From Octopus vulgaris (taxonomy: Eukaryota), in the NCBI GenBank assembly GCA_951406725.2, contig OX597816.1, forward strand, positions 137,578,001-137,642,000: 64,000 nucleotides of DNA. The letters are read 5' to 3'. The notes below the pieces were generated by a model, which did not search any database, had not been told where the DNA came from, and saw only the letters and a program-made list of their open reading frames with translations. A program made the position numbers and the translations under genes. Below are positions 1 through 64,000 of the stretch, piece by piece; position 1 is the first letter of the stretch, and each line of letters opens with the position of its first letter.

Positions 1-183
1 CTCCTCCAGTTTTGCAATTGTTCATATGCATGTATGTGTGTATATGCACATGTGCACATGTAATGTACATCATTTACATACTCTATGTGTCTGTAGATAT
101 GTATGCCTCTATATGTGAGCGTATGTATGCGTGTGTGTAGCTGTGTGTGTGTTAGTCAATATATATTGTGTGTATGTGTGCCT

Positions 184-480
184 TTTACTCGTCTCAGTCA
201 TTGGACAGCAGCCATGCTGGGGCAGTCGACTTGAAGGGTTTTAGTCAAACGAATAAACTGCAGTACTTATTTTGTCCCCTTTGTCTGCTACTTACACTGT
301 CTCTTTTTATACTGAGACCATGCTGAGGCATCGAACGAATAGATCCAAAATAATACTTAATTGTCACTTCTTATCTAAAGTCTGGTATTCATTCTTTCGT
401 TCTCTGTCACTGAATGGCTAAGTTAGGGGGGGCGCAAACAAACCAATACCGGTTGTCAAGCTAGACAAACACACACACAC
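184..480 (-). mobile_element. Decayed 3' part of tRNA-derived SINE (family A)
   Basis: Matches in reverse the 3' half of the SINE at 2355-2880 (cagtcattggac..gccatgctgg, ctaagtta..gg..aaacaaaccaat..cggttgtcaag). Confidence 0.7.
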
Positions 481-483
481 ACA

Positions 484-518
<35 letters not shown>

Positions 519-519
<1 letters not shown>

Positions 520-835
520 CCCCTTCGGTCATTCATGACCGTGGGATTGCACCTAGAAAGTTCCCTTGTGAGGCACAGGGCTGGGCATTTTTATTTATGG
601 AAGATCAGCAGTCGCCCATGCATACCAGCGTCCACTCTCCATGCCACCGATGTTATCCAAGCGAAAGGCAAAGGCTGATACTGGTTGGCACCATTGACTC
701 ATTTCGACAGCTGAGTAAACTGGGGTCAAAGTGAAATAGTGTCTTGCTCAAGACCACAACACACAACCCGAGCTGGGAATCGAAGTCATTAGCTCAGGAT
801 TGTGAACCCGATGCTCTAAATATTGAATCATGCGC
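519..835 (-). mobile_element. tRNA-derived SINE (family C, CORE-like domain)
   Basis: Reverse complement resembles 62534-62860 and 42398-42560: tRNA-like head with gttcga-type B box, then ttgagcaagacact, and 3' ctttctaggtgcaatcccacggtcat. Confidence 0.75.
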
Positions 836-852
836 CTTCACTAATATATATG

Positions 853-991
<139 letters not shown>

Positions 992-1042
992 ACGTACATA
1001 CATACATACATACATACATACATACATACATACATACATACA

Positions 1043-1076
<34 letters not shown>

Positions 1077-1084
1077 CATACACA

Positions 1085-2053
1085 GTAACATCAGATTTTT
1101 CGCTGATGATTCCAAGCTCCAGAAGGTCATGAATGGCGTGGGTGACCGGATAAGCCTTCAGTCAGACCTACTGGCTGTTGTCCAATGGGCGGAAAAGAAC
1201 AACATGTTGCTAAAAGAAGACAAATTCGAATTGATTCGCTTTGGACTCTCTGAAACTCCCATACTCCTTTCCTTCTGGTGAAATTCTCATGGCATCTAAC
1301 AACACCAGACACTTTGGAGAAACTGTGGACAACAAGATAAGCTGGGCAACACATATAAGCAGCAAAGTTGACATGGCCCGCAGAATGTGTTCCTGGATTC
1401 TCAGAACCTTCCAGTCGCGAGATTCCCACACCATTATCCTTCTCTTGTCCACTTTTACCCGACCCCACCTTGAATAATGCTGTCCACTGTGATCTTCCTA
1501 CACGAAACAAAACATTATGAAAATTGAAGCTCTCCAAAGGTCAATCACGAAAAAGATAGATGGCATGTCGGACCTCGACTATTTGGGTCGACTAGAAAAG
1601 CTGAAACTCTATTCACTCCAACGACGCTGTGAACGCTACATTATTTGTATGATGTGGAAAATATTCCATCAACACTGTCCAAATGATGTTGGCATCACCC
1701 TCAAAATACACCCAAGACTTGGACCCCGTGCCATCCGTCCACAACAAAAATCTAAATCGCATCTCATAACAACAATACGGCACAATTATTTCACCTCAAT
1801 TGGCCCCGCTCTCTTCAACATTATACCAGGACACGTCAAAACAGAAACTGACCACACAAATTTGGATAAATTCCTCCAAGCAGTCCCGGACAAACCACCC
1901 ACATCCGGATATGTTTCCGCAAGCAATAACTCTTTTCTCGAATGGGCCTTGGTGCCCAAATCCTGAATTGAAAGACTTCGCCAGGTGGTGCTATTAACTT
2001 TGACATGGCCTGGGCCAATACTGGCCAAAACCTTTCTAAGTTATTCTAAGTTA
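1085..2053 (+). mobile_element. 5'-truncated CR1-type LINE: RT C-terminal part, 3' UTR and tandem tail
   Basis: Frameshifted translation [10 protein letters not shown]...RPHLE*CC...KIEALQRSITKKIDGMSDLDYLGRLEKLKLYSLQRRCERY (ORFs 1241-1477, 1517-1966); ends in the short tandem tail ttctaagtta x2. Confidence 0.85.
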
Positions 2054-2354
2054 TATATACAGGTATGTCATATTTTCCGTTTGTTGTCTTTTTATTCAAT
2101 CCTGAAAAAATCTACACATATAAATTTGGCATGGGCGATTCTTTCTTGTCTTGGGATTCACGGTCAAACAGCTGCATGGAATTGCGCCAAAAATTACATA
2201 GATGTATATAATGATCCGGTGTTGTTGCTGGGCTTTGTATCTTTTCATATCTGCCATGGTTTTTCATATCTGCATCAAAAAGGTGAAGATGAACTAACCT
2301 GGAAATGAATGCGTGGCATTCAAATACATACAAATAATAAATAATATATATACC

Positions 2355-2880
<526 letters not shown>

Positions 2881-2882
2881 GA

Positions 2883-2913
<31 letters not shown>

Positions 2914-2926
2914 TATACACAGGATA

Positions 2927-4067
2927 CAGGGTGTCTCGAAATTAAGGTAACCGAAGTTTCGGGCTTCAATATCCATCAATAAATGTGATAAAATATGAAA
3001 AATATACATCATTATACAAGCTTAGCGTGTCTTCTTTTTGTTTCAGACTAAATAAATTCATTGCCCGAGATACAATCATAACTCTCCACAAAGGATGCGA
3101 AAGTAATACAGCTATAGCAAAAAGGCTTAAAATTAACCCATCCACAGTCCGGAAAATTGTCAAGAAATTCCAAGAGACTGGGTGAAATCCTCGTCGTTCT
3201 GTCAAAAAACTGGCCTCCACGGCAAAAGTAAGTCGAATATCGATGTATCGAGTGCTGAAGGAGGACTTCTGGACCCACCCCTAGAAGATGATCCACTTTT
3301 ATGAGCTCATGCAAATTGATAAGGCCATGGAACTGGAGAGAATCCGTCTTATACTGCGTCAGATTGCTGAAGGTGCGCTGCCCAACCTGCTGTTTACTGA
3401 TGAAAAGAAATTTGACATCGAATAGACAGTAAACAACCAGAGTGACCGACTTTGGAGCGTATCTGGCTCTGTCGATCGTAAACTCGTAAACCCTCGTCAA
3501 AATTCAGTCAGTTAAGGTTTTCCCTCGGTTTTGTTCCCTCGGGTGTTAAAATTAACACCCAGCGATACATTAGCGACATTCTGGAAGCTGGACTGCTTCC
3601 TTGGGCAAATGAGCTCTTGCACGGAGTACTTTGGAGTCTCTAACAGGACTCGGTACCATCACACAGCTCCAAACAGCCATAGCACTGGATTCAGTAAAAC
3701 ATTCCGTCATTCATAGGCAAAGATGTATGGGCTTCAAGAAGCCCTGATCTCAACCCGTAAGATTTTTCTGTTTGGTTCATTTTGGAGATTAAGATCTCAA
3801 GTACTCCTCATTCTTCGCTCGACGATCTGAAGGCAAAACTGCGTCAGGAATGAGCTTCGATTCCGCAAGAAAAGCTGCATGCGGCGTGTGAAGCATTCAC
3901 ATCTACACCTAAGGCTGTGATTCGAAACAGAGTTGGTCATATCGAATAAACGTAGAAGTGCCATAATTGTGTTTCCTTTACTATAGTATTGCAACGCTCG
4001 GACTCGGAATATAGTATTTTGCATGAGCAAAATTGAAAATAGTCGGTTGCCTTAATTTTATGACACC

Positions 4068-4070
<3 letters not shown>
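2927..4070 (+). mobile_element. Decayed Tc1/mariner DD37D (maT-type) DNA transposon
   Basis: 26-bp TIRs (cagggtgtctcgaaattaaggtaacc / ggttgccttaattttatgacaccctg, 22/26) with TA on both sides; HTH (IAKRLKINPSTVRKIVKKFQETG), LFTDEKKF, and QD-37 residues-D ending SPDLNP*D; many stops. Confidence 0.92.
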
Positions 4071-4143
<73 letters not shown>

Positions 4144-4148
4144 GTGTA

Positions 4149-4186
<38 letters not shown>

Positions 4187-4581
4187 TGTGAGTGTTTGTA
4201 TACGACGGTCTTCTAGATTTGGTCTGCTAAATCCACTCACAAGTCTTGCCCACAGTGTCATTCAGTGGTATTCAACCCGCAACATGTTTAAGGAAGGAAA
4301 CATCTTACTACACAACCACACCCGCTCATACATACATACATACATACATACATACATACATACATACATACATACATACATACATACACACATACATACG
4401 TACATATACAGGCGGTTAATAATGGACCCTGATGAACCTGTACAGAAATTGACACCAGTAGGTTTCGTATGCAAGTATGTAACTCTGCAGTCGATGCAGT
4501 TGAAACGCGCGTAGGTTCACGAAAGAATGCTATATAAAGTTATAGATGTCTAAAAAATCTCCGTTCTCCTGATCATTATCA

Positions 4582-4649
<68 letters not shown>

Positions 4650-4883
4650 TTTATTCTTTATGTCTTTCAGTCATTTAATTGCGGCCATGCTGGAGCACCG
4701 CCTTTAGTCGAACAAATCGACCTAAGGACTTATTCTTTGTAAGCCTAGTATTTATTCTATCGGTCTCTTTTGTCGAACCGTTAAGTTACGGGGACGTAAA
4801 CACACCAACATCGGTTGTCAAACGATGGTGCGGTGGGAGAATCACAGACACACACACACGCACACACACTCACACACACACTC

Positions 4884-4916
<33 letters not shown>

Positions 4917-5045
4917 GACAGGCTTCTTTCAGTTTCTATCACCAAATCCACTCACAAGGTTTTGGTTGGCTTGAAGGTATAGTAGAAGACACTTGCCCAA
5001 GTTACTACGCAATCGGGTTAAACCACACAGCCACACCTGCGCCTG
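4650..5045 (-). mobile_element. SINE family A
   Basis: Reverse-complement match to 2355-2880. Confidence 0.85.
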
Positions 5046-5813
5046 TATATATGTATTTGAATATTTGAATATATGTTGCTAAAGGTGGTGCCCAATCATT
5101 GCCATTCTTTAGACTGAAACGCATAAAAGAATGAATAGGTCACTCAAGTGACTAATATGAGGATCGTATTTTTATTGGTTAGAGTGCAGATGGTGTCTTG
5201 TAATTGACAGGAAATGTTGTTTTCGATTTTTTGTCTATTTTTGGCTTCTTGTCTTTGTTGTTGCCTTGCTCCAGATCAGCCCTGTTTGAGCAAACGTATG
5301 ATCAAATGCAATCCTAGTCTGATTAACCAGCCTCTCTTAGAGCAATCATGGGCAGTGCGGCTTGCGGGACTTCCTAAATGGCACGCCGGAGAATAAAATA
5401 ATTTGAACTTTTCTTATTAGGGCGGCTTGCTTGAACACGTGCCATATCTGATGCAGCCCACTTCAATACTCTCATCGCAACCGCTTGCACTACTCTCACC
5501 ACCGCTAGCACAAGTACTACAACATACCACCAGTGCCACCACCATCACCATCACCACCACCACCAGGTGTCGGCTTTTTTTGTAATCCGTTACAATTATG
5601 ATTCAGTTGAATTATATACTTAAATTGAGGCACCTTGTTTAGGTCGGAGTAAGATACACACCCAAATGATATTAAGTGAATAACAAATTCAGTGTAGAAG
5701 TGCCAGCATCTGATATTCTTGCCTAATATAGAGATCCTCTCTTGGCTATTCAGATTTTACTTTACATTAAAATACTTTCTATATTTCCGAAGCGCAGATT
5801 TTAGGATAGGTGA

Positions 5814-6111
5814 ATAAAGTGTAAATAAGTAACAAAGAGGTGCAGGTAACAATTTATTACGGCCGTTTCAAGCGATTCCTTTAATTGATTAATGAAAACA
5901 TTACATCATTGCAAAGAAATCTTTTTTCGTCAGATGACTGCGTGAGCTTCAAACATAAAGGACAATCCGACTGGTTTAACAGTCACAACTCCACAGAGGA
6001 AACGGTTTCTTTGCAATGATGTAGTGTTTTCACTCATCAATTAAAAGAATCGCTTGAAACGGCCGTAATGAATTGACACCTCTGCCTCTTTGTTACTCAT
6101 CTATACTTTAT
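5814..6111. repeat. Imperfect inverted repeat (about 106-bp arms), probable PLE pLTR relic
   Basis: 5814-5919 is the reverse complement of 6006-6111; both arms carry the HHR-like half GAAAcggccgTA. Confidence 0.75.
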
Positions 6112-6114
6112 ATA

Positions 6115-6235
6115 AGTGGCTGTGTGGTAAGAAGCTTGCTTCCCAACCATATGATTCCAGGTTCAATCTCACTGCATGGCACTTTGGGCAAGTGTCTTCT
6201 ACTATAACCTCGGGCCAACTAAAGCATTATGAGTG
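6115..6235 (+). mobile_element. SINE family A, 5' fragment
   Basis: agtggctgtgtggtaagaagcttgcttcccaacc...ggcactttgggcaagtgtcttctactata. Confidence 0.8.
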
Positions 6236-6841
6236 GTTGTGGTGGTGGTGGTGATTGTAATGATGTGGTAGTTGTGGTGATGGTAGTGATTGTGGTGGTT
6301 GTGGTTGCGATGATGATAGTGGTGGTTGTGGTGATGGTGGTGGTGGTGATGGTAGTGGTGGTGAGAGTGGTGGTGGTTGTGGTCGTGACGGTGGTGATGG
6401 TAATTGTGGTGGTGGTGTTTGTTGTGGCGGTGGTGTTTGTTGTGGTGTTGGTGGTAGAAATGAAGATTATGGTTGTAGTGGTGGTGCTGGTTGCAGTGGT
6501 GGCGGTGGTGTATGATAGTATTTCTGCTAGTAGAGGTCATAGTAGTGCTAGTGGTAATTGTTGTTGCGATAGAAGTATTGATAGTTGTAACAGGATTATT
6601 GGAGGTGGCGGTGGGGGTTTTGTCGTGGTGGTACCATAGTAGAGTAGTGATCGTGATCGGGCTAATGGCGAAAGTAGTAGTACTATTGATAGTGGTGGTA
6701 GTATCAGTGGCAGTAGTGGCAGCGCATTGGTTTTTGTAGTAGTAGTAATTGTATTAGTAGTTGTAATAGTAGTTGTATTAGTAGTAGTAATAATAATAGC
6801 AGTAGCGACAGTAGTAATAGTAATAATTGTAGTAGTAGTAA

Positions 6842-6880
<39 letters not shown>

Positions 6881-7009
6881 AAATAATAGTAGTAATACCA
6901 GTAATAGTAGTAGTAGTAGCAGTAATTGTATTAAAAGTTGTAATAGTACTTGTAGTAGTAGTAGTAGTAGTAATAGTAATAGCTGTAGCAACAGTAGTAA
7001 TAGTAATAC

Positions 7010-7045
<36 letters not shown>

Positions 7046-7148
7046 CAGCACTGTAAATGTATTAGTAGTTGTAATAGTAGTTGTAGTAGTAGTAACAGTA
7101 ATAGCAGTAGCAACAGTAGTAATACTAGTAATTGTACAAGTAGTAATA

Positions 7149-7197
<49 letters not shown>

Positions 7198-7821
7198 CAG
7201 CAGCAACAGTAGTAATAGTAGTAATTGTAGTATTAGTAGAAATAGTGGTCGTAGGAGAAGTAGTAGTAGTAGTAATAGCAGCAACAACAGTAGTAATAGT
7301 AATAATTGTAGTAGTAGTAGTAGAAATAGTGGTCGTAGTAGAAGTAGTAGTGGCAGTAGTAATAGTAGTAGTAGTAATAGTGGTGGTAGTAGTAGTAATA
7401 TTAGTAGCAGTAGTAGCAATAGTAGTAGTAGTTGTAGTAGTAACAGTAGTAGCTGAAGTAGTAGTTGTTGCGATTGAGTAGCGTGGTTTTAATGGTGGTG
7501 GTGAATAGTAGTGGCTGTTGCTGTGATAGTGCTAGTATTATTGGTGGTGTGGTGATAGTATTGGCGGCAGAAGTATTGATGTCTCTACTCTAGTAGTGCC
7601 GTTATTGTTGTCGTTGTTGTTAATGGTGTTTAACGTATTCGTAGTGGTGGTGGTGGTAGTGGTGGTAGTTGTTGTAGTGGTGATTGTGGTGTATTACATA
7701 GTTGATGATGATCATGTGCTTGATGATGATGATGATGATGAGAGAAGATGATGAGGATGAGGTGGATGATGATGATGAAGACGATGTTCATAATGATGTT
7801 CATGTGATTATGAAGATGTTC

Positions 7822-7852
<31 letters not shown>

Positions 7853-7990
7853 CGATGAGGAGGAGGAGGTTAGTTGTCAGACTGCGTCGTTGGTTGTAGT
7901 GGTGTGGTATAGGTGGTAGTGGTTACAAGGGTGGTGGCAGCAGCATTGATAAAGATGTCGGTTGTCATATTGACGGTGATATTGGCGGTG
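6236..7990. repeat. Long degenerate trinucleotide tract (GTG)n/(GTA)n/(GAT)n
   Basis: Visible directly; produces the poly-V/L/H ORFs. Confidence 0.9.
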
Positions 7991-8405
7991 GCCGTTGCGG
8001 TAGCGAAGGAGAAAGTTTATGGATGAAAGAAAGGAGAATAATTGAGAAAAGATATGTGAATTTGTGTGATTAGGAAAAAGGAAGAAATAATATAAGGTGT
8101 AATAATATCGTAAATTAACTAGCATCTTGCTTTAGAGGAAGGAAAATTTAGTAAAGAACCTTGCTTATTGTCAGCGGACGAAGATCTTATCGTAATGCCG
8201 ACGATTGAAAAGACTAGAGCTATAGGAGGACAAGCTGTGCTCGTAAAGTACCCAATTTATATGTCACATTCCAATTACAAACACAGACACACTTATTCCT
8301 TGCCAAATTTGGTTCTCTCTTAGATTTGCAAACAAATTCGAAACATAAACAAAAAGAACTACAGAGTTTTCGAAAGAAAATGAAGAGAAACTTTGAGAGC
8401 GAACC

Positions 8406-8436
<31 letters not shown>

Positions 8437-9479
8437 AGGGGGGAGAGGGAGAGGAGACAGAGAAGAAGGAACAAAAAGAGAGACGATGAAAAGCGAAAGA
8501 GAGAGAGAGAGAGAGAGAGGGAGTGAGTGAGTAAGTGAGAGGACGAAGATAGAGAAATTGGAATTGAGAGAGAGTTTGTGAAAGATGGAAGCAAAAAGAA
8601 GACAAAAAATGGCAGCAGTATTTCTTTCTGGAGAAATATTTATGAGAGGAGAGTCCATAACTTTTCCATAATGGTTTCTGTAAATCAAAACCTGTTTTGC
8701 AAGCTAAGAAATTGTTTTGGGGAGGTGGTGCTGTCTTAACATTTGTGGGGACGGCTGGTGCAGATGGTTTATAGTAGAAGTGGTGGTGCCTTGGAGAGGG
8801 AGGGTGGAGCAGAGGCAGATCGCTGGTGGTGGTGGTGGTGATATTGGTGTTGGTGTTGGGGGTTGAGTGTGGCGAGAGGGCGGGGCGGCGCGGCGCGGCG
8901 AGAAAAGAAGAGAGGCAGTCTTGGCATTTTCTTTCATATAAATATAAGAGAATAGTTTGGTGACTGTTGTTGTTGTTGTCGTCGTTGTCGATGTCGTCGT
9001 CGTCGTTGTTGTTGTTGTTGTTGTTGTTACTATTTGTGTGTGTTTGGTGAGAGGGCTGGGTGCAGCGGTGGGAATTGGTACAGCGATGGAGATGGTGTTG
9101 GAGAGGAGAGGGAATTACGTGATGATGATGATGATTACGGTGGTGGTGGTGGTGTTGGTGATGCAGCTGCTGCTGATAGCGGGGTTTTGGACATAAACGA
9201 CTCGGAAGCAAATGAAATCGTTTAGAAATAGAAAGTAAGAGACAGAGAGAAATAAACGGGTGAGGAGGTGAGGTGGGGAGAAAATGAAACGGTAGGAGTG
9301 AAAACAGAGGGAGAGAAGGAGAAAGAAGAGGGGAGTGAGAGAGACAGGAAGTACGGGGATGAGGATAGAGAGCGGGCGATAGTGAGAGAGTGGAAAAGAG
9401 GAGAAAAGTGAATCGGAGAGCGGGAGAGATAGACAGATTGGCATATAGATAGATAGATAGATAGATAGAGAGTGAGAGA

Positions 9480-13210
<3,731 letters not shown>

Positions 13211-13379
13211 GTTGTTATATTCGGGACGGTCATTTTTCCCAAATAAACACACGCTCTATATATTAGTTCTTCTCTTCATTGTATGGGACCCTTTCATCGC
13301 ACATCTGTGACCTCTTCAGCGACTCTTTCCATCCACGTGTATCATTCTGCTCTGCTTGATAATTGTGTAAAGAAAGAGA

Positions 13380-13965
13380 AACTTAAAGAGGAAAAGAACA
13401 CAAAAAAAAAGAAACAGTATGGAAGGAGAAAAAGTGTACGTCCAGTTTGCAAGAGATACGAACGCCAAGACAGAAACAAAAGACCGGTGGTTATGGATGA
13501 AGAGGAATGACCTGAAGATAAATGCAGAAGCACTTATATGTGCAGCACAAGAACAAGCATTAATGCCTAACTATGTACAGTGCAGAATCGACAACACTAG
13601 CGACAGCGACAAATGCAAAATGCGTGATGAAAGGTGTGAAACGATATGACACATTGTTATCGAATGCCCGAAATTGGCACAACTCGATTACAAAAGACAG
13701 CATGACAATATGGCAAGAATGATACATTGGGAGGTCTGTGGAAATCACGGCCTACAAAGAGCAAAGATGTGCTATGAGCAAACCCCAGAAAGAGTCACCG
13801 AGAACGAAAATTGCAAAATCCTGTGGCATGCAATGATTTAGTGTGATCACCTGACCAGATATAGGAAAGTGGACGTTGTTGAGGTTAATAAAAAAGTAAG
13901 AAACCGCATGATAATTGACGTAGCATGTCCCAGTGACAACAGGACCAAAGAGAAAGAAGGGTTAT
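13380..13965 (+). mobile_element. R4/Dong-type non-LTR retrotransposon fragment (CCHC zinc knuckle and RLE endonuclease)
   Basis: Translation RWLWMKRNDLKINAEALICAAQEQAL..NY..CKM....ETI*HIVIECPKLA...YKRQHDNMARMIHW...KVDVV...IIDVACP. Confidence 0.85.
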
Positions 13966-14089
13966 TGAAGCATAACTAGTAAATAATTGTCACCTTAGTT
14001 TGTTGACTGTGGATAGCTGACACTTTCTATCATACCCAACAAAATAAGCTGAGAGTTTTCATCAAATAATAATAATGATAATAATAATC

Positions 14090-14236
14090 TTTTCTACTAA
14101 AGGTACAAGGCCTGAGATTTGGTGAGGGGAGGGGACTAGTCGATTCCACCAACTCCAGTGTTTGACAGGTACTTAATTTATCGACCCCGAAAGGGTGAAA
14201 GGCAAAGTCCACCTCAGCGGAATTTGAACTCAGAAT
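14090..14236 (-). mobile_element. SINE family B fragment
   Basis: Reverse match to 60331-60535 (tcgaccccgaaagg.tgaaaggcaaagtc.acctc.gcggaatttgaactcagaa). Confidence 0.8.
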
Positions 14237-14311
14237 TTAGCGACACAACGCGAGGACATGGAACAAATATAGTGTTATCGGACGCTCAGGAAAGGAAAGA
14301 AAGGAGGACAA

Positions 14312-14344
14312 TTTAACCTTTCGAGCGGAGCTCTTCGTCAGAAA
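14312..14344 (-). ncRNA. Minimal type I hammerhead ribozyme motif (stem III mutated)
   Basis: Minus strand ttt-CTGACGA-a-gagc(tcc)gctc-GAAA-gg-TT-aaa. Confidence 0.55.
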
Positions 14345-14421
14345 CATAGAAAAAGGAAAGGTCCAAGGAAGGAGAGACGAAGAAAGAAAACCGCCAACGA
14401 TACACACACGGTCACATATTA

Positions 14422-14465
<44 letters not shown>

Positions 14466-14807
14466 TACATAATTTTGACTTCTTAAGAAATTATAAACTT
14501 TCCTGCAGACCAACTTGTTTGACTACCCTGAGGATGTTCCCATAATTCGACGAAAAAACTTCTTTTTTCAGCAGCATGGAGCTCTAACACACTTTGCTAA
14601 TTGCGTGCATAACTACTTAAACCAGATTTCGAAGCATACGATGCTATAGATAATAGCATGTAAATATTGGGTTCAAAACCCTTTTAGGATCGAAAAAGGC
14701 GATGGCTGCTCGTGGAAATCGAACCTATATCTTCTGTAGACAAGGGCAGCCTTCGACTTTTTCATCACAATATTTACATAACATACAAATATATATGTAT
14801 ATATATA

Positions 14808-16073
14808 CAGGGTGTCCCAGAAGTCGCGCAGCGTCCTGTTTTTTTTTTTAATTCACCTTTTTTGATTTTAAAAACACTTGAAACTAATCATAACAAAAGC
14901 TCAAATTGAGTACCCTCTGCAATAAATCATGCCTCAATTCTCTTTATGAAACTGTCTTTCGCACTCCCGAGGGTAGAAAGGGTGATCTTTTGGTACTCAG
15001 TTGTTATTGCATCCTTCAAATCATCAAGAGTGCGTGGACGATTCTTGTACACAACAGATTTTAGATATCCCCCAAAGGAAATAGTCAAGGGGAGAAAGAT
15101 CTGGGGTTTGGGGTGGTCACTCCCTGGAACCTCTCCATCGTATCTATCTATTAGGAAAGGTCTGGTTTAAGTAGTTATGCACGCAATTAGCAAAGTGTGT
15201 TGGAGCTCTATCCTGTTGAAAAATGAAGTTTTTCGTCGAATTATGGGAACATCCTCAGGGTAGTCAAACAAGAAGTTCTGCAGGAGCTCTAAATAAGATT
15301 CATTGGTGACATTATTCTTAAAAAGTAAGGGCCAATGATTTCCTTCTCCCAGATTCAATCCCAGACCATGATCCACGAGTTGTTCTGATGGTGTCCCTCC
15401 TCATTCCAATGTGGATTGTTACCTGACCAATAGCGCATATTGTGTCGGTTTACTTGGCTATTCAAATGGAAAATGGTTTCATAATTGAAGAATATTGAAG
15501 AATCTGTATGTGCGCGAACCCATTCACAGAATTCCAATCGTCTATCTTAGTCATTACCATGAGGAGCTTGCACAAGATGCACTTTGTACGGATGAAATTT
15601 GTGAGTCTTGAGAATACGATACACTGATGATTTGCTAATGTTTAGCTCCTGGCTTACTCTTCTGACTGGTTTCACAGGACTATTAACAACTTTCGCCAAA
15701 ACAACAGTGGATGTTTATTCAACAGTCACACTCTTTGGTCACCCATATCTCTAACAGTAGGCCACTGAGCCAGTTTCTTGGAAACGTTTGGTCAAACAGC
15801 AGACAGTAGTGTGGCTCAGTGGTTCTCACTCAGGGTGCTTGCGGTTGAATTGTTCAGTTACTGAGCGGTGTGTTGCCCCATCTCTTCCAACATGAAAACA
15901 ATTTGAACTTCTTGTAATCTTATTTTATAAGCCATAATTCAATATGAAATATAGAAAAGATAGAAAATAAACTGAATGAAATAAAATAAATTAGAAAAAA
16001 TATTGAATCAAATAGATTGCGTCAATTATTTTAAATGAAAACCAGAATGGTGCGCGACCTCTGGGACACCCTG
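14808..16073 (-). mobile_element. Decayed Tc1/mariner DD41D (rosa/Visitor-type) DNA transposon
   Basis: 25-bp TIRs (cagggtgtcccagaagtcgcgcagc, 23/25) inside (TA)n; minus-strand FHLNSQVNRHNMRYW and FQQD-41 residues-D ending PQTPDLSPLD. Confidence 0.92.
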
Positions 16074-16099
16074 TATATATATATATATGTGTGTGTGTG

Positions 16100-16165
<66 letters not shown>

Positions 16166-16189
16166 GGAGAGAGAGAAAGATAAAGAGAA

Positions 16190-17340
16190 AAGATAATAAA
16201 CAGATTTGTTTTACAGGATTTAAGACTATTAAAGCCTTGATAATAATGATATTACACAATTTTGAACAAAATAAGGTTTTGTTCTTTCAACATAATTGAA
16301 GTAAAGACCGGTTTTGCATTACTCATCAAACTGAGAGTTGAAAGAGATAAATCGCTAGTGGGGAAAATATTGCTAGGGAAGATAATTGTTCACTCATTTA
16401 TTTTGCAGTAAATCTGTATTTTTTTTCTTTATTTTTTTGTGTTTTCTGCTTTATTCTGGCTTATATCTTCCATTAGATTGGGTAAGTACTTTATTTTTAA
16501 TATGGGTTCATATTTAATCCCAGTTTATATTTTTGGAAAAAAAAATATAAAGTTTTACTTGAGTTGAAGTCCAGAAGGCAAGTTGATTGAATGGCAAAAT
16601 TTCGGGTTGTGGTTGTAATCGTTCTGCACATTCGTCAATGTGTTGACTAGGTATATTTGGCGATATTGTGGGGAGGAAATTTGTTGTCCGTAATCTCTTT
16701 CGGATCGAATTCCTGTTGAGCCAATATAATTTCGATGGCAGCCCGAGCATCTGAGTAAATGAGGTTTTGGGAGGCGCAAGTGAAGTTAGATTTCATTTTG
16801 AATGTTTGTCTTTGTCTGAAATGAAATTCCGATCCTTCCAACAGATTGGGACATGTTCCGCAATTATGGCGACCACACTTTAGGACTCTTGCGTTCGCTG
16901 GTCTAGAAAATAGTTTGGCATTAGTGAGAATTTTCTCCAGTGTCTTAGGCTGTTTGCTGCTCTTAATGATTTTATGGCTACGTAGAATCTCCTTAAGTTT
17001 GGGCTCCCTATGGAGTATTGGAAGATTTTGGACGATGATATTGAATGCTTCTTTGTTTCTGGGATTGTATGTAGCGATATAAGGTAGTGCTTTGAGGGTA
17101 GATGTGCTCTTGTGTTTGGCTTTTGTTAATGTTTAATTATTAATCAATTTTGCACGTTTAATTCCCTCATTTATGAGTTGACTTGGGTAGTGCCTTCTGG
17201 AGTACATTTTTAAGCTCTTGCAATCTTAGTACTCTGGTATTTTTTTCGGATACTATGGTACAAATCCTTCTTGCAAGGTTGAAGTGGGTATTTGTTTTGA
17301 TATGTCTCAGGTGAAATGAGCTAAATAATAGATATTGCAC
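16190..17340 (-). mobile_element. Penelope-like element 3' fragment, Neptune-type (Cys linker, GIY-YIG, pLTR relic)
   Basis: Minus-strand translation YIATYNP..KCGRHNCGTCP..FTCASQNLIY / RCSGCHRNYIGSTG; degenerate HHR TTGATGAgtaatgcAAAAccggTC at about 16303-16332. Confidence 0.8.
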
Positions 17341-18138
17341 AAAGGAGACAATTTTTTTCTTTTTATCTTTTGACAGTTTTTTTTTTTCAGTTCAAATGAT
17401 GAACATGCGTAGAAATATAAGTGCTGAAAGCATTTTATTCGGATTTGGATTTTTTTTTTAATCTTACAAAAAAATGCAAGTATTTGAAATTTTCAGAGAG
17501 TGGAACACTGAAATAATACTTTCGATACTGAATGCACTATAATTTCTTTAATTGCGCGCGCACAATTCAACCATACATCCACAGATATTGTATACTTTCA
17601 TTGGAACCATAAACTTTTTGGGTCCTGCTTATTTACTTATCTTTTTTTAGCTGTTTCATTAGAAATATACAATATATCTTTATTTTCTGACAACTTCAAT
17701 AGATATTATTAGAAATATACTTCAGCAGTATCCTATATAGTAATGCGGTGTCAAATGTTCTCTTATATGTAAAATCTGCTCGTTTTTAAAATGTCTCGTC
17801 ACATAAATTCGCCTAAATTGCTGCAGGCCAAGAACACTTAGCAGTCATGTGAGAAAGACGCTATCTATATATCTTAGAAAAATTTTGTTTGACCAATGTA
17901 ATTCGATGTCGATATATGTGGGTGGCGTATAAAAATAGTATTTTATAAATGAACTTTTAAATTAAAAAGTCTAATGACGATTTAAAGTTTCGAAATACGA
18001 GGCGCTAATAATGTAAATAATGTAAATATAGGAATGCAAAAATACTATTTAAGTAATGAAACGAGAGTCATTAAAATCGATAACAATATTTCCAATAGTG
18101 AAGCAGATATAGATAGATAGATAGAGAGCTAGAGGGAT

Positions 18139-18177
<39 letters not shown>

Positions 18178-18644
18178 GAAAGAGAAAGAGAGACTTTGAA
18201 ATTAGTAATTTATTTCGTTATATATTTCATAAAGATTAATTGTCACTTCAACATTTAAATTCAATTTGCCAAAATATATTCGTCGCTTTGAGACCGTGAC
18301 CTGTTTACTGACAAAATTCCGTGCTGCATCTATATATATTGTCACTATATTAAAACTAAGCATATTTAGATGTGAAGATTGGTGTGTATTATTTATTCAT
18401 ACCATAACAGGTAAAATGTATATGCACATTGAAGATTAATGAATGATTTTAGAAAAACTCATAAAATCCTGATTCACTGTGTGTTTGATGTCAAGTGATA
18501 CAAAGCAAACTTTATCCTCAAAAACAGTTGTAAGTTCATCTGTGTTACCTTTTAGCAGGTGTTGCGCTTTAGTACAAGTCAACTATTGAAATTAACTTGA
18601 TAATATTCAATTACCAAGTGGGAGCGCTAAGCAGTAATAAGTAT

Positions 18645-18992
18645 AAAGGCAGTGTTATTACCAGTTAGAATACGTTAAAAGCACCTTCAGAGTTGTAAAC
18701 AAACCTTTCACTGTGTTTTATCGTGGAGAATATTTCTCGCTGTAGACAGATGGCGTAAACACACCCAAATCAGCTCGCCGCGCCACCGTCCTGTTTCTGT
18801 GACCAAAGAGGAGATAACCGCTCTGAAATGCTTGCATCTCACAGTCTGGATAGGTAGCGCTGCAAGCTGATGGGAGTATATTTACACCATTTGTCTACGG
18901 CGAGAAATTTTCTTCATAACGAAACACAGTGAATGGCTTGGTAAGTCCGAACGTGCTTTTAGCATATTCGAACTGGTAATAACATTGCATTT
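18645..18992. mobile_element. Old foldback/MITE-like palindromic element
   Basis: 18645-18791 pairs imperfectly with 18848-18992. Confidence 0.7.
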
Positions 18993-19693
18993 AACAATAT
19001 TTAGTTTAATTTCATTTGTAAAAGGTTTATTTTCTTGTTTATAATTTCTTTGGTTTGTTGGTTGATTAATTTCTTTACCCCATATCCTACTCCCATCGCA
19101 ATCTCTTGACGAAACAGATAAGTCCACACATGTATGATGCAGAAAATTGTCTTGAATGTAATCCTCTGAGCTGTATCAGTTGGTGGAAATGTAAGTGAAA
19201 CATTTCTGTTTACAACCGCAGTTCATGATGCTCACCACTTTTCCTATACAAAACCTTGGATTGATCAACCCCAAAATTTAATTCCATGAACCAATATCCT
19301 AAAGATCAAAGTGATGTAGAATTAAAACAACGTGTCCATTTCTGTGTTTCCACAAATATGAAGAGAACAAGAGTGTCTATTATAGTTTCAAGCAGGATCG
19401 TAAGCTAGAGATTAAAGAATCGAAAAACAAATGAGAAAAAAGACAAAAAGTGTGATCTAATAAAGTAACAAGAAAGGGAGGAGACGGGGGTAAATATCAC
19501 GAGGAAGGGCATATAAGGGGTATAATTTGCCCTTCTTTTTTCAAAACACACGCACATACACTCACACACATATATACATATATATGTGAACAGATACACA
19601 TACACTTATATACGTACATACTATGCATATACATGCATATATATACATATACATCATACACATACATACATGCATACATACATACACACACAC

Positions 19694-19736
<43 letters not shown>

Positions 19737-20649
19737 CATACATACATACATACATACTTATACGTAGAGATACGCATACACTTACATACGTACATACTAT
19801 GCATATATATGTATTAATATATATAAATATATATATATACATATACATCATACACATACATACATACAAACATATATGCATGTGTGTGTGTGCGTGTGTG
19901 TATGTGTATGTATGCATGTATGTATGCATGTATGTATGTATAATGGCTCCAAATATTTCTACCGTCAAAACTTTACTCGATCTACTTTAGATCAAATGAT
20001 CAATTAGATCGATGCTGCTCGGGGGGGGGGTTAATTATTTGGTCTCTATCCGATATTTATTATGTTTTTAACACTGCACATTCATAAGGTGTTATTTGAG
20101 AATAAATATTGCAGTAACTGGCTTATCGACTGAGTATATATATTACGAATGATACATAGATATCTATACATTTAGTTTTTTATTTAGTTGCTATAAATAA
20201 CTCGATACAGATGTCTTTTGCATACAAATTTAAACATAGATTCGTGGTTCTCAGAGGGACTTTTCTATGTACGTTGGTATTCATGTATGTATGCATGTAA
20301 CTTATGTGAGTATACTTCTGCGCTTGTACACTTCTACACAGATATACACTCTAAAAAATTACACACACCAGTCTCCATGTGCGCATATCTAAATGCTGAT
20401 ACACTTTTATACTTGCGCATGCACAACAACCCTCCTACTTTCTTATTTCCTCCTATGGCTCCTAACCCCTGACCTTTTTTTCTCATCAGCTTTTCTATTT
20501 TCTCATGCCCTCTAAACTTTTCTCTAATTCACCTCTGGAAACATGGGTGTTTCGATCAACTTCTTTAAAGAGCCCTTATTCAGGGACATTTTGGGCGGAA
20601 TGGTTTGCTCGACATGAAGAAAATTATAACTGGGATCCGCCTGCAAGGT

Positions 20650-20850
20650 CATTCGCTGTTTATCTTGATATGAGATCAGCATGTCACGCACATATGGTTA
20701 TGCTGCATGTGCCTGGTGTACTCTTATCAGACGGGTAAGCATGATGGGTATACTGGATTTCGTATATTTTACCCCAGTGTCACTTTGATGGCATGCACTG
20801 CTCTCTCAGTCAATAATAATAATAATAATAATGATAATAATAATAATAAT
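20650..20850 (+). mobile_element. 3' UTR and (AAT)n tail of an R4/Dong-type LINE
   Basis: Same sequence as 33550-33730, which directly follows an RLE C-terminus. Confidence 0.7.
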
Positions 20851-20851
20851 C

Positions 20852-21035
20852 CTTTCTTCTATCGGCACAAGGCCTGAAATTTCAGAAGAGGGGACTAGTC
20901 GATTACATCGACTCTAGTGCTCGACTGGTACTTGTTTCATCAAACCTGAAAAGATGAAAGGTAAAGTCGACCTCGACAGAATTTGAACTCACAGTGTAAA
21001 GAAGGACGAAATGCCGCTAAGCATGATACTCGGCG
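20852..21035 (-). mobile_element. SINE family B
   Basis: ggcacaaggcctgaaattt...aaagtcgacctcg..agaatttgaactca...gaaatgccgctaagc. Confidence 0.8.
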
Positions 21036-21059
21036 GTAATTGAGAAACTTCTAACAATT

Positions 21060-22692
21060 CTCCCAGCGGTAATTGAGAAACTTAGAAAAACCAGAAGACA
21101 ACAGCATACCGAAATCACCATCCGAAAGCAGACACCAACAGAATATAACAACCCGTTTCAGAAGGAGGTTGTGGCCTACAGAGATAGAGAACCATTATAA
21201 AATAAAAACAGATGGATTAGCAAAAACTTAGAAACAAAAAGTGAAAGATTACTACATGTAATAAAGCAACATGGCAAAAAGAAAACGCTTTCTCTATACG
21301 CAAGGAAGCGACAAAATACAAAACAGAGACAAAGTACATTGATACACTGATCTCGGATGACAATGTAGCAGAAACGGTGAAAGAGAAAAAAATCAACACG
21401 GCAACAAAACTACAAAACACACTGAAAAAGAAATGGAATGAAAAGTCATCCCTTGGCCAATACCCTGCAAGGTTTGGCGGAGAAGCAGTGAGCCTAACTT
21501 AAAGCCAACAGTGGCTCAAAGAAAGGACTGATTCTCGCTGCACAAGACCAAGGCCTGGCCACAAACTACTATAAAAGCAAAATAATGAATCAGGCCCTAA
21601 TACCAAATTCAGAATGTGCAACCAGCACAATGAGACAGTTTACCACATCAGTTCTGGTTCTCCAGTCCTTTTCAAATCTGAAGGCGCAGGCGTGGCTGTG
21701 TGGTAAGAGGCATGCTTCCCAACTACATGGTTCGAGGTTCAGCCTCATTGCGTGGCATCTTTGGTTGGCCTCGGGCCAACCAAAGTGAGTGAATTTTTAG
21801 ACGGAAACTTAAAGAAGCCTGCCGTATATATGTATATGTATATATTTGTATATTTGTGTCTGTGTTTGTGTCTGTTTGTCCCCACCATCATCGCTTGGCA
21901 ACCGATGTTGGTGTGTTTACGTCCCCGTAACTTAGCGGTTTGGTGAAAGACACCGATAGAATAAGCACAAAGCTTTGAAAGAATAAGTCCTGAGTTCAAT
22001 TTTTTCGCCTAAAAGGTGTACCACCATTGCCACAGTCAAAATGACTGAAACAACAGTACACACAGACAGAACCTTTAAAGCCAATAAACCGGATATTGTT
22101 GTGAGAGACCAAAGCAATAAAGTTCGTTTAATGATCGACACAAGCATTCCTTGTGATCATAATATCTCGGCAAAAGGATTTGCCGAATTCAGTAAAAATA
22201 TATATAGACACGATTGAGTAACTAATTGTATTCTCTGAACAATATGGCAACAGTACACCATAAAAACTAACAAGAAATAGTATAAAAATGTGCCAAACCC
22301 GGTACAGGAGACTCACCAGGCTACAATCATCTGGTATATACCTGTTCAGATTGACAAAGAAATAAAAGCTAATTCTTTAACATAATAATCAAAGATTGGT
22401 AGTGGGGAGATGGACGCTGCATACTGATAGAAACTGTAGTCCCTTCTGGCCAAAATATTGCCCCCAAAATAGTGGAGAATTAGTCAAGGCACAAAGACCT
22501 CGAAAATAAAGTATTCAAAATATGGGGCATGAAGGTGGAAACAATACCACTATTGGAGCATTGGGTATGACAAAAAATATATATACGAACAAAAAAGTAG
22601 TAGCTGTTCACGGAGCCTCAACACTGCACACTATTCAAAAAATGTGGCATGCTAGGAACATGCCACATCCTACGCGAAACACTATCAATTCA
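21060..22692 (+). mobile_element. Decayed R4/Dong-type LINE 3' region, interrupted by a SINE
   Basis: Fragments QQWL..GLILAAQDQGLATNYYK, NKPDIVV...LMIDTSIP, IGALG and QK..MLGTCHILRETLSI. Confidence 0.75.
21683..22050 (+). mobile_element. SINE family A nested in the LINE
   Basis: ggcgcaggcgtggctgtgtggtaag...ccccgtaacttagcggtt...agtcaaaatgactgaaac. Confidence 0.85.
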
Positions 22693-23173
22693 TTAGAAAA
22701 TTACTATTTGTAAATCTCACGACAGATATTCAGCAACAGTACTTTAGAGAAAAGATTGTTTGCCAACATAACATGGCAGTCCTGGTTTAGGACGAATGTT
22801 GCCGTAATTTAGCAAACAATCTTTACTCCAAAGTACTATTGCTGACTATCCCTCGTTGTGAGATTTACAAATAATACTTTTTTAATTTATAGATCACTTT
22901 GAAAACTATATATTTCGAACGAGAATTTGGAAGCGCCACCTCTATCCGAACAGAACAATTATTCTGTGCTGATGAAAGGAAATAACCCGGAAATCGCGAT
23001 ACACAGATATTGTTTTGAGCTGAGTGGGAGTGCTAGATTCCCTTGTTCGAAAATATAAGGATACAGATCGTGTTGTATAGCCAGCTGGAGACGATGTCTC
23101 CTGATGCTAAATTACAGCAACATACATCCTAAACCAGGACTGCCATGTTATGTTGGCAAACAATCTTTTATTC
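22693..23173 (+). mobile_element. Non-coding HHR-bearing insertion (PLE pLTR or retrozyme-like) with 13-bp target-site duplication
   Basis: cactatcaattca at 22680-22692 and 23174-23186; inverted segment 22693-22813; 344-bp unit bounded by gcaaacaatcttt. Confidence 0.75.
22963..23007 (+). ncRNA. Type I hammerhead ribozyme motif
   Basis: tctgtg-CTGATGA-aaggaaataacccg-GAAA-tcgcga-TA-cacaga: 6-bp stem I, palindromic stem III ATCGCGAT, weak stem II. Confidence 0.7.
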
Positions 23174-23468
23174 CACTATCAATTCAATGATATAACCCAG
23201 AGAAAACAATTTACAAACACAAGACGCACTCTATGTGGTAAATATCCAATACCTAACAAGAACAGAACTCGCAGTACACACACCACAACAAAACAAAACT
23301 AATACAGCAAAAGACTGAAATTAGACCCTGTAAGAAACAAACTGGTGCAATGCAATACCATGGATAGTTTGAACTCCCCCCAACAAAAAAGAAAATGCTG
23401 CACACACCCCAGAAACACTGAGGTGTAGGAGGTGATGCAGTACGAATTTGCCTGAAACCATCAAATGT

Positions 23469-23526
<58 letters not shown>

Positions 23527-23544
23527 AAATATAAATAATAATGA

Positions 23545-24233
23545 TGATGGGAGTGACAAATGAAAAGATCCATGGTGGAAAAGAAGAATACAGGCGGGGT
23601 TAGATACGCTCTAGAAGGACATTTCTGTGTTAAACCGAAAAGAAAAGCGAACAAAAATACAGGGCACTGAACAGGAAGTATAATATTGAAAGGAAAGGCT
23701 TGAAAGTGGTAATGGAGGAACTGAAACAGTGCCTCGTTGCAAAGAAAGGAAAGATGGTAAGATACGATCAAAGAATGAAGGGTTACCAACAGAATAGGTT
23801 ATTCAGAGTAGATCAGAAGAGATTCTGCAAAGAAATAAATGGCGACTGTTGATTTCAGATAACATTGAAAATCAAAAAGGTTTTGGAGTGACATCTGGAG
23901 CAAAGACAAGAAACACAAGAAGGATGTTGAATGGCTGCAAGAACTGAAACAAACAGTAGTCTGTCCAAAACAGTCAGAAGTAGTAATTTAAATTAGGGAA
24001 GAGAAGGAAATCAGCAAAAAAACAAACAAAAAAAACAGGCCACTGGAAGGCCCCAGGACCAGATGGAGTTCAAGGCTACTGGATCAAAAGATTTGGTGAA
24101 TGTCATGCACAAATAGCTGCACAACTCAACACCTTGTTAAATCCCGACCAAGTAACACCAACGTGGTTAACATTGGGTAGTTCCCTCGTAGTGAACAGCT
24201 GGCTCCAGCGAGAGAAGCTGTGCAAAGACAATA

Positions 24234-24294
<61 letters not shown>

Positions 24295-24300
24295 GTAATA
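23545..24300 (+). mobile_element. R4/Dong-type LINE fragment (pre-RT and RT N-terminus) plus 3' tail, between (AAT)n tracts
   Basis: EELKQ..VAKKGKMVRYDQR..YQQNRLFRVDQKRF..FWSDIWS..WKAPGPDGVQGYWIK..PTWLTLG. Confidence 0.85.
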
Positions 24301-24594
24301 ATAATTAGCAACAATTACTTGTATAATTTAGCGTTGTGTTTATTTCACATCTAAATTGGAACCGATTAGACAAATCCAAACATTGTCGAATTTGCATAAT
24401 GACAAATTATACAAACAATTTCAATAATATCTTAATGTTAAGGTCTGGTGTAACGGAGTATGGTGATGGTGTTCACAGCCCCGCTGAGACCGCTGAAATC
24501 GACGTGGTTGATGGTCCACATGAACAGTTACAAGGTGACGGCCATTACAATACATATATCCTATTTGACTTACTGTAATATGAATGTTTATACA

Positions 24595-24677
<83 letters not shown>

Positions 24678-24896
24678 ATATATACTTATGTATATATACT
24701 TATATATATATATACGTATATCTATGCATATATATATACATATATGTGTATGTATGTGTATGTGTTATACATGTATGTTTCCAGCTATGTATACATACAT
24801 ACATACATACATACGTGTGTGCGTGCGTGCGCCCGTGTGCGTGTGAAAGAGGAATAGATATAGACGATCAAGAGATAGAGATTGATAGATACAAAG

Positions 24897-24939
<43 letters not shown>

Positions 24940-24943
24940 GAGG

Positions 24944-25007
<64 letters not shown>

Positions 25008-25591
25008 GTCTGTGTGTTTCTTATATTTTGGTAGTAACGATTCTCGCTTTATTGTAATGAATACAGAATAAATTATTTTTCGGCTATATTTTTGTTTGCA
25101 TATTTCAATGTAAAGTGATGATTACTTTTCTTTATTCTTTGTGGCAGATAAATAATAAGGTTTCTCCCAGTTCATATTGTAACTAATTTACTGCTAACAT
25201 CCCCATTGATAATTTCTGACTAAATCATTGTTATTGAGTATATTTCAATTCCATTGAATTTATTACATCTATTAGACACAATATTTCCAGTGGGATATAC
25301 TTAAATCATTTCATTCAATATAGCTTTGAATTTTCTATCATTTGTCAGAGAGAATGATGAGTTAACAAAAATAAAATAGAAAGAATATGAAGATAAATAG
25401 TAAACATTTTAATGGAATAAACAGTGAGTTGTCAGTTCTGGTTTTTACACACTCTAACAATTCATATACAAGTATCATACATACATAACTGCATTCACAA
25501 GTACATAGTCACAGAAGCACACATATTCATGCTGAAAAATCACAGCTTTTTATACACATGAACATACACATATCTGAAAGCCTGCAAATAA

Positions 25592-25680
<89 letters not shown>

Positions 25681-25718
25681 CATATGTATGTGTGTATATA
25701 TGTATATGTGCATGCATG

Positions 25719-25874
<156 letters not shown>

Positions 25875-25942
25875 TGTATCTCTCTCTCCCTTTCTCTCTC
25901 AGTGTACACACACACACACATATGCATATACATATATATATT

Positions 25943-26160
25943 CGAGGGGTTGCAGAAAAATTTCGGGCTTTAAGAGTCTCACGAAAGGCCTGGCTAGAGG
26001 TCCAACCTTCCGAGTTCTTTTACAGGGTTTAGAAAAACTGAAGGACCGCTGCAATAACTGTGTGAATCTGAGAGGGTAATATGCTGAAGCACATCATAAT
26101 TAACTGATCCGCTTGTATTTTCTTTTACCCAAAGACAAGAACTTTTCTGCAAACCCTCGT
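25943..26160. mobile_element. Mariner-type MITE
   Basis: Terminal inverted repeats cgagggg.ttgcagaaaa / ttttctgcaaaccctcg; a second copy lies in opposite orientation at 60825-60970. Confidence 0.7.
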
Positions 26161-26172
26161 GTATATACATAC

Positions 26173-26230
<58 letters not shown>

Positions 26231-26368
26231 TTAGAGAGTATAAGTCCAAACTTACAGGGAAAAATTCAGTTTAGTATTAAATCAAATTTCACACTATAAC
26301 TATATAATATATAGATTAGAGAAAAAACCACTAAGCAATTCAAACATAATTTCTAAAAAATCCCGTTA

Positions 26369-26429
26369 TTACCATATCGGACCCGATTTCAGAGTTAGTT
26401 CATAAGAACCTTCCCTCCATCAGTGATAA
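26369..26429 (-). ncRNA. Type I hammerhead ribozyme motif (CUGAUGG core variant)
   Basis: Minus strand ttatca-CTGATGG-aggg..gttc(ttat)gaac..ctct-GAAA-tcgg(gt)ccga-TA-tggtaa. Confidence 0.6.
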
Positions 26430-26625
26430 ATGCGACAAAGAAATAAGTGAAATACTTACTTATACCCATAGAAGAAGCGAACACTAAGTCATGAGCACTA
26501 TTAAGTACCCCAAATAAATTCAAAATAGAAACTCTCTAGCACACCTCGAGACACGTGCGATTCGAACCGAAAAACTCTCGTAAAGTGAGAGAGTCCGGAA
26601 GTTTCTATTTTGTCTTTTCTTATAG

Positions 26626-26664
<39 letters not shown>

Positions 26665-26668
<4 letters not shown>

Positions 26669-26818
26669 GACAGGCTTCTTCCAGTTTTCGTTTACCAAAT
26701 CTCCTCACAATGCTTTGGTCGGCTGAGGCTATAGTAGAAGGTGCCACGTAGTGGGTCTGAACCCGAAAGCATGTGGTTAGGAAGCGAGCTTCTTACTACA
26801 CAGCCACACATGCGCCCA
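26665..26818 (-). mobile_element. SINE family A, 5' part
   Basis: caggcttcttccagttttcgtttaccaaatc...cttactacacagccacac.tgcgcc. Confidence 0.75.
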
Positions 26819-27547
26819 TAAAATTCTACATAAATATATACATAAAAGTTCACCAAAGAATTTAAATCAATGTGAGTATGAACGCTTTACGGTGAAGCTA
26901 TGTATGAAGAAACACCTATTTGGCCGGCTACACTTGTATTACTATACTTTGGTCATCGTTGGGGAGATCTATAAAATAATTTCGATAAGCAAGGGAGCTG
27001 CTACACGCAATTGCTCGACATCGGGAAGTAGCAGTCACCCGCTTTTTAAACTGCACTCCAGTGCCATCTTCCAAGAAGGTCACAGGCTGGATCTACGAGA
27101 AAATTGCGAGCGTCTGAGTTCACAGCAATAAATCTAAAGGAATGTTCATGGAACGTCACATAAATTTAATTGCCGTAGAGAGCAGAAAGTATAACGTGTT
27201 CGGTTTACACGTTTCATAAAGAGATAAAGGAATTGTTTGCTTTACAGGAATTTCACTTTTTGTATTGTCAGTATAGCAAATAAGAATTTTATAGAACATT
27301 CACGAGCTGTAACCTACAAATTTATATTCAAAATCTTAGCTGTTGGTGTTACAGATACAGTCTGTATTTATACGCTTTTTCTTATGATAAACATATGGCA
27401 TTTCATATTAGATACTTGTGCAAAGGTCTATATGTTGCTTGTTAAATATCTACATTTTAAATAATCCTCCGAAATAGGAAATGAGGCAGAACTATTACCT
27501 CTTACCAGAAACCATTTACATGTGTTAATTGAAACATTTGCAATGAA

Positions 27548-28241
27548 AGCAGTGAGCTGGCAGAATTGTCAGCAAGCCGGGAAAAATGCTTAGAGGCATT
27601 TCGTCCGTCTTTACGTTCTGTGCTCAAATTCCGCTGGTGCCAAATTGCCTTTCATCCTTGCGGGGTCGATAAAATAAGTACCAGTTAAGCAGTGGCCTTG
27701 TGCTTTCGAAACGTGAAACCAATTTAACATTTGAAAGAAGGGTCGATAAAATAAGCATCAACTGAACTCTGGAGTCAATGTGACCGACTTAACCCCTCTT
27801 CCAAAATTGCTGGCCTTTTGCCAAAATTTGAAACCATTTTAACACTTGAAGTGACAAAACATATTTGGTTAAATCAGAAACGTAGTTCCACAGCATGCAG
27901 CGTGGATTGAATCTATAAAATAAGCACTACTTCAGTCATGGGGTCAATAGTACGATTAAGCCCCTCCACTTAATACTGCTGGTCTTGGGGCTAAATTAGT
28001 AATCATTATTTTCTTTAAAGTTTTATCTTTTATATTTTACATGTTTCAGTCATTGGACTGCGGCCGTTTCTGGAACACTGCCTTGACAGGTTTAGTTGAA
28101 CAAATCGGTCCAAGTATTTATTTTTAAGTTTCGTACTTATTCTACTTGTCCCTTTGCCGAACCGTTACGGGAGCGTAAACAAACGAGTACTGGTTAGCAA
28201 TCGGCTGTGGGATACAACCACAACCACTCTCTCTTTCTCTC

Positions 28242-28307
<66 letters not shown>

Positions 28308-28601
28308 TATGTGATGGGATTTCACATAGCTTCCGTCTACTAAATTCACTCGCAGGGTATGCGGTCCGCCAGGGGCTGTAGCAGAATACACTGGTCTCCA
28401 AAGTGCCGCTCTGTGGGACTGGACTCTAAATCATATGGTTGCGAAGCTTATGACTAATATTGAATTTTCATTCTTGATGTTATGAAATGTGTCATGTGGC
28501 CAGAAATTTTGAGTTGGAGATATTGACGATATATTGATGTCAAATTTTGGCGCAAGGCCAGCAAATTCAGGAGAGAGAGAGAGAGAGTGAAAGAGAGAGA
28601 G

Positions 28602-28632
<31 letters not shown>

Positions 28633-29095
28633 AGGTCAATTACACTAACCTAGTGCTCAACTGGTACTCATTTTATGAACCCCCAAAGGTAAAGTCGACC
28701 TCGGCGCAATTTGAACCCAGAGTGTAAAGACGGGCGAAACCCCGCTAAGCATTTTGCCCTGCGTAATCACGATTCTGCTTACGATTTCGTTACTTAACTG
28801 CTACTCAAATTTATTTATCGTGGCGGAAATGGGAGTGAAAGTCTCGTTAGATTTGAACTTATGATAAGCAGACGTAACTAATTTTGTTTTTATAATTTTG
28901 GCAGGAGGGCAGTAATTTGAATGAATGGGGCAAACGGATTACATCAATCCAAGTACTTCACTGGTGCTTATTCTATCGATCTATAAACGGTTAAAAGTTA
29001 TAGTCAACCTTGGTGAGATTTGAACTCAGAACGTAAAGAAATACTGTAAAGCATTTTTCCGATTTTTCTACAATTGTACCAGCTCTTCGCCTTAG
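27548..29095. mobile_element. Cluster of decayed SINEs (B at 27548-27840 +, A at 28025-28450 -, B at 28545-28780 - and 28895-29095 -)
   Basis: Family-diagnostic motifs gagctggcagaa, ggggtcgataaaataagtaccagtt and tttcagtcattggactgcggcc. Confidence 0.75.
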
Positions 29096-30537
29096 CCATA
29101 AGCTAAACTAAACAACTACTTTTACAAAACATGTTATCAGGTGCCCTGACGGTTTTAGTAATCCAGCGCCCGTGTTGAAGATAATGACGACGACGATGAT
29201 GATAATAACGAGGATGAAAAAGCAGTTGGTGTTCTTGTTGCTGTAGTAGTAGTAGGGGTGTGATGGTGGTGATGGTAGTAGCAGGGGCAATATAAAATGA
29301 AAATAATATAGAATCCGTTATCTGATTTGATGAATTTGTGTGTTGAAAGAAACCGAATAGAAATTAAGAACCAGGATGTTATGTCACTGAAAGTGTTAAT
29401 ATGTTTGATTGCCAGACAGTTTAGACTGAACCTCTTTAATATTATAATTCACACACACACATATATATATACATACAAAGATACATATATATATGCATGT
29501 ATATATGCCTATATGTACGTAAATTGAGAGAGGAGGAAAGGAAGAGAGAGAGCGCCTCTAACATGTCAGTATGATAGTTCTAATCTAAATGACATCATGG
29601 CGATTTATCTGATTAAAATTATACAAGTTTGCCGGCTGATCATAAATTTCTCTGCTAAATACTGTTTAATCTGCCACTGACATTCCATTGTCAATGCTAA
29701 GTAAGAACACGGTGCCAGTCTTGTACAGTTGGGAATCCGAACAATCTTTGGAATTTGGCCAAGATCCATTAATCAATTATAAAGAAGAATAAATACAGAA
29801 GTAAAATGTCTATTTGTTAGCTGGAGTAAAGTTAATTTAAATTCATTTTCTGGTCTAGGTGAGTATTAAAGCCTTGACGTGTCCATCGATAAGACAACAT
29901 ATGGTTTGGACTAAGGATAACAATCAATTTACACATACACATGTACGTACATAGGTTTATATGCACATATGAATACACACTTGCAGACATGCACACATAT
30001 TTATACATGTATCTATATATCTCTATATGTACTTAAACATCTCTATATGTATTTAAACATCTCTTTCTCTCTCACTTTGGTTTAGATTCTCATTTCTAGT
30101 AACTCATTTTCTTCTCTGCTATCAGCGTGTGTGCGTTCGCGTGAGCTTTCATTGCAAGGCAAATTTTCAAGATGAGGAAGGGGAAACAAATTTTTTAAGA
30201 TGAGGAAGGGCAAAAAAATCTTTTTCCTTTCCTATATATATATATATATAAACTTACTTGGAGGAAACGAAACGAAACGAAACGACGCGAGGGCGCTCAG
30301 TCATACAATAGTGTAATAAATAAAATATATGCATACATACATATATGTACGTACCTACATCTACATGTATATATACATGCATATATAAATATATATACGT
30401 GAGTACAGGACACCACAAATAGACATAGAACTCAACGAGAAACGAAAACGTAAAAACAAACATGGAAACGGACCTTTTTTTAACAACACAAGGAAAATTC
30501 CCCTTCATCAGCTGTCCCTAGTACGACTCCATGCGTG

Positions 30538-30573
<36 letters not shown>

Positions 30574-30885
30574 TTTATGCATATTTCTATGTCGACATGT
30601 GTTTCTTCTTATCTCATTTTCCGTGTGCCAACAAATGTGGAAATATAAAAGTATGGTAGCGTGCGCGTTCGTACTCATACACACAGACACACAGACATAC
30701 ACATATAGTCAAATACAAATGTGAGCATACATATATGCACAATGCACATACATATGAAGGTACATATATATAATATTCTTAGAACAAATTATCTGACGTT
30801 ATAGTTACAGGCAGTGAATTAGTGTCGAAATTCAAGAGCCCTGATTGGACATATGCATGCACGCACACTCGTACATAGACATAGA

Positions 30886-30954
<69 letters not shown>

Positions 30955-31591
30955 GAATTAACTCCTACATATAAGTGTCAGAGAGATGTCCAGGTATATA
31001 GAAAAGATAACACAGCAAATGTGCGGTGTTATCCATACTCGGTTGTAACTAAGTAAAACATTTGCAAATAAGAAATAGGAAAGCTTTATCGCCATAAATA
31101 TTGCTGGTTAGTTACTGACACAGAGATGCATAACCTTAAACATTAAACTGATCTGTTCTTTTGATAGACGATACACTGGGACAAATAGGTTGAAACTTCT
31201 CTCAGCATTCTTCAACTGTTCAGATATATTAGTTTTAATGACATTGATGTAAACCAGTCCATGTGCGAAGTCGTTAATCAAGCTAAGATCAAAACTGATC
31301 TAGTAAGGTTCGCTACGATAACAGTCCTAGTCTGTCTTTATGTAGAAGTCAGTCTGATATGTTCTTAAGATAAACGACTGTTGGTGACGAGGCCAAGCAG
31401 ACAGACGTACATGCATGCAGACGTACATATAGACAGACATACTAACAGAAAGATTAACTAAGTGGCTGACTGGTAGACACACAGATACAGACAAAATTTG
31501 CAAAGTCAACTTCCACTGTTCCTTGCTACACATTTATGCTGTTAGATTTTGTAGTAACATTTACAAGGCTATAGAAACACACATAGACACT

Positions 31592-31692
<101 letters not shown>

Positions 31693-31706
31693 ACGTACGC
31701 GCACGC

Positions 31707-31739
<33 letters not shown>

Positions 31740-32559
31740 CAGACATGTATAGGTGTGCATGTATGTACATAGATCTGTGTAAGCATTTGTGTCTAGGTAT
31801 GTATATATATATATGTGTGTGTGTGTGTATGCGTGTATGCGTTTGTGTTTGCATGTATATATGTGCGATTGTAATCCATTTCTGTGTATCAGTAACACCT
31901 AAAATTACTACATGATGGCAGTAACAGTTTTGTTTGATATTACATTTACTCTTGTAATAGTTTACTTGGTTTACTTAGTGTAAGCTCTCAGGTGACTTTT
32001 ACTACCGCGCTTCTAGCAACTAAGCGTCCCCTTCTGTACCACCAGTCTGACTAACCACCTTTCTGCTCCCTCAATGGGACATACGTCGGAGACGTCTTTG
32101 TGATCTACGGGATTTGTTATGGCAATGGATGTCTGTTTAGACACACACGTGGTGTGTGTGTATGTGAGTGAATGAATGGCTGAGTGTCTATATGTGTTTG
32201 TATATTGCTGGTAGCCTCCCTGCTCACTGCGTGTCTATACTGCTATGCAAATTCGATAGCAAGCCAAGTGTTGATGCTAGTGCTTATGGGTCTAACCGTG
32301 ATCCTAGTGTTTTGGCGACCAATATACAATGAAATAAGTCTTGACCTCAATCTCAAAACAGAAGCACATGCTAACTCATGCTTTGTCCGGGTTGATACAG
32401 CACACACTTGTGCCACACATGGGTCGTGGCTTTCACCACCTCTTATTTTTAGAGAATATGGCACCTTCTCCGTTTTTTAATAAATAGAGTCGTCTTCCTC
32501 ATCGCCCTTTCCTGGATAAATTCGACGGGCGAGCGGGTACTGCCTTTTGTAATATACTC

Positions 32560-32958
32560 TTTCTCTCTTTCTCTTTTACTTGTTTCAGTCATTTGACTGC
32601 GGCCATGCCGGAGTACCGCCTTTAGTCGAATAAGCCGGGACTTATTCTTTGTAAGCCCAGTACTTATTCTATCGGTCTCTTTTGCCGAACCGCTAAGTGA
32701 CGGGGACATAAACACACCAGCATCGGTTGTCAAGCAATGTTAGGGGGACAAACACAGACACACAAACACACACACACATACATATATATATATACATATA
32801 TACGACAGGCTTCTTTCAGTTTCCATCTACCAAATCCACTCACAAGGCTTTGGTCGGCCCGGAGCTATAGCAAAAGACACTTGCCCAAGATGCCACGCAG
32901 TGGGATTGAACCCGGAACCATGTGGTTGGTTAGCAAGCTACTTACCACACAGCCACTC
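32560..32958 (-). mobile_element. SINE family A, near full length and little diverged
   Basis: Near-identical to 11140-11556. Confidence 0.9.
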
Positions 32959-33339
32959 CATACCTTGCTCACTCCTTTTACGACAGAAAATGAGCCGTAA
33001 CTGTTAACCCACAATGAAAGGAAGTTGTTCTCATTGGGTATTTCTTTGTAAAAGTAAAGGTTATGACGTTATGAACGTATTCGTTTATACAATTTGCTTG
33101 ATTTATAAATATTCCTTTGAAAATGATTTTGAGTTTTTTTTTCTTACATTACTCCAACAATCACTGTAGCGTGCTCATCTCCCTGATAGGCATGCAGGAA
33201 ATTGGGTATTTTTCGAAAATGTCTAAACAGGTTAAAAGTTTTAAACCATACTTTTTTATTTACACAAGGTTAATGGTATTGAAGATCAAATGTTCTGAAG
33301 TGATTTTGTGCTAAAAAGAAAAGAAAAGAAAAGAAAACC

Positions 33340-33956
<617 letters not shown>

Positions 33957-34729
33957 GTCGCCATCACCACTACCATCACCACCACCACCACCACTAGCAA
34001 CAACGACAACAGCAGCAATACAGTCTTCAGCCACCAGTGCAGCACCACCAGCAGCAACGACAGCAACAGCAGACACAAAACCGACGTCAACATCAGCCGG
34101 AAACCACAATCAGCAGTAACAGCACCAGCAGATGCAGTCCCACCAAGTGTAACACCAAGCAGGGGCCCTCAAGATATTCCCCTTCCGACTAGGACAACTC
34201 AGACCTTTAAAGCACTGAGGTCGTGAAGGAAGAATAGCATGCTGTCCCCAGTAAAAGGCGAAGAAAGAAAACGGTAGAACCACTAAAAGAAATAAAAGGG
34301 GGAGGCGCAAAGAAGCTGAACTTCCCAACAGCACCAACACACAAACACAACCGCCAACAACAACCAACACCAATTCAACAGTACTATAGCCTCATCCACA
34401 AACAGCCAAGAACACAAATCCCAACACCAACGGATTCCCCAAACATTACAAACCTGACATCCATAAACACAAATAACATCGAACTCATGAACCATTTAAG
34501 AGATCACACAGACACCACAATAAAAGGTTTTGTTTTCCCGAAACACAACACACGATCACCGCATATACAAAATTTTAAAAAATCACAACGCACATACAGC
34601 ACAATAAAATCAAATTACCCCGAAGCTGTTGGGCAGTTTCAAAATTTGCTCGTGGAAGTATCCATCCAAGAACAAAGAGTCAATTCCACCAAGAAACAAC
34701 GATAAGTAGAACTCTCTTCCATTATTACT

Positions 34730-35640
34730 TTTTCAGCATAGCCGTACTTACAGTGGGTTGTTTGGACGCCCGTGGCCTCGGGTCGCCTTGGAAAGAAGGT
34801 CACCTAAACGACCTGAGCTCACATGGTGTAGATGTAGTAGCCATTAGCGAAACCAGACTTTCCTACCCGCAGGCCTTCATTAAATATTAATTAGTAGGAG
34901 ATTGGAACGCTGTCTTAGATGGACGTTTGCCCTATATGGGGCTATCTGGTAGAGAGGAGGGTGCAAAAGTCTCACAAACCTGCTCAGACATTTTCAATTG
35001 TTTGACAGATACCGATTTGATTACTCGAATGTGCCAATGTGGACTTAGACAAACCGCATCGAGTCATCTAGATTCTATCTAGATAGAGTTTTCTGTAGAC
35101 CAACGGATAAGGATAGCATAGGTTGTCCACACTTTCACATGGGCGGCTACACAGACCACAAATTTGTGATCTTTATGGTCGACTTAGATAGGCTTCATAG
35201 ACAGGGCCCCGGTTACTGGAAGCTAAACGCATAATGCCGAGCTTATGGAAACTGGATTAGAGTACTAGTTAAGTGGGTGTTGACAGGGGCAATCATCAAC
35301 AACAACTGGTGGTTTGCTCTTAAAAGAGCAATTAGAGTAGAATCTATCAGGTTTAGTAAGGCCTTAGTGATAGAAAGAAATAAAATGGAGGGAGACTTGG
35401 AAAGTTAGATGAGGTACACAGAAAAGACATCGCAACTGACGTTTTTGGCGGCGAGATTGGCCCTTGACCAATACTTCGACGCCAAACACGAAGGTTGTGT
35501 TGTCAGAGCTAAGGATCGTACCCTAAGCAGAGCAGGGGAACGAAAGCCGCTCGATTGGCCCGAGTGGCGGAGGCAAAATGTGGCAACAGATCCACCATTC
35601 GGTCTTTGACGGACCAAAATGGGCGGTCTCACAGCATCTA
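34730..35640 (+). mobile_element. Decayed L1/Tx1-type LINE ORF2 (AP endonuclease and downstream region)
   Basis: VGCLDARGL...DVVAISETRL, LVGDWNAVLD, WT...YLDRVF, TDHKFV, GPGYWKLN; a related fragment lies at 56235-56305. Confidence 0.8.
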
Positions 35641-35683
35641 CCAGAGCAAACAAGACTGAACGCTCTGAGACGGAAAACGAAAA

Positions 35684-35836
<153 letters not shown>

Positions 35837-36149
35837 GTCATTTTTTTGATTTATGGTTTTCTTCGATTTTATAATAAGATGATTTTATACCGAAATTTGT
35901 TCCTTGCATGCAACCGGTCATTGTAAAGACCGTTAGTTGAAAGGACCAATGAAACAAAACCATTTTAAAATGTGTATTTATTAAACTAATTGTATATGTT
36001 TGCTTATAACCTTATTTTTGTTCCATTCTAAGCAAAACTTTCGACGAACGGGGACGTGAAATTCTGAGTAACAGCTTTGTGATATTTTTGCTTCTTTTTA
36101 ATAAAGTATATATATATATATAAACATATATATATATGTATGTATGTAT

Positions 36150-36515
36150 GTCAGGTCACTTTCGAGTGCCACTGGTATCATGTAACCCATTACAATCTGT
36201 TGCATGGTCGGGTCGTCGGCGACTAAATCGGCAACCCCACCAAGCTTGCTTGGTGAGGAGGATGTTTATTGGACACCCTGCGGGATGAAAAACAAAACCC
36301 GTCAAAGGGCGGAGGAACTCTTAAGAGTCAACGGCCATCCAATAAATGTCTTAAGGATGTATCATGCACGGGGACATAGAAATAATCGGACTGAATACCC
36401 GATCGCGCAGTTAAACCATTGGGAGTGAAGGACTCCTAGCCTTTGTTAGGGCATCCTTCTAGGAGAAGGTAACTCAGGTAACTGGGATAACTCCGATATA
36501 AAACCTGCGGCTCAC
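36150..36515 (+). mobile_element. Probable 5' UTR fragment of an RTE-type LINE
   Basis: GC-richer segment after a microsatellite with the motifs ggcgactaaa..ggcaacc and ggcatcc..ctaggagaaggtaactc, which I recall from RTE 5' ends; no ORF. Confidence 0.45.
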
Positions 36516-36744
36516 TGGTTACCGATGATGTTGACTTGTTCTTCTTTTCGGATTATGGCTGCTGTTGCTTAGTGAGTGAGATTGACTCAGTGCACAACCT
36601 CTCCTCACTTTAAAAAAAATCTTCTTGCACAGGCATTGCACGATAACAACATTGATTAAGTTTCGTGCAATGGCTATACTCGATAACGAGGGGGCAGCCA
36701 CCATGTATGTATAGAAGGATGTAGCTAGCTAGCTAGATAGATAT

Positions 36745-36965
36745 ATACAGTCACATGGCCGAATATTAAATGAGGTATGAGTGAGGAGGCAGAATTTAGC
36801 TGTTGGATGGATAGATTATAAGACGGCCTTCGACAATGTCCCACATAGCTGAAGTCAATGAAAAAAATAAGCGGCATTTTGGTGGAAACAATGAGTGTGA
36901 GAAGTACAGCAAATGAAACGCTAGGTAACGTGAAAATACTCAGGGGCATATTCCAGGGAAACTAG
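36745..36965 (+). mobile_element. R4/Dong-type RT fragment
   Basis: NLAVGWIDYKTAFDNVPH...VKILRGIFQG. Confidence 0.75.
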
Positions 36966-36990
36966 CTCTCTCTCTGTTTCTCTGCCTGTC

Positions 36991-37087
<97 letters not shown>

Positions 37088-37508
37088 ATATATATGTACT
37101 ATAGCAGATAAACAGTTCCTCTTGATTTCTTCTTATAGCCTCTTTGTTCCTCTGGCAATAGATTCTTCTTTTCCAGAAAATAATATACTTTATCCGCTAT
37201 GAGACCAGTTAAAAGTTACCAGAGTATCTTTTAACGGATATAACTTTTAATGTATTGATTGATTAATATTTTACAAATAATAATTATTATTTACTCTGCG
37301 TAGTTAGGTTCTGTCCTTTTTTTGATTTATGGTTTTCTTCGATTTTATAAGATGATTTTATACCGAAATTTGTTCATTGCATGCAACCGGTCATTGTAAA
37401 AACCGTTAGCTGATAGAACCAATGAAATAAAACCATTTTCAAATGTGTATCTATTAAAATAATTGTGTATATACATGTATACACATACATAGGCATATAC
37501 ACATATAC

Positions 37509-37577
<69 letters not shown>

Positions 37578-37680
37578 CATATATACATATATAAATGCAT
37601 ACACACATATATACATATATATATACATGTACACACATATATACACATACATATACACATATATATACATACATCCATGT

Positions 37681-37722
<42 letters not shown>

Positions 37723-37799
37723 AGGAGAGAGAGATACGTACATACATACATATAAATATATACACACATACACACCACACACACACACATATATATATG

Positions 37800-38215
37800 T
37801 GATAAGAAAGTAATAGGTCTATAATTGTTGACTCCTCGGTTTTCTTTGTCCCTATGAATCCACATTGTCCTTCCTTTTGTTATCCATGTTGGTGTTCCAT
37901 TTCCTATGTAGGAAGTCAAAGTTTGTCATAAAGCGATGTGTATACTTGGGAGGATTTTGAGCCAGAAGCCCTGGACAGCATTTGGTCTGGGTGTTACTTC
38001 TTTTACTTTCTTCTCCGTGTTTGTTATATTTTTCCGTGTCACTCCAGCTTCCATTTTTCTTTGAAATTCCCGCAACCAGTCTGCTTTTATATTACGTTGA
38101 ACTTCTTTGCTTCATATTTTTGCGCAGAATTTTCTTGCTACTTCAGCATCTGACATCATTTCCCTGGTGTTCCTCTTCATTGTTCAGTTGTTTATAGAAT
38201 TTTCTTTCACTGTTC
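37800..38215 (-). mobile_element. R4/Dong-type RT N-terminal fragment
   Basis: Minus strand [16 protein letters not shown]...NNYRPIT, plus a GFWLK motif. Confidence 0.8.
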
Positions 38216-38224
38216 TTGAAAAGT

Positions 38225-39695
<1,471 letters not shown>

Positions 39696-39839
39696 AACCA
39701 CCACCGTCATCCACCACCACCACCACCACCACCACATAAACCACCACCACCACCACCTCCATCGCCATCACCATTATCGATATCACCATCATCATTATCA
39801 TCGTTGCTGTTGGTATTACTATATGAATGAGAAAGAATT

Positions 39840-41933
<2,094 letters not shown>

Positions 41934-42397
41934 TCGAAGAAATGAGGTACTCAGAAAATCGGATGGTTTATATTTACAGATATTTATTTGTATATTACAT
42001 TTTTTATACATCATATAACTTAGATCATGTATTAGCGCTTTCTCGCATTCTAGTGGGGTTTTCAAATCAAACTAAGTTCCTGTGTGAAAAGTTTATATAT
42101 ATATAAGTGGCCTTAACTCATGACTAGAAACTTTTAATCACAGGCCAGTTGGATAATAGCTTACTTGGGGCTAAACAACTACGCCTGTATTTAGTATACA
42201 TATATACTCTATATTTTACCCCAGATATACTATATATGATATATTTAAAGATCCATTCGTCAACCCCGAGGGAATATGGCTTGTTAATATGTACCATGTT
42301 CGCTAATTATTTTAGGTGCCTTTCTAGTAGCGAGCAGACATAGTCACCCTCTTGACCCTCGCGACCTTTAAACTGGTAGTACAATCAGGATGGTGTG

Positions 42398-42560
42398 AAG
42401 GCGCATGTCTCAGTGGTTAGAACGCCGGGCTCACAATCAGTGAGCTAGATTCCAGGATTGGGCAGTGCGTTGTGTTCTTGAGCAAGACACTTTATTTCAC
42501 GATGCTCCAGTTTACTCAGCTGTAGAAATGAGTTGCGGCGTCACTGGTGCCACGCTGTAT
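42398..42560 (+). mobile_element. SINE family C, 5' part
   Basis: ggcgcatg.ctcagtggttagaacgccgggctcacaatc...gttcttgagcaagacactttatttcacg. Confidence 0.8.
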
Positions 42561-42699
42561 CCAAAAATGATTAATGATGAAGCAAAGTAACACCAAATAT
42601 ATAGTGTGTGTGTTTTTATAGGCTAAACTGGCAAAATGACCATTCCTAAATACAACAATATCTGTTTCAACACACGATTTCACATAAAAAATCTTGCAA

Positions 42700-42746
<47 letters not shown>

Positions 42747-42748
<2 letters not shown>

Positions 42749-43096
42749 CGAAAAGAATCGTAAATGTGTATCAGTGAAGATTTGTGGTTATAGTCGCTTT
42801 TTAGCGTACTGGTGCTGCTTGTAGCCCCCTTAAATATTGATTATTAATTTTTTACCTTACAGTATTTTTTTACGCATGCTTGCAACTTGATCATGTTGTA
42901 AGCAATAATATCTTTATATATATATATATATAACGAAAAGAATCGTAAATGTGTATCAGTGAAGATTTGTGGTTATAGTCGCTTTTTAGCGTACTGGTGC
43001 TGCTTGTAGCCCCCTTAAATATTGATTATTAATTTTTTACCTTACAGTATTTTTTTACGCATGCTTGCAACTTGATCATGTTGTAAGCAATAATAT

Positions 43097-43100
<4 letters not shown>
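42747..43100. repeat. Tandem duplication of a 169-bp unit separated by (TA)n
   Basis: 42747-42915 reads identical to 42932-43100. Confidence 0.9.
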
Positions 43101-43166
<66 letters not shown>

Positions 43167-43274
43167 CGGGAAGCTTTATGAAAATAAACAAAAGACGAAG
43201 GCAGGTGGAATACAAACAAACAATTGTATTAGTATAGCGCTCGAGGAATATAAATAAAACAAGTCTTTTACGAT

Positions 43275-43625
43275 ACAGCACATCCCCAAAATTTGACGTC
43301 ATATCATCACCTAATAACTTGAACAATTTTCATCCAAATTGTCTCAAATTTTCCAGTATGTCTAGAATTCGATACATTTTTAAAATATGATCTTTTGTAT
43401 GCTCTTCTTTTCAGGATTAGATTTTTGTGAAGATATGGGAAAGACACTTGAAGATGACAACTTTGAAAACCGTCTTGTTTTTACAGCGAAGAGGCTACAT
43501 TCCGTACGAATGGCAAAGTGAATAAGCAAAATGTTCGCATTTTGGGCGAAGAAAATACACATGGCACAACTGAACACGAAAGGGACTCACCAAAAGTGAA
43601 TGTGTTTTGCGCCATCTCAAAGACC
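43275..43625 (+). mobile_element. Decayed DD41D-type Tc1/mariner fragment
   Basis: Frameshifted RLVF.SEEATF..NGKVNKQNVRILGEEN...SPKVNVFCAIS. Confidence 0.7.
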
Positions 43626-44104
43626 CGGGGTAACTCTGGAACATTATAAAATTATCATCTCACAGAATTTTTCGTTGGAAATCTATATAATAAAACTTGT
43701 TATGTTCAAAATTAAGCCTATTAATTTTCATTTCTCTTGACCATGAAGTCACTCCGATATGGATATCTCAAATGAAGGCAAATCTTTTGGGACACTATAC
43801 ACACACACACACATGCATAAATACCTTTCTTTCTTTCTCTCTATCTATATATGAACTGCTGGCAGATGTAGGTGTCCACAGCTATTCACATGTTTCTACA
43901 AAAAAAAAGAAGAAAAAAGTGGTTCTTCTTTAAAGGCGTGCCTGTCCTGGAGATTCCTTGATTCTTTAGACTATCTCCCTTTCTTTTTCGAAGTCGGTTA
44001 TAGTTACCATTAAATGTTTGTTTACTTGAAATAAAATTTCTATAAATCAAGAATACATTTTGTATGATATTTAATGCACTCTAATCCCCTATTTGGTGTC
44101 CAGA

Positions 44105-44590
44105 TATCCATGGATTGGGCAAAATATTCGGAGCACCACTTTTTATTCATTTTTTTCCTATAAGCAATATAACAAATTCAAAACTGCTTTAGTTTGTATA
44201 TAAGTGTTCATATACATTATGTTCAGCTTGTGCTTCCTTGCAGTCCTCTGATACTTTTTTGCAGATACATTTAAATAAGTTAAAATGCGTGACCTATCTG
44301 TTTTCCAAAGACGACAAACTGCTGAAGTGCAGATAGCTGGAGTTTTAGTCACTAAAACTGCTAACTTGTTTAATGTTTCGAAATTATGTTTAAAATTATG
44401 TTGCCATTCAAAATCCAAAGTGAGACAAGCTATGACAAGCATAACTCTGGACGGTAGAGAGGGACTGCAGAATAGTGCAACGTATTGTATCTAAATACAA
44501 TCGAACTACGCCAACAGAAATGACAGCAGAGCCAAACCATCACCTTACCAACCAAAATTGTTCGTCGCGAGCTCCATAAACCGGACACCA
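44105..44590 (+). mobile_element. Decayed Tc1-type transposon 5' part
   Basis: MRDLSVFQRRQ...AGVLVTKTANLFNVS is a Tc1-type paired-like HTH; TIR-like gggcaaaatattcggagcacc lies upstream. Confidence 0.6.
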
Positions 44591-44599
44591 TAGTGGAGA

Positions 44600-45560
44600 A
44601 CTACAAACCTCTCCTGTTTCCCATTAGTATTGACAGAAGCGTTCCATTTACCGTTATTTCTTCAAGCAAACGGCCGATAGGAGCCTGTTTGTGCACTATG
44701 AATCAGCCCCGCAAACCAGAGCCAAAGTCGCCCACGTACAAAATGAATCGCATGTATAAGCGACAAATGCATCGACGCAGCTGACATAGATGCCAACACC
44801 AAACGGTTCCATAGGATCCTACTAACACACGGTTAGTAATATCCACCATCTTTCGACAAACGACAGCATATAGACAACGTTGACGGTTAATTAAATTCGT
44901 AAGAAGGCCCACTCACCTAAGTTACCTCGGACTACTCTAGTTCGTTGACAAAATCAGTGCTGAAATCCATTATGCGATCCTCCACAACGGCAAAATAAAC
45001 ATACAGAATGTACCCTCCGGTTCATTCTTGAGGAAGTTTCGGTTCAGAAAACTTACCTCAAGCAGTATCGTTAGGTACACACTATCTAATTGCATCACCA
45101 ACAACTAAAATGTATACTCGAAGCCCTACGAAGTATGAGAAAAACTGAAAATTCGAATCAAGGAACGCATGTAGACAAGCTCTTCAGTCCAGAAACACCT
45201 GCAAAAGTGCCAGAACCAGGACTTCACGGTATCCATCACAGCCACTGAACGTAACACAATCAGCCTTTGGATTAGACAGGCCACCATCTTTAACAAGCTG
45301 AATTCAGCTGTAAACAATACGTAAAGAGTTACAGGGAACAGACTGGTTATTACAGCAACGCCAGTTTGTGCGTGTTCTTATCCTCTCTCTTATATCTGAG
45401 TAACCTCTTATTCTATCTCTCATTTTTCCACGTGTCCTGGTGAAGGAATCATAACACCGAAATGTCCAAGTGCATGGTAAAACTTCTACTATTGATTTGT
45501 CTTCACTTTTGCAGTTCACTATGTATTTCATTTGTTTCGGCCTTATCAAGTTTTTGTCAT
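44600..45560 (+). mobile_element. Decayed Penelope/Poseidon-type PLE 3' fragment (GIY-YIG C-terminal part)
   Basis: RKLKIRIKE...SSVQKHLQKC...TVSITATE...LWIRQA..NKLNSAVN; HHR-like relic CTGGTGA..GAAAtgTC at 45437-45466. Confidence 0.6.
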
Positions 45561-45677
45561 ATATATAAATATGAGAGAGCAAAGTGTACGTACGCCGCTA
45601 TATATATATATATATTTATTGGAAGGTTTGGAGATGATGTACAGGTATCATATATTAGAAGAATATATATATATATA

Positions 45678-45758
<81 letters not shown>

Positions 45759-45800
45759 AGTTTATGAAAGAATGGAGTTGAATGACTTGTTAACAAATTT

Positions 45801-45890
45801 CCTTTATTTTCGACATATGTTTCGAAGGCTGCATATTCCTAATTCCGAAGGAATAAGGAGTACATTATGCAGATTTCTCATCAGGAAAGG
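45801..45890 (-). ncRNA. Type I hammerhead ribozyme with long stem II
   Basis: tttc-CTGATGA-[54-nt hairpin: gaa/ttc, ctgcata/tatgcag, attcc/ggaat]-GAAA-catatg-TC-gaaa; canonical core, GUC site, palindromic stem III. Confidence 0.8.
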
Positions 45891-47131
45891 CAAGGAACTT
45901 ATGTCGACATCAAAATGCACAAAACACTTTTAGCTGACTGCTCTCAAGGAGCCCATGGCGATAATGAGTGTCTGTTTATAAGGAGTGACGTCAGAGTGGC
46001 TGAATGTAGAAGAATCTAGAAGGATCTAAAGGTTCAGGGGTTCAAACGATGTAGGGGGAGGGAGGCATAAGAATAGTAAGGTGAGAGGGTGCAGGTCAAA
46101 AGAATGGTGGGTTTAATTGATTTCTTTTATGAATGAGTGCCTGTGTGTGTGACTGTATATAACTGTCATAATGTGTGTATGTGTGTGTGTGAATGCGTGA
46201 TTGTGTTTGTGGATGGGTAGCCTCCCACAATAATAAGCTGCTAAATAAGGTCTCATCACCCATGAGTAGCGACACCGCCCTTACCTATTCCAACGTAACA
46301 TACAATAATCATAATAATAGAAGTAGTATGGATATTAGCAACATTCATAGCAGCATTGGTGTTAGCAATAGTAATAATGATAATAACATTAACCAGATTA
46401 TTAACAGTGGTGGTGTTAGTGGTAATAGTAACAGCATTCTTAGTAACAGTTATATTATTGATGATAACAATCGCAGCATTCCTATAGCCAGGGAATTTGC
46501 CGACGATATTACAACTAATAGTAATGATAATAAGATGAATAGTATCATGGCCAAAGCCAGCAACAATTTTTACACCTATCACAACAATAAAAACTCTGTC
46601 TTAGTATCGGAAACCAACCCCAACAAATCCCAAAATTCCAAAATTAGAAACACCACTTACCAATGCAAAATTACTTCTGGAACCGATGTCTACTTCTACA
46701 TTGGCGCAAATCTTCTAAATTAGCCCAAAGGATCTCCAACCATTATTCTACTTTCAGAGATAAGAGAAAGCAACACAGTACGGGGCTAAGCAAATGAGTC
46801 TGGCGTCTGAAGAACAATAATACTACTTTCAAGCTGGAATGGTTCATTTTGTCGGTGTCCTTCCCGTTTGATAAGGGCAGAAAATTTTGTGGCATCTGTA
46901 ATTCCGAACTTTTTCATATTTTGTTCACCTAAGTCCCTTTAATAAATACAATCGTCGAAAGGTCCTACAGGTGTTTACACTGGAAACGACACACCGTTCA
47001 CTCATATGAATAGTGACTAATATAGATAACCCCTGATTTCCAATAAACAGACACTCATTATTGCCATGGGCTCCTTGAGAGCAGTCAGCTAAAAGTGTTT
47101 TGTGCATTTTGATGTCGACATAAGTTCCTTG

Positions 47132-47221
47132 CCTTTTCTGATGAGAAATCTGCATAATGTACTCCTTATTCCTTCGGAATTAGGAATATGCAGCCTTCGA
47201 AATATATGTCGAAAATAAAGG
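47132..47221 (+). ncRNA. Type I hammerhead ribozyme (second pLTR copy)
   Basis: Same motif; stem III is ATATATGT here. Confidence 0.75.
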
Positions 47222-47419
47222 AAATTTGTTAACAAGTCGTTCAACTCCATTCTTTCATAAACTTATATTTTTAAAATAAACATACAAATTTCCGCACGAA
47301 AGCACGTAGTCTATGCCCTAGGGAAGTAACTTCAACCGTGTTCTTTCTGATGTGAATTTGCTACCCAGGTATCGGTTATCTTTCGAATTATCCTTAATAA
47401 GATAATTCATTAATCTACT

Positions 47420-47484
<65 letters not shown>

Positions 47485-47834
47485 ATGTATGTATGTATGT
47501 ATGTATGTATATATATTATTTAATACAGTTTCATTCGGCCTCCTGCAACGTAAAGGGTTTTAGTCCAACGAATCGACTCCTATACTTATTTTCTAAAGCC
47601 TGGTACTTATTCATCATTTTTCTTTTGTTAAAACGCTAAGTTGAGACGTTTCGCCAAAAAAGACAGTAGAAGGTGGTACCAAAGATGAATAAAAGAGATG
47701 GCTAGCTGTTCGGAATGACGTAGATTATAGGCACTATATACGGAAAGACGGATGCAGCTGTGAAGTTGAGGCGGTTTGTTATATTTGTCATGTCGCAGTT
47801 TAATTGGCGCAGTCAGTTTTAGAGGGGACAGTTT

Positions 47835-47886
47835 AACAAGAGGAGCGTCTATACACCCAGAGGGGTGTATAGACGCTCCTCTTGTT
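47835..47886. repeat. Perfect 24-bp hairpin with 4-nt loop
   Basis: aacaagaggagcgtctatacaccc-agag-gggtgtatagacgctcctcttgtt. Confidence 0.95.
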
Positions 47887-47923
47887 TATCCTGTCTGTCT
47901 ATCGGAATGTATGCAGGCACAAG

Positions 47924-48007
<84 letters not shown>

Positions 48008-48131
48008 GTCTATCTGTCTGTCTGTTTGTCTCTCTGTCTATATATACATACACACATACATATTTATAAATATAAATATATATATACATATATATATAAA
48101 AATATAAGTAAATATATATATAAATATATAT

Positions 48132-48212
<81 letters not shown>

Positions 48213-48330
48213 AAATGTGTGACATCCTTGGTATAATTGGGTATATTTGAAAAAATAAAAAAATTGCTTCACTGGTAGTTCTAATCAATGTAATTTATTA
48301 TTAAAAAGTTTTTTTTAATAATATAATTTG

Positions 48331-48411
<81 letters not shown>

Positions 48412-50429
48412 GAGGCAAGTGAATGTGGCAATGTGAGGTGGAATAGTCCAGATACTGAACTGTACTTCCATACTGAAGTAAACTAAAAAAAAAAAAAAAA
48501 CAGTATTGACTTACTCTCAAGTGCAGTAACTTTACTCAATATTGGAAGGCAACGAAGGCGTGACTGTTTCTGTAAGTTAGCGAGCAGAATCTAATATTTT
48601 GAAGCCATACAATTATTTTGACAATTTATTCATTAGAACGGAAGGAATTTATAAATAAAAAGTGGAGAAATGGTGTAGAAAATAAGCAGAAATATGGCGG
48701 CGAACTGAGCTGAATGGCGGGAGATTTTCGCAAACTTTACATCACAGCAATAATGCCTAATTGGATGCAACTTCCTGTTCTCTAGTCTTTATGTCAAGAA
48801 TTTACTGGAAGTAATTCATCAAGCCTCTCCCTCTAATTTGTAACGTCTCTTTCTTTATCTATTTACCTCTCTGTTTATGTTGCTGTTTTCACTCCATTTC
48901 TCGTTCTTTCTCTGCTTCTCTTAGTTTCTTTTAGTTCATTTAATGTTCTCTTCCGATCAGTTCTTACATTTATGTTTTTTTCCGTCACAGACTCACTCAT
49001 TCCTTCACTCAATTGGTTCCTACACATTCACTCATTCTTACTCACCTACTCGCTATATGTATCTCTATATTTCGTTATTTTCATATCTTCCCTCTCAGTA
49101 TGCGAAGATGCTTTATTACACAATACGGTCTATCTGCCTATATTCCGCACTCTCTTTTTTTTTCTCTCTTTTCTTTCTGTACCTTCTCTCTTTCTCACCT
49201 CGGTTTTTCTATTTCTATTTTCATTTCTCTTTCTCATTGTCTTTCTCTTTCTTCATCTTCAGATCAATCTTAGCTTTCCTTATATATCCACCGAAACGAA
49301 TGCACTCACCGTAAATCTATTGTCGAATAATTTGGTTCCTTGGCCGGTCAGTTAAGCACCGCAGCAGTTTGCATTAATAGAACTCCAAGAGAATTTAAGT
49401 GAATCAACTCTGATTGGGTATGTATGCTAAACTGCTAGCGCCCTCTTTTGAAAGGCGATCGAATAAGTAGGAAAACAGAATCCAACGTGAGCATATTTTG
49501 TTGATTGCTTTTGTCTCTAAGGAATGAGAAAATGTGTTCCGAAGGCGACGTTATGCACCATATATTGATGCGCTTGGCTGGTTTCTAGCAACTGGGAAAT
49601 AAGAAAGCAGCTTCAGTTGGAAGGCGGAATAATTTTAGTCGCACAAAGCACATGCTTAGATAGGATTTAGTTAATTAAGTGCACAACAGAACACCCCAGT
49701 TTCTGGAGTATTCTTGGTCGTTTTGTTATAATTGATTTTTATTGGAATTACGTGAGAAGTAAACCAGAAAATATTTTGGATACTGATTCAGAGATATGAA
49801 ACTTTACGTGATCGGTATATTGTTTTACGGAGGATAATTTTTTTCCGTATGCAATTGAAAATAGTTACAACCATAAACTAACTATTTTCACACCCGGATT
49901 ACAGACCAAGGGCATAGGATTTCAGTGCCAATTTACATAAATTTACTTAACCTGAAGACCGGAGAAGTTGATACACTAGAAAACTGTCTAATTATATTAA
50001 AAAAATGGAGGTTAAAATGAACTAAAGTACAACATATTGGGATGTATTATCTTAAAAAGGGTTTAACAATTGACTTATTGAACGATGGTATGGTATTCTA
50101 CCTCATACATAAGAATTCTAAGATTGGTTCTGCCACCACAACCGCCGCCGCCTTTACAACGACGATGATGACCACCCCACCACCACCGCCACAACCTCCA
50201 CCCCCACCATCACCACCACCACCGCTACTACTACTGCTACTACTGTAGTTGATGGTGATGATGAATGTGATCATGATGATAATAATAATGAGGAGGAGGA
50301 TGATAACCATGCATATAGAAACCGAGATAAGAAAGTTAGACCAAACACATAGTTAGTAATCCTTGTCCTAGACAGTGTGCAACACATAAATGAAAGAAAA
50401 GTTTAGAAAAGAAATTTTATAGACGAATA

Positions 50430-50642
50430 TGATTGGTGTCAAATTTTGTAACAAAGTCATCAGTTTTGTGGGAGGTAATAAGTTTTTTACATCGACCCCA
50501 TTGCTCAACTGGAACTTACGTTATCGACTTTGAAAAGATGAAAGTCAACCTCGGCGGGATTTCAACTCAGGATGTCACGACGTACGAAATGTCGCTTAAG
50601 CATTTTGCCCCATGTGCTAACGATTCTGCCAGCTCGCCGCCC
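50430..50642 (-). mobile_element. SINE family B
   Basis: Ends gctaacgattctgccagctcgccgcc. Confidence 0.8.
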
Positions 50643-51369
50643 AATAGATGAATACGATTAATATTTAAAACAGCGCCAAATACAAAACATAAGGTAATAG
50701 GTATAAATACCCTAGCTGTTCCAGTAATAAGTTATTTTTAATATTCTCAGTTTGAGACCTTGCTAGATCAGACCGGAAAACAAGTCCACATTCCTATACC
50801 GCTCCCCACTGATCACCACAAACATAGACCACTTTCCACATCATATTCAAAACAACTGTATTTCACAAACAAACTTAACCTAATTAATCCATTATTTTGT
50901 TGTTTTTACATCCATCGCCCCCTTTTGGTCATCTCATTACCACCCCCACTTTTCTTCAATGCCCTCCCTTTCAGATCTTTCCACCGCCTCCAAGGGGGCA
51001 GTACCGCCCCCTCTGGGAACCACTGATTTAGAATATACCACCCAAAATCTAATACTAAAAGACTATATATACTGCGAATACAAGGGGATAGCTGTCTAAT
51101 ACAACTAGAAAACTATTACACCATATCCACTGAAGGAATACCAAAGTATCTGTTCAGAATTGTGGAAAATTTATACGAATAGCTTAAGAACATGATCAAG
51201 GCAAACATCTATTCACATCTTCAACGAAGCTAAGGAATACAAAGCAGCGGCCTTGTTACACTTGAGCGTTTTAATCACCTCTATGACTTCAGCCTTTGTG
51301 AGGCTAGTCTTCGTTCCTTGTGTCTACCAGAAACTTTTATTGAGACTGGATTTAGGAGATCAGCAAACT

Positions 51370-52640
51370 ATTCTCTCAACATCCAAAGGATACTCTTCTC
51401 TGTAGAAAGAAGAACCCTGGCATATGTAGATGAGGGTTTCTCATGACGAAGCCGGCGGATGGTCTGCCAGACTCCAGCTTAACCCCAAAGTCCTTCCATG
51501 ACTTAGCCTTGAACGTTTTTACTGTCTCTTCTGCAACTCTCCTCGCCTCAGCGTTGATGCTTCTGATCTGGTTTCCTCCAATCATCATGGATCTACATAG
51601 CTTTTTCACTCTTCTGGTGTATTCAGAAGAAATCCTTTCCTTCATCCGGTTCATCATGTGGCCTAAATGTGAAATAATACTCTGATGCTTGTAACCTTCT
51701 CTGTTCACTTCTTATATACGCTCCTCATCTGCTTCACTGCTGTATACTTTTCGCCCTCTCTTCAGTTCGAGTACAGCACATGCATTTAGGACAAATGTCA
51801 TCTGGATGTCATATGAGAAGATTCGCACATCTTGGATAAGGGGGTCCAGTTGACCTCTGCTAGCTTCTTAAAGAGTCAAGTCATCCATGAACAGAAGGTG
51901 GTTAACTGGTCATGTGTTATTTTGCAGTTTGTACCTAATTCCCTTTTCAATATCAGGGATAGCAGTAACATGTTAATAAACGGTAGGAGAGACACGACGT
52001 CTCCTTGAAAGATTTCCTTCCTGATGTTGACTTGTCAATTTCCTTTCAACCCGCAGCTACCACTGTCTTCCAGGTCCTCATACTACTTCTGATTAAATGT
52101 ATCATATTTTTAGCTGCCCTGGCCTTCTTTTCTCTAACGGCATTGGTAGAGGCATACATAAAGGAATTTAACTCATTGAAAGCAACTTTATTTGCTTTCC
52201 CGACTTCTGATCTTAGCTTCATCTAATCATATGACTTTAACGATGTCAATCTTTTCCTTTCTTAAGGAGTATCGTTTCCTGAATTCAGCCGCGGAGATTA
52301 GCCAGTTCTTGACTAATTTCTTTTCGTAGCTTCCTACTTGAAGGTATCCTTAGGTTTTCTACAGCTGGCACATTTACCCCTTCCATGTCCAAGGTCTTGT
52401 TCAAACGCTATTCCTTCTGGAACTGAATTCCTTTGCAGTTCCTTTCGCACTGCCAATCCAATTTCCCTCTGATAGTCAATCTTTATATCCACTTTGTGAT
52501 TTTAATCTATCCAATCTGATCAGCCAGTCTTTGTTTACTCACATCCTTCAGCTCATCATGTTGTTAATGTGTTTTTATCAAGGCTCAAGTAAGCATGATC
52601 TGTAGCTTTGTTTCTCTGGTCCACTCTCAGTATAATATTC
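51370..52640 (-). mobile_element. Decayed R4/Dong-type LINE (N-terminal region and RT)
   Basis: Minus strand INHLLFMDDL, IRMTFVLNACAVL (F-G-x-x-K-C-like), EGYKH and SEYTRRVKKLCRS; the N-terminal ELKDVSKQRLADQI motif is shared with 55850-56185. Confidence 0.8.
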
Positions 52641-52691
52641 AAAGAACAATTCACTGTTCTCTTTTGTCCCTCCTACTTATTATTATTATTA

Positions 52692-52771
<80 letters not shown>

Positions 52772-53088
52772 TTCATCATCATCATCTAGATTTGTTACGT
52801 TATTTATTAAAGACTACGGAAGCATATATTATGGTTGGTACTGTAAATAAGCTAAAGACACTGATATGTTTTCTGCTTAAATGCGTTTTTAGAATTTATT
52901 AGCTCTGTCGAAATATTCATTTTTCATTCGCATTTGTACAGTTTGCATGCGCACATTTTTACCTTGATCTTTGCCCGAATATCTACAAATATCTACAAAC
53001 ATGATTAACAACTTTCAGTAGTGTTGTGCTTTCCGGAACTTTCACCTGCTTCAAACGTAATAAGAATGAATCAGAAAGTGAGAGAGAG

Positions 53089-53157
<69 letters not shown>

Positions 53158-53440
53158 CAACCAGAGAGAGAGAGGAGAGAATTGATAGAAAGAAGACATA
53201 CACGCTCATTCAACTGCATACACGGACTATTATAAATATTCAAGTATATATCTCCGTAGACCTACTAAGAGAATATTACACACAGTCATACACACACACA
53301 TGCTGACGCACAAGCGCTCGCATGACACACACACACGTATATGTATATAGATATACATACATTATATGAATATAGTTACACATATATATATATATATATA
53401 GACATGCACGCTCGCACACACACTCTCTCTCATACACACA

Positions 53441-53498
<58 letters not shown>

Positions 53499-53666
53499 AT
53501 GGTTGTATACTGTCAATCTAACAAGAACGTGACAGTATAGGGTACACCACCGCTGTATAGCCCTAGGAAGCATCGAACGCCTCCTGATGGCTTTGACACA
53601 TTTTTCCCTGTGTCCTTATATACATTTACGAAGGGGAGACAAACACCCCCGGCTGCCAGAACTGCA

Positions 53667-53711
53667 TCTAGGGACACGTGTTTCAGGATCGTTGTCCTTC
53701 ATCGGCCTAGA
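53667..53711 (-). ncRNA. Type I hammerhead ribozyme (CCGAUGA core variant)
   Basis: tctagg-CCGATGA-agga(caacga)tcct-GAAA-cacgtg-TC-cctaga; all three stems pair. Confidence 0.8.
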
Positions 53712-53903
53712 GTAGCAGACACCGGTCAGCTGGTGATATTTGCCTCGACTTCGTATTTGTATATATTTGTATACATGTCTCTACGAGAGATTTAGAAATT
53801 CAATATTTCTTATTTTGATAATCAGTGAATAGACTTCACTGAATATAGATATATACAAATACGAAGTCGAGGCAAATATCACCAGCTGACCGGTGTCTGC
53901 TAC

Positions 53904-53948
53904 TCTAGACCGATGAAGGACAACGATCCTGAAACACGTGTCCCTAGA
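53904..53948 (+). ncRNA. Type I hammerhead ribozyme (second copy, stem I closing mismatch)
   Basis: tctaga-CCGATGA-agga(caacga)tcct-GAAA-cacgtg-TC-cctaga. Confidence 0.7.
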
Positions 53949-54334
53949 TGCAGTTCCGGCAGCCGGGGGTGTTTGTCTCCCCTTCGTAAATGTATATAAG
54001 GACACAGGGAAAAATGTGTCAAAGCCATCAGGAGGCGTTCGATGCTTCCTAGGGCTATACAGCGGTGGTGTACCCCCTACTGTCACTTTCTTGTTAGATT
54101 GACAGTATACAACCATTATATCGCCCCACCACCGTACATGTCTCTACGAGAGATTTAGAAATTCAATATTTCTTATATATATACGTGTGTGTGTATGTAT
54201 GTATATATATATATATATATATATGTTCATACTTCAGGAATGAGGAAAAAAGAACGCCACAAGTTTACCGAGATATATATGGAAGTTGAAAAACCCATGT
54301 GTAGATAAATTTCCTCATTTCTCTTGCCTTTCTC

Positions 54335-54720
54335 TGTGGCTGTGTGATAAGAAGTTTTCTTCTCGACCAAATAGTTCCGGGTTCCCTCTCCCTGCGTGTT
54401 ACACTGGGAAAGTGTCTTCTACTTTAGCTGCGGGTCGACCAAAGTCTTGTGAGTGGGTTTGGTATACGTATGAAAGCCAAAAGAAGCTCTCCGTAGATTT
54501 GTGTCTATGTGTGTCTCTGTGTGTATCTATGCGTGTCTCTGCGTTTCTGTTTATCCCTTATCACCGCTTGACAACCAGCGTCAGTTTGTTTACGTTCCAA
54601 ACTTAACTGTTCGGTAAATAGGAAAAACAGCCTTAGAAAAAAATATTGAGATCTATTTATTTCTACTAAACTCTTCAGTTCAGTACCACAGTCAAATAAA
54701 TGAAGCAAATAAAAGGGAAT
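54335..54720 (+). mobile_element. Old SINE family A copy
   Basis: gtggctgtgtgataagaagtt...gggaaagtgtcttctact...accgcttgacaaccag. Confidence 0.7.
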
Positions 54721-55849
54721 AGACAAAAGATATCACTTAGTCAATTATTAAACGTAAAAAACTCTGCAGAAACGGAACAATGGACTATTATCGTGCTGAC
54801 AAATTATAGAATTAGACAACAAATCCATACTTTCTAAAGCTGATTAATTACTTTTAGAATTAATGTCCAAATATTTTTATGCTCTGGCAAGTATTTGTTT
54901 GTTTGCTAAAAGGTACGCTAAAATAATGTAGCAGGCACTTAACTTTTCACTCATACATGTACAAATGTATTTCGATAGGATTTTTTCTGCGAATAAAACA
55001 AGCACACTAATTGCAGTTTGCTCTTTATTAGTATTTAATTAATTCATTTATAAATTTATTTAAAACCCGTCTTCACACAACTGTGTTCTTTTCGCTGATG
55101 TATTTTTTTTTTAGTTTTAAGATATTGTCCATATACTTTTCGTATTTAGTATTGATAGGTATTTTATTTATGTCTTCATATGTGTGCATGTGGGTGCGTG
55201 CGTGTGCGTGCGTGCGTGTGTATGTGTGTATGTTCGTGCGTGTGTGCGTGTATGCATTTCCTTCAGTTGCTATTGTTGTCTTTTATTGTTCTACTGTTCT
55301 GTGATTTGGACAGTTAAAACTGTTTGCGTTCATTTTTCATTGCCTGTCCAGTCTTTCGCGTTAATCCTGGCGACAGCCGATCCGGTATGGATTCTGATGT
55401 TGTTATCATTATCATGAATGCCTCATGGGCAAGTAAGTTTTGCGGAGCCCTTTTCTCTCGAGAGACACACCTTGGCTCGAACACAAGGTCGTTGACCTGA
55501 GCATGTTCCTCCGTTCTAGCCCGTAACTCCTTGAGAAGTACTACCCGGAGTTTCTCGGCTAGTGGTGCAGTGTTAACACTATCCTCTTACTTAGTTTAGT
55601 CCACCAGCTGAAGTGGGGAACTGCTGTGTGGCCCTTGGAGTAATCAAATGAGAGATTAGGAGTTGAACGAAGGCCAGTGATGCCTGTCCATCTAACCATC
55701 TGGATTTTCCACAGCAAGGTGCAGCTACCAGACACCGAGGGTACTACCTCCACTTAGAGACTCCTCCACACATAATATTACGAGAACGAAATAGGAAATC
55801 AAAATACACGAAAGTGTACTCCCATATGAGTACTCACCTCCATATACAC

Positions 55850-56185
55850 ATACACAGATTAAACTCTGTCTTCATCCCAAACACCATTTGTTCCACGATG
55901 CCTCGCATCTCTTGACAATAGGTAGAGCACTTGTTTCGACAATCAAAAGCCTCGAAAATCCGTTTAGAATTCCCTGCAATTTCTTTTCACACTGCCACTA
56001 GAATTTCCCTCCTGTTCAATTTTTATATCCACTTCTCGATATTAATTTGTCCGATCTGATCAGCCAGTCCCTGTTCATTCACGTACTTCAGCTCAACGTG
56101 CCCGTAATGTGTTTTTTTTTTATCAAGGCCTAAGTAATTTTTTTCTGTAGCTTCGTTTCTCTGGCTCGCTCCTAATATAACATTC
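55850..56185 (-). mobile_element. R4/Dong-type LINE N-terminal fragment
   Basis: ELKYVNEQGLADQIGQINIEKWI, homologous to 52500-52620. Confidence 0.6.
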
Positions 56186-56806
56186 AAATATTCGGCTGAG
56201 GTAGGACCTACAGACAGAGACCACCAATGCAAATAGACTACCGGGATCGGATTAGTGAATTACTTAAGCGGCATTTGATGGGGGTAATCATCAACAGTTG
56301 TTGGGGTAGGGAATACCCTGAATTGGCGGTTGGATCCAATCTTCTCAATGATTCTTCAGTACCTTACCAACTTGGCAATACACGATTCCCTACGTAACAA
56401 CATGAAGAATAGTCAATAAAAATGATTGCACTGAATAATTTTTGAAGATTTTGTAACGTAATGGCGAATGATTGGAGGTGGGGGACACAGTATAGACTTA
56501 TATATGCCTTCCCTATTATCTTACTGGTACATATTTTATCTACTTCTCCATGAGGAACAGATGGAGTGAAAAGGTTGACAAATATTTCGAATATACAACA
56601 ACAAAAACAAGAGTAACAATAACGAGGGGCGTAGCAATAAGAAGGTAATGTTATATAGAGCAAATCATATGGAATGGTTGAGCGTAATGGTAGAGGTGGT
56701 GGTGGTGGTGGTGGTGTTAGTGGGGATAGAAATGACGATGGTTGTGTTAATGGTAACAGAGAGAGGAGCGAGAAAGAAAGGGAGAAAGAGAAAGAAAGCG
56801 AGAGGG

Positions 56807-56848
<42 letters not shown>

Positions 56849-57420
56849 CTAGTAGTAAATATAATGTGCTACGAAGGGTAAAATAACAAATTTGGTAGTT
56901 ATATCTGTTACTAGTCTAGACATAATGGCGACATTGACTGGCACGTTTTGTAATTAGGTGGTGGTAGTCCTTATTGGGACAACAACAACAACAACAACAA
57001 CAACAATAACACAACAATAAAAAAACAACAGCAACAACAGTAACAAACAACCAGCAAACGAACAAGCACCAGAAATACAACAGCAATGAAAACAAGACCA
57101 ATTATATCAATAAAAAAAATACAACAGTGGCGGTCGCGCAACATTAATAGCAGCAACAATATCATTAACAAACTACAAACATATATCCTCTACTAACAAC
57201 AACAACAACAGCAACTACCGCCACCATCATACACAACAGTAACAATAATAACAACAGCAAAAACACTAGACTGGTATGTACATTACAACGTAATCTCCAT
57301 ACAGTGTTGTATGGAACATCCTAATTGCAACAAAGGCAACAAACCAAACAGTTGCCATGGAAATGTAGGAATATATATATATGAGAATAATAAAAAGTTC
57401 TTGATACAGTATCATATATA

Positions 57421-57556
57421 TTTGAAAGAATGAATAGAGATGGCTTTTTGAGGGGGTAATTTTTATCTTAATCTTGACTCACTGTTAACATTATTGTTAA
57501 GATTAAAATAAAAATTAGCTCCTCAAAAAAAAAGCCATCTCTACTCATTCTTCCAA
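57421..57556. repeat. Hairpin/MITE-like element (second copy 58966-59068)
   Basis: gaaagaatgaatagagatggctttttgagg ... cctcaaaaaaaagccatctctactcattcttcc. Confidence 0.75.
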
Positions 57557-57573
57557 ACACATACAAACACACA

Positions 57574-57609
<36 letters not shown>

Positions 57610-57619
57610 ATAAACAATG

Positions 57620-57800
57620 TGCCCTTTTTAAAGCCTAGCCAGGCTCATGGGCCCGGTTTCCCGGTTTCTATGGCGTATGTGTTCCCCAGCTGGATGGGAC
57701 GCCAGCCCATCGCAGCATTACTCATTTTTGCCAGCTGAGTGGACTGGAGCAACGTGAAATGAAGTGTTTTGCTCAAGAAGACAACGCGTCGCTCGAAACC
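57620..57800 (-). mobile_element. SINE (family C-like core) 3' part
   Basis: gctgagtggactggagcaacgtgaaatgaagtgttttgctcaagaa is the reverse of the family C core. Confidence 0.75.
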
Positions 57801-57829
57801 ACGCGCCTCCACATATATATATATATAAT

Positions 57830-57932
<103 letters not shown>

Positions 57933-58059
57933 ATATATATATATTGTTATATATATATTGCCAGTTTAGCCAATAAAAACACACGCACTATATATTTGGT
58001 GTTATTTTGCTTCATGATATTTATTTTTACACAAAATCTTGCACAACAAATATTTAAAC

Positions 58060-58093
<34 letters not shown>

Positions 58094-58562
58094 GTGTATG
58101 TGTGTGTGTGTGTGTGAAGGCTTAGGGGTTAGGGTGTTGCAACAACGACCTGACGAACGCGATTTCAATTCCGAGACCGGGTGATGCGTTGTTCTCTCGA
58201 GCAAATCACTTTATCTATGTTGCTCTGTGATCACCTTGACACCTGACGCGTGGCAGATAGTGCACATGTTCAGGCAATGTTGATTTGATAGAGGGAGTGA
58301 GCTAATAAACAAATTATTTGTGCAGGTTGTTGGGCAAAAAGCCGAACGGGCGAATCTATCATACGCACACACATATTCATACATACGTACATATATATAA
58401 ATTCAAATTACGATGAACGTAAACAATCAAAGGAAGTTTGCTTAAAAAGCGTCGAGATGTCTTAGAAAGTTAAAGAAGTGATTTTAAATTCTCAAACGCA
58501 GAATAATGATAATAATATAGCCTGAACAAGATAAGCTACCCCTATTCTGCAGAAAAAGGCGT

Positions 58563-58642
58563 TGGCGGCTGGCTATGAGACTCGAACTCACACCTTCGTG
58601 ATTATGCATTCCGATCCTCTGAACCAATTAAGCTAAACCGCC
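58563..58642 (-). pseudogene. tRNA-like sequence (CAT here, CGT in copy 2 at 58877-58938) with A box, B box and T5 terminator
   Basis: GGCGGTT TA GCTT AATTGGTTCA GAGG A TCGGAA TGCATAA TCACGA AGGT GTGAG TTCGAGT CTCAT AGCC AGCCGCC A acgccTTTTT. G at position 33 and a 4-nt insert argue against a decoding tRNA. Confidence 0.65.
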
Positions 58643-59163
58643 CACATCACAAATTCTTCCGCAAATTTAAGATATATAGAAATCTTGCTTTATGAGACGC
58701 TATCATACGTTAAATTCAAATTACGATGAACGTAAACAAACAAACGAAGTTTGCTTTCGAAGCATTGAGATGTCTTAGAAAGTTAAAGAAGTGATTTTTA
58801 AATTCTCAAACGCAGGATAATGCTAATAATATAGCCTGAACAAGATAAGCTACGCCTATTTTGCAGAAAAAGGCGTTGGCGGCCGGCTATGAGACTCGAA
58901 CTCACACCTCCATGATTACGCGTCGCGGTGCTCTGAACACAGAAATAATTTATTCTCAAACGCATGAAAGAATGAGTAGAGATGGCTTTTTGAGGGGGTA
59001 ATTTTCATTTTAATCTTGACTCACTGTAAACATTATAAAATAAAAACTATCTCGTCAAAAAAGCCATCCTGGCCGGTAACGAAGTTTTCTGCAATATATG
59101 GATAGTTTATCCTGTTCATGCTATTGTATTAGCACTATCATGCATTTGAGAATATATTATTTC

Positions 59164-59596
59164 GGATCTTTTCGGTTTGAATGGCAGTTTTTTCTAGCGG
59201 TGTCATATGAAATTGTCACCCATAATTATGACCCTAGTATTGATCTATTGCATTCCAATCTGTTTTAGGGTTAGGGTTAGTTAGGGTTAGGGTTTGGGGT
59301 GGGGGGAAGAGTATCTTTTTTTCTTCAGAAATGTAAATAAACCCAATCTGTTTCTTAAACGAGGGACATATTCATACAACACAGAATGTCTTTTACCTCA
59401 ATGGACGTTATCGATTGGTTGAAATTGCAGAAATTGAAGAAAAAACCAACAAATATCTTACAAACTATAGAATTTTCTCAATAAAGCCAAGAGAAAAAGA
59501 TATTTTATAAACACATTCTACCAGTATACGAAGTTTAAAAGTGTTTAGTTACGTGGAAATTATTTTTAAAAACTGCCGCTCAAACCGGAAAGATCC
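59164..59596. mobile_element. MITE with about 29-bp TIRs, 8-bp TSD and internal TTAGGG repeats
   Basis: ggatcttttcggtttgaatggcagttttt / aaaaactgccgctcaaaccggaaagatcc; TSD attatttc (59156-59163) and attacttc (59597-59604). Confidence 0.85.
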
Positions 59597-59651
59597 ATTA
59601 CTTCTGTATCTTTCAATACATCTCAACGCTTCTTCATCGTAAATTGAAGAT

Positions 59652-59740
<89 letters not shown>

Positions 59741-60159
59741 CATGTGTATATATATGCTCACTTTTAATAAACACTGTTATACATATATGCACGCATACGT
59801 CGCGCGCGTACATACATATAATAGGTAGAGGAGTGGCTGTGTGGTAAGAAGTTTGCTTTTGAATCACGTGGTCCCGGTTCAGTCCTACTGCGTGTTCTCT
59901 TCGGTAAGTGTCTTCAGCTATAGCCAGCTGGTACCACTGCACAGAAACAATTGTTGTATTTCGTAATTAAAACATCTTTATTCTACCTTCTTGTATAAAT
60001 TTTTATATAAACTCTACACAGTAACAGAGTGCCACGTGGATATACAGCTTATGGAATAACACTGATCTTTGATAGCATATGGTAGCCGATAACAGTATAG
60101 AAGCTTATAAAATGCACGTTATGATGTCCTTTCATAGTTAATATTAAATATCTGTGTAA

Positions 60160-60535
60160 GGCGGCGTTCTGAGCTTAAAGTCCACCGAGGTCGACTTTGC
60201 TCTTCATCCTTTTGGAGTCGATAAATTAAGTACCAGTGTTGCACTGGGGTCGATCTAATCAACTGGTCTCCTTCCCCAAAATTTCTGGCCTTGTGCCTAG
60301 AGTAGAAAAGAATATTAAATATGTGTGTATGGCGGCGAGCTGGCAGAAACATTAGTGCGCCGGGCGAAATTCTTAGCGGTATTTCGTCTGCCGTTACGTT
60401 CTGAGTTCAAATTCCGCCGAGGTCGACTTTGCCTTTCATCCTTTTGGGGTCGATAAATTAAGTACCAGTTACGCACTGGGGTCGATATAATCGACCTAAT
60501 CCGTCTGTCTGTCCTTGTTTGTCTCCTCTGTGTTT
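60160..60535 (+). mobile_element. Two SINE family B copies in tandem
   Basis: ggcggcgagctggcagaaac.ttag...ctgagttcaaattccgccgaggtcgactttgcctttcatcc..ggggtcgataaattaagtaccag. Confidence 0.9.
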
Positions 60536-60989
60536 ATCATGCAACAATAATCAAATCCAGAAATTACTACATTTGACAATACAACACAAAACGCTCTGTC
60601 CTATACTACACCGTACTACATCGCATAAATACCTATACAATGCCATACTATACAATACCACATTACACTGTACTATAGTACATCATAGTACTCATTATTC
60701 TAATAAACAATATCTCTCAATGGTGATATACTCTACTACTATAAACATCATACAACATTATCATACACTGCATCACACGTGACACTAATATATAATACTG
60801 ATTTCAAAAAACAAAATAGAGGAGGATCAGTTAATTATGATTTTACTCAATATATTCCCCTCTCAGATTCACACACATATCTAATCCATGTAAAAGAACT
60901 CGAATGGTCAGACCTCCAACAAGGCCTTTTGCAACATCTTTAAAACCAGGAACTTTTCTGCACCCCCTCATGTGTAAACATATATATAT

Positions 60990-61029
<40 letters not shown>

Positions 61030-61054
61030 ATGTAAGTACACACACACATACCTA

Positions 61055-61131
<77 letters not shown>

Positions 61132-61132
61132 G

Positions 61133-61167
<35 letters not shown>

Positions 61168-61334
61168 GTCTGTATTTGTGTTTGTTCCCCACCACCGATT
61201 GACAACCGGTGTTGGTTTGTTTACATCCATCTCGTCATTAATCAGAGGTCTGTTCCACATGAGATGAACTGGGATTAAATAAAAGAAACAAAATCATCAT
61301 TGTAGAATCAATGAAAATGACAACAAACATTAAC

Positions 61335-61697
61335 CGTTGCAGCCGGCACCACAACCACCACCTAATCACTTCCACCACCACCACCACCACCACCACCACC
61401 ACCACCACCACCTAACCAACACCACCACCGTCGCCACTGTCACCACCGTCACGACAACTACAACCATTGCAACGACCACCATCACTACTGCCACTAGCAA
61501 AACCATCACCACAACCACCACCACCATCACCACCACCACCACCACCACCACCACTAACACAACTACCACCACCACCACAACCGACACCACCATCCACTAT
61601 CAGCAACATCACAATTACAATCACCACCACCACCACCACCACCACCACCACCACCAATAACAACTACAATGATAATAACATTCAGAACAACGTCAAT

Positions 61698-61740
<43 letters not shown>

Positions 61741-61800
61741 ACATCGTCATCAACATCATCATTATCATCATCAACAACAACAGCAGCAAGGGCAGCAAGC
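61335..61800. repeat. (CAC)n/(CAT)n degenerate triplet tract
   Basis: Visible directly. Confidence 0.9.
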
Positions 61801-62334
61801 AATGAGAGCATCGCGGGAACAGCTGACATCTTAATTATTGTCAACCAATTTATGGAGCGAAGGGGTAGACGATGAAGTGGTGGTCGTGGATTGATTGTAG
61901 ATCGGGGAAATAAGGTATTCGGTGACTGAATACATGTGTCATAGTGAATTGGATTACATACTTGTTAAGATATTAAGTATTATATATATATATAAAAGAC
62001 GATAACAACTGAACTACGGTACAGGAACCAGACTAGACACACACACACACTCACACATACACGCATGTTGTATGTGGTGCAGTTACGATTGACCAATTAA
62101 ATGCATTGACATCTGGTGACACTTGTTGGCCGTGCTGCTGGTGGTGTTGAGAGTGTTTTTATTGCTAGTCTTGTTGTTGTTGCTGTTGCTAGTAGTGGTA
62201 TTGTTGCTGTTTCTGTTGTTGTTGTTGTTGTTTGTAGTGGTTATGGTGGTGTTTTGTCTCTGTTCAACCTCGGTCGATCAGATCTATCGAGATCTAAGAT
62301 ATTCCTGACAGAACAGTCATGAAGAGAATGAATG

Positions 62335-63310
62335 CAGCATGGCCAAATGGTTAAGAAGTTCGCGCGCTGGAGTCATGAGCTTTCGGGTTCGATTCTCCCA
62401 AAGGTCAACTCAAGCCGCGTGAATGAAATCTAGCACACGGAAACTACAGAAACCTGTTGAATACAAGGTACTTCTAATTATTCAAAGGAGCAATCTTCAC
62501 ACACGGTGTTACGGCAAGGGTATTTTCTGTGACGGTGCATGACTCAGTGGTTAGAGCGTCGGCCTACAATCATAAGGTAGTGAGTTCGACTTTCGGACCG
62601 GGCTGTGTGTTATGTTCTTGAGCAAGACACTTTATTTCACGCTGCTTCAGTTACTCATTGGTAGAAATGAGTTGCCGAGTTGTGTTGGCCCATGCCTTTC
62701 CCATAGATAACGTCGGTGACGTGAAGAGGGGAAGCTGGTATGCATGAGCGACTGCTGGTCTTCCATAAACAGTCTCGCCAGACTTGTACCTTGGAGGATA
62801 ACTTTCTAGGCGCAATCCCATGGTCATTCATGATCGAAGAGGATGAAGGGCTTTTACCCTTTTATATTCTGCGGAATATTCAGCCACTTACATGCTGATT
62901 CAATGAACAGGTAATTCCGTTGATCGAACAACTGAATAATAATCATTGAAACCGACGGAGATCCGTTCACTTATCTTTTTTCATCTTTTAATTGTTTCAG
63001 TCACTGGACTGCAGCCATGGTAGGGCATTGTCTTAAGATGTTTCAGTCGAACGAATCAACCCCAGGATTTATTTATTCTTAAGCTCAGGACTTATTCTAT
63101 CGATCCCTTTTACCCAACCGATACATTACAGGGACGTAAACAAACCAGCAGCGGTTTTCAAGAGGTGTGGGGACAAACACAAAGAACCCCTCTCACACAC
63201 ACACACAACCTTATCGAAATTTACTCACAATGCATTGGTCAGTCTGGAGCTAAAATGAAAGATACTTGTCTAAGGTGCTGCAAAGCAAGTTTCTTTACCA
63301 CACAGCCTGT
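62335..63310. mobile_element. SINE cluster (tRNA-headed SINE from 62335, family C at 62534-62860 +, family A at 62975-63310 -)
   Basis: tRNA-like heads (gcatggccaaatggttaag; gcatgactcagtggttagagcgtcgg) and family motifs. Confidence 0.75.
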
Positions 63311-64000
63311 ATGGTTCTTTCCTTCTTCAAAAAGGCAGATGTGAATTAAGGAAAACTTGTCTGCTATTTCTAACATATCATACAGCTACACAGAGTTTCC
63401 CTCCCTTCCTATTACAGCTGACCAATGGCAGCTCGTGTATAGGCACTGTATAGGCACCCTCTATTTCCATTCGATATTATTGATATCATTCAATATGAGT
63501 CCTTGTTTCTTTAATTCTTTCTTTATATTTGTGCATTATATAATCCTTAAGCTTAATGTCAGTAGCCATATCCTTGTATAGAATTGTGCGCTTCACAGTT
63601 CCAGCGACGCGGTGTTGGTTGCCGTGCGCATGCTCACATGTTCGAGATAGGTGTGTTGGTGAACGGTAGTGTTTCTTCGTGACTGCGTGTGCTGTGCTTA
63701 AACGTGTTTATATTCTTGAATGTGATAAGGTGTAGAATTAGAAAATGATCCTGCTTCCAGTTTCAGTGTTAGTGCCAGGATTTGAAAAATAGGGCTCATT
63801 CTCCTACCTCATATTTTGTGATTTAGGGGGGATTTTTGAAAAACAAAGGGGAAATCGCGGCGGTTTTCCGTGAACAAATTAAACACACTACCCGGCAGTG
63901 GCTAAAACGCGAACCGATCAAATTTATGATTAAATTTTCTTTTTATATGTTTGTTTCCTTTTACGCAATATTAAAACAACGGCTAAAGATTTTCTGAAGC

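What the first reader, a model, noticed from the sequence alone, without database searches (positions are those of the whole stretch)
53498..54176. 363-nt terminally redundant unit plus 269-bp near-perfect inverted copy, each with a CCGAUGA-core hammerhead
Seen: a 42-bp direct repeat 363 bp apart and 269-bp inverted arms with few mismatches, implying a young insertion in (TA)n/(GA)n. The HHR has 6-bp stem I, 4-bp stem II, palindromic stem III (ACACGTGT) and a GUC site. Both copies have U4C in the core, so the variant predates this insertion. There is no RT-like ORF, and the sequence is unrelated to the 22.7-kb unit although the architecture matches. Known: palindromic short stem III favours dimeric HHR cleavage. 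Inference: a second, recently active retrozyme or pLTR-only family that would also form a long dsRNA hairpin.
Basis: partly seen in the sequence, partly recalled or inferred. Interest (0 to 1): 0.75.

Follow-up and report, generated by a model that had tools for sequence, protein, structure and literature searches.

The report
Penelope-pasted retrozyme with weakened hammerhead
This is one of several hundred young, scattered copies of a small protein-less jumping repeat whose self-cutting RNA motif carries the same unusual, likely weakening change in almost every copy, and whose insertion scars match those of Penelope-like jumping genes, which likely copy it.

Summary
There is an exact 42-bp repeat 363 bp apart, 269-bp inverted arms with 5 mismatches, and two CCGAUGA hammerheads. 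The + strand hammerhead has an A·C mismatch in stem I.

The locus is one insertion of a dispersed 361-365-nt non-coding family. U4C is family-wide: 417 CCGA versus 12 CUGA exact matches, the 12 being at CpG-decay level. Sister subfamilies (57-78% identical) keep U4 and show compensatory stem changes, so the fold is real.

Copies form partial tandems plus an inverted truncated arm, sit mostly in (TA)n, and end at two fixed points 55 nt apart. This is the Penelope 'tail' footprint. No RT ORF lay inside a unit in the loci examined, and the helper element is unidentified.

This locus cannot itself release a 363-nt monomer. The 22.7-kb unit is a distant relative, not unrelated. An ORF1-only LINE inserts 37 nt upstream of the core in other copies.

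Cleavage, circles and expression are untested. The scan has reported similar retrozymes and the LINE targeting elsewhere in this genome. Verdict: new variant of a known kind (non-LTR retrozyme / non-autonomous Penelope-like element).

The parts
53440..53497 (.). (TA)n/(GA)n microsatellite, left target flank
53498..53775 (-). inverted, 5'-truncated copy of the unit (unit positions 303 to about 26), starting at the short fixed 3' end (no tail)
53661..53719 (-). type I hammerhead, core CCGAUGA starting 53705, perfect 6-bp stem Ia, predicted cut after C at 53673
   Evidence: cleavage untested
53772..53813 (+). 42-bp partial tandem copy (unit 321-362), the pseudo-LTR
53815..54176 (+). full unit (positions 1-362; period 363 with the linker base 53814), ending at the long fixed 3' end
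53821..53826 (+). ATCAGT hexamer about 60 nt before the inferred start; same word lies at -57 to -61 of U2 genes here (possible snRNA-type promoter element, inferred)
   Evidence: a 36-nt matrix test was not significant
53844..53999 (+). predicted long imperfect stem (unit about 30-95 with 129-185) carrying the hammerhead at its tip
53875..53891 (+). site at which an ORF1-only LINE inserts in other copies (empty here); inferred transcription start region
53896..53954 (+). type I hammerhead, core CCGAUGA starting 53910, A.C mismatch at the first stem I pair, predicted cut after C at 53942
   Evidence: cleavage untested
54122..54176 (+). 55-nt tail between the two fixed 3' ends (unit 307 and 362)
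54174..54226 (.). (TA)n/(TG)n microsatellite, right target flank

Best explanation
The locus is one insertion of a dispersed, protein-less 363-nt hammerhead repeat (a non-LTR retrozyme) that is likely copied into AT-rich DNA by the RT-endonuclease of an autonomous Penelope-like element. Shown in DNA: several hundred copies, family-wide U4C, partial tandems, inverted arms, two fixed 3' ends and short target duplications. Inferred steps: (1) transcription from an internal promoter starting near unit position 66; (2) a longer-than-unit or circular template, because cDNAs run through the unit junction and the uncut hammerhead site; (3) the Penelope enzyme cuts both strands of (TA)n and primes at two internal RNA sites, 307 and 362; one priming gives a direct copy, priming from both cut ends gives the inverted two-armed form seen here; (4) the hammerhead is predicted to be weak and to work only as a dimer: U4C lowers activity and lets C3-C4-G5 pair with loop III in the monomer, while the palindrome forms an 8-bp stem III between two units. 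The 270-bp hairpin is a by-product of insertion.
For: Dispersed family: 114 matches from 40 scored of 2396 candidates; 417 exact core 18-mers and 491 exact tail 24-mers, reversed controls 0. Ends in 81 non-redundant loci: 33 of 48 scored inverted have one 307 and one 362 end and none has two of the same; 31 of 33 direct copies end at 307 or 362. 11-12-bp duplications in 3 of 12 junction pairs printed. Same anatomy described for PLEs (PMC8557442, passages); the tail equals the distance between two RT start sites and both strands are cut and extended (PMC11167929, parts 1-2). Intact RT+GIY-YIG elements exist in this genome (16 of 150 hits in 781-aa frames), end in (TA)n and show two 3' ends. One unit is fused directly behind the 3' end of such an element (L017). 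Arms of one locus differ 2.1% against 4.7% between loci. Stem Ia 95% paired, 4 of 6 pairs with double changes; C3-G8 to U3-A8 in 3 of 14 rows. Dimer favoured by about 10 kcal/mol.
Against: No autonomous element with sequence similarity to the unit among 42 PLE-containing loci, so the helper is unnamed. 15 of 48 inverted loci lack the 307/362 pair (truncated, nested or mis-called). The L017 fusion could be a simple insertion at an AT-rich end. Only 6 locus-private variants are shared across arms against 92 unshared, which does not prove a single RNA molecule. The conservation of the hammerhead between young and old U4C copies is not significant (1 of 51 against 17 of 295 positions, Fisher p=0.49). 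The promoter matrix test failed. The 10.1-11.1 pair is broken in 7 of 14 rows. Folding ignores tertiary contacts. No cleavage or expression data.
Confidence: 0.8

Rival explanations
1. Same mobilisation, but the U4C hammerhead is catalytically dead or dispensable. The family spreads from uncut read-through transcripts of dimer/multimer source loci and makes no RNA circle; the fold is kept as a structure or by descent.
For: U4C considerably lowers activity in vitro (PMC3088659, passage). The commoner variant (35 of 63 C4 motifs) has an extra G in loop III, giving a predicted 0.99 lock and no active dimer as the best fold. Hammerhead cleavage was not needed for insertion in vitro in an anole PLE. 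8 of 9 Xenopus retrozyme dimers did not cleave. 5' truncations do not pile up at the cut site.
Against: Between old and young U4C copies the only core change is the free position 7 and no stem position changed (0 of 38), though not significantly. U4C viroid variants stay infectious. Runs of more than two units with low within-locus divergence fit a circle.
Confidence: 0.35
2. The units are pseudo-LTR fragments of an autonomous Penelope-like element that I did not find (cis-mobilised, heavily 5'-truncated copies).
For: Only 30 of 150 scored GIY-YIG hits (6136 candidates) plus 12 extended regions were inspected; retrozymes are related to pLTRs in Xenopus.
Against: In family loci the unit's 5' end is joined to the 3' end of the previous unit with a 361-365-nt period; the only ORF found inside units is an inserted LINE ORF1.
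Confidence: 0.1
3. An APE-type LINE (L1/Tx1-like) mobilises the unit, and the inversion is L1-style twin priming.
For: Such LINEs are active here and associate with the unit.
Against: No poly(A) or shared LINE tail; two internal fixed ends with the inverted arm starting at the other end; the LINE is a passenger inserted into the unit with its own duplication.
Confidence: 0.04
4. The locus is a selected hairpin-RNA gene (siRNA or editing substrate).
For: A read-through transcript would fold into a 270-bp duplex (-563 kcal/mol).
Against: Inverted arms of variable length occur at dozens of loci as an insertion by-product; the arms have drifted by 5-6 mismatches.
Confidence: 0.03

Closest known systems
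Metazoan non-LTR retrozymes (PMC7229834: part 2, section 17 and passages read; mussel 350-390 bp; 10.64898/2026.07.22.740005: parts 1-3 of 5 read)
   Same: Non-coding 360-nt unit, GC below 50%, type I hammerhead with 6-bp helix I, 4-bp helix II and palindromic helix III, head-to-tail copies, stable predicted circle, larger-than-4-bp duplications, co-occurring PLEs.
   Different: Core is CCGAUGA in about 96% of exact matches; mostly 1-2-unit dispersed insertions, often with an inverted arm; two fixed 3' ends. Cleavage and circles not shown. The helper was only proposed in those papers.
EN+ Penelope-like elements and their pLTR/tail anatomy (PMC8557442 passages; PMC11167929 parts 1-2; PMC4209133 parts 1-2); non-autonomous Chlamys/MRC1
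   Same: Partial tandem, inverted 5'-truncated arm, tail at one end only, (TA)n targets, hammerhead in the repeat.
   Different: No RT-EN ORF; tail 55 nt rather than 30-40; canonical-size rather than minimal hammerhead; no 3' similarity to an autonomous family found.
Natural U4C hammerhead variant of a viroid (as cited in PMC3088659, passages; primary paper not seen)
   Same: U4C core change.
   Different: There a rare variant in an RNA replicon; here fixed in a genomic family of several hundred copies, including an older subfamily.
Transposon-targeting Tx1 LINEs (Tx1L in Tx1D, Tx1-Mar, Keno in U2; PMC4494074 passages) and ORF1-only HAL1 (recalled; search listing only)
   Same: A LINE-type element inserts at one position of another repeat, with duplication and tandem stacking.
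   Different: Target is a hammerhead retrozyme, 37 nt before the core; relatives land about 30 nt behind TATA boxes or just before U2. Not present at this locus; clade not tested by a tree.

Membership tests
Non-LTR retrozyme | Short (150-450 bp) non-coding unit in head-to-tail copies | tested here: met
   Period 361-365 nt in six loci with two sense hammerheads; no conserved ORF
Non-LTR retrozyme | Type I hammerhead in each unit with covarying stems | tested here: met
   related sequences, so the shuffle control overstates significance
Non-LTR retrozyme | Canonical CUGANGA core | tested here: not met
   417 CCGA against 12 CUGA; met in sister subfamilies B-D
Non-LTR retrozyme | Two complete same-strand hammerheads at the locus ('active' criterion of Li et al. 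2026) | tested here: not met
   One per strand at this locus; met at L005, L020, L022, L029, L060, L064
Non-LTR retrozyme | Self-cleavage in vitro | not testable with these tools
   Only folding predictions
Non-LTR retrozyme | Expression as linear and circular monomer RNA | not testable with these tools
   Only contigs of runs guessed to be RNA were available
Penelope-like element, non-autonomous | Partial tandem (pLTR) with optional inverted 5'-truncated copy | tested here: met
Penelope-like element, non-autonomous | Tail: two fixed 3' ends, extension at one end only | tested here: met
   33 of 48 inverted loci 307+362, none with two alike; 31 of 33 direct at 307 or 362; tail 55 nt
Penelope-like element, non-autonomous | Microsatellite / AT-rich target | tested here: met
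   Flanks printed; not counted against a background
Penelope-like element, non-autonomous | 3' similarity to an autonomous partner | tested here: inconclusive
   None in 42 PLE loci; search far from exhaustive
Penelope-like element, autonomous | RT + GIY-YIG ORF between pLTRs | tested here: not met
Rfam hammerhead families | Match to a curated covariance model | tested here: not met

The most novel reading that the evidence does not exclude
This retrozyme lineage evolved a self-locking hammerhead. U4C, then an extra G in loop III, let the catalytic core pair with its own loop in the monomer circle and free it only in dimers. That would supply the missing block that keeps animal retrozyme circles from re-cutting themselves. 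A Penelope dimer would then copy one such RNA from both cut DNA strands at two fixed start sites, while a LINE parasitises its promoter.
Probability: 0.2. Interest if true: 0.75.

Novelty: new variant of a known kind. Interest (0 to 1): 0.48.

Why it matters
The helper and copying route of animal retrozymes have been proposed rather than shown (PMC7229834 discussion; 2026 preprint). Here the insertion scars give two exact priming coordinates that an in vitro Penelope assay can test. A core change known to weaken hammerheads is fixed in a successful family, with natural U4, U3-A8 and extra-G relatives in the same genome. That is a ready-made series for asking whether cleavage is needed for spread and how circles avoid re-cutting. 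The LINE target site gives a candidate transcription start.

Tried and rejected
Rfam: only microsatellite or hairpin look-alikes below gathering scores.

Sequencing runs: no RNA holder listed. Contigs of three runs guessed to be RNA cover the unit from about 53880 (X5, X7) or wholly (X1), but the DNA-like run is also shallow at the 5' end, so there is no verdict on expression or start. Contigs of organisms B-E hold parts of the unit; no C>T row at 53911 was listed (one search hid 13 rows; none), which is weak.

Helper search: no similarity to 42 PLE loci beyond microsatellite matches and one distant retrozyme.

Antisense 120-codon frame: open in 2 of 6 units tested, rejected.

Editing imprint: 0 of 6 shared private variants are A>G; unshared A>G 6 and T>C 11 of 92; no support.

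Truncation at the cut site: no pile-up among 95 5' ends; the set is biased by selection on hammerheads.

U2-promoter matrix: not significant for the family (304 of 500 shuffles as high).

Hammerhead conservation test: p=0.49.

ORF1 identity: Pfam only zf-CCHC below cut-off; word-index search empty; 378 unnamed relatives; no Atlas result.

Literature: ten searches found no paper on a genomic U4C family, an octopus retrozyme or a LINE targeting retrozymes. The library lacks most subscription papers. The dimer-cleaving Penelope hammerhead paper (seen only as a citation) and the newt promoter paper (not held) were not read. No supplements were read, and core variants listed there could include U4C.

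Full report
1. Observation. The 42-bp exact repeat (53772-53813 / 54135-54176), the 269-bp inverted arms (53498-53766 / 53849-54117, 5 mismatches) and two CCGATGA hammerheads (cores at 53705 on the - strand, 53910 on the + strand) are present; a window-wide descriptor scan finds only these two. The + copy has an A.C mismatch at the first stem I pair. Both have a UAC/U bulge and a 4-bp distal stem. Rfam lists no hammerhead.

2. Family. The genome is 2.8 Gb in 227 contigs; earlier scan notes call it octopus-like, which I did not test. The unit gave 114 matches from 40 scored of 2396 candidates, the best 95-99% identical and spread over many contigs. Exact 18-mers: CCGATGA 417, CTGATGA 12, CCAATGA 4, controls 0. 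C4-G5 is a CpG, and the median decay at 16 CpGs of the unit is about 2% each way, so the 2.8% CUGA needs no separate lineage. An older subfamily keeps C4 while position 7 and loop II change. Sister subfamilies B-E, 57-78% identical to this one, have CUGA or U3-A8 cores, other palindromes in stem III and compensated stems. On 14 chosen rows stem Ia is 95% paired with double changes at 4 of 6 pairs; the covariation score is 0.39 against 0.20 shuffled (0 of 500) and 0.05-0.13 slid. The rows are related and two are misaligned in stem II; the 10.1-11.1 pair fails in 7 of 14. The 22.7-kb unit belongs to the same superfamily.

3. Insertion anatomy. In 81 non-redundant loci (57 of this family, 24 sisters; picked by best score or by motif, so not random) the 3' ends fall at unit 307 or 362. 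Of 48 loci scored inverted, 33 have one end of each kind and none has two alike; 15 have a truncated or mis-called end. Of 33 direct copies, 31 end at 307 or 362. Flanks are mostly (TA)n; 3 of 12 junction pairs printed show 11-12-bp duplications. This locus reads [303 to 26 inverted][321-362][1-362]. Partial tandems, inverted truncated arms, a one-sided tail and (TA)n targets are described for Penelope-like elements (PMC8557442, passages). In an anole element the tail is the stretch between two internal RT start sites, both DNA strands are cut and extended, and hammerhead cleavage is protein-assisted but not required for insertion in vitro (PMC11167929, parts 1-2). Arms of one locus differ by 2.1%, tandem units by 2.2%, different loci by 4.7%: a shared source per insertion, but circle and linear multimer are not told apart.

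4. Helper. The genome holds intact RT+GIY-YIG elements (16 of 150 hits in 781-aa frames). They have a cysteine linker of the kind described for Neptune/Nematis (no tree built), end in (TA)n and show short and long 3' ends. None of 42 such loci resembles the unit. In L017 a unit follows directly on the 3' end of a second such family (93-96% identity), a hint only.

5. Ribozyme. The unit folded as a circle gives -129 kcal/mol, z -10; six natural hammerhead-to-hammerhead monomers of 361-365 nt give z -6 to -9. Most of this is a long local stem, so it does not prove circularity. In the monomer, stem III is not predicted to form; position 4 pairs with loop III with probability 0.65-0.74 (C4) against 0.31-0.42 (U4), and 0.99 against 0.87 in the extra-G variant (35 of 63 C4 motifs). 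For the plain palindrome, the dimer with an 8-bp stem III is about 10 kcal/mol better than two monomers; for C4 with the extra G the active dimer is not the best fold. U4C is reported to lower activity considerably yet allow viroid infection (PMC3088659, passage). PMC7229834 (section 17) argues that metazoan circles need some block other than self-pairing. The lock is my inference from nearest-neighbour folding alone. This locus has one hammerhead per strand and cannot release a monomer.

6. A LINE parasite, absent at this locus. An insert of about 1.7 kb with one ORF1-like frame (weak CCHC knuckle) sits inside units. Of the 30 best ORF1 hits, 17 lie in this family, with 5' junctions at unit 70-82 and the 3' junction at 61; the other 13 have another 3' end and other targets. 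Of 30 fetched from 34 genome-wide 3' ends, 19 are followed by a retrozyme (core 37 nt away in 15), 5 by another LINE copy, 1 by a U2 gene and 5 by unidentified DNA. A TATA-like word lies 30-31 nt upstream in 4 of 5 non-retrozyme targets, background 7%. An autonomous APE+RT LINE with a 34%-identical ORF1 exists. U2 genes carry an ATCAGT-like word at -57 to -61 in 24 of 30 loci, and the unit has ATCAGT about 60 nt before position 67, but a matrix test failed. The newt hammerhead satellite is reported to use an snRNA promoter (cited in PMC2220036). The snRNA-promoter idea came from earlier scan notes.

7. Verdict. A real, young non-LTR retrozyme family with Penelope-type scars (0.8). It works like a non-autonomous Penelope element and meets the DNA-level retrozyme criteria except the canonical core; cleavage and circles are untested. 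The scan noted like families, one with CCGAUGA, and the LINE targeting elsewhere in this genome; those are unchecked notes, not independent support. New variant of a known kind, interest 0.48.

Noticed in passing
L149:5735-9183 (G000:C1), L152-L166, L168, L172: ORF1-only LINE of about 1.7 kb inserted at unit position 61, 37 nt before the hammerhead core, often stacked in tandem. Its 5' junction carries a C where the target copy often has T, suggesting a target-derived leader in the LINE RNA.
   Followed up: yes
L196/L220/L250; L231, L238, L239: A related ORF1-only element ends 6 nt before a full U2 snRNA gene (Rfam 158 bits); three more U2 loci have an AATAAAGA end just upstream.
   Followed up: partly
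L169, L171, L174, L176: Sister ORF1-only elements land 30-31 nt behind TATA-like boxes of unrelated sequences.
   Followed up: partly
L222:4538-9273: Autonomous two-ORF LINE (APE endonuclease, RT, zf-RVT) whose 3' end resembles that of the ORF1-only elements; likely helper.
   Followed up: partly
L145:4110-4490; L204, L205, L209: Further retrozyme subfamily of about 360 nt with a U3-A8 hammerhead core and a homologous tail, also hit by the LINE.
   Followed up: partly
L133:430-5709 and copies: Young 4.8-kb Penelope-like element with a 781-aa RT+GIY-YIG frame, U3-A8 minimal hammerhead-like motif, (TA)n target and a tail of about 35 nt.
   Followed up: partly
L017 / L150: Retrozyme unit (7-363) fused directly behind the 3' end of a second Penelope-like family (L142 type).
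   Followed up: partly
window 22750-23169: Degenerate distant member of the same retrozyme superfamily (core at 22969, stem II partly broken, 65-bp inverted arm).
   Followed up: partly
window 16597-17337 (- strand): Broken fragment of a Penelope-like RT/endonuclease ORF (tblastn E 4e-48).
   Followed up: no
window 42723-43117: Two 99%-identical 185-bp tandem copies between (TA)n runs; may be another microsatellite-targeted insertion.
   Followed up: no
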